NCBI GenBank assembly: GCA_027069135.1
Contig: JALXFE010000134.1
Span: 4,684 to 68,683, forward strand
Origin: Thermoanaerobaculia bacterium
GTDB lineage: Bacteria > Acidobacteriota > Thermoanaerobaculia > Multivoradales > JAHZIX01
DNA length: 64,000 nucleotides
Reading direction: 5' to 3'
Shown here: piece after piece, positions 1-64,000 of the stretch
Numbering within the stretch: the stretch's first letter is position 1
Layout: the number at the start of each line of letters is the position of its first letter
Notes under the pieces: model-generated
Database searches by the model: none
Seen by the model: only the letters and a program-made list of their open reading frames with translations
Told to the model about the DNA's origin: nothing
Program-made: the position numbers and the translations under genes

Positions 1-22
1 CGAGGATACGGAATCTATCCAT
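1..22 (-). CDS. 5' end of a gene running off the window (MDRFRIL...), possibly MurA
   Basis: ATG at 22 overlaps the prmC TGA (TGATG coupling). MDRFRI resembles MurA N-termini, but only 7 codons are visible. Confidence 0.4.
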
Positions 23-906
23 CAGTGTTCCTTCTTCTCGTTCTTGTTCTCGTTTTCCTCGCGTCGGGCGAGAATCACGGTTCGGGGAATTTTCCCATAG
101 TCTCTGATCTCGCGAATCACCTGCCATCCTGCCTCCCGTCCGAAAGATTTCACCGCCGCCAGCTGCCCGAAGCCGATCTCGACCAGGACCCGGGCCCCGC
201 GGGCCAGCCCCCGGGCCTCCTCGAGGAGGCGCCGAAGCAAGGCGAGGCCATTGTCCGGGGCAAATAAGGCCAAATGTGGCTCGAAATCGCGGACATCTCG
301 GGGCAACGTAGAAGCGTCTTCTTTCGCGACGTAGGGAGGATTGCTGACCAGAAGGTGGATTTTCGAAAGGTCGAGGGGGCTGAGCAAGTCGGCGGCGGCG
401 AAGTGGATCCGATCTTCCACACCATGGAGCTGGGCATTGCCCCGAGCCAGGGCCAAGGCGGCCGGAGAGAGGTCCGTAGCGATGATCCGTGCCGTGGGGA
501 TCTCCAACGCCAAGGTGACGGCGAGACAACCGGAGCCGGTTCCCACATCGAGGATCCGGAGGTTCTCGGGAAGCCCTGGCATCGTCAGAACAGCCTCCAC
601 GAGATGCTCGGTTTCCGGCCGCGGGATCAACACGCGGTCATCGACAAGAAATTTCCGGCCGTAGAATTCCTTGCGGCCGAGGAGGTAGGCCGCTGGTTCG
701 CCCCGGCATCGCCGACGGATGAGGTCTTCGAACCGTCGGGCGACCTTTGCCGGTAGCCTCTGGTCGTCACGGGTCAGGATCTGTGCCTCGGAATAGCCCA
801 GGAGATAACCCAACAGGAGGGAGCTTTCTCGGGGCGCGATCTCGGGATCCGCGGTCTGGAGAGCTCGCCGCCCTCGCCGGAGGGCGGCTGCGATGGTTTC
901 TTCCAC
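22..906 (-). CDS. prmC: Release factor glutamine N5-methyltransferase (HemK/PrmC)
   Basis: Motifs GEPAAYLLGRKEFYG, VLIPRPETE, LDVGTGSG and SNPPY. Confidence 0.97.
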   Translation of the reverse strand: MEETIAAALRRGRRALQTADPEIAPRESSLLLGYLLGYSEAQILTRDDQRLPAKVARRFEDLIRRRCRGEPAAYLLGRKEFYGRKFLVDDRVLIPRPETEHLVEAVLTMPGLPENLRILDVGTGSGCLAVTLALEIPTARIIATDLSPAALALARGNAQLHGVEDRIHFAAADLLSPLDLSKIHLLVSNPPYVAKEDASTLPRDVRDFEPHLALFAPDNGLALLRRLLEEARGLARGARVLVEIGFGQLAAVKSFGREAGWQVIREIRDYGKIPRTVILARREENENKNEKKEH

Positions 907-1005
907 CGGCGGATTGTATGGGAGTTGGGGGATTCGGCGAAGCCGATCAGGGCTGCGCCGGAACGATGGACCTCGCGAGGGTAACTCGAGCCCGACCTCG
1001 GGCGG

Positions 1006-2190
1006 TCAGGGTCGCTTCGCCCCTCCAGGGAGACCCGTGGGAAGTGGTGCTCCGGCGTTGGCCGCAAGCTCGGCTAAGGCTTGGTCGATCTCCGCTAGGA
1101 CTTCGGCTTCGCCCTCCGTCTCCCGAGCGCCTGTGAGAGCCCGCAGGGCCGGCTCCCCGCCGATACGTCCCAGGGCCCAGGCCGCGTGACAGCGCACTGC
1201 CGCGTGCTCCTCCTGTGCCAGAGCCGTGGCCAGGGGAGCGACGTATTTTTCGTCCCCGCGGTTGCCCATCGCCGTTGCGGCGTTGCGCTTGAGTCCTTCG
1301 AGGCGAGCCCTTTGCATGGCGCTGCCACGGAAGCGCTCCCGATACTCGTCCCGGGGCAGGGCCAGCAGCTGGATGAGGTCCAGGTCCTGACGTTGAGAGG
1401 GGAGATGAAAATCCGTCTCCTCACCGACCGGTCCCTTGCGGATGTTCCAGGGGCAGACCTCCTGGCAGATATCGCAGCCAAAGACCCAATCGCCGATCTG
1501 GCGCCGCATTTCCCGGGGAACGGATTCCCGGTGTTCGATCGTCCAGTAACTGATGCAGCGGCTGCTGTCGAGGTGGAAGGGCTCCGAGAGGGCCTCCGTC
1601 GGGCAGGCTTCGAGACATCGGGTACAGCGCCCGCAGAGATCGGTAAGGGGCTCGTCGGGGGGAAGCTCCAGGGTGAGAAGAATCTCCCCCAGGAGGAACC
1701 AGGAACCCTCGCGGCGGAGCAGGCAGGTGTTTTTCCCGACCACGCCGAGGCCCGCCTTAGCGGCCAGCTCTCGTTCCAAGACGGGCCCGGTGTCCACATA
1801 GGCGCGGGTCTGGCAGGGCGCGAATTCTTCCCGGAGGGTCTTCGCGAGGCGCTTCAGCCGCTTGCCCATGAGGTTGTGGTAGTCCCGACCGTGAGCATAA
1901 CGAGCAACACGGGGCCAGAGGTCTCCCGAGGGCTCTTCCGCGTCTGCCAGGGGCCAGTATTGCAGCGCAACGCAGAGGGCGGATCGAGCTCCCGGGAGGA
2001 TTGTTCTGGGGTCCAGGCGCTCTTCCACCCGCTGCGCCAGGTATTCCATACCGGCGTGGTGTCCTTTCTTGAGCCAGCTCCGGTAGGCCTCACCGTGGGG
2101 AGAGGGTTCCAGCCGGGCCACTCCGACTCGATCAAAGCCCCTCTCCGAGGCGAGCTCTCGGAGGCGAGCCACGATACCTGCCGGATCCAC
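1006..2190 (-). CDS. queG: tRNA epoxyqueuosine(34) reductase QueG with C-terminal HEAT-like repeat
   Basis: ARYAHGRDYH, VDTGPVLERELA, CGRCTRCLEACPT and FGCDICQEVCPWN. Start set at GTG 2190, just after the upstream stop. Confidence 0.95.
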   Translation of the reverse strand: MDPAGIVARLRELASERGFDRVGVARLEPSPHGEAYRSWLKKGHHAGMEYLAQRVEERLDPRTILPGARSALCVALQYWPLADAEEPSGDLWPRVARYAHGRDYHNLMGKRLKRLAKTLREEFAPCQTRAYVDTGPVLERELAAKAGLGVVGKNTCLLRREGSWFLLGEILLTLELPPDEPLTDLCGRCTRCLEACPTEALSEPFHLDSSRCISYWTIEHRESVPREMRRQIGDWVFGCDICQEVCPWNIRKGPVGEETDFHLPSQRQDLDLIQLLALPRDEYRERFRGSAMQRARLEGLKRNAATAMGNRGDEKYVAPLATALAQEEHAAVRCHAAWALGRIGGEPALRALTGARETEGEAEVLAEIDQALAELAANAGAPLPTGLPGGAKRP

Positions 2191-2194
2191 CGGA

Positions 2195-3256
2195 TCACCC
2201 CTCGTCGATGAGCTCGCCGACACCCTCGATGGATGTGATGAAGTCGGCACCGAAGGCCTTGGCGGGAGTCTGGAAGCCGATGGGACTCTCCCCCTTCAAT
2301 ACCCGTTCAGCGATCGCTACGGCGGTGCGAGCGGTGAGGGTGTAGCCCTCCGGGGTCTCGAGTCGTGTCACGGCAGTCTCTCCGGCGGGGTTGGTGACTT
2401 CACCCCACAGGTAGCTCTTGGATCGTGCCCGTTGTTTGGCGCTGGGGCCGGGTTTGCGGGCTTGGACGCGGCCCTTCATGAACCATTGGACGGGAGTGCT
2501 TCCCAGCAGAGGGGCCAGGTAGCGCATGAAACGCAGGGTGGTTCGTTGGGAGCTGGGCATCGCCGCATAGACCTCGATGTTGGGAATACCGGTGGTGTGA
2601 AAGGCCGTCGCCACATCCCCCCAGGGAATCGTCACCGCTAGCGAGGAGCCCCCTTCGCCAAAGTCCAGATTCCGGCTCTTCCAGGCGGCGGGGACCGGGG
2701 TCAAGCGTCCGTCCTGGCGTACCAGGCCGCCCCGGTGGATGTTTTCCACCATCGTCAAGGCTGTGCCCCGGGAGATCTTGCCCATCGCCTTGAAGGCGAG
2801 ACAGAGGGACGTCGCGTCCGGCAGGCGTTCCTTCAGGTGGAGCGCCAGACAATCCGACGGGACGACGTCGAAGCCGACTCCCGGCAGCAGCATGACTTGG
2901 GCGGCGGCAGCCTGTTCGCCGAGGGCCGCCACGGATTCGAAAACAGCGGCCTCACCGGTGATGTCCAGGTAGTGGGTTCCGGTGGCGATGGCGGCCCGGC
3001 AGACCCTGGCGTGGGTGTGGAGGAAGGGGCCCGCACAATGGAGCACGGCCGCCATCTCCCGGAGCTCTTCCTCGACGATGCGCGGGTCTTCGAGCTTGAA
3101 GACCCGGAACGGCAACCCCAATTCCCGGGCGAGGGCGATGACACGATCCGGATCTCTTCCGGCAAGGGTCGGTTCGAGGCCTTTCTCGACGGCCCGGCGG
3201 GCGATCAGCTCGCCGCTGTACCCGTAGGCGCCATAGATCATCAAACTTCCATTCAT
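2195..3256 (-). CDS. Saccharopine dehydrogenase-like NAD(P)-binding oxidoreductase
   Basis: IYGAYGYSG Rossmann motif, CAGPF, HYLDITGE, GFDVVPSD. Start at MNGSL (3256) is estimated. Confidence 0.85.
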   Translation of the reverse strand: MNGSLMIYGAYGYSGELIARRAVEKGLEPTLAGRDPDRVIALARELGLPFRVFKLEDPRIVEEELREMAAVLHCAGPFLHTHARVCRAAIATGTHYLDITGEAAVFESVAALGEQAAAAQVMLLPGVGFDVVPSDCLALHLKERLPDATSLCLAFKAMGKISRGTALTMVENIHRGGLVRQDGRLTPVPAAWKSRNLDFGEGGSSLAVTIPWGDVATAFHTTGIPNIEVYAAMPSSQRTTLRFMRYLAPLLGSTPVQWFMKGRVQARKPGPSAKQRARSKSYLWGEVTNPAGETAVTRLETPEGYTLTARTAVAIAERVLKGESPIGFQTPAKAFGADFITSIEGVGELIDEG

Positions 3257-3363
3257 AGTCTTCGGCTGCTCCCTGGCCCCACTCCGGGGCGACGTGTTGT
3301 GTCCTTCGAGGGTCCAAGGATACTCGATCGATCCCTCGGTCATCGACTGCTAGACTCCGCCGG

Positions 3364-3927
3364 ATGAGCGAAACACGACGCTGTGGTTGGGTTAGCGACG
3401 ATCCTCTCTACCTCCGGTACCACGACGAAGAGTGGGGTGTGCCGGAACATGACGACCGTCGGCTATTTGAGATGCTGATCCTCGAGGGGGCCCAGGCAGG
3501 CCTGAGTTGGATCACCGTGCTCAAGAAGCGAGAGGCCTATCGGGAGCTTTTCGAGGGTTTTTACCCGGAAACCGTCGCGAAGATCACGCCGACCCGGGTC
3601 GAAGAGCTGCTGCAGAACCCGCGCATCATCCGCAATCGCCTCAAGGTCGAGTCGACGGTGACCAACGCCCAAGCTTTCCTTGAAGTGCAAGAAGAATTCG
3701 GTAGCTTCGACGCCTACCTGTGGCGTTTCGTCGATGGGAAACCGAAGCTCAACGCCTGGAAGACTCTCGCCCAAGTCCCGGCTTCTACGGAGGAGTCCAA
3801 CGTTCTGAGCAAGGACCTCAAGAAACGAGGTTTTCGCTTCATCGGGACTACGATCTGCTATGCCTACATGCAAGCCGTCGGACTGGTCAATGACCACACG
3901 ACGGATTGTTTTCGCTATCCGCTCTAG
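3364..3927 (+). CDS. tag: DNA-3-methyladenine glycosylase I
   Basis: RCGW, YHDEEWG, LEGAQAGLSW, IIRNRLK, NDHTTDC. Confidence 0.96.
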   Translation: MSETRRCGWVSDDPLYLRYHDEEWGVPEHDDRRLFEMLILEGAQAGLSWITVLKKREAYRELFEGFYPETVAKITPTRVEELLQNPRIIRNRLKVESTVTNAQAFLEVQEEFGSFDAYLWRFVDGKPKLNAWKTLAQVPASTEESNVLSKDLKKRGFRFIGTTICYAYMQAVGLVNDHTTDCFRYPL

Positions 3928-4084
3928 TGTCCCGATTGGCTAATTCGCGTGAGAAATCGCGAGGCATTTCGGGACTCTGGTAAGGCGTGAGGACAAGTAA
4001 TAGCAGAGCTATTGCGCGGAGGAACAACGCAGCTAGAGCCCGAAAGGGCCGCGTATTTATGCGATGAATTTGTCAATCGGGACA

Positions 4085-5380
4085 CTAGCGGTCCCGCCGC
4101 AGAGAATGCAGCTGGCCCATGGTTCGGCGGATCAGCTCTGCCGTCACCTTCTCGCGCTCGGCGGCCTTGTGGAAGAGAAGCAAAGTCGCCATGGCCTCGC
4201 GGTGCATGCCTGTCGCTTGGAAGATCGGCAGCATCTCGTCGGCGAGAGTCTTGATTTCCACGGTCCGACCCTGCTCGAGGTAGACGGCTGCCAATTCGAG
4301 AGAGACGAGGGCCACATCCCAGGCGATCTTCTCTTGGATGAAGGCTTCTCGGGTCTCGAGAAACGCTCGTTCAGCCTCTTCGAGCTCGTTGCGTTCCCGG
4401 GCCATTCTCGCTTCGAGCCACCTCAACCGGAGTAGGTTTATGGCGTCCCCCAAGGCCTGGTAGAGAGGGCGGCTCTGTTCGAGGATTTCCGCCGCTTCTT
4501 CATGGCGATGCAGGTCGGTCAAATAGAGAACGAGGTTGTGGCTTGCCGCCAACGCCAATCTTGGTTCTCTTCGGGTATCGACCAGGGAAAGGCCTTCGCG
4601 GAGCAATGAAATCGCCTGTTCCGAGTTGCCAGCATATCCATGGTAGAGGGATTTGTAGATCACGGTCCGGCCAAGTAGGTGACGTTCACCACATTGGCGA
4701 TAGATGCGGATGGCCTTTTCGAGAAGCTGGAAACTCTCGTCGAACTGTCCCTGGTCCGCACGGAGCGATCCTCGCAGGCTCGTCAGCCAGGCGTTTTCCA
4801 GAAGGTCACCGCTACCACCTTCCTCGAGCAACTGCCCTGCTTCATCCAAAGCCTTCTCCGCCAAGTGCGGTTCACTGGCCACGCGATACGCGTTTGCCAA
4901 GATACCGAGACTTCTCGCTCGCAGATCGAACGTCGCAGCAGCCCCAAGAGCCCCACCCGGCAGGCGGTCGGAGATTTCTCTCGCGAGCTGCGCCAGAGCG
5001 ACAGCTTCTGGGGGCCGGCGGAAGCAGGCATCCAGGCTCCGCTCATGGAGCTTCTCGCAGAGCGGTCGATTTAGAAACCTGGAGCTATTCCGTACGAGAA
5101 CCTGGGCCCGTTCCGGCGGGTGCTTGAGAAGCTCCTCCAAGAGGGCCGGCGCTCGTTCCTTCTGGCGATCCAGCTCAGCGCGCTGGTCGAGAAGGGAGGG
5201 GAGCAACGAAGACAGGAGGTCCTGATACCCCCCTTGCGCCGCCTTCTCGAGGTCGCCCTGTTTCGAGGTGCGGGCCCGTCCCCCTCGGGCAAGTTGTGCG
5301 ATGCCCGATAGCTCCTCTGTTGTGAGTCGGGCCCTCAAGACCTCGGCGAGTTGTGACGACGGCTTAGCGTGGCCGGCCAT
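4085..5380 (-). CDS. Cytoplasmic tetratricopeptide-repeat protein (putative anti-sigma/peptide receptor)
   Basis: All-helical TPR-like repeats (GQFDESFQLLEKAIRIY, GNSEQAISLLREGL, RHEEAAEILEQSRPLY). No TM segment or signal peptide. Start ATG 5380 overlaps the sigma-factor 3' end. Confidence 0.8.
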   Translation of the reverse strand: MAGHAKPSSQLAEVLRARLTTEELSGIAQLARGGRARTSKQGDLEKAAQGGYQDLLSSLLPSLLDQRAELDRQKERAPALLEELLKHPPERAQVLVRNSSRFLNRPLCEKLHERSLDACFRRPPEAVALAQLAREISDRLPGGALGAAATFDLRARSLGILANAYRVASEPHLAEKALDEAGQLLEEGGSGDLLENAWLTSLRGSLRADQGQFDESFQLLEKAIRIYRQCGERHLLGRTVIYKSLYHGYAGNSEQAISLLREGLSLVDTRREPRLALAASHNLVLYLTDLHRHEEAAEILEQSRPLYQALGDAINLLRLRWLEARMARERNELEEAERAFLETREAFIQEKIAWDVALVSLELAAVYLEQGRTVEIKTLADEMLPIFQATGMHREAMATLLLFHKAAEREKVTAELIRRTMGQLHSLRRDR

Positions 5381-5912
5381 TGGCGACCTCCTGCAGAAAA
5401 CCGACTTCGACCAGCTGGCGGACAAGAGCAGCCAAACATCGATTGGCTACTTTACGCACACTGCTCTGCCGGTAGCCCATGCGCTCTGCGATTTCGTTCG
5501 GTTTCAGGCCCAATCCGTATCTAAGCCGCAGAATGGTGCGGCAGCGGGGCCGAAGGGTCGCCAAGGTCCGTTCCAGATCCTGGCGAAGGGTTACGTTTTC
5601 TTGGGAGGGCTTTTGACCCTCCGCCATGAGCTCGAGGATGGCTTCATCCACAGCCTCGTAGAGGCGGCTACGCCGGCTGCGCCAATACATGATGCAGCGG
5701 CGCCGCAGGGTTCCGATGAGCCAAGCCTCGGGTTTGATGACCGTTTCCCATTTGTACAAGAGCGTCAGGAGGGTGTCCTGGAGGACATCTTCCGCGTCCT
5801 CCCTCGGGATCTGGTAGCGACCGAGAATCTGCTTGAGAGTCGGCTGCACCCGCTTGAGCAAGAACTCGAAGTTCTCGTTGTCCTGCGCTTCTTCGGGGAT
5901 GGTCATCGTCAT
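5364..5912 (-). CDS. ECF-type sigma-70 family RNA polymerase sigma factor
   Basis: Region 2 (DAEDVLQDTLLTL...AWLIGTLRRRCIMYWR) and region 4 (LATLRPRCRTILRLRYGLGLKPNEIAERMG). Confidence 0.92.
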   Translation of the reverse strand: MTMTIPEEAQDNENFEFLLKRVQPTLKQILGRYQIPREDAEDVLQDTLLTLLYKWETVIKPEAWLIGTLRRRCIMYWRSRRSRLYEAVDEAILELMAEGQKPSQENVTLRQDLERTLATLRPRCRTILRLRYGLGLKPNEIAERMGYRQSSVRKVANRCLAALVRQLVEVGFLQEVANGRPR

Positions 5913-5932
5913 TGGAGAGGAATCCTTGTTGG

Positions 5933-6256
5933 TTACGGGCTACCGTCCGGTCCTATCCCCGGGCCGTTCTCGCCGTTTCCACCGTTCTCCGTCGTTCCTC
6001 CCGCGCCCTCGTCGGCGTTGGACGTACCGCCGCCTGAGTCGGAGGTCTTGGGGGAGGGATTTACCCCGGAAATATCCTCGGATCCATCCGGGAAGAGGTC
6101 GCTGAAGTAATTGAGGAGAAAGGAAATGGGACTCCACGATTCCTGATAGCCGGCTTCCTTTTCTGGAGAGGCTGCGGTCGCGGTCAGAGGAATACAGAGG
6201 AGCGTCGCGGTGACGAAGAACACTCCCAGGACGCGGCGGAAAAACCTCCCAGACAT
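5933..6256 (-). CDS. Small secreted protein / putative signalling-peptide precursor
   Basis: GGAGG RBS, Sec-type signal peptide (MSGRFFRRVLGVFFVTATLLCIPLTATAA), amphipathic helix, G/S/N/D-rich linker, C-terminus ENGPGIGPDGSP. Ends 20 nt before the sigma ATG. Confidence 0.75.
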   Translation of the reverse strand: MSGRFFRRVLGVFFVTATLLCIPLTATAASPEKEAGYQESWSPISFLLNYFSDLFPDGSEDISGVNPSPKTSDSGGGTSNADEGAGGTTENGGNGENGPGIGPDGSP

Positions 6257-6475
6257 CGAAAAACCTCCAAGGTCGTTAGAATGAAAAACTTGTGCTGTAG
6301 AGGGCCTACCCTAAGAAGTGCGGAGTGTCCGCGGATCCGGGACAATTCTCGCGGGTGCTGAGCCTGCTGGCTGTAGATATCTACACTATTCCAGTCTTTA
6401 GTGTGGTCGATATTTCTGTGATGAGGGGGTGAGTCGCTGGATCGCTCCGTGGGGAGAGTCGGAGATTCCGGGATC

Positions 6476-7561
6476 TCAAAAGGTCGCGGTGCTGGTCACC
6501 TCCCTCATCTTTTCTGCTTGGAGGCTGGCGAGGAGAGGGTCGATGAGGGGGTCCAACTCCCCTTCCATGACCTGTGGCAGCTGGTGGAGGGTCAGGCCGA
6601 CACGGTGGTCTGTAACTCGGTTCTGGGGGAAGTTGTAGGTCCGGATTTTCTCCGAACGATCACCGCTTCCAACCATCTTGCGCCGTTCTTCCGAGATGGC
6701 GCTTTGAGCCTTCTCGGTCTCGATTTCCAACAGCCGGGCCTTGAGAACCCGCATCGCTTTCGCCCGGTTCTTGATCTGGCTTCGCTCATCTTGGCAGGTC
6801 ACGACGAGGTTGGTGGGCAGATGGGTGATGCGTACGGCGGAGTAGGTGGTGTTCACCCCCTGGCCGCCCGGACCGGAAGAACAGTAGCGGTCGATACGCA
6901 GATCTTTTTCAGCGATATCGATTTCGACATCCTCCGCTTCCGGTAGGACGGCGACGGTGACGGCGGAGGTGTGGATTCGACCGGAGGCCTCGGTATCTGG
7001 GACTCGCTGTACCCGATGAACTCCACCTTCAAATTTCAGTCGGCTGAAAGCACCGCGGCCCTCGATGATGGCCGAGACTTCTTTGATGCCGCGGACGCCG
7101 GACTCCGAGAGGTCGATGATATCCACCTTCCAGCCGCGGTGTTCCGCGTACCGGCTGTACATGCGGAAAAGCTCCCCGGCGAAGAGGGTCGCTTCGTCGC
7201 CGCCGGTTCCTGCACGGATCTCCAAGACGACGTTGCGGGCGTCGTTGGGATCCTTGGGGAGCAGCTCTTTGCGCAACTCGCCCTCGAGCCCGGAAAGCTT
7301 TTGCAGCAGATCCTTGTGCTCGGTCTGGGCCAACTCGTAGAGCTCGTCGTCCTTCGCCAGCCCCTGCAGCATCTCTTCGGTATCCTCCTGCTGACGCCGA
7401 AGGTCCTGGTACTTGCGGTAGAGCTTTACGGTGTTGTCGAGGTCCGAGAGGGTCTTGCTGGCTTCCCGGAAGGCTGCCGGATCGGCGATGGTCTCGGGAA
7501 GAGACAGCTTGTGGGTGAGCTCCTCGTAGGTCTGTTCGATCTGGGCGAGCTTTTCAAGCAT
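6476..7561 (-). CDS. prfA: Peptide chain release factor 1
   Basis: [20 protein letters not shown] (PxT), [22 protein letters not shown]. Confidence 0.98.
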
Positions 7562-7651
7562 GGGAGCTTTGGGCCTTTTCGCCGGCCCTGAGCGTTTGAG
7601 CAGTTCGTTCTACGGTGGAGCAAGGAAGCCCCACCGGGGAGGCTCGACGTC

Positions 7652-7855
7652 TTAGCTCTGCTGACCGTAGCGGCGACGGAAGCGCTCAACTCGACCCGCT
7701 GAGTCGATGAGCTTCTGCTTCCCGGTGAAGAAGGGATGACAATTGCTACAGATTTCTAGCCTCATCTCGTCGGTCGTAGCACGGGTCGTGAAGGTGTTGC
7801 CGCAGGCGCAAACGACTTCCACGGTATGAAGCTCAGGATGAATATCTTTTCGCAT
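7652..7855 (-). CDS. rpmE: 50S ribosomal protein L31 (zinc-binding type A)
   Basis: [31 protein letters not shown]. Confidence 0.97.
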
Positions 7856-7981
7856 GGTGACTTTACTCCTTGCGGGCTCCTTGCGGATTCGAGTCTTCGG
7901 ATGGCCCACTCCTACGAGTGAGCGAAGTGGCAGCCTAACTCAAAAAGATGTCTCTGACAAGAACCTTACGAGGTCTCGATC

Positions 7982-10633
7982 TCAGTCGAGAAAGCCTGCC
8001 TCCGCCAAGCTGGGGCCGTGCATGGCCGCATGCAGGAGGGTCGTCATGGTGGTCCGCCAGAAGAGCCGAAACGCAGGATTGTTGGAGAACACCATCACCT
8101 TTCCTCTCTCCTTGGGCTCGAGGCCTACCAGGACGGAGCCCGCAAGGCGATCGATCGCTTCCGGCCAGACGAATCCGGAAAGCACCGGCTGATCCTCTCG
8201 TACGGTCAAGAGGTCACGGCGGGGGTCTCCGCTCGGGAGGAGAATCCGCTCGCCCCAGGCCAGTACCGGAGTCGGTTCCGGAGAGAAGATCGTGAGGGCG
8301 TGGCCAGGGCTCGGGAGACCCGCCAGAGCGGCTCCGGGGGTCGGGAGGTGGCCCGACAAACTAGGGCGAGGGGTTCCGTCCGAGGAGGAATCCGGCTGCC
8401 ATTCCTCGAGCTCTATCAGGCCGAGATCTCGCAGCCAGGAGATGGAACCGCCGATGGCGATGAGGAAACCGCCCTTGTGCACCCAGCTCTCGAGGCTCTT
8501 GGTGACGGTCTCAGCGACGGCGTCGTAGCCGTCACCGTCCGGGAGGACGAGAACATCGAATTCGTCCAGCATCGAATCGTCGAGTCGTTCCAGATCCAGG
8601 CGACTGTAGGGCAACTCCACGAGGCGATCAAAGAGGAACCAGAGGGCTCCGTGCTCCGTGGCGGAGATTCCCTTTCCCCCGAGCAATCCGATACGGGGTG
8701 AGCGAATCGCGACCAACTCGTCGGAACCTGGCGAGACCTTACCGGCAAGATACCCGGAGGCCAATCGGTGAATCTTGAGGCCCAGCTCGTGACTGAGAGT
8801 CTCGAGGACCCGGTCGAGCTGCGGATCATTGCCGGAGGCCGGAATGAACATCGTCCCGGGAGGGAAAGTGGCTCCTTCAGCCTTCATCTCCTCCAGGGCG
8901 ATTCGGTAGCCGTAGCCATCCGTCTGGAGCCGCGCCGCGAGGCGAAACGCCGCAAGCCCTTGGGGAGGGACCAGGTAGCCGAGGGTTCCGTCGCCGCGAA
9001 TTCCCGCGTCGAGGTCGGCAGCTCCCGAGGGAATCACCGGTGCCGGAACCGCACCTTGAAGCGTCCAGGCCTCGATGCCGAAGGCGAGGGGGAGAGACCA
9101 TGAGGTGATGTCGTAGAACTGGGTCGAAAGGTTGCGTTCCAAACGTTGCCGCTGCGCGTGGATGAATTCCGCGGGCATTTCGGCTTCCCGCTCGAGAAGG
9201 GTCTTGGCGAGCCCTCCGAGGGGTTGGTGGGTGGTCACGACGTAGGTCCCGGCCTCAAAGCTCCGTTCTCGGGCCTCTTCGCCCAGGGAAGAGGTGGCCG
9301 TGAGGCGGGTCCGCTCTGCCAACGCTCCAACCTCGATCCCGTGGAGCTGAAGAAGGTCCGCGAGGCTTTTTCCTTCCGGCACTTGGGAGGACCAGAGGAA
9401 AGTCTGAGGATTCTCGGCGAACCCCCGGCGCCGTACATGGGCGAAATCTCGTAACAGATCCACCCGTCTCTCGGCGGCTAAGCGCACCGTCGTCATACCC
9501 GTGGTGAAGTGTCGGCCGATACGATCCGAAAGACTTCGGGAGTCTCCGCTCTTGCGTCGGAGGGAGAGGCCTCCCATGCCTCCCCCGGCCACCTCGAAGG
9601 TCATCCCAACGGCACCTCGAAGGGCGGGATAGGAGTCGCCGTAGGCGGGATAGAACAGGTCGAAATTCTGGGCCTTGTAGTAGAGCCAACCCTGGCGATC
9701 GAAGGCCGCTGCGTTGGCTCGTCCGAAGTGTTCCAGCCACGAGACGGTGCGGGCGTCGATCTCCGGCAGGATGGGCTCTGAAGCTGGGGGGAAAAAGTAG
9801 CTCGATTCGCTCCCCATCTCGTGGAAATCTGCGTAGACATGGGGTTCCCACCGCCGGTAGGTCGCCAATCGAGCCTCGGTTTCGATCTGGGTAACCCAGG
9901 CCCAATCGCGGTTGAGGTCCATGAGGTAGTGATTGAATCGCCCGCCGGGCCAAGGCTCCTCATGCTCGACCGCAATCCGGGAAGAGTCGGGCCGGTACCC
10001 TCGCCGCTGTACAAATCCCTGGACATACCGCTCGCGGCCGTCCGGGTTGACCAGCGGATCGATCAGGACCACCACGTTCTCGAGGAGCTTTTCCCACTCG
10101 CCGGAAGCAGCCGCCAGGGCATAGGCCGTAGCCATGGCAGCTTCCGTGCTGGAAGACTCATTGCCGTGGATGCCGTAGGCTAGCCAAACGAACGCCGGTT
10201 GGGAGGCCACCAGGTCGTCGATCTCTGCCCTGGAGAGGTCTCCGTCATTGGCCAAGATGAGCTGCCTCTTGCGCAGAATCTCAAGGCGTCTCAGATTGTC
10301 CTCGCTGCTGATGGCCAGCAAGGTCAAGGGACGATCTTCGTAGCTGCGGCCGTACTCCCTGAGCTCCACCCGTGGCGAGGCTTCCGCCAGGGCCTCCAAG
10401 TATTTGAGCATCCGGTCCTGGGGAGTAAACCGATGGCCGAGCTGGTAGCCGAGAATCTTTTCCGGCGAAGGAACACCTTCATCGGTTGGACCGAGGGGCA
10501 GAGGGCCGTTGTCATTCCGGGGAGCCGGCAGCTGTGTCCCGGAGTCTGTGGCGGATCGCGATGTCGGTGCAGCGGCAAGAGGCAGAGTCAGGACTAAGAA
10601 CCCGGCGATCCAAAGGGCAGCGAAGCGGGGCAT
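7982..10633 (-). CDS. Secreted M14 zinc carboxypeptidase with C-terminal glutamine-amidotransferase-like domain
   Basis: Signal peptide, IHGNESS (HxxE), NPDGRER, DLNRDW, DFHEM. Confidence 0.9.
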   Translation of the reverse strand: MPRFAALWIAGFLVLTLPLAAAPTSRSATDSGTQLPAPRNDNGPLPLGPTDEGVPSPEKILGYQLGHRFTPQDRMLKYLEALAEASPRVELREYGRSYEDRPLTLLAISSEDNLRRLEILRKRQLILANDGDLSRAEIDDLVASQPAFVWLAYGIHGNESSSTEAAMATAYALAAASGEWEKLLENVVVLIDPLVNPDGRERYVQGFVQRRGYRPDSSRIAVEHEEPWPGGRFNHYLMDLNRDWAWVTQIETEARLATYRRWEPHVYADFHEMGSESSYFFPPASEPILPEIDARTVSWLEHFGRANAAAFDRQGWLYYKAQNFDLFYPAYGDSYPALRGAVGMTFEVAGGGMGGLSLRRKSGDSRSLSDRIGRHFTTGMTTVRLAAERRVDLLRDFAHVRRRGFAENPQTFLWSSQVPEGKSLADLLQLHGIEVGALAERTRLTATSSLGEEARERSFEAGTYVVTTHQPLGGLAKTLLEREAEMPAEFIHAQRQRLERNLSTQFYDITSWSLPLAFGIEAWTLQGAVPAPVIPSGAADLDAGIRGDGTLGYLVPPQGLAAFRLAARLQTDGYGYRIALEEMKAEGATFPPGTMFIPASGNDPQLDRVLETLSHELGLKIHRLASGYLAGKVSPGSDELVAIRSPRIGLLGGKGISATEHGALWFLFDRLVELPYSRLDLERLDDSMLDEFDVLVLPDGDGYDAVAETVTKSLESWVHKGGFLIAIGGSISWLRDLGLIELEEWQPDSSSDGTPRPSLSGHLPTPGAALAGLPSPGHALTIFSPEPTPVLAWGERILLPSGDPRRDLLTVREDQPVLSGFVWPEAIDRLAGSVLVGLEPKERGKVMVFSNNPAFRLFWRTTMTTLLHAAMHGPSLAEAGFLD

Positions 10634-10718
10634 GATGTCTCCCGGAGTAGAAAAAGGGCCTCAGATCTTAGCAGGCTGCTGTGAAGCTCAAAGGAGGGAA
10701 GCTCGAGTGTCCGCAGAC

Positions 10719-12101
10719 TTAGTTTGCGGTGGCTGCCTCGGCTGAGATTTGGAGCCGCTTCATCATCTCGTGAAGCGTCGTGGGCTTTACCTTGAGGAAT
10801 TCTGCGGCTCGTTTTTGGACCCCATCCGAGGCCTGTAGGGCTTGGATGATCAGCTGCCGTTCATAGTTGCTGACCGCCTCCTTCAACGATAGGCCGTTGG
10901 AGGGGAGATTTGCGGCGGGAGTCTGAGCGCTCGCGGGCTGGCGAACCGAGGCGGGGAGGAGGTCCCGGTTAAGGACCTCGCCGGTGGAGAGCACCACGGC
11001 TCTTTCGATGACATTTTCCAGCTCCCGAACGTTGCCCGGCCAGTGGTAATCGATGAGCAACTTCATGGCTTCCGGGCTGACTTCGTGGATCTCTTTCTCG
11101 TTTTCCTGAGAATAATGCCCCAGGAAATGCTGCACGAGCAGATGGATGTCCTCCGAGCGCTTCCTCAGGGGAGGCAGCTGGACCGTGATCACGTTGAGGC
11201 GGTAGTACAGGTCTTCCCGGAAACCGCCCTCCTGGACTTCGTTTTCGAGATCCGCGTTGGTCGCCGCGATGATCCGGGCGTCGGCGGTGATCTCTTCGAC
11301 GCCGCCCAGGGGCATGAATTCTTTCTCCTGGATGACCCGCAGAAGCTTCGCTTGGGTTTCGAGGGGGACATTGCCGATCTCATCAAAGAAGATCGAGCCT
11401 CCGGCGGCGACTTCGAAGAGTCCCTTCTTGTCGGCGACGGCACCGGTAAAGGAGCCGCGAATATGGCCGAAGAGATTGCTCTCGAGCAGATCCGCCGGCA
11501 TGGAGCCGGAGTTGACCGTCACAAAGGGTCCGTCGGCACGGCGGGAGTGGTGGTGGATAGCCTTGGCAACCAACTCCTTGCCGGTGCCGCTCTCGCCGAG
11601 GATCAGGATGTTGCTCTTAGCCGGCGCCGCCAAGCGAACCATCTCGAAGACTTGCTGCATCGGCTTGCTCTTGCCGATGATGTTGTCGAAGGAAAAACGG
11701 TCCTGTAGCTGTGCTTTGAGGGCCTTGTTCTCGCTCTTGAGCTTTCGTCGCTCGAGACCCTTGCGCAGGGTGATCAGGACCTCTTCATTCTTGAAGGGTT
11801 TGGAAATGTAGTGGAAGGCCCCCTCCTTCATGGCGTCGATAGCGCCTTCGATGGAAGAGTACGCGGTGATGATCACCACGACCTGGTCCGGATCCTCGGA
11901 GATGATCTGGTGGAGGATCTCCTGGCCCGACATCCCCGGCAACATGAGATCGAGAAGGACGAGGTCGACTTCTTCCCGACGGAGGATCTCGAGGCCTTGT
12001 TCGCCGGTTCGGGCGCTCGATGCCTGATGGCCTTCCCGCTGAACGAGGGAGGTGAGGATGTCCTGGAGGACTTCCTCGTCGTCGATGATCAATACCTTCA
12101 T
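10719..12101 (-). CDS. Sigma-54-dependent response regulator (NtrC family)
   Basis: REC (IIDDE...DLMLP), GESGTGKE, GSFTGA, FFDEIG, WPGNVRELEN and Fis HTH. ATG overlaps the kinase stop (ATGA). Confidence 0.95.
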   Translation of the reverse strand: MKVLIIDDEEVLQDILTSLVQREGHQASSARTGEQGLEILRREEVDLVLLDLMLPGMSGQEILHQIISEDPDQVVVIITAYSSIEGAIDAMKEGAFHYISKPFKNEEVLITLRKGLERRKLKSENKALKAQLQDRFSFDNIIGKSKPMQQVFEMVRLAAPAKSNILILGESGTGKELVAKAIHHHSRRADGPFVTVNSGSMPADLLESNLFGHIRGSFTGAVADKKGLFEVAAGGSIFFDEIGNVPLETQAKLLRVIQEKEFMPLGGVEEITADARIIAATNADLENEVQEGGFREDLYYRLNVITVQLPPLRKRSEDIHLLVQHFLGHYSQENEKEIHEVSPEAMKLLIDYHWPGNVRELENVIERAVVLSTGEVLNRDLLPASVRQPASAQTPAANLPSNGLSLKEAVSNYERQLIIQALQASDGVQKRAAEFLKVKPTTLHEMMKRLQISAEAATAN

Positions 12102-14878
12102 GCGGTCTGTCGGGGCTGGTGCTCGACGCGGGGGAGGTGGATCGTGAATCGAGTTCCAACCCCCGGGCGACTCCAAACGTTCAACTCTCCTCGATGCCGT
12201 TGGACGATATCGTAGCTGATGGAAAGCCCCAGCCCCGTCCCTCCTCGGTTGAGCTTGGTGGAGAAGAAGGGCTGGAAGATCGAGTCGAGGCGCTCCTGGG
12301 GGATTCCCGGTCCGGTGTCTTCGATGACGACCTCGGCTTCGGTCGGGGTTCCGCTGAGAAAAACTCGAAGCTCGCCGCCATCTGCCGCCAATGCATCCCG
12401 GGCGTTGAGCAAGAGATTGGTGAAAACCTGCTGCAGCTCGCCTTCGCTTCCTTCGACCGCGAAGACTTCCTCCGGGACCTCCCAGGCAACGCGGAGATTC
12501 GCCTTGACAAAGCGCTCCTTGAGAAGGTCGAGAGTGTCGGTCAGGACCGAGTTCAAGCAGACCGTGCGGTACTCCCCGCGTCGGTTGCGAGCGAATTCCA
12601 GAAGATTGTTGACGATCCGTGCGGCTCGGAAGGTCTGTGTTTCCACTTTGCGGAGGATGCTGTGGCGGGGGTCGTCTTCCGGAGTGTCCGCCAAGAGCAT
12701 CTGAGCGTAGCTGGAGATTCCGGTGATCGGCGTGTTCACCTCGTGGGCGACACCGGCAGCGAGCATCCCCAAGGAGGCGAGGCGATCCTGTTGCTTGAGG
12801 GCCTGTTCCATCGCCATCCGCTCGCTGACGTCATGGACGACGAGCACCCGAAGGTCATTGCGAGTGCTGAGCTGAAAGTGAGCGACGCTGAGGTTCAAAT
12901 AATGCTCCGTTCCGTCCAGGTCACAGTAGCTGACTTCGAGTTGACCGGAGTGTCCGGGCTCCGGCAGCGGCGCGACCGGAAGGAGCTCGAGGAGAGGGTG
13001 ACCCAAGACGGCCAGGGGTGGCCGGTTGACCAGATTCGAGAACGCGAGATTGGCAGAAACGACGTGGTTATCGTCGTCCAGAACCGCGGTGGCGGCAGGG
13101 GAAGATTCGATCAGACCTTCGCTATAGGTCTTGAGGCGGTTGACCTCCCCTAGCTGGCGCTGAAGTTGGCCGAGGAGCTGAGCATTCTCGATCGCTAGGG
13201 TCGCCTGGTTGAGAAGCGTGCGGATCAAATCATGATCTTCGCTATTCAGGGGGCGGTTTCCCTGACGGTAACTGGTCAGAGCTACGCCGACCCGGTTGCC
13301 GCGGACGGTCAGAGGAAAGGCGTACCGGTAGCCCGACAGGAAGACTCTCTGGGCCTCCGTCTCGTTACTCATCGGAAGTGAAAAGCTGGGCACGCTCGCG
13401 ACGTCTCGCCGCCAAAGATCTTCGTCGAAAGCTTCGAAAGAGAGCTTTGGCGGAAGCGTCCCCTCGGTCCGAGCGGGGCGGAGGTGATCTCCGTGGGAGA
13501 GGTAGAGGTTGGCTTTCTCCAATCCTAAGGCTTCTTCGAGGTTGTCGAGAAGTTGGTTGCAGAGGCGACCCAGATCCCGTTCGTGGAGGAGGTGCCCGGC
13601 AAGCTCCTTAAGGGCCCGGCGGCGCAGAAAGGAACCCCGGTACTGGAATCTTTCCAGGGAGGATGAGATGCCCCGCCGGATCGGCGCCACCATGGCCGCA
13701 ATCATCAGGCCGCTGCTAAAAGAGATCAGGTTTCTAGCCACCCCGAGCTCCATCGGCAACCCGCGGCTGATGCCTAGATTGACGAGAGAAAATCCCAACA
13801 GGGCTAGGAGGGCCGTGACGGTGTAGGAGATCGTGTCTCGGACGACGACATCGATATCCCACAACTTGTACCGGAGGATCGAGCCGGCGAAGGCCAAAGG
13901 CACCAACGCCAAGGGAAGAACTGTGAGGACCTCCAGCCAAAGGGCGCCCCGCACCATGGTCGGAGAAGCGAGCTGCTTGATGAGTAGAAAGCCGAGAAAA
14001 GGGAGATACCCTACCGCCATTCCCAGGGCGACCCACTGGACCTGTCGCCGCTCCTGCCAGCCGTTTTCATGGGTCATCCGGTAGCCGAGCACGGCGGCGG
14101 CGGCGAGGGATAGCAGAATCAGGTGGAATTGATCCGCCCTCTGGAGGGCCAGGATGCTCTGGGCCAGATTTTCCCGTCCTCCCAACAGGAAGCGGCCGTT
14201 GGCGAACATCTGGTCCGCATGTAGCGTGAGAAGAGCCGCCGCCGGGAGGTACACGAAGGAAATCCACAGGCGGCTCCTGCCGACTTTGCCCGGAAAGGTC
14301 AGGAAAAAATGAACCGTCAGGGGCGGAAGGAGGATCCAGGCCAGCTGATCCAACCCATAAACGAGGCGGTCGAAGGCGTCGTACTCCCCCCTCGATGTGA
14401 CCAGGAAGAGCAGGGCGTAGAGCAGGCACCAAGCATAGAAAATCAAGCCCGGGCGCTGTCGGTTCCGCATCAGGGTGTAGAGCCCGATGAGCAGGTAGAA
14501 GGCCCCGATGAGAGCCAGGATCAGATAGGGGTAATCGATCGCCAGAGACGGCCGTGGCAGCTCGAGGCTCACCAGAGCTTCGTTCCGAATCAGCACGAGC
14601 TCGTTGACCGGGCGGCTGTGGAGACTGCGGCGGAGCTCTTCGAGATTCGGCGGTGAGGCGCCATTGATCAGAAGGATCTGGTCCTGCGGGGCGAGGGGAA
14701 CCCCTTCTTCCGACACCGACGTGATCAGCCAGTTGTTGTCGATACGCTCGGCCTCGAAACCGAGGGTTCGAAAGGAGGCGACTTTTCGCTGGACGCTGAG
14801 TCCTGCCACTCCGATCAGAGCAGCGGCCAAGAGTAGGCCCACGACGATGGGCATCAGATGTCTCGAAGCCTTGCTCAC
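12098..14878 (-). CDS. Membrane sensor histidine kinase (periplasmic PDZ-like, multi-TM, GAF, PAS, HisKA, HATPase)
   Basis: PQDQILLING (PDZ-like), many hydrophobic helices, AHEVNTP, NLLLNA, DTGPGI, GTGLGL. Confidence 0.9.
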   Translation of the reverse strand: MSKASRHLMPIVVGLLLAAALIGVAGLSVQRKVASFRTLGFEAERIDNNWLITSVSEEGVPLAPQDQILLINGASPPNLEELRRSLHSRPVNELVLIRNEALVSLELPRPSLAIDYPYLILALIGAFYLLIGLYTLMRNRQRPGLIFYAWCLLYALLFLVTSRGEYDAFDRLVYGLDQLAWILLPPLTVHFFLTFPGKVGRSRLWISFVYLPAAALLTLHADQMFANGRFLLGGRENLAQSILALQRADQFHLILLSLAAAAVLGYRMTHENGWQERRQVQWVALGMAVGYLPFLGFLLIKQLASPTMVRGALWLEVLTVLPLALVPLAFAGSILRYKLWDIDVVVRDTISYTVTALLALLGFSLVNLGISRGLPMELGVARNLISFSSGLMIAAMVAPIRRGISSSLERFQYRGSFLRRRALKELAGHLLHERDLGRLCNQLLDNLEEALGLEKANLYLSHGDHLRPARTEGTLPPKLSFEAFDEDLWRRDVASVPSFSLPMSNETEAQRVFLSGYRYAFPLTVRGNRVGVALTSYRQGNRPLNSEDHDLIRTLLNQATLAIENAQLLGQLQRQLGEVNRLKTYSEGLIESSPAATAVLDDDNHVVSANLAFSNLVNRPPLAVLGHPLLELLPVAPLPEPGHSGQLEVSYCDLDGTEHYLNLSVAHFQLSTRNDLRVLVVHDVSERMAMEQALKQQDRLASLGMLAAGVAHEVNTPITGISSYAQMLLADTPEDDPRHSILRKVETQTFRAARIVNNLLEFARNRRGEYRTVCLNSVLTDTLDLLKERFVKANLRVAWEVPEEVFAVEGSEGELQQVFTNLLLNARDALAADGGELRVFLSGTPTEAEVVIEDTGPGIPQERLDSIFQPFFSTKLNRGGTGLGLSISYDIVQRHRGELNVWSRPGVGTRFTIHLPRVEHQPRQTA

Positions 14879-14937
14879 GGTAAGTCCCTTGGTCTCCTGG
14901 CTAGGAATGGTGTCGAACTCGCGCTGCTCTTTGGTTA

Positions 14938-14953
14938 AGCAAGATACGTGCCG
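14938..14953 (-). promoter_or_regulatory. Sigma-54 -24/-12 promoter for the kinase-regulator operon
   Basis: Minus strand reads CGGCAC-GTATC-TTGCT, with canonical GG-N10-GC spacing ~60 nt upstream of the kinase start. Confidence 0.7.
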
Positions 14954-15104
14954 GGAGAGTCAGTTTTTTGGATCAAGGGAAAAAGCCCTAGTCATCCTGA
15001 CTTGCCCCATTTTCCTCCAAGGCATTGGATGTGTCCAAAATAATGGATTCAAGAGTTCGTCGTCTCGTCAGGGGGCGGGAGCGATTCGGGAAGGGAGCGA
15101 GAAA

Positions 15105-17069
15105 CTAGAAGCGAACAGCCAGGCCACCGAGAAAGCGCTGTCGAAGCTCGTTTTGGCTGACGGCGGCGCTCGACCCCAGGATCGCAGAGCCTCGGCTCAC
15201 TTCCACATTGAGATGGACGGCCCAATCGGCGGCCAAGTCCATCAGGAAGCCCAGATCCTGGGTGACGCGGAGCTGCAGGCGTTCCACCTCCATCTGCGGT
15301 CTCGAAAACTGCTCATTCGAGGTCGGTACCAATTCTTGTTGGAGATGGTGAAAGGAGAGGAGGACTCCCGTGGAAGTATTCTGAAATTGAGTGTCCAGGG
15401 ACGTCACCAGATACCTGAGTTGGTTCTCGAAAGGCAGGTCGGAAGAGCTGTAGATCAAGCCGCCGCCACCGGCGGCGATATTGGACTCGAGGGTCGTGAG
15501 GATCTTTGGCGAGATCCGCCGACGAAGGGAAAACTGCATTTCCGGGAGGCGATCCCCGCGAACCAGGAAGAGGCTTTCCAGGTGGTCAAAGAAGTCTTCG
15601 CTGAAGTAGACCCGGAGGGTTTCCCCGTACTCCTTGTGCGTCGTGCTGAAGCTAACGCGGTTGACGTCGTCCTCGCTGAGGCGGTGGAACGCGACCTTAT
15701 AGCAAGAGGCTTCCGCCTGATCGCAACTCCCCGCGTCGTGGAACAGGGCCGGGACGAAATCCCTGAAGCGGGGCAGCTCGTCGGCGTCGAGACGGTAGCT
15801 CGCTTCCGCTCCCGCTTGCCAGAACTCGCCCATCTGCAGGACCAGCCCGCCGCGGGGAGTAAAGCTGAGGCTTCCGTCATGGAGCCGGCTGGTCAATCCG
15901 TACTCCACTAGAACCGCCGGCTGCAAACGCCAGCCCCCACGGCCCGAAAGCTCTACGCTCTCGTCCGCGAATCTACCGATCGGGACCAGGGCATTGCCCA
16001 GTGTCGCCGTCCCTTTGGGCAGGAAATTCCCCTCCCGTTCTCGGTAACGCAGCTGCCCTTCAAAAGTGCTATCGGAGCCGACCTGCCTGGAATAGGAGCT
16101 TTCAAAGTCGAAGATTCTGGAAGCGTCCGGAATGTCTGCGGGTTCCATTTCCCCGGAGCTATAGAAGTTGTTCTGTGTCGTGTATCGAGCGGATAGCCGA
16201 GATTCGCCCTTGGACCCCAGGGGGGCCTTGAAGCTCACCAAGAGTTGCTCGAAGTCCATGGAACCCCCGGAGCCGGCAATCTGGGAAGGGCTCAATCGAG
16301 ACGAGCGGGCCGCAAGGCTTAGTTGTGAATTGCCCTCGTCGCCTTGAATGTCGAAGGTCATGGCGCTCTGATGGCCGCGTTGCCCGACCGCCGTGCCGGG
16401 GCCCTTGGCCGAGGGGGCCATCCCGAGGTAGAAGCCGTCGAAGGCGATGCGTGCCAAGCCCACACGGCCATCCAACTCCAAACGCCCACCGGACATCTGG
16501 CTGACGGAATCGCCAGCGCCCTGATGAATGCCAGCCAGAGCCTGCACTTTCGTCTGCAAATTTGCCAGGGGAGACTCGGAGTTTCGTGCGCTGAGCCTTT
16601 CCAGGTCCTCCCGTCGCCGCTCGGCAAGCCGAACGTCTTCAATACCAAGCTCCCGCAAGACATCCGTTGGGATCCTCTTGCGCACGGTCCAGAAGTCCGC
16701 GGATTCGCCCTTTGCAGCGTCCTGCTCGACGAGCTCCAGGTCCACGAACTGATCCGCCGTAGAGGAGCTTCGTGCCAGGGTGATGACCGCGGGAAGAAAC
16801 CCTCCCTTGTGGGCGATGATCTTGTAGAGCCCGGCGGGAAGCTCTCGGAAGAGGAAGTTCCCGTCGTTGTCGGTCGTAACTTTTTGAAACGTGAGATCCG
16901 CGAGCTGGTAAACGTAGACGCCCGCGGAGGATAGGGGCAAGCTGGAGGCATGGACCTTGCCGGCCAGGAGGCCCGGGGCGTTTGTCGACTCCGCCAGGGC
17001 AACCGTAGACAAGCTGAGGCAGCCGATCAGGAGAGCAAGGCTTAGAGTTTTCCGTACGTCCACAGACAA
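15105..17069 (-). CDS. Outer-membrane beta-barrel protein with N-terminal carboxypeptidase-regulatory-like domain
   Basis: Signal peptide, TTDNDGNFLFRELPAGLYKIIAHKGGF, alternating beta-strand pattern, terminal Phe (GLAVRF). Confidence 0.75.
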   Translation of the reverse strand: MSVDVRKTLSLALLIGCLSLSTVALAESTNAPGLLAGKVHASSLPLSSAGVYVYQLADLTFQKVTTDNDGNFLFRELPAGLYKIIAHKGGFLPAVITLARSSSTADQFVDLELVEQDAAKGESADFWTVRKRIPTDVLRELGIEDVRLAERRREDLERLSARNSESPLANLQTKVQALAGIHQGAGDSVSQMSGGRLELDGRVGLARIAFDGFYLGMAPSAKGPGTAVGQRGHQSAMTFDIQGDEGNSQLSLAARSSRLSPSQIAGSGGSMDFEQLLVSFKAPLGSKGESRLSARYTTQNNFYSSGEMEPADIPDASRIFDFESSYSRQVGSDSTFEGQLRYREREGNFLPKGTATLGNALVPIGRFADESVELSGRGGWRLQPAVLVEYGLTSRLHDGSLSFTPRGGLVLQMGEFWQAGAEASYRLDADELPRFRDFVPALFHDAGSCDQAEASCYKVAFHRLSEDDVNRVSFSTTHKEYGETLRVYFSEDFFDHLESLFLVRGDRLPEMQFSLRRRISPKILTTLESNIAAGGGGLIYSSSDLPFENQLRYLVTSLDTQFQNTSTGVLLSFHHLQQELVPTSNEQFSRPQMEVERLQLRVTQDLGFLMDLAADWAVHLNVEVSRGSAILGSSAAVSQNELRQRFLGGLAVRF

Positions 17070-17087
17070 GTACCTCTGAATCTTAAT

Positions 17088-17882
17088 CTACCGAGTATAG
17101 TGTTCGGCTCCTATGGCGTCAAACCTGCCTTCTCGGGCCATTATTCCCGCTTCGCGCTGCCTGTCTCGAGGAACCTCCGGAGTCCTTGCCAGGGCCGCCG
17201 CGAGCACGGGCCCGGAACCCGCTTGTCGAAGCGCGGCAGCGGCTCCCCGGAGGGTGGCTCCGGTCGTCACGACATCATCGATTAACAGGATGCGCCGGCC
17301 GGCGACCTCGGCGGCCCACCCCAGCCGAAAGGCATCCTGCAGATTCTTCCGGCGTTGGCTTCGGGATAGGCGGGCCTGAGGAAGGGTCGATCGCCGCCGC
17401 CGCAAAGGTTCGCCGAAGGGTTTGCCAAGCATTCCGGCCAGCGGGCGGGCGAGACGTTCCGCCTGGTTGTACCCTCGCCGGAGCCGACGCAAGAAATGCA
17501 GAGGTACCGGAACTACCAGGTCGACCTCGAAGGCGCCTTCCTCGAGATGGGCTGCTATTGTCGGGGCCATCGTTTCTGCCAGCGGTTTCCCCAAGCCCTC
17601 CAGGCGTTGAAATTTCAAGGCCCGAAGAACATCGGCTAGCGGCGGCTCAAAACTCCAGGTAGCGAGTAGCCGATCGAAGGCCGGTGGGGAGCTGCGGCAG
17701 ACGGCACAGAGTTTCAGCGGTTCTGGCAATTCTCGTCCGCACCCGTGGCACCGCGGTCCCTCAAGGGGTACGAGGCGGGATTGACAGGGCCCACACAGGG
17801 GGAGGGCATACAACTCTCCCCGAAGCGGCACGGAGCAGCTCAAACAAGACCGCGGCAGTAGAAAATCGATCAGACTTCTCAT
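17088..17882 (-). CDS. comF: ComF family double zinc ribbon / phosphoribosyltransferase-like protein
   Basis: Four CxxC pairs, VPVPLH, RRGYNQA, LIDDVVTTGAT. Confidence 0.9.
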   Translation of the reverse strand: MRSLIDFLLPRSCLSCSVPLRGELYALPLCGPCQSRLVPLEGPRCHGCGRELPEPLKLCAVCRSSPPAFDRLLATWSFEPPLADVLRALKFQRLEGLGKPLAETMAPTIAAHLEEGAFEVDLVVPVPLHFLRRLRRGYNQAERLARPLAGMLGKPFGEPLRRRRSTLPQARLSRSQRRKNLQDAFRLGWAAEVAGRRILLIDDVVTTGATLRGAAAALRQAGSGPVLAAALARTPEVPRDRQREAGIMAREGRFDAIGAEHYTR

Positions 17883-18011
17883 TGGCACAGTGACGGAAAG
17901 TACTCCGCCTCCGTATACTGTTGACGTTGGAAATCCCCCGCTTCGCTCATCGGGAGTCAAGGCGGGCATTGCGGCGGAATACTTCGAGCTGGCAATCCTG
18001 GAGGAAGACTC

Positions 18012-18554
18012 TTGCGCGTATCTCGTTCTCTATCTCTATTCGTGGCTCTCGCGGCCCTGTCGGTCTTCGCTCCGACCCCGGCTCCCGCTCAGAGCCTTCA
18101 CACCTATAGCGTCAGTCTCCTTGGAGGGCTCGGTGGCTCTTTCGATGTCGATCCGGACGCCGGGCTCGACAACTCGAGCTTCCAGTTGGGGTTTTCTTTG
18201 GTGACGAGTGGCCGCAATAGCTTTACCGCGCGGCTCGGGCAGATCGACTTCAGCGGCGCTGAGGGTTTTGGGAGTCTCGGCACGTCGGATCTCACCTACC
18301 TGACCCTCGGAGGGGAGTATCGAAACTCGAAGGCCTTCTACGATTCAGGTCTCTACATCGCTTTGGGTGGCTACCGAATCGAAGGGGATGCCGGAGGAGC
18401 CGATACCGCCATCGGTCTGGCGGTCGGGTCTACGGCGGATTTTCCCATCAACCGGTGGGTCAGTATCCTGGCGGAGCTATCCGGCCACGCCACGGACTTG
18501 GACGACGCTCAATTCTTCGGCATGCTGCACCTGGGAGTCTCCGTCCACTTCTAG
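18012..18554 (+). CDS. Small outer-membrane beta-barrel protein (OmpA/OmpW-like transmembrane fold)
   Basis: Signal peptide, amphipathic strands, C-terminal GVSVHF. Confidence 0.75.
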   Translation: MRVSRSLSLFVALAALSVFAPTPAPAQSLHTYSVSLLGGLGGSFDVDPDAGLDNSSFQLGFSLVTSGRNSFTARLGQIDFSGAEGFGSLGTSDLTYLTLGGEYRNSKAFYDSGLYIALGGYRIEGDAGGADTAIGLAVGSTADFPINRWVSILAELSGHATDLDDAQFFGMLHLGVSVHF

Positions 18555-18613
18555 CGGCGCACGGATCGCACGCTTCATGCGCCCCTCGCAGTCCAGTGTC
18601 TCGCCACGGGCTG

Positions 18614-19243
18614 CTAGGTGGAAGATTTCCCCTTGCCCTCGATGGCGAGGAGGATCTGTTCCATTTCTTCCCCAGCATCTACCATCTCGATGACCGTGGA
18701 CAGAGCGGCGCGGATTTTCGGGTCGTCCCAATTGGTGGCGCCGATGAACTTCAGCTTCTCGATCTTTCGACCCCTAACAATGACGTAGGTCTCCGGCAGT
18801 TTTCGAGTGCCGTAGCGGTGCGATACCTCCCATTGGGGGTCGTAGAGGACGGAAAAGGCTCGCTGATTCCCGACGAAGGGGCGGACTTTTTCGAGCTCAT
18901 CGTCTACTGCGACCATCATGATCTGAAAGCCTGGCCGGCCTCCGAAATCAGTGGCGAGGCGCTGCAAAGCTGGGATTTCCGTGACACAGGGTGGACACCA
19001 GGTCGCCCAGAAGTGCAAGAGGACCACCGGGGTCATATGATCCCCGAGCTTGGTGGGGCGACCGGAGGCGTCGAGGAGAAATCCCGCGGGCGCCAAGCTC
19101 GTACCGTCCCCCCGGGGCCAGAAAATGGCCATGGAAGCGAGGGTCAGGACGATCAGGAATATCACCCGGGCTTGGAGACCGAGACTGCGTGAGTCGGGAT
19201 CTGCCGGAGCTGAAACGGTGTCTGCGGTCGTCGATGTAGCCAT
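18614..19243 (-). CDS. TlpA-family membrane-anchored thiol:disulfide oxidoreductase
   Basis: N-terminal TM segment, HFWATWCPPCVTEIP, LPETYVI. Confidence 0.9.
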   Translation of the reverse strand: MATSTTADTVSAPADPDSRSLGLQARVIFLIVLTLASMAIFWPRGDGTSLAPAGFLLDASGRPTKLGDHMTPVVLLHFWATWCPPCVTEIPALQRLATDFGGRPGFQIMMVAVDDELEKVRPFVGNQRAFSVLYDPQWEVSHRYGTRKLPETYVIVRGRKIEKLKFIGATNWDDPKIRAALSTVIEMVDAGEEMEQILLAIEGKGKSST

Positions 19244-19330
19244 GGATTCAGGCCTCGAAGAAGTGACTCTAACTGCGGAATATATCGGCTGAGGTCCCAA
19301 ATGCCTCGCTACGCCTAGGAGCGATCAAGA

Positions 19331-20449
19331 TTGTATACCCCCAGTCCCGAGAAAGGTGCTTCGCAAGCCCGAGGAGCCTGCATCGTGGGGCTCGACCTCC
19401 GAGGACAGCCGCCGGGCGAAGCGGAGGAGCATCTAGAAGAGCTGGCCGAGTTGGTGGACAGCTGTAATGGCCGGGTGCTCAGCCGGGTGATCCAGCGTCG
19501 CCAAAGGCCGGATCCACGAACCTTCATCGGCCGAGGCAAAGCTCGGGAGATCGGCGAGACGGCCAAGGCGGAAGGTGCTGAGCTGGTGATCTTCGACGAT
19601 GATCTTTCCCCGAGTCAGGTCAAGAATTTGGAGAAAATCATGGATCTGGCGGTCCTGGATCGCAGCTCCCTGATCCTCGAGATCTTCGAACGGCGAGCTC
19701 GGAGCCGAGAGGCCCGAACCCAGGTAGAGCTCGCCCGGCTGCGATACACCCTCCCCCGGCTGACCCGGATGTGGACCCATCTCTCCCGTCAGGTTGGAGG
19801 CATCGGCGTCCGTGGCGGCGCCGGTGAGTCCCAGCTGGAGGCGGATCGCCGAATCCTGCGCCAACGGATCAAGAAGCTCGAGAAAGATCTCGTCAAGATC
19901 GAGCGCACGCGGACCGTCCAACGCCAGCGGCGGGGCCGGCTCCCGGTCGTCGCTCTGGCGGGGTACACCAACGCCGGGAAAACGACCCTATTCCAGCGTC
20001 TCTCCGGCGCGCCGGTAAAGGGGGAGAATCGCCTTTTCGCGACCCTCGACGCCCGCCTGCGACGGGGAGCCGTGGCACCGCGGAAGATTGCCGTCTTCGG
20101 CGACACCGTCGGTTTCATCCGCAAGCTGCCTCACCATCTGGTGTCGTCCTTTCGGAGCACGTTAGAGGAGATCGCCCAGGCAGATCTGGTGCTCCACGTC
20201 GTTGACCGTTCCCACGAAGCCTGGGCCGAGCAGCTTCGGTTGGCCGAAGAAGTGCTCCAGGATCTAGGGGTCGAGCCGGATCGGATCCTGACGGTCTTCA
20301 ACAAGATAGATCTCTTACCCCGCCACATCACGACCCCGGAACCTGGAACCCTGGAAGTCTCCGCCACCACCGACCAGGGCCTCGAGCACCTCCGGGCAAC
20401 CCTCGTCGAGCGTCTCTTTCCCGCCGACGATTCCCCCGTTGACACCTGA
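19331..20449 (+). CDS. hflX: Ribosome rescue GTPase HflX
   Basis: FIGRGK, QVELARLRY, GYTNAGKTTL, LFATLD, DTVGFI, NKID. Confidence 0.96.
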   Translation: MYTPSPEKGASQARGACIVGLDLRGQPPGEAEEHLEELAELVDSCNGRVLSRVIQRRQRPDPRTFIGRGKAREIGETAKAEGAELVIFDDDLSPSQVKNLEKIMDLAVLDRSSLILEIFERRARSREARTQVELARLRYTLPRLTRMWTHLSRQVGGIGVRGGAGESQLEADRRILRQRIKKLEKDLVKIERTRTVQRQRRGRLPVVALAGYTNAGKTTLFQRLSGAPVKGENRLFATLDARLRRGAVAPRKIAVFGDTVGFIRKLPHHLVSSFRSTLEEIAQADLVLHVVDRSHEAWAEQLRLAEEVLQDLGVEPDRILTVFNKIDLLPRHITTPEPGTLEVSATTDQGLEHLRATLVERLFPADDSPVDT

Positions 20450-20467
20450 CCCCCCTCCCGCTACAAT
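20439..20467 (+). promoter_or_regulatory. Sigma-70 promoter of tRNA-Ala
   Basis: TTGACA (20439-44), 17-nt spacer, TACAAT (20462-67), 19 nt upstream of the tRNA. Confidence 0.85.
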
Positions 20468-20486
20468 CCGCCGACCCGACCGACGT

Positions 20487-20562
<76 letters not shown>

Positions 20563-20592
20563 TTTCAAAGCATTTAGGCAGTTGAAGATAGG

Positions 20593-20621
20593 GCCGCTCG
20601 CAGGAGCGGCTTTCTGCGTTT
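20593..20621 (+). terminator. Probable intrinsic terminator after the tRNA
   Basis: GCCGCTC-GCAG-GAGCGGC hairpin followed by TTTCTGCGTTT. Confidence 0.65.
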
Positions 20622-20646
20622 CAGCAGCAGAGAGTGACCTTCCTTC

Positions 20647-20706
20647 GACAGCGGCGCCTTCGAGATCTTGCTCGGGCGCCGCCGTCAGTCGAACACGCCG
20701 ACTCAT
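20647..20706 (-). pseudogene. Truncated RelE/ParE-type toxin remnant
   Basis: ATG overlaps the antitoxin stop (ATGA). MSRRVRLTAAPEQDLEGAAV resembles a ParE N-terminus, then the frame loses similarity and runs into the terminator and tRNA antisense. Confidence 0.55.
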
Positions 20707-20939
20707 TTGGCGTCTGGCCAGATCCTCTTCTCGACCACTTCCCACGCCGTTCCCTCTTCCGGGTTCTTCTCTAGCTCCGCCATTCGCTCGTCGAGCAAGT
20801 CCTTCTGCCATGGCGGCAGGGAGATGGCCTCGGGGTAGGCGTTGGGATCCTCTACGCTCGCCCATAGATCTTCGGCGAGGGCAAGACGTTCTGCCTCTGG
20901 CAGTTCGAGAGCCTGACTCTTGACTTCGGTCTTGGTCAT
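20703..20939 (-). CDS. Putative addiction-module antitoxin (TIGR02574-like)
   Basis: ALELPEAERLALAEDLWASV...WQKDLLDERMAE...WEVVEKRI is typical of this family. Confidence 0.85.
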   Translation of the reverse strand: MTKTEVKSQALELPEAERLALAEDLWASVEDPNAYPEAISLPPWQKDLLDERMAELEKNPEEGTAWEVVEKRIWPDAK

Positions 20940-21612
20940 ACGTCCAGTGTAGGGCAGCCCGAAGATTTCGGTAGAACCAGATCACCTTGCGCACTCCGGT
21001 CTTGGTGATGTCGCCTCCGGTCTTCTTGGCCATAGAGACGCAGAGCGGCAACTTGGCCGTTGCATCTTTAGGTCTTGATATCCCTCGGCAACGCTCCCCA
21101 GGCCATGAGCGAGCGCCCACAAACACAGCGAACCCTAACAGCCCGTGGCAAAAGTCGAACCGCGCTCCGAGCGGTTCTATTCGGCCGAATCTGCGTTGTC
21201 AAACCTCGATGATTCTAAGAATCATCTGCGGTTTTCCGCCTTGATTCGGCTCGAATACTCCTCGCTCTCGCTAGCGCCTGACTTCTGCCACGGGCTGCTA
21301 AGGCTCATCGCGGGCTACTGGAAGAGCCTCGGCTGCTCGGCAGCCGGCTTCTTGAGGATGTTCAGATTCTTGGCGATGGGATGCTGGAGGGTGGCGGGGC
21401 TGGCGAGCTTCGAGAGCCGCAAAAGCACCAATGTAGCAGCGAAATCGGTCCTGTATTTCAGTATTCTTTGGGGGTGTCTGGCGTGTGATCCGCTGTGTCC
21501 TGGGGCGAATCGAGACTTGTCTAGCTTCCGGAGCAAGCGTAAGCTCGACCCCACGGTTGTAGCGGTCGGCTGCGGTTCTGCTCCTGGAAAAGTAGCCGGT
21601 TTGGAGGTTCCG

Positions 21613-21849
21613 ATGACAATTCTGGAAGCGCGAATGGTTGATCCCACCCACCTTGAGCTAGCTGAGCCTGTAGATCTGCCTGCTGGACGAAGGCTGGTCG
21701 TTTCGGTCGTAGAAGTCGATGACGGGCCCTGTGAGCGCCGGCAATGGTTGGGCGCTTCCGAGGCAACGCTTCAAACCGCGTACTGCGACTCCGAACCTGA
21801 TTACCCTCTCGATCTCCTCAAGGAACCCAATCCAGAGTATGAGCGATGA
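21613..21849 (+). CDS. Putative antitoxin (AF2212/DUF104-like N-terminus, acidic C-terminus)
   Basis: GGAGG RBS, LELAEPVDLPAGRRLVVSVV, acidic tail AYCDSEPDY. Stop overlaps the toxin ATG. Confidence 0.7.
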   Translation: MTILEARMVDPTHLELAEPVDLPAGRRLVVSVVEVDDGPCERRQWLGASEATLQTAYCDSEPDYPLDLLKEPNPEYER

Positions 21850-22196
21850 GGGAAGGCGATGTGATCTTGACGCCGCTGCCTCAAGTAGACGGCAAGGTCA
21901 AGGCCCGACCCGCTCTTCTCCTGCGCCACCTTCCACCCTTCGGTGACTTCCTGGTCTGCGGAATCACGACTCAAATCAACCGGGCTGTGGCTGGGTTCGA
22001 CGAGGTCATCCGTCCTGGGGATTCCGATTACGGGTCCTCGGGTCTGGTCGCGGAGTCGGTATTCCGCCTGGGGTTTCTCGCGGTTCTCCCTCGTTCCAGG
22101 ATCGCAGGTAGCATCGGTTCCGTAAGCATGGAGCGGCACGAGAATCTGCTCGTTCGATTGAGCCGCCATCTGCTCGAGAACGTCAAGAGGCCTTGA
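21846..22196 (+). CDS. PemK/MazF-family type II toxin
   Basis: MREGDVILTPLPQVDGKVKARPALLL, LVCGITTQ, SGLVAESVFR, IGSVS. Confidence 0.88.
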   Translation: MREGDVILTPLPQVDGKVKARPALLLRHLPPFGDFLVCGITTQINRAVAGFDEVIRPGDSDYGSSGLVAESVFRLGFLAVLPRSRIAGSIGSVSMERHENLLVRLSRHLLENVKRP

Positions 22197-22348
22197 TCGA
22201 GTCTTGGGCGCCTATTCCGGCGAAAGCGATCACCAGTTCCGGCGCAAAGCGGTGACTTCTGGCAATCTGAACTGAGGTCGGCACGCCCCTTACCTTCGGC
22301 CCGCGTGCTAGGATCTTTACGATTCCAGTCATCGAGGGGGGTATTCGT

Positions 22349-23920
22349 ATGGGGCGAGGCGCGAAGCGTTGGCTGCCGGGTACAGCGTGTAGTCTGAAGA
22401 TTTGGTGCACCGTGGCCTTGGGCCTCGTTCACCCGCTGGAGGTGCGGGCCGGCGGCGGGACACCGTTCGTCGATATGACGGTCGCTTCCGGCATCACCGC
22501 AGTTCATCAGGCTAGGTACTTGGTTACCGGGCAGGCCTGGGGTGACTATGATCGCGACGGTTTCCCGGATCTCTACGTTACCGATGGCGGCGGCCCCAAC
22601 ACTCTCTACCGCAATAATGGCGATGGGACGTTTTCGGTGTCACCTTTCTCAGTCACCGTCGCGCTGCCGACCTTGGAGAGCGGGGGGGCGGTGTTCGCCG
22701 ACTACAACAACGATGGCTGGCCGGATTTGTACGTCCTCAACCGTGGCGCCAATGCGCTGTACCGCAACGATGGGGGGCAGGGGTTCACCAACGTCGCTGC
22801 CGCTGCCGGAGTAGGGGATATGGGCCAAGGGGAGTCTGCCACCTGGGGGGATTACAACCGGGACGGTTGGGCGGATCTCTATGTGGTGAATTGGTATAAC
22901 AACGACGACGAAAGCTCACCCTTCTCCCGCGATACCTTCTACAAGAACAATGGGGACGGAACGTTCACGGACGTTTCCGGGCTCTTGGATCCCACCCGAA
23001 TGGAAGGGCCGGGATATGCGGCGACCTTCGTCGACTACGACAACGACGCCGACCAGGACCTCTACGTGGTCATCGACAAGAATTGGGGCAACCTCTTGTT
23101 CCGCAACGACGGCCCCGGCTGTGGCGGCTGGTGCTTTACGGATGTGTCTTTGGCCACCGGTGCTCACCGGCCCGTTTGGGGCATGGGAATTTCCACTGGG
23201 GATTATGACCTCGATGGCGATTTGGACTTCTATTTCTCGAGCATTGGGGAGCAGGTTCTCCTCCAGAACCAGACGGCCCAGGGAAATCCGGTTTTTGTTG
23301 AAGTAACGCTTGCCGCCGGGGTTGGACCGGATGCCATCGGCTGGGGCTCGGTTTTCTTTGACTATGACCGCGACGGCTGGCTGGACCTTTATCTTTCGGC
23401 GGCTCTGTCTCCCAACTTTCTCTTTCGGAACCGGGGCGATGGGACCTTCGAGGAGATCGTGGCGGGTAGCGGAGCAGACCATGCCGGGTTTTCCATCGGA
23501 GTGGCCAAGGCGGACTACGATGCCGATGGCCGGCAAGATCTGGTGGTGGGCAACTATGATCTCGGTTATTCCCTTTATCGCAACAACCTAGCGAACGATC
23601 ACGGTTGGCTCAGCATTCACCTCGAGGGTCGTGGGCCGGTCACCCGAGACGCTCTCGGGACGCGGGTGGTGATCCTCTTGAGCGATGGTCGGATTTTCAC
23701 GGAAGAGGTGACCAGCGATTCGAGCCTGGGTGCGGGTAACGAGTTGGCGTTGTTTTTTGGGTTCGGCGTCGCGACGCCGGTTTCCGCCTTGATTTTCTGG
23801 CCCGACGGCACCACGGAACAGCTGGACTCCGTGCCCATGAACACCCGATGGCATCATCTATATCCCATCCTTTTCGCCGACGGTTTCGAGAGCGGCGACA
23901 CCTCAGCCTGGAGCGGTTGA
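22349..23920 (+). CDS. CRTAC1-family secreted protein (FG-GAP/VCBS repeats + ASPIC/UnbV), copy 1
   Basis: Repeated DYxxDGxxDLYV and LYRNxGDGTF, DALGTRV...LFFGFG...IFWPDG ASPIC/UnbV domain, tail LFADGFESGDTSAWSG. Confidence 0.9.
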   Translation: MGRGAKRWLPGTACSLKIWCTVALGLVHPLEVRAGGGTPFVDMTVASGITAVHQARYLVTGQAWGDYDRDGFPDLYVTDGGGPNTLYRNNGDGTFSVSPFSVTVALPTLESGGAVFADYNNDGWPDLYVLNRGANALYRNDGGQGFTNVAAAAGVGDMGQGESATWGDYNRDGWADLYVVNWYNNDDESSPFSRDTFYKNNGDGTFTDVSGLLDPTRMEGPGYAATFVDYDNDADQDLYVVIDKNWGNLLFRNDGPGCGGWCFTDVSLATGAHRPVWGMGISTGDYDLDGDLDFYFSSIGEQVLLQNQTAQGNPVFVEVTLAAGVGPDAIGWGSVFFDYDRDGWLDLYLSAALSPNFLFRNRGDGTFEEIVAGSGADHAGFSIGVAKADYDADGRQDLVVGNYDLGYSLYRNNLANDHGWLSIHLEGRGPVTRDALGTRVVILLSDGRIFTEEVTSDSSLGAGNELALFFGFGVATPVSALIFWPDGTTEQLDSVPMNTRWHHLYPILFADGFESGDTSAWSG

Positions 23921-23951
23921 GTCGCGAGAGTCTTTAGTTGAAGGAGTCGGA

Positions 23952-25523
23952 ATGCACAAGGATTTATGGGTCTTGGGGCTTTACCCGTGCCGTGTGGGGT
24001 CGTCCCTACTCGGCTTAGCAATTCTCCTAGGGCCTTGGCAATCGGCGCATGCCGGCGCGGGAGCACCGTTTTCTGATGTGACGGCTTCAGCAGGTATTTC
24101 GGCGCAGCATCACATCCGCTACCTCGTGACCGGTCAGGCTTGGGGAGACTACGACGGCGATGGCTTTCCGGACCTCTACGTCACCGATAGCGCTGGGCCG
24201 AACACCCTGTACCGCAATGATGGAGACGGGACGTTCTCCGTCTCGCCCTATTCGGCGGCGGTCGCACTTTTGGGGGTCGAAAGCGGCGGCGCGGTCTTCG
24301 GCGACTACAACAACGACGGCTTCAAGGATCTTTACGTCCTGAACCGCGGAGCCAACACCCTCTACCGCAATGACGGTGGCCAGGGATTCACGGACGTCAC
24401 GGCGTCTGCGGGGGTGGGGGACGGCGGTCAAGGGGAGTCCGCTACCTGGGGGGATTACAACTCCGACGGTCATCCGGATCTCTACGTGGTCAATTGGTAT
24501 TACTTCGAGGACGAAGAGTCACCTTTGTCCCGAGATACCCTGTACCGCAACAATGGAGACGGAACCTTCTCCGATGTTTCTTCTCTGTTGGATATCGGCC
24601 GCCTCATAGGGCCCGGTTTTGCCGCCACGTTCATGGACTATGACAACGACGGCGACCAAGATCTTTACGTCGTCATCGACAAGCGGTGGGGAAATCTGCT
24701 CTATCGCAACGATGGTCCGGGCTGTACGGGTTGGTGCTTTACCGATGTTTCCGTGGCCACCGGGGCGGATCGTCCGATCTGTGGCATGGGGATCAGCACC
24801 GGAGATTATGACAACGACGGCGACCTCGACTTCTACTTTTCCGGCAATTGGGAGCAGGTTCTCCTTCAGAACCAGACGGCCCAGGGCAGTGCAAGCTTTG
24901 TGGAGGTTTCGGTGGCGGCGGGCGTGACCCCGAGCGTCGTCGGTTGGGGTTCAGTCTTTTTCGACTACGATCAGGATGGGTGGCTGGACCTCTATCTCTC
25001 TGCAGCCCTCTACCCGAACCATCTCTTCCGGAATCGAGGTGACGGCACCTTCGAGACGATCGTGGCCGGCAGCGGCGCCGATCACGAGGGATTTTCTATG
25101 GGAGTGGCCCAGGCGGACTACGATCGGGATGGTCGCCCCGATCTCTTGGTCGGCAACCATGGCCTCGGCTATTCGCTCTACCGGAACAACGGGGGGAGTA
25201 GCAATCATTGGATGAGCCTGCGTCTCGAAGGCCGGGGGTCGGTGACCCGGGACGCCCTGGGCACCCGTGTATTGATGATCCTAGATGATGGCCGGGTGCT
25301 CACCCAGGAAGTCAAGAGCGATTCGAGCCTTGGAGCTGGCAACGACTTGACTCTGTTCTTCGGCTTTGGCGCGGCGACACCGGTAGCCGCGATGATCGTC
25401 TGGCCGGATGGGACCGTCGAGTACCAGACTTCGCTGACCCTCGACGGTCACTGGGATCACATCTACCCGATTCTCTTCGCCGATGGCTTCGAAAGCGGCG
25501 ATACCTCCGCCTGGAGCGGCTGA
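23952..25523 (+). CDS. CRTAC1-family secreted protein (FG-GAP/VCBS repeats + ASPIC/UnbV), copy 2
   Basis: Co-linear paralog of the preceding ORF, same length (523 aa) and same C-terminal tail. Confidence 0.9.
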   Translation: MHKDLWVLGLYPCRVGSSLLGLAILLGPWQSAHAGAGAPFSDVTASAGISAQHHIRYLVTGQAWGDYDGDGFPDLYVTDSAGPNTLYRNDGDGTFSVSPYSAAVALLGVESGGAVFGDYNNDGFKDLYVLNRGANTLYRNDGGQGFTDVTASAGVGDGGQGESATWGDYNSDGHPDLYVVNWYYFEDEESPLSRDTLYRNNGDGTFSDVSSLLDIGRLIGPGFAATFMDYDNDGDQDLYVVIDKRWGNLLYRNDGPGCTGWCFTDVSVATGADRPICGMGISTGDYDNDGDLDFYFSGNWEQVLLQNQTAQGSASFVEVSVAAGVTPSVVGWGSVFFDYDQDGWLDLYLSAALYPNHLFRNRGDGTFETIVAGSGADHEGFSMGVAQADYDRDGRPDLLVGNHGLGYSLYRNNGGSSNHWMSLRLEGRGSVTRDALGTRVLMILDDGRVLTQEVKSDSSLGAGNDLTLFFGFGAATPVAAMIVWPDGTVEYQTSLTLDGHWDHIYPILFADGFESGDTSAWSG

Positions 25524-25564
25524 GGCTGGCAGAACCCTCCCGGGGGTCGCGGGCCGGTTCCGAA

Positions 25565-26053
25565 TCAGTCTCGATCGATGCGGGCGAGGACTTCCCGGAG
25601 GACGGCGGGAGAGATTCTAAAGTCTGAGCGGATGAGTCTGGCGAAGATATCTCGTGCGGAGTCGATGAGGCCTCTCGTCTGGGCCATGCCGATGAGGGCT
25701 GCCGTGCCCGTGACCTCGAGGTCCAGAGATCTCGCCTCTCTTCTTGCGAGCCGGTCGTCCATCAGAATCAGGGAGGCCCCGGAGGAGTGTTTCGCAGCCT
25801 GTAGAGTGCTCCACTCGCCGGGTCCCAGGTGAGGTGGCGTAGGTTCGTTTGCAGATGTGCTCGGCCTCGTCGCAAGCCAGCCCGAAGCCAGGGCCTCTCG
25901 AATCTCCGACTCTGGACCATCGGAGGCCTTCAGCTCTTGCAGCACCGTCGGCGTGATCTCGACTCGATGAAAGAAAACCTCCAGCCAGAAAACCCCACCG
26001 ATCCGGCTGAGGCCGATCAGGGGGCTCGTGTCTGCTAAGACGAGGCGAGCCAC
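25565..26053 (-). CDS. PIN-domain protein (DUF3368 family), putative toxin
   Basis: LADTSPLI, LGPGEWSTL, LMDDRLARREA, TGTAALI, FRISP. Confidence 0.85.
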   Translation of the reverse strand: MARLVLADTSPLIGLSRIGGVFWLEVFFHRVEITPTVLQELKASDGPESEIREALASGWLATRPSTSANEPTPPHLGPGEWSTLQAAKHSSGASLILMDDRLARREARSLDLEVTGTAALIGMAQTRGLIDSARDIFARLIRSDFRISPAVLREVLARIDRD

Positions 26054-26379
26054 GCGTCCAGGGAATCCAGGTCTTGTCGGGTCTCTTCCGCAGTACCGTT
26101 GGCGATGGAGAGACCGAGGCGGGATAGGTGACGGATCAGCTGCGGGACGGGAACGGAAGCCACCCGCGCGGCCCGACCCAAGGAAAGTGAGCCGGCCTTG
26201 AATAAGGCGACGGCCAGGGCAAGCTTCACGTCGGCCCCATCGGGCGAATCTTGTAGTTGCAGGTGGAGCAGAAGGGCCTCCGGAAGATCACCCTTCAAGA
26301 CGAGCACAGGTCCGTCCACCGCGCTTCGCAGCGCTTCCGAGGGATTGTTTTTTAGCTGGCGCACATTGAAACAGCGCAT
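26035..26379 (-). CDS. Putative antitoxin: Phd-like N-terminus fused to UPF0175 domain
   Basis: FNVRQLKNNPSEALR...PVLVLK (Phd-like) and LAVALFKAGSLSLGRAARVA (UPF0175). Overlaps the PIN gene. Confidence 0.8.
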   Translation of the reverse strand: MRCFNVRQLKNNPSEALRSAVDGPVLVLKGDLPEALLLHLQLQDSPDGADVKLALAVALFKAGSLSLGRAARVASVPVPQLIRHLSRLGLSIANGTAEETRQDLDSLDAWLASS

Positions 26380-26443
26380 AGGAACCTCCTGTAGGAACGT
26401 ACCGCGGGAACTGGAGGTCTGTCAACGTGTGAGCGTGCGCGTT

Positions 26444-27634
26444 TTACCGATACGATTTCAGGATTCGGCGTGCCAGGGAGAGCTTGTGGACCTCGTCCGG
26501 GCCGTCGTAAATGCGGGCGGCGCGTTCGTGGCGATAGAACCAGGCGATGGGGGTGTCGTCGATCATGCCGAGACCGCCATGGACCTGGAGCGCTCGATCG
26601 AGAACCCGAAGCATGGTGTTGGCGACCAGGAATTTGATCTCTGAGATAGCTTCCCGGGCTTCCTTCCAGCCGTGTCTCTCGATGGTCCAGGCGGTGTGGA
26701 GAGTCAGCATGCGGGCCGCGTCGATCTCCGCCTTGGACTCTGCGATCCAGGCCTGGAGGATCTCTTTGTCAGAGAGGGTGTGGGTTGGGGAAGCCGCTCT
26801 TTCGACGACGCGCCGACACATGAGGTCGAAGGCCCGGCGACAGATTCCCAGCCAGCGCATGCAATGGTGAATGCGACCGGGTCCCAAACGCTGCTGGGCG
26901 ATGACGAAGCCTTGGCCTTCCGGGCCTAAGAGGTTGCCCCGGGGGACGCGGCAGTCCTCGTAGGCGATCTCCCCGTGGGAGAAGAAGCCCTCGCCGGACT
27001 CTCCCATGACCTGGAGATTGCGAACGAGGCGAAATCCCGGGGTATCTGTGGGCACCAAAATCATGCTGGCCCGGCGATGGGGAGCTTCGTCGGGATGGGT
27101 CACGGCCATGACGATGGCGACGGCAGCCCCGTCGGCGGCGGTGGTATACCACTTGCGCCCGTTGATGACGTAGTCTTCACCTTCGAGGACGGCGGTGGTC
27201 TCCATCATGACCGGATTGGATCCGGGCATGCCCGGCTCGGTCATGGAGAAACAGCTGCGGATCTCTCCAGCAATCAGCCGATGGAGCCAGCGTGCCTTCT
27301 GCTCGGCGGTGCCATATTGGTGCAGGACCTCGATGTTTCCGGCGTCCGGTGCCTGACTCCCGAAGACAAAGTGCCCCAGGGGAGAGGCGCCCAACACTTC
27401 CGACACCAAGCCCAGGTCTACGAGGCCGAGCCCCATTCCTCCAAGGTCTTTGGGATGGCCCGGGGCCCAAAGACCGAGCTCCTTGACCTCGGCACGCTTT
27501 TTCTCCAAATCTGGGAGGATGCTGTGGAATCCCTCGTAAAGGAAGGCAGCCTCCAGCGGGTACACTTCGTCTTCGACGAACCGCCGCATCTTGGTGAGGG
27601 TGGCTTGGATTTCTGGAGATAGCTCGAAATTCAT
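26444..27634 (-). CDS. Acyl-CoA dehydrogenase (ACAD10/11, FadE2/LvaC-like subfamily)
   Basis: APDAGNIEVL, RSCFSMTEP, NGRKWY, AQQRLGPGRIHHCMR, RIYDGPDEVH. Confidence 0.92.
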   Translation of the reverse strand: MNFELSPEIQATLTKMRRFVEDEVYPLEAAFLYEGFHSILPDLEKKRAEVKELGLWAPGHPKDLGGMGLGLVDLGLVSEVLGASPLGHFVFGSQAPDAGNIEVLHQYGTAEQKARWLHRLIAGEIRSCFSMTEPGMPGSNPVMMETTAVLEGEDYVINGRKWYTTAADGAAVAIVMAVTHPDEAPHRRASMILVPTDTPGFRLVRNLQVMGESGEGFFSHGEIAYEDCRVPRGNLLGPEGQGFVIAQQRLGPGRIHHCMRWLGICRRAFDLMCRRVVERAASPTHTLSDKEILQAWIAESKAEIDAARMLTLHTAWTIERHGWKEAREAISEIKFLVANTMLRVLDRALQVHGGLGMIDDTPIAWFYRHERAARIYDGPDEVHKLSLARRILKSYR

Positions 27635-27782
27635 AGAGTCTCCGTAGGCTGCGGGTCTTCGGCGGAAGCCGAAACCCTCGAGGATGTCTGCCGAAATCCC
27701 TTCCGCGTCCGTCGGGGATCGGTTCGGCGCGGAGGCGATCGGCCTGTAAGGGCGAATAGAATTGTTGGTCCAAGGGGGGAGC

Positions 27783-28874
27783 ATGTCAAGAAGCGATGAC
27801 CAGGAGTGGATCGACCGGCCCACAGCTGTGCGCAAAGGCGAGGATCTCGACATCGAGAGCCTGGCGAAGTTCCTTCGAGAGCAGCTCGGGCACGAAGCGG
27901 AGCTCACCGTAGAACAATTTCCCCGAGGCTTCTCCAATCTCACGTATCTCCTGAGGTTCGGGGAGCGGCAGCTCGTCCTTCGCCGGCCTCCCTTCGGTGC
28001 CGCCGTCAAATCCGCTCACGATATGGGCCGCGAGCACCGTATCCTCTCCCGGCTTGCCGGAGTCTACGAGAAGGCGCCTCGACCGTTGCTCTACTGCGAG
28101 GATGTGGAGGTTCTCGGGGCACCGTTCTATGTCATGGAGAGGGTCGAGGGAGTGATCCTGAGACCTTCTATGGCGCCTGCGATGTATCCGGACCCGAAGA
28201 CCATGAGGGGGATCGCCTCCAGCCTGATCGAGACGTTGGCCGAGCTCCATGCGGTGGACGTTCGGGCGGTGGGATTGGGGGATCTGGGACGGCCCGAGGG
28301 GTATGTCCGTCGACAGGTGGAGGGCTGGACCCAACGCTACGCCGTCGCCCGCACGGACGACGTCCAGGAGATGGAGAAGGTGGCCGGCTGGTTGGCGGAG
28401 AATCTGCCCCCGGAGGCTGGAGCGGCGCTGATCCACAACGACTTCAAATACGACAACGTGATCCTGGATCCGGAGGATTGGACGCGGGTCGTCGCCGTTC
28501 TGGACTGGGAGATGGCGACCCTGGGGGATCCATTGATGGATCTCGGGACGACCTTGGGATATTGGGTGGACTCAGACGATCCGCCCGCCCTCAAGGCCCT
28601 GGCCCTGAGCCCGACGACCCTTCCCGGCAATCCCACCCGCTCGCAAGTGGCTGCCCTTTATGAGCAGGCTTCCGGGCGACCCCTCGGAGATATCGTTTTC
28701 TACTACGCCTTCGGCCTTTTCAAGATTGCAGTGATCATCCAGCAGATCTACGCTCGGTTCAAATCCGGGCACACCCGGGATCCCCGATTCGCCAACCTCA
28801 TCGTCGGGGTGCGAGGCTGCGCCACCACCGCCGCACAGGCCCTGGGCCGAGGTCGTATCGACGATCTCTACTGA
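27783..28874 (+). CDS. APH-like phosphotransferase (ACAD10/11 N-terminal, LvaA-like)
   Basis: GFSNLTY, VLRRPP, AHDMGRE, HNDFKYDN, VLDWEMATLGDPLMDL. Confidence 0.92.
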   Translation: MSRSDDQEWIDRPTAVRKGEDLDIESLAKFLREQLGHEAELTVEQFPRGFSNLTYLLRFGERQLVLRRPPFGAAVKSAHDMGREHRILSRLAGVYEKAPRPLLYCEDVEVLGAPFYVMERVEGVILRPSMAPAMYPDPKTMRGIASSLIETLAELHAVDVRAVGLGDLGRPEGYVRRQVEGWTQRYAVARTDDVQEMEKVAGWLAENLPPEAGAALIHNDFKYDNVILDPEDWTRVVAVLDWEMATLGDPLMDLGTTLGYWVDSDDPPALKALALSPTTLPGNPTRSQVAALYEQASGRPLGDIVFYYAFGLFKIAVIIQQIYARFKSGHTRDPRFANLIVGVRGCATTAAQALGRGRIDDLY

Positions 28875-28945
28875 GGAACCAGCGTCCCGCCACGACGCTG
28901 GGGGATTTCCTGCACCGGGCTCCGGGGACAGGGTAAACTGCGGAC

Positions 28946-29410
28946 ATGTCCCACATCGTTTCCAGGGAAGAGTTTCTGAGCTTGGCCGGCCACCGGTGCG
29001 GGCCGTCGGAGTGGCTGTGCATCGATCAGGAGCGCATCGACCGATTCGCCGAGGCGACGGGGGATTTCCAATTCATCCACGTCGACCCGCAGAAGGCCGC
29101 TCGGACGCCCTTCGGGGGCACCATCGCCCACGGTTTTCTCACCCTCTCCCTGCTACCGAAATTGGCAGAGGACATCACCATTCGGCCCGAAGGCGTGGTG
29201 ATGGGGATCAACTACGGCCTCAACAAGGTCCGGTTGCTCCAGCCGGTGAAAAGCGGCAGCGAGGTGCGGCTCCATTCCGAGATTCTCCGGGTGGTCGAGA
29301 AGCAGCAGGGAAGACTCCTCGTCACCTCGGAGGCTACGGTCGAGATCAAGGGGGAGGCGAAGCCCGCCCTCGTCGCGGAGACTCTTACCATGTTTATTCT
29401 GGGCGGCTAG
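28946..29410 (+). CDS. MaoC-family (R)-specific dehydratase
   Basis: FAEATGDFQFIHVDP, TIAHGFLTLSL, NYGLNKVR. Confidence 0.92.
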   Translation: MSHIVSREEFLSLAGHRCGPSEWLCIDQERIDRFAEATGDFQFIHVDPQKAARTPFGGTIAHGFLTLSLLPKLAEDITIRPEGVVMGINYGLNKVRLLQPVKSGSEVRLHSEILRVVEKQQGRLLVTSEATVEIKGEAKPALVAETLTMFILGG

Positions 29411-29465
29411 AGCTGGCGCCCTCCCTCCCTGCTCGAGACTGGATCCTTCAAGGAGGTCATAAGAG

Positions 29466-30386
29466 ATGTCGATTCGATTTGACGGCCGAGTGGCCATCGT
29501 CACCGGTGCTGGCCAAGGTTTGGGCCGCTGTCATGCTCTGGGTCTTGCAGAGCGCGGAGCCAAGGTCGTGGTCAACGATCTGGGAGGGGCTCGGGATGGC
29601 ACCGGAGCCTCCGGCGAAGCGGCGCAGGCCGTGGTCGAGGAGATCCGTTTGGCCGGCGGGGATGCGATGGCCAATGGGGCGAACGTGACCGACGCCCGCG
29701 CGGTGCAGGCGATGGTGCAATCCACCGTCGAGACCTGGGGCCGGGTCGATATCCTGGTCAACAATGCCGGCATCCTGCGGGATAAGACCTTCGCCAAGAT
29801 GGAGTTGGACGATTTTCGTGCGGTGGTAGAAGTGCATCTCCTCGGGTCGGTGGTTTGCACCAAGGCGGTCTGGCCGGTGATGCGGGAGCAAGGCTATGGG
29901 CGAATCGCCATGACGACGTCTTCGAGCGGCCTTTATGGGAACTTTGGTCAGTCGAACTACGGTGCCGCCAAGATGGGACTCGTGGGCTTGATGAACACCC
30001 TCGTGCTCGAGGGCAAGAAATTCGATATCCGGGTCAATTGCCTAGCCCCGGCGGCGGCCACCCGGATGACCGAAGACCTGATGCCGCCTCAGATCCTCGA
30101 CCTTCTGGCACCGGAGGCGGTGACCCCTGGCCTCCTCTACCTGGTCAGTGAAGACGCACCCAATCGAAGCATTCTGGCGGCTGCTGCTGGTTCGTTTGCT
30201 CGCGCCATCGTCTACGAAACGGCGGGGGTGCATCTGTCGGCGGAAGAGCTCACCCCGGAAGGTGTGGCGAAGCATTGGGCCGCCATCGGCGACCCGGAGG
30301 GTCAGGAAGAGTACCTCGAGGGCGGGCAACAACCGGAGAACTTGCTGCGTCGAGCCGCCGAAAGCCGCGGCCTGAAGCCGGGTTGA
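29466..30386 (+). CDS. SDR oxidoreductase (MFE-2-type 3-hydroxyacyl-CoA dehydrogenase-like)
   Basis: TGAGQGLG, VVNDLGG, NNAGILRD, GNFGQSNYGAAK. Confidence 0.9.
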   Translation: MSIRFDGRVAIVTGAGQGLGRCHALGLAERGAKVVVNDLGGARDGTGASGEAAQAVVEEIRLAGGDAMANGANVTDARAVQAMVQSTVETWGRVDILVNNAGILRDKTFAKMELDDFRAVVEVHLLGSVVCTKAVWPVMREQGYGRIAMTTSSSGLYGNFGQSNYGAAKMGLVGLMNTLVLEGKKFDIRVNCLAPAAATRMTEDLMPPQILDLLAPEAVTPGLLYLVSEDAPNRSILAAAAGSFARAIVYETAGVHLSAEELTPEGVAKHWAAIGDPEGQEEYLEGGQQPENLLRRAAESRGLKPG

Positions 30387-30401
30387 GGCGAGAGGCAATT
30401 C

Positions 30402-31217
30402 ATGGACGTTCGGGATAAAGTTATTCTTGTGACGGGGGGCGCCCACGGCATCGGTCGGGCGCTCTGTGAGCAGTTTCACGCGGCTGGCGCCAAGGGAATC
30501 GCCATCGCGGATCTGGACGGCTCGGCGGCCCGGGCGGTGGCAGAGACGATGGGCGGCCTTGCTCTGACCACCGACGTCAGCCGCGAAGAGGAGATCCAGG
30601 GTGCCGTCGCGGCGACCCGAGAGGCCTTCGGTCCCATCGATCTGCTGTGCTCGAACGCCGGAGTGATGTTTTCCGACGCGCCCGGATGGATGGCCACATC
30701 CCAGACCAACGCTCAATGGGAAAAGATCTGGAAGATCAACGTCATGGCCCACGTGTGGGGGGCTCGAGCGGTCCTGCCGAGCATGATCGAGCGGGGTTCA
30801 GGGTATTTGCTACACACGGTGTCTGCAGCCGGACTCCTGAATCAGATTGGCGATGCGGCCTATTCCACGACCAAGCATGCGGCTCTAGGATTTGCTGAGT
30901 CGGTGGCGATCACCCACGGGGACGAGGGCATCGGTGTGTCCGTTCTCTGTCCGCAGGCGGTGCAGACGGCGCTCTTCGAAGGGGAGGGGAGCGAGCGCAT
31001 CGCTGCCGCTGCCTCCCAAGACGGAATCCTTTCGCCGGAAAAGGTCGCCGAGTTTACCCTGGAGGCGCTACGGGAAGGGACGTTTCTGATCCTTCCTCAC
31101 CCCAGCGTTCGAACCTATCTGGCCCATAAGAGCGCCGACCCGGACCGCTGGCTGCGGGGAATGCGGAAGTTTCGAAGAAGGCTCTTTGAAGAGTCAGTGA
31201 ATCCGCGGGCTTTGTAG
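30402..31217 (+). CDS. SDR oxidoreductase
   Basis: TGGAHGIG, SNAGV, YSTTKHA, LCPQAV. Confidence 0.9.
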   Translation: MDVRDKVILVTGGAHGIGRALCEQFHAAGAKGIAIADLDGSAARAVAETMGGLALTTDVSREEEIQGAVAATREAFGPIDLLCSNAGVMFSDAPGWMATSQTNAQWEKIWKINVMAHVWGARAVLPSMIERGSGYLLHTVSAAGLLNQIGDAAYSTTKHAALGFAESVAITHGDEGIGVSVLCPQAVQTALFEGEGSERIAAAASQDGILSPEKVAEFTLEALREGTFLILPHPSVRTYLAHKSADPDRWLRGMRKFRRRLFEESVNPRAL

Positions 31218-33692
31218 GGCCTTTGAGGCCTCGCGCCGGAGGCGACGAAGCATAGCCGGAAGGGCCTGCTCGAAGTCTCCGAGATGCTTCAGGCTCTCTT
31301 CCACCTTGCCGGCGGCGGCGTGCTCTTCGATCCGCCTCAAAGATTCCGCCAAACGGACCGCTCCCAGCTGCGCCGAAGCTCCCCGCAGGCCATGGGCCAG
31401 GGCTTGAGCCTCTGCACACTCCCCCCGATTCAAGGTTTCCTGAAGAGTCGTAAGGCCCTTCCGCGCGCGCCGGGTGAAGCTCTCTACGAGATGCTTGATC
31501 AGGACTTTTCCGCTGGTCCTTTCCAACTCTCTCAGGGAGGCCATGGCCGTGTCATCAAAGTCCTTTTCAATCTCCTCGGGGGGCTGCGCCGCTGCCTCGA
31601 AGTGTGAGTTTCCCAGGAACGAAGCGTCTTCTTCCGGGGCCAATCCGAGCCAATGATCGATGACCGCGGCTAGCTCCCGCTCGCCGTAGGGTTTGGAGAT
31701 GAAATCGTCCATCCCCGCGTCGAGGCATTCCTGCCGGTGGCCCGAGAGGGCGTGAGCAGTGACCGCGATAATCGGCAAATGCTCTCCCTCCGCCTCGGCT
31801 TCACGAATCCTACGGGTGGTCTCGTAGCCATCGAGCTCGGGCATCTGGCAGTCCATCAGGACCAGGTCGAAGTTCTCCCTGCCCAGGGCCGCCAAGGCCT
31901 CGTTGCCATTGTTGGCAGCTTTAACCCGGTAGCCGAGATCCTCGAGCTCCCGGACAGCGACGATTTGATTGACCCATTCATCTTCAGCAACAAGGATTCT
32001 CTTGTCGGTACGAAACTGTCGAGCCGGTGCTTCCCGGGCGGAGAAGGTTCTCCGCAACTCCTTGGATTCCCGGCCCAAGGGAGCGGCGAAGGGAACGATA
32101 AAGGAGAACGTCGAACCGACCCCGGGAGTGCTCTCCGCGTCGATCTGGCCTCCCATGAGCTCGACGATCCGTTTGCTGATGGTCAGCCCGAGGCCCGTGC
32201 CTCCGAATTTTCGAGTCGTCGAAGCATCCGCCTGGGTGAAGGGGTCGAAGAGTCTCTCCAAAGCAAGCCGCGAGATCCCTATACCGGTGTCGATCACGCT
32301 GAATCGAAGAGGCAGAGGCGGAGCATCTCCACCGGTTCGCTCCACCCTCAGGGTGACGTTTCCGCGGTCCGTAAATTTGATCGCGTTAGACACCAGATTG
32401 ATCAAGACCTGGCGTAGCCGATTGGCATCCCCGTGGACAACTCGCGGGATGCGGTCCTCGATCCGAACTTCGAGCTTCAACCCCTTTGCGGACGCCCGGG
32501 GAGAAAGTAGGTCGACAGTGCTTTGCACGGCTTCCAGCAGGTAGAAATCTCGCGGGTCGAGAGAGAGCTTGCCCGCCTCGATCTTCGAAAAATCGAGGAC
32601 GTCGTCTATCAGATACAGCAAGCCTTCTGCAGAAGATTGAACGATCTCTGCATATCGCTGCTCGGTACTGGGAAGATCTCCTTTTCCCAGCAGCCGGGAC
32701 ATACCGACGATGGCGTTCATGGGGGTGCGGATTTCGTGACTCATGTTGGCCAGGAATTCGCTCTTGGCGCGGTTGGCCTTTTCGGCGTTCTGCTGAGCAA
32801 GAATCCTCGGTGTGACATCCGTGATGGATCCGACGTACCCGACATGCCTCCCTTCGTGATCAAAATCCTGGACGGCCTGTCCCAGAACCCACACCACTTG
32901 TCCGAGGCTGCGAGAGAAACGGAATTCAATACGGGTGAGCTCGCCGCTGGCCTGGAGGCTCTGCCAATGTTCGAGGACTCGTTCCCGATCTTCCGGATGA
33001 ACCGCCTGGAGCCAACCGGAGCCCATGGCGCGTTCCTTGTCGAGGCCGGTGATCTCGCACCAGCGCTGATTTACATACGTGCACCGGCCTTCGGCGTCGG
33101 AGCGAAAGATTCCTACCGGTGAGAGCCGAGTCAAGGATTCTGACCGGTCCCGCCGCTGCCGCCGCATGCGTTGGGTTTGCAAGGTAACGATGGCGGCGTA
33201 CCCGCTGGTGATCAAGAAGGTTCCAAGTAGAGCCGCTTCGAAGGCCGGGTCGAAGCTCCGCAGTGACCGAGAGGCGAACACGAGAATTACGCTATAGCCG
33301 ATCCCCATGAGGCCGCCGGCTACGACGACTTGAAGGGTTCGCGCGAACGGAGAGAGGACGAGAAAGATGCAGCCGAAAGCTACCAGGACCATGTAGCGCA
33401 CCGCCGGCACTTCGATGCCGTACCCGGTGAACAATCCGATCGCGGCGAAGGTCGGAATGTAGACGAAGTGGCGGTCCCATGCCCTCCAGGCACCGGGTTT
33501 TCGACCCGCCATCCAGAAGATAGATCCCTGAACGAGGACTGTGAGCAGGAGTTGGAAGAGCCAGCGGTCCCAGCCGAAAGAAAGGACCCCCAGGAGTTTG
33601 AGGAGGGTTCCGAGGACAAAGACCTGAAGAAAGCCCACCGCCGCGAGACCGACGTTTTTTTTGCTCTCTCTGAAGTCCAACATTGGAAGCAA
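31194..33692 (-). CDS. Hybrid sensor histidine kinase (TM domain, PAS, HisKA, HATPase, REC, HPt)
   Basis: FLANMSHEIRTPMN, DTGIGI, GGTGLGL, LMDCQMPELDG, AHGLRGAS. Confidence 0.93.
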   Translation of the reverse strand: MLPMLDFRESKKNVGLAAVGFLQVFVLGTLLKLLGVLSFGWDRWLFQLLLTVLVQGSIFWMAGRKPGAWRAWDRHFVYIPTFAAIGLFTGYGIEVPAVRYMVLVAFGCIFLVLSPFARTLQVVVAGGLMGIGYSVILVFASRSLRSFDPAFEAALLGTFLITSGYAAIVTLQTQRMRRQRRDRSESLTRLSPVGIFRSDAEGRCTYVNQRWCEITGLDKERAMGSGWLQAVHPEDRERVLEHWQSLQASGELTRIEFRFSRSLGQVVWVLGQAVQDFDHEGRHVGYVGSITDVTPRILAQQNAEKANRAKSEFLANMSHEIRTPMNAIVGMSRLLGKGDLPSTEQRYAEIVQSSAEGLLYLIDDVLDFSKIEAGKLSLDPRDFYLLEAVQSTVDLLSPRASAKGLKLEVRIEDRIPRVVHGDANRLRQVLINLVSNAIKFTDRGNVTLRVERTGGDAPPLPLRFSVIDTGIGISRLALERLFDPFTQADASTTRKFGGTGLGLTISKRIVELMGGQIDAESTPGVGSTFSFIVPFAAPLGRESKELRRTFSAREAPARQFRTDKRILVAEDEWVNQIVAVRELEDLGYRVKAANNGNEALAALGRENFDLVLMDCQMPELDGYETTRRIREAEAEGEHLPIIAVTAHALSGHRQECLDAGMDDFISKPYGERELAAVIDHWLGLAPEEDASFLGNSHFEAAAQPPEEIEKDFDDTAMASLRELERTSGKVLIKHLVESFTRRARKGLTTLQETLNRGECAEAQALAHGLRGASAQLGAVRLAESLRRIEEHAAAGKVEESLKHLGDFEQALPAMLRRLRREASKALQSPRIH

Positions 33693-34395
33693 GCTCTTTC
33701 GCCAAAGGCTATCGGAAACTCGACGTCCCTACATGGGGCCACCAGGATGGCAGCACAAACCGACGGGGTAGTTTAGCATAGGAAGAAAGTGTTTTCGCAG
33801 CTATGCGGACGTTCCAATTTGAGTAAGACTCATGAGTCTCCGGAGGCTGGAGATCGGGAGGACCAGCGCAGCGACACAGAGCCGGAGGATGCTGCGAGAC
33901 GACCCCGAGAGAGGGGCCCGGGAGGGGGGAGAAAGAAGTGGCCGTCGCCCTCGACGGTGGCACCTCCGGGCGAAAGCTCATCCAACACACCGTGGTCAAA
34001 GATCAAAATGACGCCATCGCCACCGCTTCCCCTTAGTGCCGTCACCGACGGCGTCGGCAGCGTGGAAGAGATCCGGGAGGGTCCGATCCGCGGATCCCTT
34101 CACCGGAGCGCCCTTGGGATAAGCGGCCCGGTCGCTGCCATCCGGGAGAGTGATGGCGATGGCGTCAAAAACGTCGCTTCCAAGCTCCACGAACCGCGTC
34201 TGGATTCCCGGCTTCAGAATGCGAAAAGGACGGTAGCTCTTCTCCAGGAAATTCGATCCATGAATCGTTTTCCCTAACAAAATAAAAAACTTTAGATTCG
34301 AGGCTACGCTCTTCTTTCGAGCGGCTCAGGTGTAACGCGGAGAGCGAGAGAAAAAGGGCTCAGAAAAAATTGGAGAGGTAGCGAAGGCGTTTTCG

Positions 34396-35208
34396 CTACC
34401 CGCGGGCGCCGCTGACATATTCCTTTGTCAGGCGGTGTTGCGGTTGGGAGAAGAACTGTTCCGTAGGTGCTGTTTCGATCAGGGTACCGGCGCCGTTTTC
34501 GAGCCAGAAGAGTGCTGTTTGATCGGCGATGCGGCGAGCTTGGGAGAGGTTGTGGGTCACGATGATGACGGTGTAGCTCTCACGGAGGGAGGCGATGAGA
34601 TCTTCGACCACTGCTGAGGACAGAGGATCGAGGGCGCTGCAAGGTTCGTCCAATAGAACCACTTCCGGTCCGAGAGCCAGCGCCCGGGCGATACAGAGTC
34701 GTTGCTGCTGGCCCCCGGAGAGAATCATCGCGGAAGAATCCAGCCGATCTTTCACTTCGTCCCAGAGCCCGACGTCCCGTAGGGCTGCCTCCGTCTTGGC
34801 CGCCAGCGCGGCGGAGTCCTGGGTACCGTGCTCCTCGAGGGGTAGCGTGAGATTCCGCCGGATCGACAATGGGAAAGGGTTCGGTTTTTGGAAGATCATG
34901 CCCACTCGCCGCCGCAGTGAGAGGACATCGAAGCCGCTTTGGTAAATGTCTTCCCCGTCGAGCCGCACCGAGCCCGTAACACGACATCCGGTGATCAAGT
35001 CCGTGAGGCGGTTGAGGGTCTTCAAGAAGCTGCTCTTGCCACAGCCGGAAGGACCCACCAACGCGGTGATGGATCCTCGGGGAATTTCGAGGTGGAGGTC
35101 CCGCAAGGCGTAGCTCTTGGCATAGGACACCGAGAGGCCTTCGGTCGAGATGCAGGCATCCTGCAGCTTCTGGGGGGAATCGAGGGTTTCTCGGGGTGAG
35201 GCGCTCAT
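34396..35208 (-). CDS. pstB: Phosphate ABC transporter ATP-binding protein
   Basis: GPSGCGKS, LRRRVGMIFQKPNPFP, LSGGQQQRLCIARAL, DEPCSALDP. Confidence 0.95.
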   Translation of the reverse strand: MSASPRETLDSPQKLQDACISTEGLSVSYAKSYALRDLHLEIPRGSITALVGPSGCGKSSFLKTLNRLTDLITGCRVTGSVRLDGEDIYQSGFDVLSLRRRVGMIFQKPNPFPLSIRRNLTLPLEEHGTQDSAALAAKTEAALRDVGLWDEVKDRLDSSAMILSGGQQQRLCIARALALGPEVVLLDEPCSALDPLSSAVVEDLIASLRESYTVIIVTHNLSQARRIADQTALFWLENGAGTLIETAPTEQFFSQPQHRLTKEYVSGARG

Positions 35209-36053
35209 GGCAGGGATCTCCCTCCCAACCAGGTTTGGGTGGCCCAGGAGGCCAGGCTATTGATCAGGATGAGCAGCAGAATCAGGACGACCGCCGTGGC
35301 GTAGGCGTTGGCTTCCCCGCCGGGAACATTCATCGCCAGGTCATAAATGTGTACGGAGATGGAACGCCCGGAATCGAGGAGCGAGGACGGCATGCGGGTA
35401 ACATAGCCGCTGGTGAAGATCAGTGCCGCGGTTTCCGCCAAGGCGCGACCGACACCGAGGACCAGGCCGACGACGATGCCATGGGACGCGGCGGGCAACA
35501 GAAGGTGTCGGAGGATGGTCGCGCGCCGCAAGCCGAGGGCGGCCCCACCGAGGCGTAGCTCCTCCGATGCGGAACGAAAGCCCGCCTCGGTCGCACGAAT
35601 GAGGATCGGCAGTACCATCAAGGCCAGAGTGAGGCCTCCTGACAGGATGGAGAATCCGAATCCCAGGACCTCCCCGAAAAAGACCGCACCGAAAAGGCCA
35701 AAAACGATGCTCGGGACGGCCGCTAGAAGATCGAGGCTTCTGCGAATCCACCTCCCCACGCGACTCTTCCGTGGGATCCACTCGGAGAGAAACGCGGCGG
35801 TACCTACGCCGGTCGGGATAGCGACCCCCAGGCATACGCCCAGGATGAGCGATGTCGAGACGAGGACGCTGGAAATCCCTCCGCTGCGGCCCGCATCCCG
35901 GGGTTGGGTGGTCAGAAAGCTCCAGGAGATTCCTTTGAAGCCGTGACCCAGCAGATCCCACAGAATCCAGAAAAAGGTGCCGGTGACGGCGAAGGCTACG
36001 ATCCAGCAGAGGAAGGTAGCTGTGCGGTCCGCTTTCACAGAGGATCTATTCAT
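35205..36053 (-). CDS. pstA: Phosphate ABC transporter permease PstA
   Basis: VPSIVFGLFG, GRALAETAALIFT, position in the operon. Confidence 0.92.
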   Translation of the reverse strand: MNRSSVKADRTATFLCWIVAFAVTGTFFWILWDLLGHGFKGISWSFLTTQPRDAGRSGGISSVLVSTSLILGVCLGVAIPTGVGTAAFLSEWIPRKSRVGRWIRRSLDLLAAVPSIVFGLFGAVFFGEVLGFGFSILSGGLTLALMVLPILIRATEAGFRSASEELRLGGAALGLRRATILRHLLLPAASHGIVVGLVLGVGRALAETAALIFTSGYVTRMPSSLLDSGRSISVHIYDLAMNVPGGEANAYATAVVLILLLILINSLASWATQTWLGGRSLP

Positions 36054-36936
36054 AGGCTGGCTTCGGGGACAGCCGTTCGACGGCTGAGATCAAGAGTCCG
36101 ACCAGGCCCATCAAGGCCAGGCCGCTGACGAAGAGAGCTGAACGATGGAACTGCGTCGCGTAGGCCATTTCGAGAGCGATATTGGCGGTCAGGGTTCTGA
36201 TGGGGTCGAAAAAACTGGTGGGGACCTGGACGACATTTCCGCAGACCATGAGGACCGCCATGGTCTCCCCCAAGGCGCGGGCGGTGGCCAGGACACAGCC
36301 GGCACCGATCCCCGGAGCCGCCGCCGGCAGGGCGAGGCTGCGAACCGTCGTAAAGCGCCCCAGGCCGAGGGCCGCAGCGCCTTCGAAGTAGGACCGAGGA
36401 AGAGACCGCAGAGCCGACTCCGCGAGCAGAGCCACCGTCGGCAGCACCATGAGCGCCAGGATCAGGGCTCCGGCGAGAAGGCTCTGTCCCGGGGGGCGAA
36501 AGCGAGTGATCCAGGGCACCAGGACGACCAGCCCCCAGAATCCGTAGACCACCGACGGGATTCCCGCCAACACCTCGATCAGGCGACGGTAGATGTGAGA
36601 GACGCCGAGGGGGGCGTAATACCGACAGAAAATGGCAGAGATCACCCCGGCCGGGACTGCGAGGAGCATGGCCCCGGCCGTCACGGCCACGGTTCCGGCG
36701 AGCATCGGGACGAGGTTGAAGTTGCCGTCTGGACCCGCCGCCGGAAGCCATCCCGAATCTCCGAGGAATCGGCTAAGGCCCACCTGCCGTAGCGCCGGCC
36801 AAGCCTCGATGACGAGGAAGGCGAGGATGAGGACGATCGCTCCTCCAGCAAGAGCTGCCGCGAGCCCCAGGGCGCCGGCGAGCCAGCGGTCACCTCTCGA
36901 TGGGGACAAAGAGCTGCGCCTCGATGAGGTCGTCAA
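36046..36936 (-). CDS. pstC: Phosphate ABC transporter permease PstC
   Basis: LAGIPSVVYGFWG, RALGETMAVLMVCGN, TLTANIA. Confidence 0.92.
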   Translation of the reverse strand: MTTSSRRSSLSPSRGDRWLAGALGLAAALAGGAIVLILAFLVIEAWPALRQVGLSRFLGDSGWLPAAGPDGNFNLVPMLAGTVAVTAGAMLLAVPAGVISAIFCRYYAPLGVSHIYRRLIEVLAGIPSVVYGFWGLVVLVPWITRFRPPGQSLLAGALILALMVLPTVALLAESALRSLPRSYFEGAAALGLGRFTTVRSLALPAAAPGIGAGCVLATARALGETMAVLMVCGNVVQVPTSFFDPIRTLTANIALEMAYATQFHRSALFVSGLALMGLVGLLISAVERLSPKPAYE

Positions 36937-37843
36937 CGGCGTCGGATCGGGCGAAGTCCAGAAACGCGGCGGCCAGACCGGTGGGCTGGTCCCGGGTGAC
37001 GAGGTTCAAGGGGCGGGCGATGGGAAACAGCCCCCGGGCGACGTTTTCCGTCGTAGCGGCGATTTCCCCAGCGGCCAGGAGCTTGATGGGCGTCCCTCGG
37101 CGGCGTTCGAAATCCGCCGTCCCGATGGAGACATAGGCGATCGCATCCGGGTTGCCTTGCACCGTCTTGATGCCCTGCTGATTGTCACCGATCACCACGT
37201 CCGGCTGCACTTGAGACGGTTGGAGGTCAAAGTAGTCGAGAAACACCTCCTGGGTCGCTCGACCGTCGGCCTTGTGGACCACGGTAATCGGGCGCTCGAG
37301 GCCACCGACCCCTTTCCAGGTCTCGATGCGTCCGGTGTAGATGGCGACGACTTCTTCGTCGGTGAGGGAAACTACCGGGTTGTCTGCGTGGACGATCAGC
37401 GCCACCCCGTCGCCCGCGATGGGGAAGGCCAGGAGGTCTCCTTCCCCGTCTTTAAGAGCCCGGGAGGCCATACCGATGTCCGCAGTTCCGGAGCGGGCGT
37501 CGGCGATGCCCCGGGAGGAGCCACCGGTTTGGACATCGATGCGGACTCGCGGATGGACCTCCTCGAAGCGCCGGCCCATCTCCGCCGCCAGGGGAGCGAT
37601 GGTGCTGGAGCCGGTCAAGACCAGCTTCCCGGAAAGCCCCGGTCCGCTGTCCGCGTCTGCGGGCTTGCCGCAGGCCGTCGTCAGAAGGCAACCACCGATC
37701 AGCAGAGCCAGCGCCCCTCGCCACAAGAGACGCTTCCATCCGCCGGGGCCTGTCCCGGCCCGCGCAGAGAAAACGCCAGCACTCTCCGGACCCGGTAGCG
37801 GGCTCGTCAATTTCTTTCTGGGTGAAGGGCCTGGGTTGAGCAT
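36890..37843 (-). CDS. pstS: Phosphate ABC transporter substrate-binding lipoprotein
   Basis: Lipobox LTTAC, LTGSSTIAPL, GGSSRGI, DIGMASR, PIARPL. Start is uncertain. Confidence 0.88.
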   Translation of the reverse strand: MLNPGPSPRKKLTSPLPGPESAGVFSARAGTGPGGWKRLLWRGALALLIGGCLLTTACGKPADADSGPGLSGKLVLTGSSTIAPLAAEMGRRFEEVHPRVRIDVQTGGSSRGIADARSGTADIGMASRALKDGEGDLLAFPIAGDGVALIVHADNPVVSLTDEEVVAIYTGRIETWKGVGGLERPITVVHKADGRATQEVFLDYFDLQPSQVQPDVVIGDNQQGIKTVQGNPDAIAYVSIGTADFERRRGTPIKLLAAGEIAATTENVARGLFPIARPLNLVTRDQPTGLAAAFLDFARSDAVDDLIEAQLFVPIER

Positions 37844-37886
37844 TCTCAAAGAAATCTCCTGAGAGTCTTTTCCTAGGGGCAGAGGC

Positions 37887-38210
37887 CTAGCCCCCGGTCT
37901 TTGCGGAGGAAGCCTCGAAGGCGAGGACGCAGCAGCCGAGATTGATGGCCTCTCCGGCTTGCCGAATCGAGACATCCGGGGCCACTCGGTAGAGCACAGC
38001 CTTTCCGTCCCGCTCCGCCGTGACCAGGCCCGCGTCCCTCAAGACGCGAAGGTGATGGGAGAGCAGGCTTTGCTCGACCTCGACGAGCCTCTGCAATTCA
38101 CCCGCATGCTTCGGTCCTTCCAGGAGGAGCCTTACAACCTGCAATCTCTTATCCTCCGCCAGAACCTTGAGGCGGTCGGAGCAGGAGGGTTGGGTTTCGG
38201 TAGTGGCCAT
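37887..38210 (-). CDS. ArsR/SmtB-family transcriptional repressor
   Basis: LKVLAEDKRLQVV, QSLLSHHLRVLRDAGLV, C-terminal vicinal CC (NLGCC). Confidence 0.92.
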   Translation of the reverse strand: MATTETQPSCSDRLKVLAEDKRLQVVRLLLEGPKHAGELQRLVEVEQSLLSHHLRVLRDAGLVTAERDGKAVLYRVAPDVSIRQAGEAINLGCCVLAFEASSAKTGG

Positions 38211-38242
38211 AGTCGTTTCTCTCGTGGGAGCTGTGGATTCGA

Positions 38243-38279
38243 TTCAACCGATTTTCATATCAAAATCGGTTCATGTCAA
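38243..38279 (-). promoter_or_regulatory. ArsR-type operator overlapping a sigma-70 promoter
   Basis: Tandem TTCAA-N6-TTCAT and ATCAA-N6-TTCAT units, perfect inverted repeat AACCGATTTT/AAAATCGGTT, minus-strand TTGACA at 38279-38274. Confidence 0.7.
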
Positions 38280-38435
38280 TGAGCCAGAGAGTTTGCGGTG
38301 AGCAGCCTCTTCGCTCTCCTGCTCTTACGGGCGAAGGCCCGGCATGGTTCTGTGGTGCTCTTGGAAATGGGTCCATGTTGAGTTAGCATAGGAGACTTGC
38401 GTCCCTGAGAACATTTGAAATTCTAGGAGATTGAT

Positions 38436-41400
38436 ATGCGTCGAGTTTCTTATTTAGGGTGCAGGGTCGGGGTCCTCTTTGCGGTGCTCTGGGCGTTCTT
38501 GGGCGCGATGGACCTAAGAGCGGTAGGAGATCCGGTGCTCAGATACCAGGGGGCTCTTCTCGATGGCCAAGGAGGCCTCGACGGGTTGAACGGAGCCTGC
38601 TCCGTCATCGTCTCGCCGGATGGGAGGTTCGTCTACGTCGCGGGCCACAAGGACGGCTCCATTGCGGTTTTCGAAAGGCAAGGAGATGCTAGGCCCTTGG
38701 TGCAGAGGCATCTCTACCGGGCGGGCCTCGGTGGATTCGAGTACTTGGAAGATGTCGGGGTTCTCGAGCTGAGCCCGGATGGCAGGAACCTCTATGCTGC
38801 GACAAGCCGGTCCCGACTGGTGGTGTTCGAGCGCAACGTGGTTACCGGAGCTCTGACCTTCCAAGAGCTCCATTCCCACGGGGTAGACGGGGTGGTGGGA
38901 CTCCGGAAGCCTTGGGATCTTCTGGTAAGCCGGGATGGCGGGGCTCTTTACGTCGCTGATAAGGCGGGTGCTCTCGGAGTCTTTTCGCGGAACCCGGGGG
39001 ACGGGAGCCTGACCTTCGTGGAGGCCCTCACGGGGACCTTCGAAGTCGGCCTGGGGGACATTCGTGCTCCCTTCAATCTGGCCTGGGGGTTGGCAGAGAG
39101 TCCGGACGGTAGGCATCTCTATCTCTCTGCCCTGATCGGGGGGATAACAACTTTCTCGAGAAGCGCTTCCACGGGCCGGTTGAATTTCGTAGAGAATCTC
39201 GAGTTGCGGGATTCCTCCGTCTTTCTTCCTGCTGCGGTTGAAGTTTCACCGGAAGGCCGGTTCGTCTTCGTGCTTCGGTTCGGTCCTCAGGACACCCTCG
39301 ACGGCTCGGCACTTTTGGTTTTTGCGAGGGATGGCGGGAGCGGCAAGTTGACTCATATCGGTGGATGTTGCGAGGGCTTCGATTTTCGAGACGAATTCGA
39401 ACTTGGAGCTCCGTCGCTTCAAGTCTCTGAAGATGGCCGACACCTTCTTGCAACGCTCTTCCTCACGGCAAAGGTCGCTCGCTTCTCGTTCGATACCTTG
39501 AGTGGGACGGTAGTGCTCGAGGAATTGTTGGGAGCGGACCCGGTTCAGTCCTCGATTTTCCTCGGAGGGGCAGCCCTCGCGTCGGCGCCGGGAGAGGACC
39601 GCTTCTACGTCGCGAGCAACGAAGCCGATACTCTTGTGAGTCTCCGTTTTCCTGGGGCGACCGGAGGCTTGGAGGTGGAGGAGGTGCTCAAAGACGGCAC
39701 CGGTGAGCGGGTTTCCGGACTTGAGACCATTGCTGATCTCGAGATCAGCAGCGATGGAGAGACGCTCATTTCCACATCGCCGGTCGATGATTCCATCGCA
39801 GTGCAGAGAATCTCCGCAGTGGATGGTTCTCTCGAGCAGTTCCAGGTGATCGACGTCGACGGGCCGGAGGTCTTTTTTGGACCTCGCAACTTCGAGATCA
39901 GCCCGGACGATCACTTCCTCTACCTTACAAGAAGTGCGCGCATTTTCGAGCGAGAAGAAGCGACGGGGCAGTGGTTCTCATCCAGTGAAGATCCTTCGGC
40001 CGGGCACCGCGTTTCAACCATGGCTCCCGACGGGGGGCATTTCTATGCCGGAGCCCGGGGAAGGACGGGTGCTGAGGGTGTAGGGATCTATTCCCTGGAC
40101 GAGACCTCCGGTCAAAGGACCTTGGTCGAGGTGCTGGAGAGCTTCGAAACCGAAGACGGCACCCCGGATAGTTTTGTCAAGGTTACGTCGATTGCGGTAA
40201 GCCCTGACAGCCGCCACGTCTACGTCTCGCTTGGAAGCGGTGCCTTGTACGCTCTCTTGGTCTACTCCAGGGAACCGGCGACCGGCGAGATTAGTCTCGT
40301 GCAGCGGATTCCCTTCGACGTGACCCCGGACCGCTTCTTCGACAATCCGAGGGAGATGACTTTCGATCCCGCTGGCGGCAATCTCTACGCTGTTTCGCGC
40401 TTCAACGGCCTGGTGGTCTTTGGGCGTGACCTTCAATCCGGTGAGTTGCGTTACCTCCAAGACTTGCCGTTCTCCATCGACGATCCCGACACCTTCTACC
40501 TGACTGCTCTAAGAGATCCGACCGTCGATCCGACGGGTGAATTCCTGTACGTTGCCGAGGCGCTGGAAGATACGCTGGTCGTCTATCGGCGTAATCTGAC
40601 GACGGGGAGGCTGACCCTTGAGGAGAGATTTCGCAACGGACAGGACGGAGTCGACGGGCTTCTAAACCCTCGGGCACTGGCGGTGAGTCCTGATGGCCAG
40701 AATGTCTACGTCAGCACCGGGGTCGGCGGAATTCTTACCTTTACCAAAGGTCCGGCCCCCTGTTCAGGGCTTGCTACGAGCCTCTGCCTCAACGATTCAC
40801 GGTACGAGCTCACGGTCCAGTGGCGCACGCGGGACGGTGGTACCGGGGTCGGCACGGCGGTTGCCGGGGGGACGGAGGACTCCGGATTGATCTGGTTCTT
40901 CAACCAGGACAATTGGGAGATGTTGGTCAAAGTCCTCGATGGCTGCGCGGTCAACGGCCATATGTGGGTCTTTTCCGCGGCGACGACGAACGTCGAGTAC
41001 ACCCTGACGGTTCGGGATACTGTCACCGGCGCCGTCAAGGAATACTTCAATCCTTTGGGGAGCTCGGCGGCGGCGGTCACGGATACGCTCGCTTTCGAGA
41101 GTTGCGATGGCGGTCTGGAGGGTGTGGAGAATCCGGGTGCTTCCCTCCACAAGTCCTTCCCGAAGTCCCTGCCGAGCCCGAAGTCATCGGTCGAGGGCCG
41201 AGCCTCCTCCCTCGAGACGTGTTTGGGAGAAGCAAGCGGGCTGTGTCTCAATGGCGATCGGTTTCGCGTCTCCGTCGATTGGAGGAAGCGCAATGGCGAC
41301 CGAGGCTCCGGGCAGGCGGTGGCGCTTCGCAGTGACGACTCCGGCCTTTTCTGGTTCTTCAACGAACAGAATTGGGAGATGCTGGTCAAGGTACTGGATG

Positions 41401-41570
41401 GTTGTGGGGTCAACGGAAACTATTGGGTGTTCTCAGCAGCCACCACCAACGTTGAGTACACCCTGACCGTCACCGACACCACCACCGGAATGGAGAAGAC
41501 GTATTTCAACCCCCTGGGGACGTCCGCCTCGGCCATCACGGACACGCATGCCTTGCCCGCCTGCCCCTGA
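38436..41570 (+). CDS. Secreted double beta-propeller (lactonase-like) protein with two copies of an uncharacterised C-terminal domain
   Basis: Many SPDGRxxY repeats and two ~115-aa repeats containing WFFNxxNWEMLVKVLDGC...WVFSAATTNVEYTLTV. Confidence 0.85.
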   Translation: MRRVSYLGCRVGVLFAVLWAFLGAMDLRAVGDPVLRYQGALLDGQGGLDGLNGACSVIVSPDGRFVYVAGHKDGSIAVFERQGDARPLVQRHLYRAGLGGFEYLEDVGVLELSPDGRNLYAATSRSRLVVFERNVVTGALTFQELHSHGVDGVVGLRKPWDLLVSRDGGALYVADKAGALGVFSRNPGDGSLTFVEALTGTFEVGLGDIRAPFNLAWGLAESPDGRHLYLSALIGGITTFSRSASTGRLNFVENLELRDSSVFLPAAVEVSPEGRFVFVLRFGPQDTLDGSALLVFARDGGSGKLTHIGGCCEGFDFRDEFELGAPSLQVSEDGRHLLATLFLTAKVARFSFDTLSGTVVLEELLGADPVQSSIFLGGAALASAPGEDRFYVASNEADTLVSLRFPGATGGLEVEEVLKDGTGERVSGLETIADLEISSDGETLISTSPVDDSIAVQRISAVDGSLEQFQVIDVDGPEVFFGPRNFEISPDDHFLYLTRSARIFEREEATGQWFSSSEDPSAGHRVSTMAPDGGHFYAGARGRTGAEGVGIYSLDETSGQRTLVEVLESFETEDGTPDSFVKVTSIAVSPDSRHVYVSLGSGALYALLVYSREPATGEISLVQRIPFDVTPDRFFDNPREMTFDPAGGNLYAVSRFNGLVVFGRDLQSGELRYLQDLPFSIDDPDTFYLTALRDPTVDPTGEFLYVAEALEDTLVVYRRNLTTGRLTLEERFRNGQDGVDGLLNPRALAVSPDGQNVYVSTGVGGILTFTKGPAPCSGLATSLCLNDSRYELTVQWRTRDGGTGVGTAVAGGTEDSGLIWFFNQDNWEMLVKVLDGCAVNGHMWVFSAATTNVEYTLTVRDTVTGAVKEYFNPLGSSAAAVTDTLAFESCDGGLEGVENPGASLHKSFPKSLPSPKSSVEGRASSLETCLGEASGLCLNGDRFRVSVDWRKRNGDRGSGQAVALRSDDSGLFWFFNEQNWEMLVKVLDGCGVNGNYWVFSAATTNVEYTLTVTDTTTGMEKTYFNPLGTSASAITDTHALPACP

Positions 41571-41584
41571 GGCATAAGCGCATC

Positions 41585-41606
41585 GGAAGGGTGGGGCCTT
41601 CCTTTG
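41585..41606 (+). terminator. Possible intrinsic terminator
   Basis: GGAAGG-GTGGGG-CCTTCC followed by TTT, just after the stop codon. Confidence 0.4.
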
Positions 41607-41904
41607 ATGTCTCGATCCATCGACTCCCTTCCCGGAATGACTGAGATCCGTCGCGGTGGTGCATCCACCGCGACATCCCGATTCGATCCGCATCAGGGAA
41701 AAAATCCCCGAATCCCGATCTGAGGTTGGCTCGTTTTCGAGCATAGGAATCCATGGAGGCTTATTTTTGTGGAAATAGCCATGATTCTAAATGTTGGCCC
41801 GAGAGTTGCAGTGAACCCCTGGCCTAGGAGGAAGCCACCGGGGCGTTTGTCCCGAAGCCGCTTCCGACGGGGTCAGCGCAAGCAGACCCATGGAGGTCCG
41901 AAGA

Positions 41905-42263
41905 TGATGATCAAAGCTTTACTTACCAGCTTGGGACTGTCCCTTCTTTTTTCGACAATTCCGGCTCCCGATGTCTTCGGCGAAGGCATGCGAGACGAGC
42001 CGGTAGAAATTCTGTTTGATTTCCCGCTTTCCCTCGGTGCAATCCATTGGATCGAAGTGGAGGAGGCCAGTGGTCTCACCATGTCGGATTTGCGAACCCG
42101 GGAGGCCGATTTTGTCTCGTTTGCTAGCGATAGCAGCAAGGCAGAGCCGGGCACTTGGATTCTCGTAGTCCAGAATGGTCTTTGGAGAGTAGCGAGCGGT
42201 CCTGAAGGTCAGTTGAGGAAACGAGACCACGAACCCTACCTCTGGTTTCGATGTTTCGGCTGA
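41905..42263 (+). CDS. Hypothetical secreted protein
   Basis: GGAGG upstream of MMIKALLTSLGLSLLFSTIPA (signal-like), followed by a strong hairpin. Start position is approximate. Confidence 0.45.
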
Positions 42264-42296
42264 GCCTTCTTTCCCTTCCAGAACCCCCCCAAAAAG

Positions 42297-42344
42297 GCCC
42301 TGGGTCGGTAGATTTTCTCACCGACCCAGGGCTTCACACCTTTT
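42297..42344 (+). terminator. Strong hairpin / probable terminator
   Basis: 13-bp perfect stem GCCCTGGGTCGGT/ACCGACCCAGGGC flanked by A5 and a T-rich tail. Confidence 0.6.
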
Positions 42345-42386
42345 GTAGAGATTCTTCGATACGACGGCCTTGAGGTTGAATGCTGG

Positions 42387-42489
42387 TAGTTGGTGGCATA
42401 AACTGGCCCATCCGAAAGGGATGGGAACTGCCCCGAATTATGTCGGGGCGCGATAGTATGTTTAGGTGCGACTCACCGGTCGCCAGCTA
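42387..42489 (+). ncRNA. Candidate structured cis-regulatory RNA or sRNA (family unassigned)
   Basis: Nested stems TAGTTGGTGGC/GTCGCCAGCTA and GCATAAAC/GTTTAGGTGC, plus hairpins CCCATCC-GAAA-GGGATGGG and GCCCCGA-ATTATG-TCGGGGC. Confidence 0.5.
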
Positions 42490-42587
42490 AAGATCGAGAT
42501 CTGTAACCCTGGCAGGTTTCGAGTTTCGACCCTGGGCCTCGGCTATCAGGGCAGGGCATCAGGGATGCAACAAGGGAAAATTCTTTC

Positions 42588-43367
42588 GTGACCGAGCGGC
42601 TTCGCGATCTCGATATGCCCGGAGCGGGTGACCCTCAAAGCCGGTCTCAGGTTCTTGAGGAGCTCAAAGCCTCCTTGCAGCAGGCGGGCTCTTTGGTGGA
42701 AGGCCTGGAAGAGCGGCTAGCTTCGGGTCGTGCAGAGGGCCTATCGGAGGCTGCCTCGGAGCGAATTCTAGAGCTCGAACAACGGCTGAGAGCGACGGAA
42801 GAGGATGTCCAGGAGTTATCCTCCCGGCTCGTTGACTCCGAGCACCACGCCGGGCGGCTGATGAACCTCTACGTCGCAACCTTCCAATTGCACGCCAACC
42901 TAGATCCGGACGAAGTCCAGGCGACGATCGCGGAGATCGCCATCAATCTTCTCGGCGCCGAGCGATTCGTCCTACTGCTGCGCAAGAACACCGGAACCGA
43001 ATGTGATGTGGCGCTCTCGGAGGGCGGCAACGGCAATACCGGAGGTCTCTATTCGGATGGTCGCTATCTGGGGGGGGATGCCATGGTGGACTCCACTCTC
43101 GAAGATGGCGTCCTTCGGATCGGTCCGGAGAAAGGCTCCAACGCCCTCGCTGCCGTGCCCCTGCGGGTAGAGGAGCAGATCGTCGGAGCCCTGGTCCTCC
43201 TCAAGTTACTCGATCACAAGCCGGTCCTGCGTCCCGAAGACCGGGATCTGCTGGATTTACTCTCGGCCCATGCGGCGTCCGCCCTCTTCGCTGCGAGACT
43301 CTTCGCTACCAAGGATCGCAAGCTCCGAACCCTGGAGAGCCTCATCCAGCTGGCGCGGGGAGAATGA
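42588..43367 (+). CDS. Coiled-coil + GAF domain protein
   Basis: Heptad-rich N-terminus, AAVPLRVEEQIVGALVL...EDRDLLDLLSAHAASAL. Confidence 0.8.
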   Translation: MTERLRDLDMPGAGDPQSRSQVLEELKASLQQAGSLVEGLEERLASGRAEGLSEAASERILELEQRLRATEEDVQELSSRLVDSEHHAGRLMNLYVATFQLHANLDPDEVQATIAEIAINLLGAERFVLLLRKNTGTECDVALSEGGNGNTGGLYSDGRYLGGDAMVDSTLEDGVLRIGPEKGSNALAAVPLRVEEQIVGALVLLKLLDHKPVLRPEDRDLLDLLSAHAASALFAARLFATKDRKLRTLESLIQLARGE

Positions 43368-43404
43368 TGGGCGACTCTGAGCACTACCGAAACCGATACC
43401 TACG

Positions 43405-45033
43405 ATGAGTATTTCTGGAAGTCTCGAGGACGTCTCAGTAGCGGACGTCATGCAGTTCATCCACCTGGGGAAGCGGACCGGAACCCTGCTGCTCCGTCGG
43501 GGGAACGAAGAGGGGATGATCGGGTTCCACGAGGGGCGCCTGATCTCTACCCAATCCCCGAAGACTCCCCGGTTGGGAGACCTTCTCTTGAGCTCCGGGC
43601 TGCTCGATGCGGCAAGCTTGCAAGCGGCGGTCGCCACCCAACAAGCTTCTGAGGAAAGGCGTTCGTTGGGGAAAATTCTCGTCGGGGAGGGAACCCTCGA
43701 AGAGGATCAACTCCGGGAGGTTATTTCTCAGCAGATTGAGCAGACGGTCTCCGAGCTGGTGGATTGGGAATCCGGAAGCTTCGAGTTCGCGGTCAACGAC
43801 CTGGCGCCGGTGGATGAGATCGGTCTCTTCCCGAGCGATGTCGTCCCAGGAAGCGATATCAATACCCAGATGGTGCTTCTGGAAGCGGCTCGGATCTTAG
43901 ATGAGCGAAATCGGGACGATCCCGGCGACGAGACCAAGCCCGGGAAAGAGGACATGGATGAGACCCATCCCATTCTTCCTCAGAGCAGAAAACCGGAGGC
44001 CACAGAACCCCCCGCACCCCCGCCTCCGAACGAGCCGCCGGCGTCTCAGGTCCTCGAACCCGAGCCCGTGTTGGACCCGGACGCCGAGCGTCAGCTCAGC
44101 CAGCTGGGGAACGAGTCTCCTGCGGATTTCGCAGTCCTCCACCTGGTCAGCACCGACACAGACCTCGGCGAAAAGGTGGCTCAGGCGTTGCCTGAGGGAA
44201 TCCATAGGATCGAGGTGCGAAGCCTGGGCAACGCCGGTCAAACCTTTGAAGAGAGCCTGCAGGTCATCGTTCTGGTCGATCTTCGAGATGGTCAATCGAC
44301 CCTTGAGGACGTCGCCCGGGTCCACCGGCTTCGGCCGAGGATCCCGGTCTTGGCCTTGGTGGAGCGAGTGGTTCCGGTGTCTCAGGTCTACGCTGCCGGC
44401 GCCTTGGCTGCGCTTCCGGCGGAAGTCGACGCCATCATCTCCTGCGTTCAGAATGTCCTTCAGAGCCGCCGGCAGCTTTCCCGCTTGAGGTCGAGCTCGC
44501 GTTCGGTGGGCCGCCCCGGCGGGGTAGCGCGATTGCGTCGGGTCTTTGGCGACCTGCGATCGGGCCTGCTCTCTGCGACGGTGGCGCTGAACCTGATGCA
44601 CATCATCTCCGAGTCCGTCGAGCGGGCCGTTCTCTTCTTGGTCCGCCACGATTGCCTCCACGCTCTCGGTGCTTTCGGCGCTGGTACCGATGGGAAGCCT
44701 CTTGCTGAGTTGACCCGTGGGATGCGCCTGGCCATCGACGACCCGAGTGTACTCGCGGATAGCCTGAGCTCCGGCGAGACCCTGACGGTGAAGTTCAGCG
44801 ATGCGGTGCTCCCGGACCGGCTCAAAGAACTCCTTGGGCGTCCGTCGACGGGGCAGGTCGTGATATTTCCAGTGCTCGGAGCTCGACGGGTTATCTCCGT
44901 GATCTACACTGACAACGGTTCGGTCGATCGTCCGATAGAGGACATCGAGATTCTAGAGCTGGCGACGGCTCAGGTCGGGATGGCGTTTGAGAACGAGCTC
45001 TTGCGGCGCCAGATTTCGCAACAGGAGGCCTGA
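43405..45033 (+). CDS. DUF4388 (PatA-N) domain signalling protein with degenerate receiver and C-terminal GAF
   Basis: SGSLEDVSVADVMQFI...TGTL, RLGDLLL/LGKILV repeats, WESGSFEF, VISVIYTDN. Confidence 0.8.
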   Translation: MSISGSLEDVSVADVMQFIHLGKRTGTLLLRRGNEEGMIGFHEGRLISTQSPKTPRLGDLLLSSGLLDAASLQAAVATQQASEERRSLGKILVGEGTLEEDQLREVISQQIEQTVSELVDWESGSFEFAVNDLAPVDEIGLFPSDVVPGSDINTQMVLLEAARILDERNRDDPGDETKPGKEDMDETHPILPQSRKPEATEPPAPPPPNEPPASQVLEPEPVLDPDAERQLSQLGNESPADFAVLHLVSTDTDLGEKVAQALPEGIHRIEVRSLGNAGQTFEESLQVIVLVDLRDGQSTLEDVARVHRLRPRIPVLALVERVVPVSQVYAAGALAALPAEVDAIISCVQNVLQSRRQLSRLRSSSRSVGRPGGVARLRRVFGDLRSGLLSATVALNLMHIISESVERAVLFLVRHDCLHALGAFGAGTDGKPLAELTRGMRLAIDDPSVLADSLSSGETLTVKFSDAVLPDRLKELLGRPSTGQVVIFPVLGARRVISVIYTDNGSVDRPIEDIEILELATAQVGMAFENELLRRQISQQEA

Positions 45034-45035
45034 CG

Positions 45036-45242
45036 ATGCCCCTCTATGAATACGCCTGCACAGAATGTGGGCACCGGTTCGAGATTCTTCAACCCATGGG
45101 TGCTGGCAAGGAAGGGTTGCAATGCCCGGCCTGTGCCTCCACCTCGCTGTCGAAGCAGTTCTCGACCTTCTCGGGTTCGGTGGCGGACAGTGCCTCGGCC
45201 AGTCCATCGACCTCCGGCTGTTGCCGTGGGGCCCCTACGTGA
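45036..45242 (+). CDS. FmdB-family zinc ribbon protein
   Basis: MPLYEYACTECGHRFE...CPACAS. Confidence 0.9.
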   Translation: MPLYEYACTECGHRFEILQPMGAGKEGLQCPACASTSLSKQFSTFSGSVADSASASPSTSGCCRGAPT

Positions 45243-45304
45243 GCGGTCCCATGACCGATCGGCCCGGTGGGCCGACATCACGAGCTTTATAGCAGTCCCC
45301 ATCT

Positions 45305-45832
45305 TCATTCGGAGAGAGGCGCTTCGGCGGGGCCTCCTCGGGGAGATTCTTTTTCCGAGCTCCGACGGTTCTTGGGTCGAACGTAGAGCAACTTTTCGAC
45401 TTCGGCCACGAGCTGTCCGTCTTGATCCTCGACCCGGGCGGTAAACGTGGGTTCCACCACGCCATCACGAATCGCATCCTGGCGGATGGCTTCGACCTCT
45501 TCCGGGGAAATCCGGAAGGTCGCAGACATCGTTCCACGGCCGGGTCGCCGAAATCGAATGGTGGCGGCCTTGTCCCAGACAATGAAGTCGCTGCCCAACT
45601 GGTCCAGCAGCATCAGCATGAAATAGGGATCGCACATGGAGTAGAGAGAGCCTCCGAAGTGGCTCCCTACGTAGTTGCGGTTCCACCAGCGCAGCTTCAT
45701 TCGAACCTCGATGATCGAAAAATCATCGGAGATTCGGGTCACCTCTATCCCAGCCCCCAGGTTGGGTGGATAGATACGCAGCAACCGGCGCAGCTTACGG
45801 GCTCGGCGCCGACGTGAAGAAGAGCGGTTCAT
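45305..45832 (-). CDS. DUF4442 / hotdog-fold thioesterase-like protein
   Basis: YPPNLGAGI, NRNYVGSHFGGSLYSMCDP, VWDKAATIRFRRPG. Confidence 0.85.
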   Translation of the reverse strand: MNRSSSRRRRARKLRRLLRIYPPNLGAGIEVTRISDDFSIIEVRMKLRWWNRNYVGSHFGGSLYSMCDPYFMLMLLDQLGSDFIVWDKAATIRFRRPGRGTMSATFRISPEEVEAIRQDAIRDGVVEPTFTARVEDQDGQLVAEVEKLLYVRPKNRRSSEKESPRGGPAEAPLSE

Positions 45833-45958
45833 GGCGGTCTCCCTATCTGCCAGGAATGGTTTCAGCCTGCAACCGCTGGACCCACTTTGGACCCGGGGCG
45901 CAAGATCCCGGATGTTAACGGGTTTCTCCATCGTAAACTCCAAGGACCGGAGGGCTCC

Positions 45959-47869
45959 ATGCAAAAGAAATTCTTGATAACGCTGCCTCTTCTTCTGCTC
46001 GTGGCCGCAGGCTCAGCGGCGGGAGAGGAACCCTCCGTGTCGTTTCCCTGGCGAGAAGCGGGCCTCAGCCAGCGCCAGGCGGCAGCTCATCTCCTGGATC
46101 GATTCACCTTCGGCCCTCGTCCGGGAGATCTCGAGCAAGCCTTGGCGATGGGCCTCGAGACCTGGTTCGAGACGCAGCTTCAAGGGGCCCGGCCCGATGC
46201 CGAAGTCGACGACCGCTTGCAGCTCCTGGACGCCTTCGCCATGTCGGCGGTGGAGATCGCCCAGACCTTCCCGCGGCCCGGGGAGCTTCTGGCGGCGGCG
46301 GCTCGCCGAGGCTCGGTAGACCCGGAAGAGCTTCGGCGCAGGGTCAAGGACGAAGGGATGAGCGCTGAGGATCGCCGTGCCCAGCGCCAGCAGATCAGGG
46401 CTTGGGCCGCGGAGGAAGGGTATCGACCCCAGAAGGAACTCATCGCCCAGCTCTATACTCAGAAGATCTTGCGGGCTACGTATTCCGAAAATCAGCTCCA
46501 CGAAGTCCTCACGGATTTTTGGTTCAACCATTTCAACGTCTCCCTGACGGACAACCAGAGCCGGGGGTTCTTGTTCTCCTACGAGAGAGACGCCATCCGC
46601 CCGTTTCTGGTCGGGAGCTTCCGGGATCTCTTGGGGGCGACCGCCCGCCATCCCGCCATGCTCACGTATCTGGACAACGCCCAATCGAGCGCCGCGGAAG
46701 GGATGCCGACAACCTTTGAGCCCCGCGAGGCACGCCGACGAGGGCCGAGAGCGCAGGGCCGTCGGCGCCCGTCGGCCCGGCGGCGGCCGAGCGGCCTCAA
46801 CGAGAATTTTGCCCGCGAGCTCTTGGAGCTCCACACCCTGGGAGTCGATGGCGGCTACACCCAGGAGGACGTGGTTGAAGTCGCGCGGGCTTTTACCGGC
46901 TGGACGGTGGTTCCGCCGAACCGCCTCGAGTGGGTCGAGCGCCGCCTGCAGGGGGCTCGACGGGCCGGCGGGGAAGGTTTCTACCTGGAAGGGTTGTTCC
47001 TCTTTCGCGCCGACGCCCACGATGCCGGCAAGAAGAAGATTCTCGGCCATTCGTTGCCGGCGGGCCGCGGTTTGGAAGACGGCGAAGCGGTGCTCGACGT
47101 CATCGCTGCCCATCCCTCGACGGCTCGCCATTTGGCGACCAAGCTCGCGGTGCGGTTCGTGGGAGATGATCCTCCCGCATCTCTTCTCGAACGATTGGCA
47201 GGTACTTTCGAGGCCAGCAAGGGCGATATTTCCGAGGTTCTTCGGGACCTCGTGAGATCCCCGGAGTTTTGGTCCCCGGAAGCGGTGCGTCAGAAGGTCA
47301 AATCACCTTTCGAAGTGGCGATTTCAGCGGTGCGGGCTCTGGACGGCGAGGTCTACCGGCCCCGCCAGCTGGTCGAGTGGATTTCCCGTATGGGGCAGCC
47401 CCTTTACGCGTACCAGGCTCCGACGGGTTTCCCGGATCGTGGGGAGGCCTGGGTGAATACCGGATCTCTGTTGAATCGTATGAATTTCGGCCTCCAACTC
47501 GCCTCCGGGGCCATTCGCGGAGTGGACTTCGACCTGGAGCTGCTCAACGGTGGCCTCGAGCCGGAATCTGTCGAGGATGCTCTGCAAATCTACGTGTCGT
47601 TGCTCCTGCCGGAGAGGCCCTCAGAACCGGTGCTTCGCCAGTTGGGCCCGGTCGTTCGGTCCCCGGAGCTGGCGCAACGCCTCGCTAAGGCCGCGGGGTC
47701 CTCGAGCTCCGGAACCCCTCCGGATCTAGGCCTCGAAGATCCGGACCCTGGAGGTTCCTTCGCAGTTTCCGACGAAGTCCTTCCGGGTATTTCTGCTCGC
47801 GAGTCCCACGTTATCTTGGCGCAGGTCGTCGGTGTGATCCTGGGGTCGCCGGAATTCCAGCGGCGCTGA
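45959..47869 (+). CDS. DUF1800 family protein
   Basis: HLLDRFTFG, DFWFNHFNV, HPAMLTYLDN, NENFARELLELHTLG, SPEFQRR. Confidence 0.92.
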   Translation: MQKKFLITLPLLLLVAAGSAAGEEPSVSFPWREAGLSQRQAAAHLLDRFTFGPRPGDLEQALAMGLETWFETQLQGARPDAEVDDRLQLLDAFAMSAVEIAQTFPRPGELLAAAARRGSVDPEELRRRVKDEGMSAEDRRAQRQQIRAWAAEEGYRPQKELIAQLYTQKILRATYSENQLHEVLTDFWFNHFNVSLTDNQSRGFLFSYERDAIRPFLVGSFRDLLGATARHPAMLTYLDNAQSSAAEGMPTTFEPREARRRGPRAQGRRRPSARRRPSGLNENFARELLELHTLGVDGGYTQEDVVEVARAFTGWTVVPPNRLEWVERRLQGARRAGGEGFYLEGLFLFRADAHDAGKKKILGHSLPAGRGLEDGEAVLDVIAAHPSTARHLATKLAVRFVGDDPPASLLERLAGTFEASKGDISEVLRDLVRSPEFWSPEAVRQKVKSPFEVAISAVRALDGEVYRPRQLVEWISRMGQPLYAYQAPTGFPDRGEAWVNTGSLLNRMNFGLQLASGAIRGVDFDLELLNGGLEPESVEDALQIYVSLLLPERPSEPVLRQLGPVVRSPELAQRLAKAAGSSSSGTPPDLGLEDPDPGGSFAVSDEVLPGISARESHVILAQVVGVILGSPEFQRR

Positions 47870-47889
47870 GCAAGAAAGGAGACGGCATC

Positions 47890-49170
47890 ATGGAGTTCGA
47901 TCGCAGAGCTTTCTTCAAGAGCGGTGGCTTGGCCCTGCTCTCCCTGGGTGTGGGCCCCTCGTTTTTGGGACGAGTCGCCTTCGGGGCGGCTGCTCCGGAG
48001 CCGTTTCGGCGGCGCAAGGTCTTGGTGACGATTTTTCAGCGGGGAGCCATGGACGGCTTGATGGCCGTCCCGACTCTCGAAGACGATAAATTGCGCTCGT
48101 TGCGGCCCCGGCTGGTCCTGAGCGCTGCCCGCACTCGGCGAGGCGCTGTGGAGCAGGATGCCATCGCCCGAGATCTGGACGGACGTTTCGGCCTCCACCC
48201 GGCCTTCGATCCCCTCGTCCCCATGTGGAAAGACGGTCGCTTGGGAATCGTTCACGCCGTCGGATCGCCGGATCCGACCCGCTCTCACTTCGATGCGCAG
48301 GATTATATGGAGACCGGAACTCCGGGCCGAAAAGGCACGCCGACGGGTTGGCTCAACCGCGTTTCAGGCCTCTTGGGACACGATGCCACGCCCTGGCGGT
48401 CCGTGGCCATGGCTTCCGCTCTGCCGAGGTCTTTCTACGGGCCCGAACCGTCCTTGGCCGTGACAGATCTGAAGGATTTCCGGGTGCGCTTGCCCACCGC
48501 AGATGGCGCGGCCAAGGTCGCCGGTAAGGGGTTCGAGGCTCTCTATGAGGAGACCTCCCAGGAGCTCCTCCGAGATACGGCGGGAGATACCTTCGAAGCT
48601 CTGGGAATGCTGAGCCAGGAGCGCCTCCGCTCCTATCGGCCATCCGGAGGGGCGCAATATCCCAAGACCCCGCTGGGCGTGAGCCTGCGCCAGATCGCCT
48701 TCTTGATCAAATCCAACGTGGGACTGGAGGTCGCCTTCGCCGAGTCCGGGGGTTGGGACACCCACGTCAACCAGGGGGTGACCACCGGTAGTTTCGCCCG
48801 TCAGGCCACAGATTTAGCCCGCGGTATCGCCGCTTTTTGGGCAGATCTCGGCACGCACCGGGACGATGTTCTGGTGATGACCATGACGGAATTCGGCCGC
48901 ACGGTGGCGGAAAACGGCTCCGGCGGCACGGATCACGGCCATGGCTCCTGCCTTTTCGTGCTTGGCAACCAGGTGGCCGGCGGTCGGGTCTATGGCGATT
49001 TCCCGGGTCTCGGCACCAAAGATCTCTACGAAGGGCGCGATCTGCCGGTGACCACGGACTTCCGCTCGGTCTTTGCCTCCGTCGCCGAGGGGCATCTCGG
49101 TATCCGTGACGACGGCACCCTCTTCCCGGGGTGGAAAGGGCCACGGATCCCCTTGATCAAGAAGGCTTGA
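47890..49170 (+). CDS. DUF1501 family Tat-exported protein
   Basis: DRRAFFK twin-Arg signal, FQRGAMDGL, RSHFDAQ, GWDTHVNQ, TEFGRT, GTDHG. Confidence 0.92.
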   Translation: MEFDRRAFFKSGGLALLSLGVGPSFLGRVAFGAAAPEPFRRRKVLVTIFQRGAMDGLMAVPTLEDDKLRSLRPRLVLSAARTRRGAVEQDAIARDLDGRFGLHPAFDPLVPMWKDGRLGIVHAVGSPDPTRSHFDAQDYMETGTPGRKGTPTGWLNRVSGLLGHDATPWRSVAMASALPRSFYGPEPSLAVTDLKDFRVRLPTADGAAKVAGKGFEALYEETSQELLRDTAGDTFEALGMLSQERLRSYRPSGGAQYPKTPLGVSLRQIAFLIKSNVGLEVAFAESGGWDTHVNQGVTTGSFARQATDLARGIAAFWADLGTHRDDVLVMTMTEFGRTVAENGSGGTDHGHGSCLFVLGNQVAGGRVYGDFPGLGTKDLYEGRDLPVTTDFRSVFASVAEGHLGIRDDGTLFPGWKGPRIPLIKKA

Positions 49171-49201
49171 GGGGCGCCCCCGTCCCCTTCTACGAGGCTG
49201 C

Positions 49202-50098
49202 CTAAGCCTCCGGGGGACCGGGAAGCACTCGTTTCCCCTGCTCGTCATAGCGATAGACGCCCCTACCGACCTTGCGGCCCAGGCGCCCGGCGCGGACGTG
49301 CTGGATGAGGAGGTTCGAGGGGCGGTAGGTCTCGCCCAGAGTGCGGTGGAGGTAGGTGAGGATCGAAAGCCGGACATCGAGGCCGACCAAGTCCACCATT
49401 TCAAACGGGCCCATGGGATGATTGAGGCCGAGCTTCAGGGCTTTGTCGATGTCTTCCGCGCTGGCGACGCCGGATTCCAACATGCGGAAGGCCTCGTTGC
49501 CGATCAGGGCGTTGATCCGGCTGGTCACGAAGCCCGGGCTTTCGTTGACCAGGACGGTTTCCTTTCCCATGCGCAGGGAGACCGCGGTGATCCGGTCGAT
49601 GGTCTCCTGGGACGTCTCCAGACCTCGAACGATTTCGATGAGTTTCATGATGTGGACCGGGTTGAAGAAATGCATCCCGGCGAAGCGCTCCGGTCGGTCC
49701 GAAGCCCCGGCCATCTCGGTGATGGAAAGCCCGGAAGTATTGCTCGCGAAGATGGCGGCAGCCGGGGCGTGCCGGGCCACATCGGCGAAGACCTGGACTT
49801 TGAGGGTGACATCTTCCGGAACCGCCTCGATCACCAGATCCGCGTCTTCGACGGCCGCCTCCAGATGATGGAGGAAGCGCAGGCGAGCCTGTGTGCCGGC
49901 CCGGTCTTCGCCAGAGATCTTCCCCAGCGCAACACCCTTTTCGAGGTTCCGCGAGATGGCCTTCTCAGCCGTTTCGAGAGCGTCTTCGCTAACGTCGAAG
50001 AGGGCTGTTTCGTAGCCGGCGAGAGCTGCGACATGGGCAATGCCCCGGCCCATGGTGCCGGAGCCGAGGACGGCGAGATTGCGGAGGGTATGGCTCAT
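49202..50098 (-). CDS. 3-hydroxyacyl-CoA (3-hydroxybutyryl-CoA) dehydrogenase
   Basis: GSGTMGRGI, EAVPE, ASNTSGL, GMHFFNP, HPMGPF, GRKVGRG. Confidence 0.93.
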   Translation of the reverse strand: MSHTLRNLAVLGSGTMGRGIAHVAALAGYETALFDVSEDALETAEKAISRNLEKGVALGKISGEDRAGTQARLRFLHHLEAAVEDADLVIEAVPEDVTLKVQVFADVARHAPAAAIFASNTSGLSITEMAGASDRPERFAGMHFFNPVHIMKLIEIVRGLETSQETIDRITAVSLRMGKETVLVNESPGFVTSRINALIGNEAFRMLESGVASAEDIDKALKLGLNHPMGPFEMVDLVGLDVRLSILTYLHRTLGETYRPSNLLIQHVRAGRLGRKVGRGVYRYDEQGKRVLPGPPEA

Positions 50099-50120
50099 AG
50101 CAGTGTTTCGGGGCCCGTTC

Positions 50121-50780
50121 CTAGGACATGGGGATGGCCGAAAGGCCGGTGGTCTTGGTCATCAGGGATCGCAACTCATCGGCGATGGCCAACGAGCTTC
50201 GGGTGGCGGCAGTGGCCTGCTCCTGTAGCTGGGTCGTCGTACAGTGAACGGCCAGGAAGTCTCGGGCCCAAACGTGGTGGTGCACCTCGTCCGGCTGGAT
50301 GATCGTCTCGTAGAGTTCCGCGGTCTTGAAATCTCCGGCGGAGCGGCAAAAGGCGATGAATTGGTTGTTGCGCACCCGAGCGACCGCCTCGCAGGCGAAG
50401 GGTCCGGCGGCGATGCGCTCAACGGAGTTGGTGAGCGCCCGAAGGTATTGGAAGAGCGGTGAATAGCCACTTTCCAGGGGGTCGAAGGAGCTCATGTCGG
50501 CCCCCAGAGCTTCCAACCGCTCCATGATCAAATGGTAGTGCTTCATCTCGTCGCCGCATTGGGCCGCCAGGAGACGTTTGGCGTCGATCTCCGGTGTCGA
50601 GGGCATCCAGGCGGCAGCGAGCTCGCTGGCCTCGAGCTCACTTTTCAAGGCCATTTTCAGGAGGTGAATCACCTCCGGCTGGCCGTCAGATTCGGATTCG
50701 AGAATCTCCAGGTCGCCGAGATGCGAAAAGAGGGTCTCCATCTCGATGACCAACGAGGTGAGGAATTCTTGACTGTCCAT
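50121..50780 (-). CDS. Ferritin-like di-iron domain protein
   Basis: Helical, with E...DEMKH and E...DEVHH ligand sets. Confidence 0.75.
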   Translation of the reverse strand: MDSQEFLTSLVIEMETLFSHLGDLEILESESDGQPEVIHLLKMALKSELEASELAAAWMPSTPEIDAKRLLAAQCGDEMKHYHLIMERLEALGADMSSFDPLESGYSPLFQYLRALTNSVERIAAGPFACEAVARVRNNQFIAFCRSAGDFKTAELYETIIQPDEVHHHVWARDFLAVHCTTTQLQEQATAATRSSLAIADELRSLMTKTTGLSAIPMS

Positions 50781-51131
50781 GAAACGGCCTCCTCGAATTC
50801 GATGAACCTTCCGATCTCCCGGGAGGGAAGAATCTGTAGGGGCGGGTCTTGTGCCTGCCCTGGTCCCAGGCGACCCTAAGGATCGCCCCCACAAGAACTG
50901 CTTGGGCCTTGCGTGCATGCGGGATGGACCCACGCCGCGAGTCTACTGCATAGAAGCGGCGAGGGATTCCTCCGGAGCTCGTCGGGTCGCTGTGAGGTCA
51001 TGGGCCCAGGGAAGGACCTCAAGGCGGTAGAATACTCTCCGCCAAGTATTCGAATTCTCTTTCCCGACCCGGAGACGCCCTTGATTCAGATTCCTTCGAA
51101 GCAGGCTCTTTCCCGTTGGACACCCACGGCC

Positions 51132-51986
51132 ATGTTCGCCGCGGCTTTGGCGTTCGGAGCATCCGCCGGCTGGGGCCAAACCCCTTTGGGACCGGTTCAG
51201 GGGGGAACCTTTCAGGGCCTCCTGGAGCTCCCCGACGACGAGGTCCCGATGGCGTACGTGCCCGGATCTTTGGACCGTGCGGCGCGGCTGCAGCTACGGC
51301 TCAAAGCGGTGTACCACCGCCTGGCGACCTGGATGAAGCTCGAGGAAGGCTTCAAGGTTCTGGTGCTTTCTCCTCGAGAATGGCAGGCTCTGGACGCGTC
51401 CCAGCCCTATGGCTTTCCCTTGCGAGTGGATCTTTCGACAGCAGCCGTCGCCGCCTGGGGGACGCCGGAAACGGTAGAGCTCTGGCGAGGAATACTGGGC
51501 TCTCTGCCGAAACCCGGCGGATTCTCCGCCCGAGGAAGCCGAGACGAGGTCGCGAGCCTCCTTCTGGCGGATGCCATCGTCGAGATGGAGCTTTGTCGGA
51601 CCGTCGTCCATCGCCAACAGCTGGCCGGGGGGCCGGAGGGTCTTTGGCTCAGCGATCTTCTGGGGCATATCGTCTGCGCTACAGCGGATCGACTGGTCGA
51701 AGAGCCCAATCCGACTCCCCTACTGCCTCTTCTTACCACCGCTGCGGCTTCCGGCGGAGGTGCGGGCATTCCGCCCGAGGCCTACGGCGACGAGCTCGAC
51801 AGCGGTCGGTGGCTGGCCTACCAAGCCCACTTCGCCCGCGGTGCTCAGCTCGTTTGGGAGGAGGGCGGAAAGCGAGCGGTGCGCCGACTGATGAGGATGC
51901 GCCGACGCAAGGGCTCGCCGTTGGTATTCGAGGATCTCCTCGTCCCCTTTCCGAGTTTGAAGGCCTGGCGCGATTCCGGAGTTTGA
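51132..51986 (+). CDS. Hypothetical secreted protein
   Basis: Signal-like N-terminus and a long ORF with protein-like composition. Start is uncertain. Confidence 0.6.
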   Translation: MFAAALAFGASAGWGQTPLGPVQGGTFQGLLELPDDEVPMAYVPGSLDRAARLQLRLKAVYHRLATWMKLEEGFKVLVLSPREWQALDASQPYGFPLRVDLSTAAVAAWGTPETVELWRGILGSLPKPGGFSARGSRDEVASLLLADAIVEMELCRTVVHRQQLAGGPEGLWLSDLLGHIVCATADRLVEEPNPTPLLPLLTTAAASGGGAGIPPEAYGDELDSGRWLAYQAHFARGAQLVWEEGGKRAVRRLMRMRRRKGSPLVFEDLLVPFPSLKAWRDSGV

Positions 51987-52193
51987 TTCTCTTCCCGGCT
52001 CTTGTCCCATCCGCGGGACCTGGGGGCACCTTCTGAACACTGAGGTGGTGTTCGATTTTGGGATTTTCCATTCCCGAAATCGATCACCAAAGCGGCGCAA
52101 CTCATGGGGTTTTCTTGCGTAGAGTCAGCCAGTAGAGAGCTCGGAGACGCCGGAACTCGGCACCCATTTGAAGATGGAATCGACACGGTCCTC

Positions 52194-52208
52194 TGGCATG
52201 GGTCTTGC
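52194..52208 (+). promoter_or_regulatory. Sigma-54 -24/-12 promoter of the efflux operon
   Basis: TGGCAT-GGGTC-TTGC with canonical spacing, ~40 nt upstream of the adaptor gene. Confidence 0.75.
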
Positions 52209-52250
52209 CATTGTTCAGATGGGTTCGTATTGGTTCATGGAGGAAGTACG

Positions 52251-53504
52251 TTGGACATACCGCGCGAAGGAATCGCAGAACAGAAGCGCCGGAAGCGCAT
52301 TATTTACGGCGTCATAGCCGGCGTACTCTTGGTGGGCGCCTGGGTCGGTGTCTCGAGCCTGGAGCCCGCTGCCCGCTCCGTGGAGAAGTCTTCCTTATAT
52401 ATCGGTCGCGTCGAGCGCGGCGAGATGCTGCGGGCCGTACGGGGCCCCGGCACTCTGGTCCCGGAGGAGATTCGCTGGATCGGCGCCCTGACGGACGGTC
52501 GCGTCGAACGGATTCTCATCAAAGCGGGTACCACCGTCGATCCCAGCAGCATCATCATGGAGCTTACCAATCCCACCGTGGAGCGGGCGGCTCAGGATGC
52601 AGAGTTGCAAGTCCGGGCAGGCCTTGCAGATTTGGACAATCTACGGATTCGTCTCGACAGCGATCTGCTCAACCAGCAAGCGGCGGCGGCGGCCATCGAG
52701 GCGGACCTCCGAGAGGCTGAGCTAGAGGCTGAGGCGAATGAAGAGCTGTCGAAAGACGGGCTCATTTCCGAGATCGAGTTGCGACGGTCCCAGATTCGTG
52801 CCAAGCAGCTGGAGAATCGCCATGGCATCGAGCAGCAGCGGTTGTTGAAGGCCGAAGAATCTCGCGTGGCACAACTCGGAGCCCAACGAGCCCGGTTCCG
52901 GCAGGCAGAGGCTCTCTATGAGCTGCGGCAGCGAGAGCTGGAATCCCTGAAAGTTCGGCCGAGTCTCAGCGGCGTGCTGCAGGAGGTCCCGGTCGAGGAG
53001 GGCCAGCAGGTCTCTCCGGGAACGAATCTGGCCCGTGTCGCCCGCCCGGATCTGCTCAAGGCGGAGCTGAGGATCGCGGAAACTCAAGCTCGGGATATTC
53101 AAGTAGGCCAGGTCGCGAGCATCGATACCCGCAACGGGGTGATTGAGGGGCGAGTGGTCCGCATCGATCCCGCCGCCCAGGATGGTACGGTGACCGTGGA
53201 CGTCACCTTGGTCGGAGATTTACCCAAGGGAGCACGCCCCCAGCAGAGTGTCGATGGAACGATCGAGTTAGAGCGCCTGGAGGACGTTCTCTACGTCAGT
53301 CGGCCGGCGTATGGCCAGCCCTTCAGCACCATCGGCCTGTTCAAGTTGGCCGCCGACGGAGCCGCCGCATCTCGGGTTCAAGTAGAGTTGGGGCGGGCGT
53401 CGGTGACGACCTTCGAGATCATCCGTGGTCTGAATGAAGGGGACCAGGTAATCCTTTCGGACACGGCAAATTACGACAGCGAGGACCGATTGCGGCTGCG
53501 TTGA
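52251..53504 (+). CDS. HlyD/MacA-type periplasmic adaptor subunit
   Basis: N-terminal TM segment, VRGPGTLVP, long alpha-hairpin, GQQVSPGTNLARV, GLNEGDQVILSD. TTG start after GGAGG. Confidence 0.9.
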   Translation: MDIPREGIAEQKRRKRIIYGVIAGVLLVGAWVGVSSLEPAARSVEKSSLYIGRVERGEMLRAVRGPGTLVPEEIRWIGALTDGRVERILIKAGTTVDPSSIIMELTNPTVERAAQDAELQVRAGLADLDNLRIRLDSDLLNQQAAAAAIEADLREAELEAEANEELSKDGLISEIELRRSQIRAKQLENRHGIEQQRLLKAEESRVAQLGAQRARFRQAEALYELRQRELESLKVRPSLSGVLQEVPVEEGQQVSPGTNLARVARPDLLKAELRIAETQARDIQVGQVASIDTRNGVIEGRVVRIDPAAQDGTVTVDVTLVGDLPKGARPQQSVDGTIELERLEDVLYVSRPAYGQPFSTIGLFKLAADGAAASRVQVELGRASVTTFEIIRGLNEGDQVILSDTANYDSEDRLRLR

Positions 53505-53691
53505 GTCGGCGCGCAGGAACCCAGGTTTTATGAAACCCAGATTCGATGAAACATCGTGCGGTGCTGGAGCGTCCTCTTTTCTAGAGCCATCTCTAAAGAG
53601 CTCTCCGAGAAAAAGCCGTATCAGGTCGAAATACCAGGGACGAGAAGTCTAGAACATTTTGGGCCTGCGGCCCAACGGAAAGGAGAAGTCG

Positions 53692-54396
53692 ATGAGCGAA
53701 TCCGCTCAAGCCCTCATTCACCTAGAAGGCGTCAAGAAAGTCTTCCTTACGGACGAGGTGGAGACCCACGCGCTATCCGGCATCCATATGAACATCGAAA
53801 AGGGTGAGTACGTCTCCATCGCCGGGCCCTCCGGCTGTGGAAAGTCCACGCTGCTGTCGATTCTCGGATTGCTCGATACGCCGAGCGACGGTACCTATGT
53901 CCTCAACGGCCAAAGTGTCGCCAATATCGGTTTGGCCCAGCGGGCGCGGATCCGGAATCGCGAGATCGGTTTCATCTTCCAGGCGTTCAACCTGATCGGG
54001 GACCTTACGGTTTACGAGAATGTGGAGCTTCCGCTGACCTACCGGGGAATGCCCTCCGCGGAGCGCAAGAAGCGGGTTCAGGCCGCCTTGGAGCGGGTCG
54101 GAATGGCCCACCGCATGAAGCATTATCCTTCGCAGCTTTCCGGTGGTCAGCAGCAGCGCGTGGCGGTGGCTCGAGCCGTCGTCGGTGATCCGGCGATCCT
54201 GCTCGCGGACGAACCCACCGGTAACCTCGACTCGACCAACGGCGAAGCGGTGATGGATCTTCTCAAAGAGCTCCACAACGCGGGCTCTACCATCTGCATG
54301 GTGACCCATGACCAGCGCTACGCGGATTATGCTTCCCGGACGGTAAACCTCTTCGACGGACGCATCGTCGACGAGGACAACGCCGAGGTAGCTTGA
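53692..54396 (+). CDS. ABC transporter ATP-binding protein (MacB/LolD-like)
   Basis: GPSGCGKS, LSGGQQQRVAVARA, LADEPTGNLD, VTHD. Confidence 0.95.
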   Translation: MSESAQALIHLEGVKKVFLTDEVETHALSGIHMNIEKGEYVSIAGPSGCGKSTLLSILGLLDTPSDGTYVLNGQSVANIGLAQRARIRNREIGFIFQAFNLIGDLTVYENVELPLTYRGMPSAERKKRVQAALERVGMAHRMKHYPSQLSGGQQQRVAVARAVVGDPAILLADEPTGNLDSTNGEAVMDLLKELHNAGSTICMVTHDQRYADYASRTVNLFDGRIVDEDNAEVA

Positions 54397-54400
54397 AGCC

Positions 54401-55075
54401 TTGGAACCGCTGATTCGGCTGCGCAATCTCGAGCGCTTCTACGAGAACCCCCACGGTCGGACCTACGTGCTTCGGCGGATCAATCTCGAGGTCCAACCGG
54501 GGGAGTTTGTCTCGGCCATGGGGCCCTCCGGAGCCGGAAAATCAACGCTGCTCCATATTCTGGGAATGTTGGACGGGGGGTGGCAGGGAGAGTATTTTCT
54601 CGATGGCCATCCCGTTCACGACCTCAATCGCAAGCGACGAAACGCTCTCCACAAGGAGTTCATCGGCTTCGTCTTCCAGAGCTACCATCTGCTCGACGAC
54701 CTGACGGTCTACGAGAACTTGGACCTGCCGCTCTCCTACAAAGGAATCAAGCGCAAGGAGCGGGAGAGCATGGTGTGTGACACCCTGGACCGTTTCAATA
54801 TCGTCGGCAAGCGGGATCTCTTTCCGAATCAGCTCTCCGGTGGACAGCAGCAATTGGTGGCCGTCGCGCGGGCGGTGATCACCAATCCTCGTTTGATCCT
54901 TGCCGATGAGCCGACGGGCAATCTCCACACCAGCCAGGGGCAGGAGATCATGGAGCTTTTCCAGAGGCTGAATGCCGAAGGCACAACGATTCTCCAGGTC
55001 ACGCACTCGGAGGCCAACGCAGCTTTCGGGAACCGGGTCATCAACCTCCTCGACGGCTGGATCGTTGACGATTAG
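54401..55075 (+). CDS. Second ABC transporter ATP-binding protein (MacB/LolD-like)
   Basis: GPSGAGKS, LSGGQQQLVAVARA, DEPTGNLH, VTHS. Confidence 0.93.
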   Translation: MEPLIRLRNLERFYENPHGRTYVLRRINLEVQPGEFVSAMGPSGAGKSTLLHILGMLDGGWQGEYFLDGHPVHDLNRKRRNALHKEFIGFVFQSYHLLDDLTVYENLDLPLSYKGIKRKERESMVCDTLDRFNIVGKRDLFPNQLSGGQQQLVAVARAVITNPRLILADEPTGNLHTSQGQEIMELFQRLNAEGTTILQVTHSEANAAFGNRVINLLDGWIVDD

Positions 55076-55105
55076 GCCGTGCCGGATCGTTCGAGGTCTG
55101 GAGGA

Positions 55106-56464
55106 ATGAAGCTGCCGCGGGTACTGGTCGCCGACGACCAACGCGATGTCCTCGAAGCCTTACGCATGTTGCTCAAGAGTGAGGGCTTCGAGGCTCGTTG
55201 CGCCACCTCCCCGGCGGAGGTCTTAGAGAACATCAAGACCTCCGAGTTCGATGTCCTTCTCATGGATCTCAACTACGCCCGAGACACCACCTCCGGCCAG
55301 GAGGGGCTCGAGCTCCTGGATCGCGTCCGCCAATTGGACTCGGATCTGCCGGTCGTCGTGATGACCGCTTGGGGGAGTGTCGAGGTGGCCGTGGAAGCGA
55401 TGCGCAAAGGCGCGCGGGACTTCGTCGAAAAGCCCTGGGACAACAACCGCCTCCTCGCCATTCTGCGGACTCAGATGGCGTTGCGGCGGGCCCTCCGGAG
55501 AGGCCGGATCCTGGAGGCGGAGAACGAGGTCCTGCGGGGGGATGGCACCGTCCGGCTGATCGCTGCATCGCAGGCCATGGCACCGGTCTTGGAGCTCATC
55601 GAGCGGGTTGGACCCTCCGACGCGAATATCCTGATCACCGGGGAGAACGGTACTGGAAAGGGTGTGGTCGCGCGGGCTCTCCACGCGGCCTCCGGTCGAT
55701 CCGGACATCCGATGGTCTCGGTCAATGCCGGTGCCCTTTCCGAAGGGGTCTTCGAGAGCGAGCTCTTCGGCCATGTGAGAGGCGCTTTTACGGACGCCAA
55801 ACAGGACCGCGTCGGCCGATTCGAAATGGCCGATGGGGGCATTCTCTTCTTGGACGAGATCGCCAACGTGCCGATGGCCCAACAGGCCAAGCTCCTGCGG
55901 GTTCTGGAGACCGGCGATTTCGAACGCTTGGGCTCCTCCCGAACTCGACAGGTGGATGTGCGGGTCTTCTCTGCCACCAACGCGGACCTGGAGAAGGCCG
56001 TGGCCGAAGGACAGTTCCGGCAGGATCTCCTCTACCGTCTCAACACCATCGAGATTCGCCTTCCCCCCTTGCGCGAGAGGGGGGAGGATATCGGGCTCCT
56101 GGCCGAGCTCTTTCTTGGCCGGCACGCTCAGCATTATCGCCGCCCGGGGTGCCCCTTCAGCGATGATGCCCGTCGCGCGCTTCTCGGCCATGATTGGCCG
56201 GGAAACGTTCGCGAGCTGGATCATGCCGTCGAGCGGGCCGTCCTCATGTGCCGCGGTGACGAGATCGCCGCCGCTGACCTGGGGCTGGCAGGAAAAGGCG
56301 ACGGAGCCTTGCCCTCCCTGGCGGATTTGACCCTGGAAGAAGTGGAGCAGCTCCTCATCGAGAAGGCCTTGAAACGAAGCCACGGCAACGTGAAACAGGC
56401 TGCCGAAGCCCTGGGGCTGTCCCGTAGCGCCCTCTACCGCCGCCTCGAGCGGTATGGGTTGTAG
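55106..56464 (+). CDS. Sigma-54-dependent response regulator
   Basis: ADDQ...DLNY REC, GENGTGKG, GAFTDA, LDEIAN, WPGNVREL, Fis HTH. Confidence 0.95.
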   Translation: MKLPRVLVADDQRDVLEALRMLLKSEGFEARCATSPAEVLENIKTSEFDVLLMDLNYARDTTSGQEGLELLDRVRQLDSDLPVVVMTAWGSVEVAVEAMRKGARDFVEKPWDNNRLLAILRTQMALRRALRRGRILEAENEVLRGDGTVRLIAASQAMAPVLELIERVGPSDANILITGENGTGKGVVARALHAASGRSGHPMVSVNAGALSEGVFESELFGHVRGAFTDAKQDRVGRFEMADGGILFLDEIANVPMAQQAKLLRVLETGDFERLGSSRTRQVDVRVFSATNADLEKAVAEGQFRQDLLYRLNTIEIRLPPLRERGEDIGLLAELFLGRHAQHYRRPGCPFSDDARRALLGHDWPGNVRELDHAVERAVLMCRGDEIAAADLGLAGKGDGALPSLADLTLEEVEQLLIEKALKRSHGNVKQAAEALGLSRSALYRRLERYGL

Positions 56465-56481
56465 GGGCGAGGTCGATTCAT

Positions 56482-56599
56482 ACCGGGCATGAATGCTCGG
56501 GCTGGTTCCGAGCCCGGCTGAAGCCGGGCGATCTTTGAAAACATCGGCTCTGGCCGCCTTTAGGCGGGCTCGTAACCAGTCCGGGGTTTCAACCCCGGG
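56482..56599. repeat. Composite REP/REPIN-like palindromic element, copy 1
   Basis: Four short hairpins (CGGGCATGAATGCTCG, CCGGCTGAAGCCGG, CCGCCTTTAGGCGG, CCGGGGTTTCAACCCCGG). Homologous to 61589-61708. Confidence 0.8.
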
Positions 56600-56616
56600 C
56601 GCTCTTCGGAGGTCCC

Positions 56617-57954
56617 GTGCGACGTTCCCTCGACCACGACCAGAAAGTCCTAGGCCTGGCCTTGCTCGGCGGGTTGCCGGCGGTGGTGGTGTCGATGGTG
56701 ATGCTCTGGGGCGGGGAATACGAGCCCAAAGTCCAATGGACCCTGACGCTTCTGATCATTTTGACCTGGTGGGGGCTCGCTGTGGTGCTGCGTCACCGGG
56801 TGGTCTATCCCCTCCAGACTGTGGCGAACCTCCTAGAGGCGCTGCGGGAAGGGGATTACTCTTTGCGGGGTCGCCACGCCTCGGAGGAGGACGCCCTGGG
56901 CCAAGTCATCTTGGAGGTCAACACTCTGGGTTCTACGCTCTACCAGCAGCGTATTGATGCGGTCGAAGCCACGGCGCTCCTGGCCACCGTGATCGAGGAG
57001 ATCGACAGCGCACTTTTCGCCTTCGACAGCGAGGGCCTTCTGCGGTTGGTGAATCGGGCCGGCGAGAGGATCCTGGCCCAGCCTGCCGATCGACTGCTCC
57101 AGCGCAGCGCCATAGATCTCGGCCTGGAGGATTGGTTAGAAGGCGACCTTGAGCGCACGGTACAGCGGACCTTTCCCGGAGGCGCGGGCCGATGGGCGGT
57201 GCGCCGTAGCACTTTCCGCCTCGACGCCCGGCAGCATCATCTCTTGGTGATCACAGACTTGAGCCTCGCGCTGCGGGAAGAGGAACGTCAGGCCTGGCGG
57301 CGCCTCATCCGAGTCTTAGGTCACGAGCTCAACAACTCTCTGACCCCCATCCAAAGCACCGCGGACACCCTACAAGCTCTTCTCCGGCGAGATCCTCAGC
57401 CGGTGGATTTGGAAGAAGACTTGGGCCGTGGCCTCCAGCTCATCGGTTCCCGGGCCCGCTCCCTGGGGCGATTCATCGGCGGCTATTCCAAGCTGGCTCG
57501 CCTGCCCCGGCCGGATTTGGAGCCCATCTCCGTGAGCCGTTGGGTGCATCGCGCGGCCCGCGTCGAGACCCGCGTTCCCGTCGAAGTCACCCCCGGCCCC
57601 GACGTCACCCACGAGGCGGATCCGGACCAGCTAGAGCAAGTCCTGATCAACCTTCTAAGAAACGCCGCCGACGCGACCCTCGAAACCGGCGGCGGCGTGC
57701 GCGTTGCCTGGCAAGCCCACGGCGACGGCGTCGAAATCACCGTCGAAGACGACGGCCCCGGCCTCGCCCGCACCGACAACCTCTTCGTCCCCTTCTTCTC
57801 CACCAAACCCGGCGGCAGCGGCATCGGCCTCGTCCTCTCCCTACAAATCGCCGAAGCCCACGGCGGCACCCTCACCCTGGAAAACCGCCCCGATTCCCAA
57901 GGCTGCATCGCACGGCTATGGCTCCCGAGTCTCGCGGAGGCTTTACCGCTGTAG
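56617..57954 (+). CDS. Sensor histidine kinase (HAMP/PAS, NtrY-like)
   Basis: Two TM segments, LIRVLGHELNNSL, NLLRNA, DDGPG, GSGIGL. Confidence 0.92.
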   Translation: MRRSLDHDQKVLGLALLGGLPAVVVSMVMLWGGEYEPKVQWTLTLLIILTWWGLAVVLRHRVVYPLQTVANLLEALREGDYSLRGRHASEEDALGQVILEVNTLGSTLYQQRIDAVEATALLATVIEEIDSALFAFDSEGLLRLVNRAGERILAQPADRLLQRSAIDLGLEDWLEGDLERTVQRTFPGGAGRWAVRRSTFRLDARQHHLLVITDLSLALREEERQAWRRLIRVLGHELNNSLTPIQSTADTLQALLRRDPQPVDLEEDLGRGLQLIGSRARSLGRFIGGYSKLARLPRPDLEPISVSRWVHRAARVETRVPVEVTPGPDVTHEADPDQLEQVLINLLRNAADATLETGGGVRVAWQAHGDGVEITVEDDGPGLARTDNLFVPFFSTKPGGSGIGLVLSLQIAEAHGGTLTLENRPDSQGCIARLWLPSLAEALPL

Positions 57955-58005
57955 CTATTTCCTTGCTAGCGAAACCCTTCGCTCAGGCTCCCGGTAGAAT
58001 GGGGT

Positions 58006-58461
58006 ATGACAAAAACAGGTGAGCGTTCTTGGTGGCAGAGTCCTTGGACTTGCGGGATTGGTGGTTGCTGTTTGGGCTGCATCGTGCTTCCCGTAGCCAT
58101 GGTGGCGATCTTGGGGGGCGGTGCCTTCGTCTTGGCGAAGAGCGCCGATGTCTACCAGGATGCGGTGGCCATGGTGAAGGAGGACCCTCGGGCGATCGAG
58201 CTCTTGGGGGAACCGATCGAGACCGGTTGGCAGTTCCGTGGCAATATCACTACCGGTGATCAAGGGGGAGAGGCCGAGTTCACGGTGCCGGTCTCGGGCC
58301 CTAAGGGCTCCGGGGAGCTCGAGGTCGAGGCGGAGAAGGTCGATGGCGAATGGAAGTACGAGCGGATCCGGATCTATCCGGACGACGGGGGGCTTCCCCT
58401 GGACCTTGTGGGCGACTCCCAGGTTCTGGAGGAGCCGTCGGATCCCGCAGTCTCTTTCTGA
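58006..58461 (+). CDS. Coa1-like (cytochrome c oxidase assembly factor 1 family) membrane protein
   Basis: Cys/Gly-rich TM segment, ELLGEPI, GEAEFTVPVSGPKGSG. Confidence 0.7.
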   Translation: MTKTGERSWWQSPWTCGIGGCCLGCIVLPVAMVAILGGGAFVLAKSADVYQDAVAMVKEDPRAIELLGEPIETGWQFRGNITTGDQGGEAEFTVPVSGPKGSGELEVEAEKVDGEWKYERIRIYPDDGGLPLDLVGDSQVLEEPSDPAVSF

Positions 58462-58590
58462 GCGGATGGGCGCCTCGACATCCTCGAGACATCGAGGCAG
58501 AAATTCGGGTAAAGTGCACAAGAATTTCCACTCTGGAGGTTTCCAAAGTCTGAACGACCCGACGGCAGGAGCCGCGAGGAGAGACTGCAA

Positions 58591-61503
58591 GTGATTCTGA
58601 GGACGCGTTGGACTATCGCCGTTGTTTTTCTGACTCTCGCTGCCGCCCCGCTTCGAGGCCAGAGCTTTGTCAACTGGGAGAATTCTCATGTCCACCCGGT
58701 GGACTTAGCGGCCGGCGGAGATCTTCTTCTGGTGGTCAACACCGCGGATAACCGGCTTGAGATCTTCGACGCCACGGGGCCGCTTCCGCAGGCCATGGCT
58801 TCCGTGCCGGTGGGCCTCGATCCGGTGAGTGTGCGTGCCCGAACGGCGACCCAGGCCTGGGTGGTCAACCATATTTCAGATTCCATCAGCGTCGTCGATC
58901 TGACGACGCTCAACGTCACGGCCACTCTGGCGACGGCCGATGAGCCGGCGGACGTGATCTTCGCGGGTACCCCTCAGCGTGCCTTTGTGACGTGTTCCCA
59001 AGCCAATCTCATTCTCGTGTTCGACCCGGCCAACCTCTCGGCGGCACCTATCGAAGTGCCCATCGACGGCGAGGATCCCCGGGCCTTGGCGGCCTCCGCC
59101 GACGGTTCCAAGGTCTACGCCGCAATTTTCGAATCCGGGAACGCCTCTACGGTTCTTGGCGGCGGGACCACCCGGGGCGGCTTTCCCCCGAACGTCGTCA
59201 ACGAGCCAACGGGACCCCACGGCGGAACCAACCCCCCTCCCAACAGTGGTTCCGGGTTCGTTCCCTCCATCCGCCCGGAGTACGCCCCCGGGGGGGCCAA
59301 CCCAGCTCCGGCGGTGGGGATGATCGTCAAGAAGGACGGCGCAGATCGGTGGATGGACGACAACGGCGGCGATTGGACGGCCTTTGTAACCGGTCCCCAA
59401 GCGGCGAGTTCCGGTCGTCTCGTCGGCTGGGATTTGCCGGATCATGATGTCGCCGTCGTCGATACCTCGACCTTGAGCGTCAGCTATGCCACGGGGTTGA
59501 TGAACCTGGTGATGGCCTTAGCGGTGCATCCGACCAGTGGAGAGATCACCGCTGTCGGCACCGACGCCACCAACGAAGTTCGTTTCGAACCGAATATCAA
59601 GGGACGTTTCCTGCGGGTGAACTTGGGCCTGGTGGCGCCCGGGAGCCTCGGTTCGGGCACCGTGGTGGACCTAAACGCCGGGCACCTCGACTATTCCGAT
59701 GCCCAGGTCGCAGCCCAGAACACCACCGCCACCGCCAGCCAAGCGCTGCGGGATCAATCTCTCGGGGATCCCCGGGGAATCGTCTGGAATAGCGCGGGCA
59801 GCCGAGGCTACGTCGCGGGCATGGGCTCTAACAACGTCGTGGTCATCGACGCGGCAGGGGGGAGACTCAATCCCTTGGGGGCGCCTGCCGATCCCGCCAT
59901 CGAGGTTGGAGAGGGGCCGACGGGGCTGGTCTTGGATAGCGCCCGACAGCGTCTCTACGTGGTCAACAAATTCTCCGGTAGCGTTTCGGTGATCGATACG
60001 GCGACGGAGCAAGGGATCGGTGAGGTGGCATTTTTCGACCCGACGCCGGCACCCATCCGCTCCGGGCGCCGCCATCTATACAACACCCGTCAGACCTCCG
60101 GCCTCGGTCATACCTCCTGTGGCTCGTGCCACGCGGACGCCCGTATGGATCGCCTATCTTGGGATCTCGGGAACCCCGCCGCCGACATGAAGATTTTGAA
60201 CTCTACCCCTGGGCAGCACAATCTGGGGATGAATCTTCCAGGATTGAATCAGGGATTTGAGGATTTTCATCCCATGAAGGGCCCCATGACGACCCAGACC
60301 CTCCAGGACATCATTGGCAAAGAGCCCTTCCATTGGCGGGGAGACCGGGACGGTCTGGAGGAATTCAACGGGGCCTTCGTCGGGCTGTTGGGAGATGACG
60401 TCCAGTTGACCCCGACGGAGATGCAGGAGTTCGAGGATTTCCTCGCCTCGATCCACTATCCTCCCAACCCGTTCCGGAATCTCGACAACTCCCTCCCACA
60501 GAGTCTTTCTCTCGCCGGACATTTCTCCAACGGGCGCTTCGCGGCCCAGGGGGGGCTCGCGTCCGGGGATCCTCTGCCCGTCGGCGATGCGCTCAACGGG
60601 TTGGCCCTGTTTCGACCGCCGTCCACCCTGGACGGCCCCTTGGCCTGCATCACCTGCCATGCCCTACCCACCGGTGCCGGAGCCGATGTGACCCTGGTCG
60701 GGACGACCTTGCAGGATTTGCCGGCCGGGCCCAACGGGGAGCGGCATCTGGCTTTGGTGTCCATCGATGGTTCCACCAACGTGACGATGAAAACCCCACA
60801 CCTGCGCAATCTCTATGAAAAGGTGGGGTTCGAGGCGACCGGGCTCTCCAATCGGGCCGGTGCGGGCTTCGGCCACGACGGCGCTATCGATTCCATTGCC
60901 CGTTTCGTTTCGGAGCCCGTCTTCAGCGTCGCCAACGACCAGGAAGTGGCGGATCTCGTAGCCTTTATGCTGGCCTTGTCCGGTTCGGACTTGCCCGTGG
61001 GTTCCCGCAACGCGTTCAATCTGGAACCCCCGGGGCCACCGAGCCTCGACAGCCATGCCGCGGTGGGCGTCCAGCTGACCTTCGACGCCTCCAACCGGAA
61101 CGATCCCGGCAGCGTGGCGCGACTCGCGGAGCTCCAGGCCTTGGCGGATGCCGGTGCCGTGGGCCTGGTGGCGAAAGGGCGCCAAGGAGCTTTGCTGAGG
61201 GGGTACGAGTACTTGGGCGGCGGCAATCTGCAGAGTGATCGAGGGGCTGAGACGCTCACAGTAGACGCCCTACGCGGCTCCGCGGACACGGGGGCCGAAG
61301 TCACCTTCACAGTCGTTCCTGCCGGCAGCCAGGAACGGATTGGCATCGATCGGGACGAAGACGGTTTCTTCGATCGGGACGAGCTCGACAGCTGCAGCGA
61401 CCCGGCAGATGCCGGCAGCGTGCCGGGCGCCACCCCTTGCTCGATGTTCAGTGATGGTTTCGAAAGCGGGGACTTGAGCGCCTGGTCGGCGACGAGTCCC
61501 TAG
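58591..61503 (+). CDS. Secreted YVTN-type beta-propeller fused to di-heme cytochrome c (CcP/MauG-like) domain
   Basis: Propeller repeats (VGLDPVSV, LYVVNKFSGSVSVID), heme motifs CGSCH and CITCH, FHWRGDR, TPHLRNL, tail FSDGFESGDLSAWS. Confidence 0.85.
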   Translation: MILRTRWTIAVVFLTLAAAPLRGQSFVNWENSHVHPVDLAAGGDLLLVVNTADNRLEIFDATGPLPQAMASVPVGLDPVSVRARTATQAWVVNHISDSISVVDLTTLNVTATLATADEPADVIFAGTPQRAFVTCSQANLILVFDPANLSAAPIEVPIDGEDPRALAASADGSKVYAAIFESGNASTVLGGGTTRGGFPPNVVNEPTGPHGGTNPPPNSGSGFVPSIRPEYAPGGANPAPAVGMIVKKDGADRWMDDNGGDWTAFVTGPQAASSGRLVGWDLPDHDVAVVDTSTLSVSYATGLMNLVMALAVHPTSGEITAVGTDATNEVRFEPNIKGRFLRVNLGLVAPGSLGSGTVVDLNAGHLDYSDAQVAAQNTTATASQALRDQSLGDPRGIVWNSAGSRGYVAGMGSNNVVVIDAAGGRLNPLGAPADPAIEVGEGPTGLVLDSARQRLYVVNKFSGSVSVIDTATEQGIGEVAFFDPTPAPIRSGRRHLYNTRQTSGLGHTSCGSCHADARMDRLSWDLGNPAADMKILNSTPGQHNLGMNLPGLNQGFEDFHPMKGPMTTQTLQDIIGKEPFHWRGDRDGLEEFNGAFVGLLGDDVQLTPTEMQEFEDFLASIHYPPNPFRNLDNSLPQSLSLAGHFSNGRFAAQGGLASGDPLPVGDALNGLALFRPPSTLDGPLACITCHALPTGAGADVTLVGTTLQDLPAGPNGERHLALVSIDGSTNVTMKTPHLRNLYEKVGFEATGLSNRAGAGFGHDGAIDSIARFVSEPVFSVANDQEVADLVAFMLALSGSDLPVGSRNAFNLEPPGPPSLDSHAAVGVQLTFDASNRNDPGSVARLAELQALADAGAVGLVAKGRQGALLRGYEYLGGGNLQSDRGAETLTVDALRGSADTGAEVTFTVVPAGSQERIGIDRDEDGFFDRDELDSCSDPADAGSVPGATPCSMFSDGFESGDLSAWSATSP

Positions 61504-61588
61504 CGGTGCTCCTACTCGCATTTCCAACCAGATGGGCCAATTTTTGGATTGGCTACAGTGATCCTTTCCCCCCTCCGGATCCCAGCCG

Positions 61589-61708
61589 ACCGGGCATGAA
61601 TGCCCGGGCTATGCACAAGCCCGGCTAAAGCCGGCCGACGGTCCAAATTCTTGGAACCCAGGCCGCCTTCAGGCGGGCTCGAAACCAGCCCGGGGCTTCA
61701 AGCCCCGG
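61589..61708. repeat. Composite REP/REPIN-like palindromic element, copy 2
   Basis: Same four-hairpin order as 56482-56599, with diverged spacers. Confidence 0.8.
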
Positions 61709-62216
61709 CGGTCGGTGGCTTCGGAGCCTTGTGGAAAGAGAACGGAGGCGGAGCCGGTGAGCCTAGGAAAGGGGAAATCCTAGACGGTTCGTCTTCGCAA
61801 AGAGGGGAGATTCTCCACCCGCTCCAAACCTCCGTTCACCTAGAGTCTTCGCAGCCGAGCCTCGATCGGATTCCCTTTTGGGATGAGAAATCCGAGAACC
61901 CCATCGTTTTCGGGCGGGGGAGGGGGGACTCTTGCCATCGCGTAGGAGAGTCGGTACAGTGGATTCATGCTGAATCAGCATTTAATTCTCCTGCAGCGCC
62001 GCCCAGACCTCCTCTAGGGCCAGGAGGCCTGAGACGGGGGTTACCAAGGTGTACGAGAAACCCGCCGGGCCTCCGGCGAGCTTCGCTGACACCGGAGGAT
62101 TTGCTGCCCCATGAAGCCCCGGAGAAGAGCTTCGGGACCGAGCCGTTGGCCGGCAGCGACCGCCATTGGCATTTTTTCCTTGGGAGCCTCCCATCCCAGG
62201 CTGCTAGGATCGGTGT

Positions 62217-63026
62217 ATGCACAAACATCACCGAGTCCTCTATGCTCTATCTCTGGTGGGTCTCATGGCCGTAGCCGCGAATGTGGGGGCCGCGAATGTG
62301 GGGGCTGCCGAGAAGGTTCGCAATCTGCCGATCGTGAATCGGTCCATCGAGTTTCACGGCGGAGCTCTCTTTCTCTCGACCCACACCCACCTCACCATCG
62401 GTTCCCGATCCGGGGCCTTCGACATCGACTCGACGATGGACGGCGGTCTCTTTGAGCACATCGTCTCCGGTAAGAATTCTGAAGGCGTCGTGCGCAAGGT
62501 CCGGCAGACCAATGATTCCATCGAGCAGTGGGTGGACGGCGAGCTCCAGTCGCTTTCCGAAGAGGGCCGCCGAAGGGCTCAATCTTTTGTCGAAGCCCGA
62601 GTCTACTTTCCGTTTCTTCCCTTTAGGCTCAACGATGCCACCGTCTGGAAGGAAGACCAGGGCATCGAGGATTGGGACGGCCGCAAGCTCCACCGAGTCA
62701 AAGTGACCTTCGATACCGACTCCAGCAATAGCGCCCACGACCAATATGTGTATTGGTTCGACCCAAAGACCGCTCGACTGGAGCAATTCGGCTACAGCTT
62801 CGGTACCGGCCAGGAGCGGGGCGGCCTGCGGCTGCGCAAGCTTTTCAACTACCGCCGTTTCGGCGGGATCCTCTTTGCCGACGCGGACAATCTGGGTGTC
62901 AACGGCAGTGGAGCTGAGCTCACCGTCGACCTCCTGACTCCCGAGTACGCGAAGGAGAAGATAGAGCATATTTCCTTCGTGAATCTCTCCAACATCAAGG
63001 TCAGAGCGACCACCGCAGAAAAGTGA
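62217..63026 (+). CDS. Secreted hypothetical protein (DUF6503-like)
   Basis: Signal peptide, SIEFHGG, YFPFLPFRLND, VKVTF...DQYVYWFDP. Confidence 0.7.
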   Translation: MHKHHRVLYALSLVGLMAVAANVGAANVGAAEKVRNLPIVNRSIEFHGGALFLSTHTHLTIGSRSGAFDIDSTMDGGLFEHIVSGKNSEGVVRKVRQTNDSIEQWVDGELQSLSEEGRRRAQSFVEARVYFPFLPFRLNDATVWKEDQGIEDWDGRKLHRVKVTFDTDSSNSAHDQYVYWFDPKTARLEQFGYSFGTGQERGGLRLRKLFNYRRFGGILFADADNLGVNGSGAELTVDLLTPEYAKEKIEHISFVNLSNIKVRATTAEK

Positions 63027-63101
63027 GTTCGGGCTTCGCCGGCTCGAGAGAACTCAGCGAAAATTCCCCGTGGCTGCCCTGTTTTGAAACGAGGTCTTCC
63101 G

Positions 63102-64000
63102 ATGTGTTCCATTCTTGGTATTTTCGACCTCCGCACCGATCCCGCAACCCTCCGCAAACGAGCCTTGGAGCTCTCTCGGCGTATGCGTCACCGGGGACCG
63201 GATTGGAGTGGAATCTATTCCGATGAGGAAGCGATTCTGGTCCACGAACGACTGGCCATCGTCGACATCGAAAACGGTGCCCAACCCTTGGTGAACCGCC
63301 GCCGGGACATCTTCCTCGCAGTCAACGGCGAGATTTACAATCACCGGATCTTGGAGAAGCGGCTCAAGGCCCCCTACGAGCTCGAGACCAACTCGGATTG
63401 TGAAGTCATCCTTGCCCTCTACGAGCAGAAGGGCACGGCCTTTCTCAACGAGTTGAGCGGCATCTTCGCTTTCGCCTTGTGGGATCGAAGCCGCAGTCGC
63501 TACCTGATTGCCCGCGATCCCATGGGGGTGATGCCTCTTTACACCGGTCGCGATTCCGAGGGCAATCTCTATTTCGCCTCGGAAATGAAGGCCTTGACCG
63601 GTGTGTGTAAGACCTTCTCGGATTTTCCTCCCGGGCATTTTCTCGATAGCGAGGTGGGAGAGCCCGTTCGTTACTACAAGCCGTCCTGGCGGGAGTACGA
63701 AGCGGTGGCCTCCCAACCCCTGGACACCGCCCGATTGCGGTCCAGTCTCGGAGCCGCGGTCCAGCGGCAGTTGATGAGCGACGTGCCGTACGCAGTGTTG
63801 CTGTCCGGAGGTTTGGATTCCTCGATCGTGGCGGCTCTTGCGGCACGACATCGCAAGCGGCGCATCGAGACCGAGGGATCGGATGAAGCCTGGTGGCCTC
63901 AGCTGCACTCCTTCGCCATCGGTCTGGCCGATTCCCCGGACCTGGTAGCCGCCCGGCGGGCCGCAGCAGCGCTGGGGACCGTTCACCATGAGTTCAAGTA
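63102..64000 (+). CDS. asnB: Asparagine synthase B (glutamine-hydrolysing), partial, runs off the window
   Basis: Read directly from the sequence (absent from the ORF track because it has no stop): MCSILGIFD, RHRGPDWSG, HERLAIVD, NGEIYNH, LLSGGLDSS, WWPQLHSFAIG. Confidence 0.95.
   Translation, partial: MCSILGIFDLRTDPATLRKRALELSRRMRHRGPDWSGIYSDEEAILVHERLAIVDIENGAQPLVNRRRDIFLAVNGEIYNHRILEKRLKAPYELETNSDCEVILALYEQKGTAFLNELSGIFAFALWDRSRSRYLIARDPMGVMPLYTGRDSEGNLYFASEMKALTGVCKTFSDFPPGHFLDSEVGEPVRYYKPSWREYEAVASQPLDTARLRSSLGAAVQRQLMSDVPYAVLLSGGLDSSIVAALAARHRKRRIETEGSDEAWWPQLHSFAIGLADSPDLVAARRAAAALGTVHHEFK

Follow-up and report, generated by a model that had tools for sequence, protein, structure and literature searches.

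A candidate peptide, ECF sigma and TPR anti-sigma-type cassette in Thermoanaerobaculia

Signalling by gene-encoded peptides that are detected by cytoplasmic TPR receptors is regarded as a trait of the Bacillota. In the RRNPP pairs of Bacillota, phages and plasmids (Rap-Phr, NprR-NprX, PlcR-PapR, AimR-AimP, Rgg-SHP), as set out in a large survey, a small propeptide gene of 10–100 aa adjoins the gene of a cytoplasmic TPR receptor of 250–500 aa (PMC10075063); the genomes analysed in that survey were only Firmicutes. The cassettes presented here may resemble RRNPP pairs in this juxtaposition, in putative propeptides most of which look Sec-exported and some of which have no Sec signal (as in SHP and PrgQ), in an informative precursor C-terminus, and in having many paralogous pairs per genome with no dedicated transporter in the cassette. 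In the window, i.e., the whole 64,000-nt stretch of DNA that was analysed, the TPR protein (431 aa, cytoplasmic by prediction) falls within the receptor size range, while the precursor is 107 aa long and a sigma factor gene stands between its gene and the TPR gene. Unlike RRNPP pairs, the host is a diderm, a class of the Acidobacteriota; where those pairs have an HTH or a Rap-type helical bundle, the proposed output here is an anti-sigma domain of the zinc-finger type, or else an ECF sigma factor encoded separately; a single conserved D-P-x-G core and an aromatic helix are common to the peptides; and the TPR family has no detectable sequence homology to RRNPP receptors among the 60 PDB matches listed.

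The second comparison is with the ECF/ZAS class I pairs (sigmaE-ChrR, SigL-RslA, DdvS-DdvA), in which the genes of the sigma factor and its partner are co-transcribed and overlapping, as also appears here. The match between the N-terminal profile of the TPR family and their anti-sigma domains (E about 1e-6 to 7e-6) extends to the His at the N-terminus and to the ligands H...C-x2-C. The textbook ZAS spacing of these ligands is H-x3-C-x2-C, in contrast to H-x4-C-x2-C in the family, and the window protein has no ligands at all. Furthermore, the sensor here is a soluble TPR superhelix instead of a cupin, a transmembrane segment or a CHAT domain, and most family members (about 42/74 loci) have no adjacent sigma gene, a small peptide gene being present with nearly all members. 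TPR receptors for C-terminal peptide motifs are known in Hop/CHIP with EEVD and PEX5 with PTS1, and APPBP2 (RxxGP C-degron) likewise pairs a TPR solenoid with a short conserved motif at or near a free C-terminus; unlike our cassettes, these systems are eukaryotic and serve as chaperones or in import or degradation, so that any likeness is one of fold and logic only. Finally, in the ECF42 sigma factors, which are mentioned in PMC7826278, TPR repeats regulate an ECF sigma factor, a candidate role for the TPR protein here as well; in ECF42, however, they are fused to the sigma factor and no anti-sigma factor is encoded, whereas here a separate TPR protein is joined to an anti-sigma-type domain and accompanied by a peptide gene. 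We found no published description, and in our reading the cassette is a new combination of known parts.

The three-gene locus and its small protein

The window contains three minus-strand genes in the order small ORF, ECF sigma, TPR protein, with the following features.

6317..6344, minus strand: promoter-like bipartite element TGTCCC-N17-GCACT, which begins 88 nt before the start of the small ORF; candidate ECF-type −35/−10 pair
5933..6256, minus strand: small ORF, 107 aa; predicted exported, acidic Gly/Ser-rich peptide precursor
6173..6256, minus strand: signal peptide, residues 1–28, with basic n-region, hydrophobic core and A-x-A site, by inspection
6092..6136, minus strand: aromatic or amphipathic helix, residues 41–55, a W/F/L-rich segment after the signal peptide
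5942..5965, minus strand: C-terminal motif G-P-G-I-G-P-D-G, residues 98–105, with 2 residues after it; conserved columns
5364..5912, minus strand: ECF sigma factor, 182 aa
4085–5425, minus strand: TPR gene ORF; preferred start ATG 5380, giving 4085..5380 and 431 aa
5288..5362, minus strand: N-terminal helices of the TPR protein, residues 7–31, aligning with the zinc-finger anti-sigma domain of most relatives; His/Cys ligands missing
4088..5083, minus strand: TPR superhelix, residues about 100–431, pLDDT mostly >90; presumed ligand-binding sensor

The initial annotation had described three tightly coupled genes, and the ORF coordinates confirm both the 20-nt gap between the small-ORF stop and the sigma start and the 17-nt sigma/TPR overlap (5364–5380), which is 8 nt in 4/5 orthologous loci; judged from this spacing and overlap, the three genes very probably form a co-transcribed unit. 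The TPR start at ATG 5380 is preferred because GGAGG lies 8 nt upstream and the resulting N-terminus aligns with the orthologues. The arrangement is beyond chance: 5/5 same-family genomes show one and the same gene order, namely tag, TPR, sigma, small ORF, prfA. Across these genomes the TPR protein (44–52% identity) diverges faster than the sigma factor (70–85%) or PrfA (71–76%).

The small ORF, whose ATG is preceded by GGAGG in the window, is found at the same position and with a Shine-Dalgarno site in all five same-family genomes, where its product retains the signal peptide, the aromatic helix and, at the C-terminus, G-x-x-I-x-P-[DI]-G, although overall identity of the encoded proteins is only 24–32%; on the strength of these retained features we take it to be a real gene. 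A 107-aa ORF with signal peptide and distinct C-terminal motif had been proposed for this position at the outset and is indeed there, with its motif conserved in the same-family orthologues. Signal peptides were judged by inspection and with a home-made heuristic. In the window protein, the hydrophobic core reaches a Kyte-Doolittle 19-residue maximum of 2.06 at residues 9–27, cleavage is predicted by eye at A-T-A / A-S, and the layout is common to all six orthologues. The mature protein would have 79 aa, rich in G, S and P, with a net charge of −11. Its W/F/L-rich helix has counterparts in the orthologues and in the majority of related small ORFs, including versions that have no signal peptide. 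Of the seven invariant columns in the alignment of the six orthologues, four lie inside the C-terminal motif (G98, I101, P103, G105).

No Pfam or NCBIfam family matched the window small protein, comparison of six related small proteins with NCBIfam gave nothing meaningful, and a protein-level query of 40 related genomes returned one borderline match only (E 0.007, within a 589-aa frame). There being no convincing protein-level relative, orthology of the small ORFs rests on position, the orthologues having been located by synteny, and on shared features. Three familiar explanations for such a protein were considered and set aside: a sorting signal at the C-terminus, as in PEP-CTERM or LPXTG proteins (the motif is followed by neither a membrane helix nor a basic tail), a lipoprotein (inspection by eye shows no lipobox) and a calcium-binding repeat (too few acidic ligands).

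The sigma factor and the TPR protein

With Pfam matches to Sigma70_r2 (8.9e-13, residues 18–82) and r4_2 (4.5e-8, residues 111–154) and an NCBIfam match to TIGR02937, sigma70-ECF (3.8e-21, 75.4 bits against a cut-off of 42.9), the 182-aa sigma factor, having sigma2 and sigma4 domains only, is assigned from its sequence to the ECF (group IV) sigma-70 factors. It has no C-terminal extension and the TPR repeats sit on a separate protein, so it is not an ECF42-type fusion. A co-transcribed regulator gene, common for ECF factors, is indicated by the gene arrangement, in which the TPR start overlaps the sigma stop.

Upstream of the small ORF, the pattern TGTC[AC]C-N17-[GA]CAC[TG] recurs in 6/6 orthologous loci at a distance of 85–95 nt, with an unconserved spacer of exactly 17 nt. 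The window version is thus a candidate promoter of the three-gene unit, and its function is proposed from this conservation. No sigma-70-like promoter was found in 3850–6550, and a terminator scan likewise yielded nothing useful. Upstream of the other paralogue cassettes in this genome the motif is absent, only the window locus being matched, and its 20 genome-wide matches, a number close to chance by our rough estimate, define no regulon.

The TPR protein matches TPR_12 (7.3e-16), has no signal peptide, and has no membrane segment (highest Kyte-Doolittle 19-residue mean 1.18), in keeping with the soluble protein of about 430 aa that had been expected after the sigma gene. Its AlphaFold2 model (mean pLDDT 90.8) is all-helical, with a long helix between the N-terminus and the TPR superhelix. 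The top structural neighbours are LGN (Z 23.2) and Pins (Z 21.8), followed by APPBP2 as number 3 (Z 21.2), Rap-phi105 with peptide (Z 20.1), RapI (Z 20.0) and NprR-NprX (Z 19.6); among 48,161 chains, peptide-binding TPRs including Rap and NprR occupy ranks 4, 5, 6, 8 and 9. Rap and NprR score Z 18.5–20.1 over 281–301 residues, and unrelated TPR solenoids still reach Z 14 at rank 50, so that in the model the likeness to Rap/NprR is not far above that to unrelated TPR solenoids. A search of PDB sequences with the full-length profile listed 60 matches, generic TPR proteins only, with no RRNPP protein among them. Complex prediction for the TPR protein with the mature small protein (residues 29–107), run without controls, scored 0.06 and 0.04 where the mark was 0.32 and counts neither way.

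The anti-sigma connection comes from the N-terminus. A profile built from 52 family N-termini and compared with 177,635 PDB sequences gave only five matches below E = 0.3, among them DdvA (9.6e-7), RslA (1.8e-6) and ChrR (7e-6), all three solved zinc anti-sigma domains, and a CHAT protein (5.2e-5). Pfam zf-HC2 matches 8/64 family members (best E 4.2e-6), and H-x4-C-x2-C is present in 57/77 relatives. Four paralogues from this genome gave no zf-HC2 match at E <= 1, so the link comes only from other members and the profile. By this profile evidence the family N-terminal domain is homologous to known anti-sigma domains. The window protein and its four closest orthologues lack the H-x4-C-x2-C ligands, its N-terminus is modelled with a pLDDT of only 46–70, and its own tie to the zinc anti-sigma domain runs through the family alignment only; with the ligands gone, its N-terminus would be at most a degenerate, zinc-free anti-sigma domain. 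The anti-sigma role that the initial annotation had guessed for the TPR protein therefore finds support in the family domain, but not in the zinc ligands, which this protein has lost.

Peptide and TPR genes across the family

The TPR family has about 21 paralogues in this genome and comprises 4,921 clusters at 50% identity, apparently restricted to Thermoanaerobaculia; of the protein-atlas clusters, those that lie closest to the window protein are labelled TPR or hypothetical only. Of the 74 related loci that could be used, 45 carry, upstream and in the same orientation, a small ORF with the C-terminal motif, compared with 0/74 on the opposite strand and 4/66 downstream, and variant motifs were recognised by eye in about 17 further loci. 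An ECF sigma gene of this subfamily lies directly upstream of the TPR gene in about 32/74 loci, the remaining 42 or so having no adjacent sigma. The association of TPR homologues with small secreted ORFs or ECF factors, on which the first reading depended, is thus borne out, and this favours that reading. In at least 29/74 loci the small ORF directly precedes the TPR gene and there is no sigma gene; in this genome, a peptide gene accompanies 13/21 TPR paralogues and a sigma gene only 3/21. Because the linkage persists without sigma, the conserved core is the peptide and the TPR anti-sigma-type protein, with the sigma factor present in a subset only.

The C-terminal consensus of the small ORFs is [MIL]-D-P-[ND]-G. 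It lies 0–2 residues from the C-terminus in 34/37 related ORFs and is often repeated (2–5 copies), a placement and repetition as expected, from sequence, for a processed or recognised peptide end. By the heuristic and by eye, 38/45 strict-motif ORFs look Sec-exported. A sizeable minority has no signal peptide, in this genome (C290, C38, C263, C83, C386, C502, C294) as well as in others (L045, L049, L064, L097), so Sec export is not obligatory for the family; some of these ORFs consist of helix and motif only, in 27–45 aa, the candidate peptides of this genome ranging by eye from about 27 to 130 aa. When the flanking ORFs of 80 loci were clustered, no recurrent neighbour emerged besides the TPR and sigma genes, and no transporter, protease or modifying enzyme, an absence that fits minimal receptor-propeptide pairs; the LptF/G-like and MetK-like neighbour genes represent local synteny in 6–7 loci.

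In a quick tree, the peptide motif variants follow the TPR clades. One clade, in which the peptides end in C-P-H-G-H instead of D-P-N-G, is also altered at the conserved TPR positions D152, T/S190, G191 and D312; outside it, position 152 is D in 55/61 sequences. The receptor-peptide co-variation suggested as a check at the beginning is visible in this clade, which amounts to a single evolutionary event. The D-P-x-G core is nearly identical across all paralogues, leaving few residues for pair specificity.

Proposed working and alternative readings

We read the locus as an ECF sigma/soluble anti-sigma pair headed by its own small exported peptide gene, one of many peptide-plus-TPR-anti-sigma cassettes in Thermoanaerobaculia, and assign this reading a probability of roughly 0.35. 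The bipartite ECF-type promoter upstream of the small ORF would drive all three genes, and the TPR protein would hold the sigma factor through its N-terminal anti-sigma-type helices. Sec would export the small precursor, the signal peptide would be removed, and the C-terminal I/M-D-P-D/N-G end would be exposed or trimmed. The peptide would then build up outside the cytoplasm, re-enter, and dock on the concave face of the TPR superhelix, altering its grip on the sigma factor; the sigma factor would transcribe its own operon, making a switch that is gated by the peptide and induces itself, RRNPP-like in its logic but with an anti-sigma output. We know of no precedent for re-import across the two membranes of a diderm in this kind of system; nine SBP_bac_5 (Opp/Dpp-type) matches in the genome make an uptake route possible, in a permissive sense only.

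The small secreted protein could instead be a mere output of the sigma/anti-sigma pair, encoded by the leading gene of the sigma-dependent operon, for example a surface, matrix or antimicrobial peptide, with the TPR domain sensing some other cytoplasmic signal and never meeting the peptide. Target genes are common in ECF operons, the promoter-like element would co-induce the small ORF, and the D-P-x-G core common to the paralogues suggests a shared external partner and not pair-specific recognition. The small ORF, however, tracks the TPR gene and not the sigma gene, both in the loci that have no sigma and among the paralogues of this genome; its motif variants follow the TPR clades, one of them coinciding with changes at conserved TPR residues; and TPR domains bind peptides, the best structural neighbours being peptide-bound. 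We rate the output reading only a little below the peptide-gated one. A further alternative keeps the binding and dispenses with re-import: an unexported precursor or signal-less version would dock inside the cell by its helix and/or motif, export removing the peptide, in the manner of FlgM, a secretion monitor or a cytoplasmic antagonist. Helix and motif are common to all versions and the signal peptide is not, several members are helix and motif only, and uptake across two membranes is not needed; yet most strict-motif ORFs look Sec-exported, some 20 paralogous secretion monitors per genome are hard to rationalise, and multi-copy C-terminal motifs suit a released signal better, all of which makes intracellular binding unlikely in our estimate.

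Far less probable is that the small ORFs encode the precursors of bacteriocins or of ribosomal natural products, with the TPR protein as regulator or immunity factor: the short precursors, the core-like motif in 2–5 copies in some of them and the Cys/His-rich variants would suit this, but the 80 loci have no recurrent gene for a modifying enzyme, a protease or an exporter next to them, TPR and sigma genes being the only recurrent partners, and most precursors have an ordinary Sec signal and not a leader. It seems scarcely credible that the small ORF is open by chance and that only the other two genes, for the sigma factor and the TPR protein, are real. The DNA is GC-rich (about 60%), many spurious ORFs overlap the region, and the ORF has no family or protein-level homologue; against this, its Shine-Dalgarno site, signal peptide, helix and motif are kept in all five related genomes and in dozens of paralogous cassettes, and the opposite-strand control is empty.

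Returning to the peptide-gated reading, its extension to the whole class is more tentative still: Thermoanaerobaculia would possess a large unrecognised family of RRNPP-like peptide cassettes, each a TPR receptor with a zinc-finger anti-sigma output and its own exported [MIL]-D-P-[ND]-G propeptide, with about 20 channels per genome converging on a few ECF sigma factors and quorum sensing proceeding via sigma release, not via an HTH or a phosphatase. By analogy, a diderm phylum may here possess a signalling family that is RRNPP-like. If true, an RRNPP-like genomic signature with an anti-sigma output would bring both a new phylum and a new output to peptide signalling, account for some of the large ECF and TPR repertoires that Acidobacteria have, and offer synthetic biology dozens of natural, probably orthogonal peptide/anti-sigma/sigma triplets. 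Even if the peptide is not the ligand, a TPR family of this size is identified, by profile, as soluble anti-sigma-type proteins with a TPR sensor, and a conserved small-gene family outside Pfam and NCBIfam is brought to light.

Ten longer relatives of the TPR protein were also checked, and none is a sigma-TPR fusion. In three of the ten, two TPR regions of the family type flank an XRE-type HTH.

The three-gene unit and its small gene

The unit consists of three tightly spaced ORFs spanning 4085–6256:

5933–6256, minus: small ORF (peptide precursor), 107 aa (ORF call; GGAGG ahead of the ATG at 6256)
5364–5912, minus: ECF sigma factor, 182 aa (ORF call and domain matches)
4085–5425, minus: TPR ORF, 431 aa from its start at ATG 5380 (ORF call; GGAGG 8 nt before that ATG)

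A 20-nt gap lies between the small ORF and the sigma gene, whose 3' end shares 17 nt with the TPR gene; this is exactly the layout described in the initial annotation and is confirmed here from the ORFs and the sequence. Read from ATG 5380, the N-terminus of the TPR protein aligns with those of its orthologues. The sigma factor carries Sigma70_r2 (8.9e-13) and r4_2 (4.5e-8) in Pfam and TIGR02937 (3.8e-21) in NCBIfam; the TPR protein matches TPR_12 (Pfam, 7.3e-16) and is without a hydrophobic segment, its highest 19-residue Kyte-Doolittle mean being 1.18. The small protein matches no family in Pfam or NCBIfam; its N-terminus is signal-peptide-like, with a hydrophobic core of 2.06 (Kyte-Doolittle) and an A-x-A site, and the mature part of 79 aa is Gly/Ser/Pro-rich with a net charge of −11. 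An 883-aa signal-peptide ORF (7982–10633, minus), which by eye resembles an M14-type carboxypeptidase, is found past prfA and rpmE, ~1.7 kb upstream of the unit.

A protein search of 40 related genomes with the small protein as query returned no convincing relative. The order tag, TPR, sigma, gap, prfA is kept in 5/5 same-family genomes, and in all five the gap between sigma and prfA holds a co-directional small ORF, preceded each time by a Shine-Dalgarno-like GGAGG, GGGAGG or GGGAG. These gap ORFs all begin with a stretch resembling a signal peptide, continue with a helix rich in W/F/L and carry G-x-x-I-x-P-[DI]-G at the C-terminus; identity to the window's small protein is just 24–32% in the six-sequence alignment, and four of its seven invariant columns fall within the motif. 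No chance ORF would retain such features at positional orthologues, and the small gene is therefore real.

Lying 85–95 nt upstream of the small ORF in 6/6 loci is TGTC[AC]C-N17-[GA]CAC[TG], with a non-conserved spacer of 17 nt, probably the operon promoter and of ECF type; scanning of the operon region revealed no sigma-70-type promoter. The promoter-like motif is absent ahead of the other peptide–TPR cassettes of the window genome.

The TPR family and its N-terminal domain

The window genome (a 7.17 Mb assembly in 626 contigs) holds 26 matches to the TPR protein at E ≤ 0.001, of which we examined 21 as paralogues. Scanning one genome from each species yielded 490 relatives, the best 80 of which come from Thermoanaerobaculia/Acidobacteriota records, "uncultured bacterium" records and one "Deltaproteobacteria" record. 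Among 301 sampled Acidobacteriota genomes, 11 match at E ≤ 1e-30 (five candidates scored per genome), all 11 in Thermoanaerobaculia; at the same threshold there are 4,921 matches among 1.84 billion cluster representatives, and the closest protein-atlas clusters are all Acidobacteriota, named merely TPR or hypothetical proteins. The family is apparently restricted to the class Thermoanaerobaculia. The genome deposited as "Deltaproteobacteria bacterium" (G001, record JAHZIX01; loci L036/L067) is listed in the window's own genus and its genes group with Thermoanaerobaculia, the deposited label probably being outdated or wrong.

The relatives mostly start H-P-...-L-x-x-F-x-x-G-x-L-...-H-L-L-x-x-C-x-x-C, and H-x4-C-x2-C is present in 57/77. 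The Pfam anti-sigma zinc finger zf-HC2 matches 8/64 members (best E 4.2e-6), and lies over the curated cut-off in 1/10 members checked singly. A profile of 52 N-termini, run against all PDB sequences, finds the anti-sigma factors DdvA (9.6e-7), RslA (1.8e-6) and ChrR (7e-6), and a CHAT-domain protein (5.2e-5) whose N-terminus aligns likewise; the following match has an E of only 0.32. Together, the PDB profile and zf-HC2 matches argue that the family joins a soluble zinc-finger-type anti-sigma domain to a TPR sensor. In the alignment, the His/Cys zinc ligands are gone from the window's TPR protein and its four nearest orthologues, and these five proteins cluster in a quick tree with a support of 99.

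Three metagenome representatives related to the family (P0037, P0044 and P0085, ~1,100 aa each) appear as two family-type modules in tandem. Reading the sequence of P0037 places an XRE-type HTH-like segment before each TPR region, in the position normally taken by the anti-sigma domain; in P0044 and P0085 Pfam puts an HTH between the TPR regions. The combination of HTH and TPR is the classical architecture of RRNPP receptors (the cytoplasmic TPR receptors of Rap/NprR/PlcR/Rgg/AimR type, paired with small propeptides); the three are either true fusions or gene-calling artefacts.

Gene linkage across related loci

Linkage was followed in 80 related loci, 74 of them usable once six with < 700 nt upstream were set aside. 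The strict small-ORF pattern was a closed frame of ≥ 25 codons, ending ≤ 12 residues from the motif ([MILVFTW][DCSNG]P[NDHWSAI]G or [MILV]D[DG]NG) and lying ≤ 2 kb upstream. It is found upstream on the same strand in 45/74 usable loci, against 0/74 on the opposite strand and 4/66 in downstream stretches of equal length, at least two of these four belonging to further cassettes. Read by eye, the loci that fail the strict pattern yield a further ~17 small ORFs whose motifs are variant or lie less close to the C-terminus (such as M-D-P-N-G followed by a tail, D-P-D-G-C-P-G or H-G-T-I-V-P). A local HMM of this ECF sigma subfamily matches 34/80 loci, nearly all on the same strand, and ~32/74 usable loci have a sigma gene immediately before the TPR gene.

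Gene arrangements at the usable loci
Small ORF, sigma and TPR: 16 loci
Sigma and TPR: 16 loci
Small ORF and TPR: 29 loci
TPR alone: 13 loci

Clustering of flanking ORFs over all 80 loci gave no recurrent neighbour besides the cassette genes. Sigma linkage is structured by clade (6 changes on the quick tree, against a shuffled mean of 19.6), with one large clade nearly sigma-free (35/38 rows without sigma). Within the window genome, a motif-type small ORF lies upstream of 13/21 paralogues (four of the remaining eight have < 350 nt of upstream sequence) and sigma adjoins 3/21; contig C419 carries a second complete triad, with a 45-aa peptide ending M-D-P-D-G. The locus belongs to a large family in which a peptide gene and a TPR anti-sigma gene form the invariant core. 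The initial annotation had proposed that the three genes could be an RRNPP-like switch of secreted peptide, ECF sigma factor and TPR anti-sigma factor. This proposal is partly supported: the tight pairing of peptide and TPR genes speaks for it, but the core persists without sigma.

Several arrangements in the window genome are worth recording on their own. Contig C380 (2055–3976) holds three tandem paralogues from this ECF sigma subfamily, with a gene for an LptF/G-like permease beside them; in other Thermoanaerobaculia (loci L043, L046, L050–L052, L055, L057, L060, L061, L064, L071, L074, L076 and L078) the counterpart cluster is interleaved with motif-bearing small ORFs and one TPR anti-sigma gene, the order in L043 being small-sigma-TPR-sigma-small-sigma. 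The TPR paralogues on contigs C593, C328, C225, C80, C370 and C525 have near-identical N- and C-termini and differ in the middle repeats; most lie no more than a few hundred bases from a contig end, with truncated copies on C370 and C525. The pattern points to duplication or gene conversion in the recent past that also breaks the assembly. Their peptides carry 2–4 copies of I-S-P-D-G or I-N-P-N-G. A 105-aa signal-peptide ORF on contig C348 (4194–4511, minus) contains H-M-D-P-[NH]-G twice. No TPR family gene was detected on that contig, and the ORF may encode an orphan peptide.

The peptide as candidate ligand

The AlphaFold2 model of the TPR protein (64-sequence alignment, mean pLDDT 90.8) is all-helical, with the TPR superhelix spanning residue ~100 onwards and the helices matching the zinc-finger region modelled with low confidence. 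Among 48,161 representative chains its best structural neighbours are peptide-binding TPRs, and Foldseek agrees: LGN (Z 23.2; 297 residues aligned, rmsd 4.5), Pins (21.8), APPBP2 with C-degron (21.2), Rap of phage phi105 with its peptide (20.1), RapI (20.0), NprR-NprX (19.6), RapH and Rap-pLS20 (18.5 each) and PlcR-PapR (15.8). The neighbour at rank 50 still has Z 14.1, and these matches therefore show fold class, not descent. In the family alignment, N163, R166, R274 and N282 are among the polar TPR positions that are conserved.

By our own heuristic, 38/45 strict ORFs are signal-peptide-like; several family peptides have no signal peptide and consist of helix and motif alone (27–45 aa). In the D-P-x-G-type ORFs the last motif lies 0–2 residues from the C-terminus in 34/37, and 13 carry 2–5 copies. 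TPR domains are peptide binders by nature. Taken with the pairing that holds without sigma, the terminal and at times multi-copy motif and the lack of accessory genes, this marks the peptide out as the likeliest ligand for the TPR domain, and we put the probability that the peptide, or a fragment of it, binds its own TPR protein at about 0.55. Within this reading, export and re-uptake along a quorum-sensing-like route is tentatively favoured, and an intracellular route is less likely. The alternative, in which the peptide is no more than a co-regulated output, is nearly as likely as the export route; against it stands a peptide–TPR pairing that holds even where sigma is missing.

The safest statement is that the locus encodes an ECF sigma factor and a soluble anti-sigma-type TPR partner, behind a conserved small gene for a predicted exported peptide. 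The RRNPP signature, as described in the part of the survey consulted, is an exported propeptide of 10–100 aa adjoining a TPR receptor of 250–500 aa, and that survey covered Firmicutes genomes only (PMC10075063). In the consulted portion of the ECF reclassification (PMC7826278), mention of TPRs is confined to a fused extension in ECF42 and a FecR-like partner of ECF267. The literature searched, judged by titles and abstract openings, held no published account of a system of peptide, ECF sigma and TPR anti-sigma. The ECF sigma, ZAS-type anti-sigma domain, TPR sensor and Sec-exported propeptide are known parts; their combination appears to be new, and there is a real chance that the locus represents a novel form of peptide signalling among diderms.

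Because every paralogue has the D-P-x-G core in common, few residues are left to confer pair specificity. Co-variation between peptide and TPR protein is seen solely in one clade, where three loci with C-P-H-G-H peptide ends also alter the otherwise conserved TPR positions D152, T/S190, G191 and D312. At L075, L083 and L106, and in an other-strand small ORF of L058, the peptide ends E-G-P-G-[MI]-C-P-H-G-H and has His-rich linkers, and this Met/Cys/His content hints at metal binding.

What the first reader, a model, noticed from the sequence alone, without database searches (positions are those of the whole stretch)
23867..23920. Shared C-terminal tail FxDGFESGDxSAWS on unrelated secreted proteins: candidate sorting/anchoring signal
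Seen: ILFADGFESGDTSAWSG* (23867-23920), ILFADGFESGDTSAWSG* (25470-25523) and SMFSDGFESGDLSAWSATSP* (61441-61503) end two CRTAC1-like proteins and an unrelated propeller/di-heme protein, all with N-terminal export signals. It is not a TM segment plus basic tail, so it differs from LPXTG, PEP-CTERM and GlyGly-CTERM. Established: short tails shared by unrelated exported proteins often mark dedicated sorting systems (sortase, exosortase, T9SS CTD). Inference: a recognition tag, perhaps a beta-strand that docks into a surface partner, for an uncharacterised secretion or display pathway.
Basis: partly seen in the sequence, partly recalled or inferred. Interest (0 to 1): 0.72.

Follow-up and report, generated by a model that had tools for sequence, protein, structure and literature searches.

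The report
Detached lectin strand as protein tag
About sixty unrelated exported enzymes of this uncultured bacterium end in the same 18-residue tail, which is the detached opening piece of a lectin-like domain whose remaining body is encoded separately as a small secreted protein, suggesting an undescribed snap-together docking system for displaying enzymes.

Summary
In detail: three window proteins end in F-x-D-G-F-E-S-G-D-x-S-A-W-S. The same tail ends 61 ORFs genome-wide; the core motif occurs 62 times against 0.23 expected. Carriers are unrelated exported enzymes. No Pfam or NCBIfam model covers the tail, and three literature searches found nothing.

The tail is the first roughly 20 residues (strand, loop, strand) of a ConA-like jelly-roll domain that occurs intact in giant adhesin-like proteins of the same genome. 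Small secreted proteins of 210-235 aa encode exactly the rest of that domain, starting right after their signal peptide ("headless"). Across 41 relatives, tail-rich genomes and headless genes coincide in 36; an exosortase control gives 28. In two relatives the headless body is fused to SLH cell-surface anchors. In 9 of 9 annotated loci its gene lies in a surface-polysaccharide cluster.

Best reading (about 0.45): a split-domain tag and receptor that docks enzymes to a surface layer. One tail-rich genome (G016) has no headless gene. The body could instead be a polysaccharide lyase unrelated to the tails.

Earlier notes of this scan reported the same tag and idea on other genomes.

The parts
23867..23920 (+). 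C-terminal tail ILFADGFESGDTSAWSG plus stop of CRTAC1-like protein 1 (short 15-residue form)
   Evidence: tail profile i-E 3.6e-10
25470..25523 (+). identical tail plus stop of CRTAC1-like protein 2
   Evidence: i-E 3.7e-10
61441..61503 (+). tail SMFSDGFESGDLSAWSATSP plus stop (modal 18-residue form) of the beta-propeller protein
   Evidence: i-E 4e-09
22349..23920 (+). tagged gene 1: signal peptide, FG-GAP_3 repeats, UnbV_ASPIC, tail (523 aa)
23952..25523 (+). tagged gene 2: paralogue of gene 1 (523 aa)
58591..61503 (+). tagged gene 3: signal peptide, YVTN-type beta-propeller, weak di-haem peroxidase-like region, tail (970 aa)

Best explanation
The tail is the detached 'head' of a ConA-like jelly-roll domain: strand 1, the GFESGD-x-S-x-W loop, and most of strand 2. 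The 'body' of the same domain, from strand 3 to the last strand, is made separately as a small Sec-exported protein whose mature N-terminus begins exactly where the head ends. I infer that the tail inserts into the headless body and completes its beta-sheet. That would be donor-strand complementation, used here like a dockerin-cohesin pair. About 60 different exoenzymes, and a few giant adhesins carrying the same head at their N-terminus, would then be tethered to one receptor. The receptor itself appears tied to the cell's surface polysaccharide layer: it is encoded in polysaccharide-synthesis clusters and is fused to SLH anchor domains in some relatives.

Shown: the tag family and its size; its homology to the domain head; the existence, conservation and exact complementarity of the headless proteins; their genomic context; and the co-distribution.

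Inferred: physical binding, where it happens (periplasm or surface), and the purpose (retention or display of enzymes).
For: (1) The tails align to positions 3-20 of a profile built from the intact domain copies of this genome, with the same E-to-W spacing.

(2) In alignment A5, all 17 small proteins start at column 31, directly after the 26-residue head of the 11 intact copies. Each has a standard signal peptide in place of the head.

(3) The AF2 model of an intact copy (pLDDT 95.2) puts the head in strand 2-7, loop 8-18 and strand 19-24; the body starts at strand 27-31. Against solved jelly rolls the intact model aligns from chain residue 1-2 and the headless model only from residue 22-33: 2ZZJ 1..230 vs 22..228, 3GNE 2..244 vs 27..242, 5GMT 1..264 vs 33..260.

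(4) Co-distribution in 41 relatives: 20 genomes have both at least 5 tails and a headless gene, 16 have neither, 2 have tails only, and 3 have headless only. That is 36 of 41 concordant. The exosortase control (PF09721) gives 28 of 41. Presence and absence also covary within families f2, f4, f10 and f11.

(5) In a phylum sample of 151 genomes, multi-copy tails and the small headless form occur in the same genomes only: G000, G008 and G014.

(6) In G013 and G023 the headless body is fused to SLH domains (PF00395, E 5e-12 and 1e-11). In G013 the gene lies next to a polysaccharide pyruvyl transferase.

(7) The headless gene lies in a surface-polysaccharide cluster in 9 of 9 annotated loci.

(8) Relatives carry the whole domain where G000 homologues carry only the tail: an S8 protease in G026 and a GSDH protein in G153.

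(9) Tails are more conserved than the heads of intact domains, 3.7 vs 2.6 bits per column at equal sample size.

(10) Head-only elements also sit at the N-terminus of giant Ig-repeat proteins. That fits a position-independent docking peptide.
Against: G016 has 56 motif copies and no headless gene even at E<=1. G026 has 37 copies and none found, though it is only 89% complete.

G002, G004 and G020 have a headless gene with 2, 2 and 0 strict motif copies. G004 does carry variant tails.

Lineages are not independent: families f5, f7 and f8 lack both features, so the effective number of events is small. The DNA pattern also counts heads of intact domains.

Tagged genes are not enriched next to headless genes: 2-3 of 20 loci, against about 2.4 expected.

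The headless model's nearest solved folds are polysaccharide lyases (PL7, PL18, PL20, PL36; Z 11-12). An enzyme that processes the exopolysaccharide would by itself explain the gene's position in polysaccharide clusters.

AF2 folds the headless protein confidently on its own (pLDDT 86.5).

The G000 receptor has no recognisable anchor.
Confidence: 0.45

Rival explanations
1. The tail is a true sorting or secretion signal, read by an unidentified envelope machine (an outer-membrane translocon, a processing protease or a ligase). The headless protein is unrelated to it.
For: The tail sits at the extreme C-terminus at a fixed length: 42 of 61 have 18 residues. It is carried by exported proteins of many families and is restricted to one lineage, as dedicated sorting systems are. 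G016 has tails without a headless gene.
Against: No candidate machine was found. Exosortase does not track the tail, being present in 12 of 19 tail-poor relatives. The same element works in N-terminal and internal positions. The tail has no TM segment, and no sorting model hits it.
Confidence: 0.2
2. The tail is a self-sufficient mini-module: an acidic, aromatic hairpin that binds calcium, a polysaccharide or a mineral surface directly, or that caps the C-terminus. It has no protein partner. The small jelly-roll protein is an exopolysaccharide lyase or lectin with its own role.
For: The tail is rich in D, E, G, S and W. The nearest solved folds of the body are polysaccharide lyases, and its gene sits in polysaccharide clusters, as lyase genes do in other exopolysaccharide operons (recalled, not checked here).
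Against: This does not explain why the small proteins lack exactly the segment that the tails supply. It also does not explain the co-restriction of both features to the same genomes, or the SLH fusions.
Confidence: 0.17
3. The tails pair with intact or tandem domains of the giant adhesin-like proteins by strand swapping, rather than with the small headless proteins.
For: G000 has four giant proteins ending in 2-3 tandem intact domains. G016, which lacks a headless gene, has a cohesin-DUF11 protein ending in a headed domain.
Against: Intact domains already carry their own head, and the AF2 model is closed and confident. Nothing suggests that their heads are displaceable.
Confidence: 0.1
4. The tails are non-functional remnants left when C-terminal jelly-roll domains were deleted.
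For: Relatives carry the whole domain on homologous enzymes.
Against: There are 61 copies with seven invariant residues in the 24-tail alignment and a fixed end point. They are more conserved than the heads of intact domains. In public genomes, 105 of 132 motif matches end within 35 codons. That is strong purifying selection.
Confidence: 0.04

Closest known systems
Dockerin-cohesin system of cellulosomes, with SLH-anchored scaffoldins (recalled)
   Same: One short module on many different secreted enzymes is proposed to bind one receptor module. The receptor is SLH-anchored in G013 and G023.
   Different: The tag is 18 residues rather than a roughly 70-residue calcium-binding dockerin. Tag and receptor are two pieces of one fold, not two folds. 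No Pfam dockerin hit on the tagged proteins. Binding is not shown.
Donor-strand complementation or exchange in chaperone-usher and type V pili (recalled)
   Same: A fold that lacks a beta-strand is completed by a strand from another polypeptide.
   Different: Here the fold is a ConA-like jelly roll, the donor supplies strand-loop-strand, and the partners are enzymes and a receptor rather than polymerising pilins. No chaperone or usher was seen.
Tripartite C-terminal sorting signals (LPXTG/sortase, PEP-CTERM/exosortase, GlyGly-CTERM/rhombosortase)
   Same: A short shared C-terminal element on many unrelated exported proteins of one lineage.
   Different: The tail has no hydrophobic helix and no basic end. 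No model matches. Exosortase presence does not follow the tail.
T9SS C-terminal domain
   Same: A C-terminal address shared by secreted enzymes. In relatives a whole beta-sandwich-type domain occupies the same place.
   Different: The tail is 18 residues, not an 80-100-residue domain. No PF18962 or TIGR04183 hit.
ConA-like jelly rolls of polysaccharide lyases (PL20 glucuronan lyase 2ZZJ; Pfam PF14099)
   Same: The parent domain has this fold: Z 19.6, rmsd 2.5 over 191 residues. PF14099 positions 1-45 match the head region (E 0.0012).
   Different: Sequence similarity is below the Pfam cut-off. Catalytic residues were not examined. No solved relative is split in two.

Membership tests
Tripartite C-terminal sorting signals (LPXTG, PEP-CTERM, GlyGly-CTERM and kin) | signature motif followed by a hydrophobic transmembrane helix and a basic cluster at the C-terminus | tested here: not met
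   The tails end ...GDTSAWSATAP with no hydrophobic stretch. No NCBIfam CTERM model at E<=1 on the three window proteins.
Tripartite C-terminal sorting signals | co-occurrence with the cognate sorting enzyme | tested here: not met
   Exosortase PF09721 was found in 33 of 41 relatives, including 12 of 19 tail-poor ones, and was not found in tail-bearing G025. Other sortases were not searched.
T9SS C-terminal domain | an 80-100-residue beta-sandwich matching PF18962 / TIGR04183 | tested here: not met
   No such hit in 57 tagged proteins. The tail is 15-20 residues long.
Dockerin | duplicated calcium-binding loop-helix module (PF00404) | tested here: not met
   No Pfam hit on the tails.
ConA-like jelly-roll domain (parent of the tail) | the tail is homologous to the N-terminal strand-loop-strand of the domain | tested here: met
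   The tails align to profile positions 3-20 of the intact copies. In public genomes of other phyla the same motif continues into the full domain. In the AF2 model the head forms strand 2-7, loop, strand 19-24.
ConA-like jelly-roll domain (parent of the tail) | jelly-roll fold of the intact domain | tested here: met
   2ZZJ: Z 19.6, rmsd 2.5, 191 residues aligned. Foldseek E 2.8e-10.
Pfam PF14099 Polysacc_lyase | score above the gathering cut-off (29.9 bits) | tested here: not met
   19.2 bits, E 0.0012, head region only. 1 of 8 headless members matched, at E 0.01.
Donor-strand complementation pair | a receptor fold that lacks the strand(s) the donor carries | tested here: met
   A5: 17 of 17 small proteins start right after the head position. 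The headless model leaves the first 21-33 residues of solved folds unmatched.
Donor-strand complementation pair | physical binding of donor to receptor | not testable with these tools
SLH-anchored surface receptor | SLH domain on the receptor protein | tested here: inconclusive
   Met in G013 and G023 (PF00395 at 46 and 45 bits, cut-off 20.8). Not met in G000 and the other 20 genomes with the small form.

The most novel reading that the evidence does not exclude
A natural split-protein docking system. One order of bacteria cut a lectin-like jelly-roll domain at its second hairpin turn. It placed the 18-residue head on about 60 exoenzymes and adhesins per genome, and it secretes the headless body as a common receptor tied to the surface polysaccharide or SLH layer. 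The enzymes would then snap onto the cell coat by completing the fold. This would be a new principle of protein display, and a ready-made peptide-protein pair for biotechnology.
Probability: 0.4. Interest if true: 0.88.

Novelty: new variant of a known kind. Interest (0 to 1): 0.74.

Why it matters
If the tail and the headless body bind, this would be a way of attaching many exoenzymes to a cell coat through trans-completion of a single fold. My three literature searches did not turn up such a mechanism. It would explain how an abundant but uncultured soil and sediment lineage keeps its proteases and other hydrolases close to the cell. It would improve annotation of thousands of proteins that now carry no C-terminal feature. 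It could also yield a small natural peptide tag with a protein partner. Even without binding, the tag is an uncatalogued, lineage-specific marker of the exported proteome. It deserves a family model.

Tried and rejected
(1) NCBIfam and Pfam scans of the tagged proteins for any known C-terminal sorting domain found none.

(2) Literature: 'dgfesg' anywhere gave 0 papers. 'fesgd' anywhere gave 6 papers, 5 listed, all unrelated judging by the search listing and abstract starts only. 'Thermoanaerobaculia' + 'C-terminal' + 'secreted' gave 0 papers. No paper was read, and supplements were not consulted.

I made no fused sequence as a substitute.

(4) A single-protein search for the headless gene found it in only 9 of 41 genomes, because the family diverges fast. 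The profile search replaced it.

(5) Gene adjacency of tagged and headless genes: 2-3 of 20 loci, which is about the chance level. This was dropped as evidence.

(6) Exosortase as reader: its distribution does not fit.

(7) Headless family against Pfam and PDB sequences: no significant match. The best hits were PF14099 at E 0.01 in 1 of 8 members and a PDB chain at E 0.93.

(8) M36 homologues in tail-free relatives (found in 2 of 5 genomes searched) end in P-domain-like or DUF11 regions without the tail. This shows only that the tail is an add-on.

(9) The signal-peptide calls rest on a home-made heuristic that clearly over-calls a few cases.

(10) The conservation comparison used a regex that picked up 53 of 61 tails and 10 of 11 heads, so it is biased towards well-formed tails.

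Full report
**Observation.**
- Two tandem CRTAC1-like paralogues (FG-GAP_3 plus UnbV_ASPIC) end ...ILFADGFESGDTSAWSG*.
- A 970-aa beta-propeller protein ends ...SMFSDGFESGDLSAWSATSP*. It has YVTN repeats (TIGR02276, E 1.2e-21), but its di-haem peroxidase match is only sub-threshold.
- All three start with signal-peptide-like sequences by a crude heuristic.

**Scale in the genome.** The window lies in a 7.17-Mb, 626-contig, 62% GC assembly.
- The core F.[DN]GFE.G occurs 62 times in six-frame ORFs. Composition predicts 0.23, and the reversed motif occurs once.
- A profile of the tails finds 61 ORFs that end in it. In 42 of them there are exactly 18 residues from the first F to the stop.
- 54 of the 61 have a signal-peptide-like start. 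Two of the rest are cut by contig ends. One (DUF1501) has a twin-arginine-type start.
- Pfam was run on 54 of the 61, and on the 3 window proteins. Four very short or cut ORFs were not scanned.
- Families found: 6 M36 fungalysins plus one with the propeptide motif only, 3 reprolysin-like M12B, 3 S8 subtilases, 4 more FG-GAP proteins (3 of them with ASPIC), 2 GSDH, and single cases of GH114, DUF1501, LRR, NHL, LVIVD, ThuA, GDSL-like, PKD, CarboxypepD_reg and DUF11. There are also 2 beta-helix, 2 HZS_alpha and 3 BNR/sortilin proteins.
- 17 of the 54 have no Pfam family.
- No Pfam or NCBIfam model covers the tail itself.

**Distribution.** I used a DNA pattern for F-x-D-G-F-E-[ST]-G-D.
- Among 41 relatives of the same order, 27 have the motif, at up to 104 copies per genome. 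Fourteen have none, including whole families f5, f7 and f8 at 96-100% completeness. The backwards control pattern gave 0 everywhere.
- In a sample of 151 genomes of the phylum (at least 90% complete), multi-copy occurrence is confined to the window's own order. It was found in 0 of 9 genomes from other orders of the class. Of 138 genomes from other classes, 5 have a single copy.
Most are labelled Thermoanaerobaculia, Holophagae or Acidobacteriota MAGs.
- In 105 of those 132 a stop follows within 35 codons, typically after 18.
- The other 27 mostly come from other phyla (Chloroflexota-type, Armatimonadota-type and Actinomycetota-type labels, plus one archaeon). There the same motif runs on into a longer domain.

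**What the tail is.** G000 has four giant adhesin-like ORFs, on contigs C492, C594, C149 and C125.
- They end in two or three tandem domains of about 200 residues. Each domain begins with the motif and ends ...G-x-x-Y-F-D-x-F-x-x-W.
- The tails align to positions 3-20 of a profile of these domains.
- Pfam gives only a sub-threshold match of the head region to PF14099 Polysacc_lyase (E 0.0012).
- AF2 folds one copy at pLDDT 95.2 and pTM 0.91. It is a ConA-like jelly roll. The best solved match is the PL20 glucuronan lyase 2ZZJ (Z 19.6, rmsd 2.5 over 191 residues).
- In the model the head is strand 2-7, a loop 8-18 carrying GFESGD-x-S-x-W, and strand 19-24. The tail covers this up to about residue 22.

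**The complementary piece.** The same profile finds two small G000 proteins, at C42:20909-21571 and C94:23560-24255. Each matches the domain only from position 24 onward, immediately after a standard signal peptide.
- Homologues in relatives are all 209-234 aa. They have a signal peptide, then [ST]-L-A-V-T-N-A-A-A..G-x-F-G-L-E-V-T, and they end Y-x-D-x-F-E-S-F-R, sometimes followed by T-L-A-A-P.
- In a joint alignment, all 17 mature small proteins begin at column 31, exactly after the 26-residue head of the 11 intact copies.
- The AF2 model of the C42 protein has pLDDT 86.5. It aligns to solved jelly rolls only from their residue 22-33, whereas the intact model aligns from residue 1-2.
- Tail plus small protein therefore equals one domain, cut at the turn between strands 2 and 3.
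- The family matches no Pfam or PDB sequence significantly.
- In a library of 1.84 billion representatives, a profile of the family finds 4207 proteins at E<=0.001. Of the best 150, 22 are small proteins (206-234 aa) matching from position 1-8, and the rest are multi-domain proteins.

**Co-distribution.** "Headless" here means a small ORF, or an SLH fusion, that matches from the profile start. I checked 21 of the 23 genomes by eye. The other two rest on the profile hit and on BLAST clustering.

| 41 relatives | headless present | headless not found |
|---|---|---|
| at least 5 motif copies | 20 | 2 (G016, 56 copies; G026, 37 copies, 89% complete) |
| fewer than 5 motif copies | 3 (G002, G004, G020) | 16 |

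- That is 36 of 41 concordant.
- G004's orthologue of the window protein carries a variant tail that the strict pattern misses.
- Both features vary together inside families f2, f4, f10 and f11.
- As a control, exosortase PF09721 is concordant in only 28 of 41 and is present in 12 of 19 tail-poor genomes.
- In the 151-genome phylum sample, the small headless form appears only in G000, G008 and G014. These are the three tail-rich genomes of that sample.
- The lineages are related, so these counts overstate independence.

**Context of the receptor candidate.**
- In G013 and G023 the headless body is fused to SLH domains (PF00395 at 46 and 45 bits, against a cut-off of 20.8).
- The G013 gene sits between an S8 subtilase and a glycosyltransferase / polysaccharide pyruvyl transferase fusion.
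- In G000 (C42) and in 8 other annotated loci, 9 of 9, the gene lies within a surface-polysaccharide synthesis cluster. I fetched 20 loci and annotated 10. The tenth, the second G000 copy on C94, lies beside an RHS protein and not in such a cluster.
- These clusters contain GT1/2/4 glycosyltransferases, a priming glycosylphosphotransferase, Wzx and Wzy-type proteins, ABC-2 transporters, an AsnB-type amidotransferase, sulfotransferases, PAPS synthesis genes, several sulfatase-family paralogues and methyltransferases.

**Other supporting facts.**
- Relatives carry the whole domain on enzymes whose G000 homologues carry only the tail: an S8 protease in G026 and a GSDH protein in G153, whose domain is interrupted by a frameshift.
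- Tails are more conserved than the heads of intact domains, at 3.7 vs 2.6 bits per column for equal sample size. This rests on regex-selected sets.
- Head-only elements also occur just after the signal peptide of five to six giant Ig-repeat proteins and inside RHS-repeat proteins. The element is therefore not bound to a free C-terminus.

**Interpretation.** The best-supported reading is a split-domain tag and receptor. The tail completes the headless jelly roll by strand complementation. This would tether many exoenzymes to a receptor associated with the surface polysaccharide or SLH layer. I put this at about 0.45.

The weak points are these:
- G016 is a clear exception.
- Tagged genes are not enriched next to headless genes.
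- The small protein's nearest solved folds are polysaccharide lyases. It may simply be an enzyme of the polysaccharide cluster.

The rivals, scored separately, are an unidentified sorting machine, a self-sufficient acidic hairpin, pairing with intact adhesin domains, and inert remnants.

**Relation to what is known.**
- It works like dockerin-cohesin in logic and like pilus donor-strand complementation in mechanism, but it meets the defining features of neither family.
- It fails the definitions of tripartite C-terminal signals and of the T9SS C-terminal domain.
- Three literature searches found nothing on the motif. Only listings were seen, and no paper was read.
- Earlier notes of this scan describe the same tag on five other genomes. 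One of them already proposed a separate body protein as receptor. I saw that note only after reaching the same reading, and I tested the claim here.
- New in this report are the SLH fusions, the polysaccharide-cluster context, the 41- and 151-genome co-distribution with an exosortase control, the structural comparison of intact and headless models, and the counter-examples.

Noticed in passing
G000 contigs C11, C90, C221, C231, C486, C586, C141 (loci L193-L198): RHS-repeat proteins carry the same head motif internally (..TVFTDGFETGDTRCWAGSVGDPNPP..), about 85 residues before the RHS core motif PF03527. It is a nearly identical repeated segment across many short contigs. Its role is unknown.
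   Followed up: partly
G000 contigs C624, C525, C263, C438, C2 (loci L188-L191): Giant proteins (1300-1600 aa) built of Glucodextran_B, Big_13 and CarboxypepD_reg Ig-like repeats carry a head-only element (APIFLDGFESGDYFGWS) right after the signal peptide, followed by a Pro-rich linker.
   Followed up: partly
L245 (G016:C1), ORF 529-1869 +: The only domain-family hit in tail-rich G016 is a 446-aa protein with a signal peptide, a cohesin domain (PF00963, E 4.6e-11), DUF11, and a short headed copy of the jelly roll.
   Followed up: partly
G000 C182:97423-98778 (L038): A DUF1501 protein with a twin-arginine-type N-terminus (..TRRGFVAG..) also ends in the tail. Folded Tat substrates therefore carry the tag too.
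   Followed up: no
G000 C346:621-8367 (L015, L002, L003): Three M36 fungalysin genes in tandem each end in the tail. One also has a P-domain and a purple-acid-phosphatase-N-like domain.
   Followed up: no
L282 (G153:C15), ORFs 207-1514 and 1501-1956: In a genome of another class, a 435-aa ORF continues from the head motif into the first part of the jelly roll and then changes frame (two overlapping ORFs). Its N-terminal part looks GSDH-like to me by eye; no family scan was run on it. This is either a frameshift or an assembly error.
   Followed up: no
loci L254, L260, L262, L265, L266, L267, L263: The polysaccharide clusters around the headless gene hold up to four or five paralogous Sulfatase-family (PF00884) genes, together with sulfotransferases and, in L253, PAPS synthesis genes. 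This hints at a sulfated surface polysaccharide.
   Followed up: partly
several headless proteins (L217, L207, L226, L229, L232, L223): Some small headless proteins carry a short extra C-terminal extension after ..FESFR, such as TLAAP, TLSAP, TLAP or TMLP. It is unexplained.
   Followed up: no
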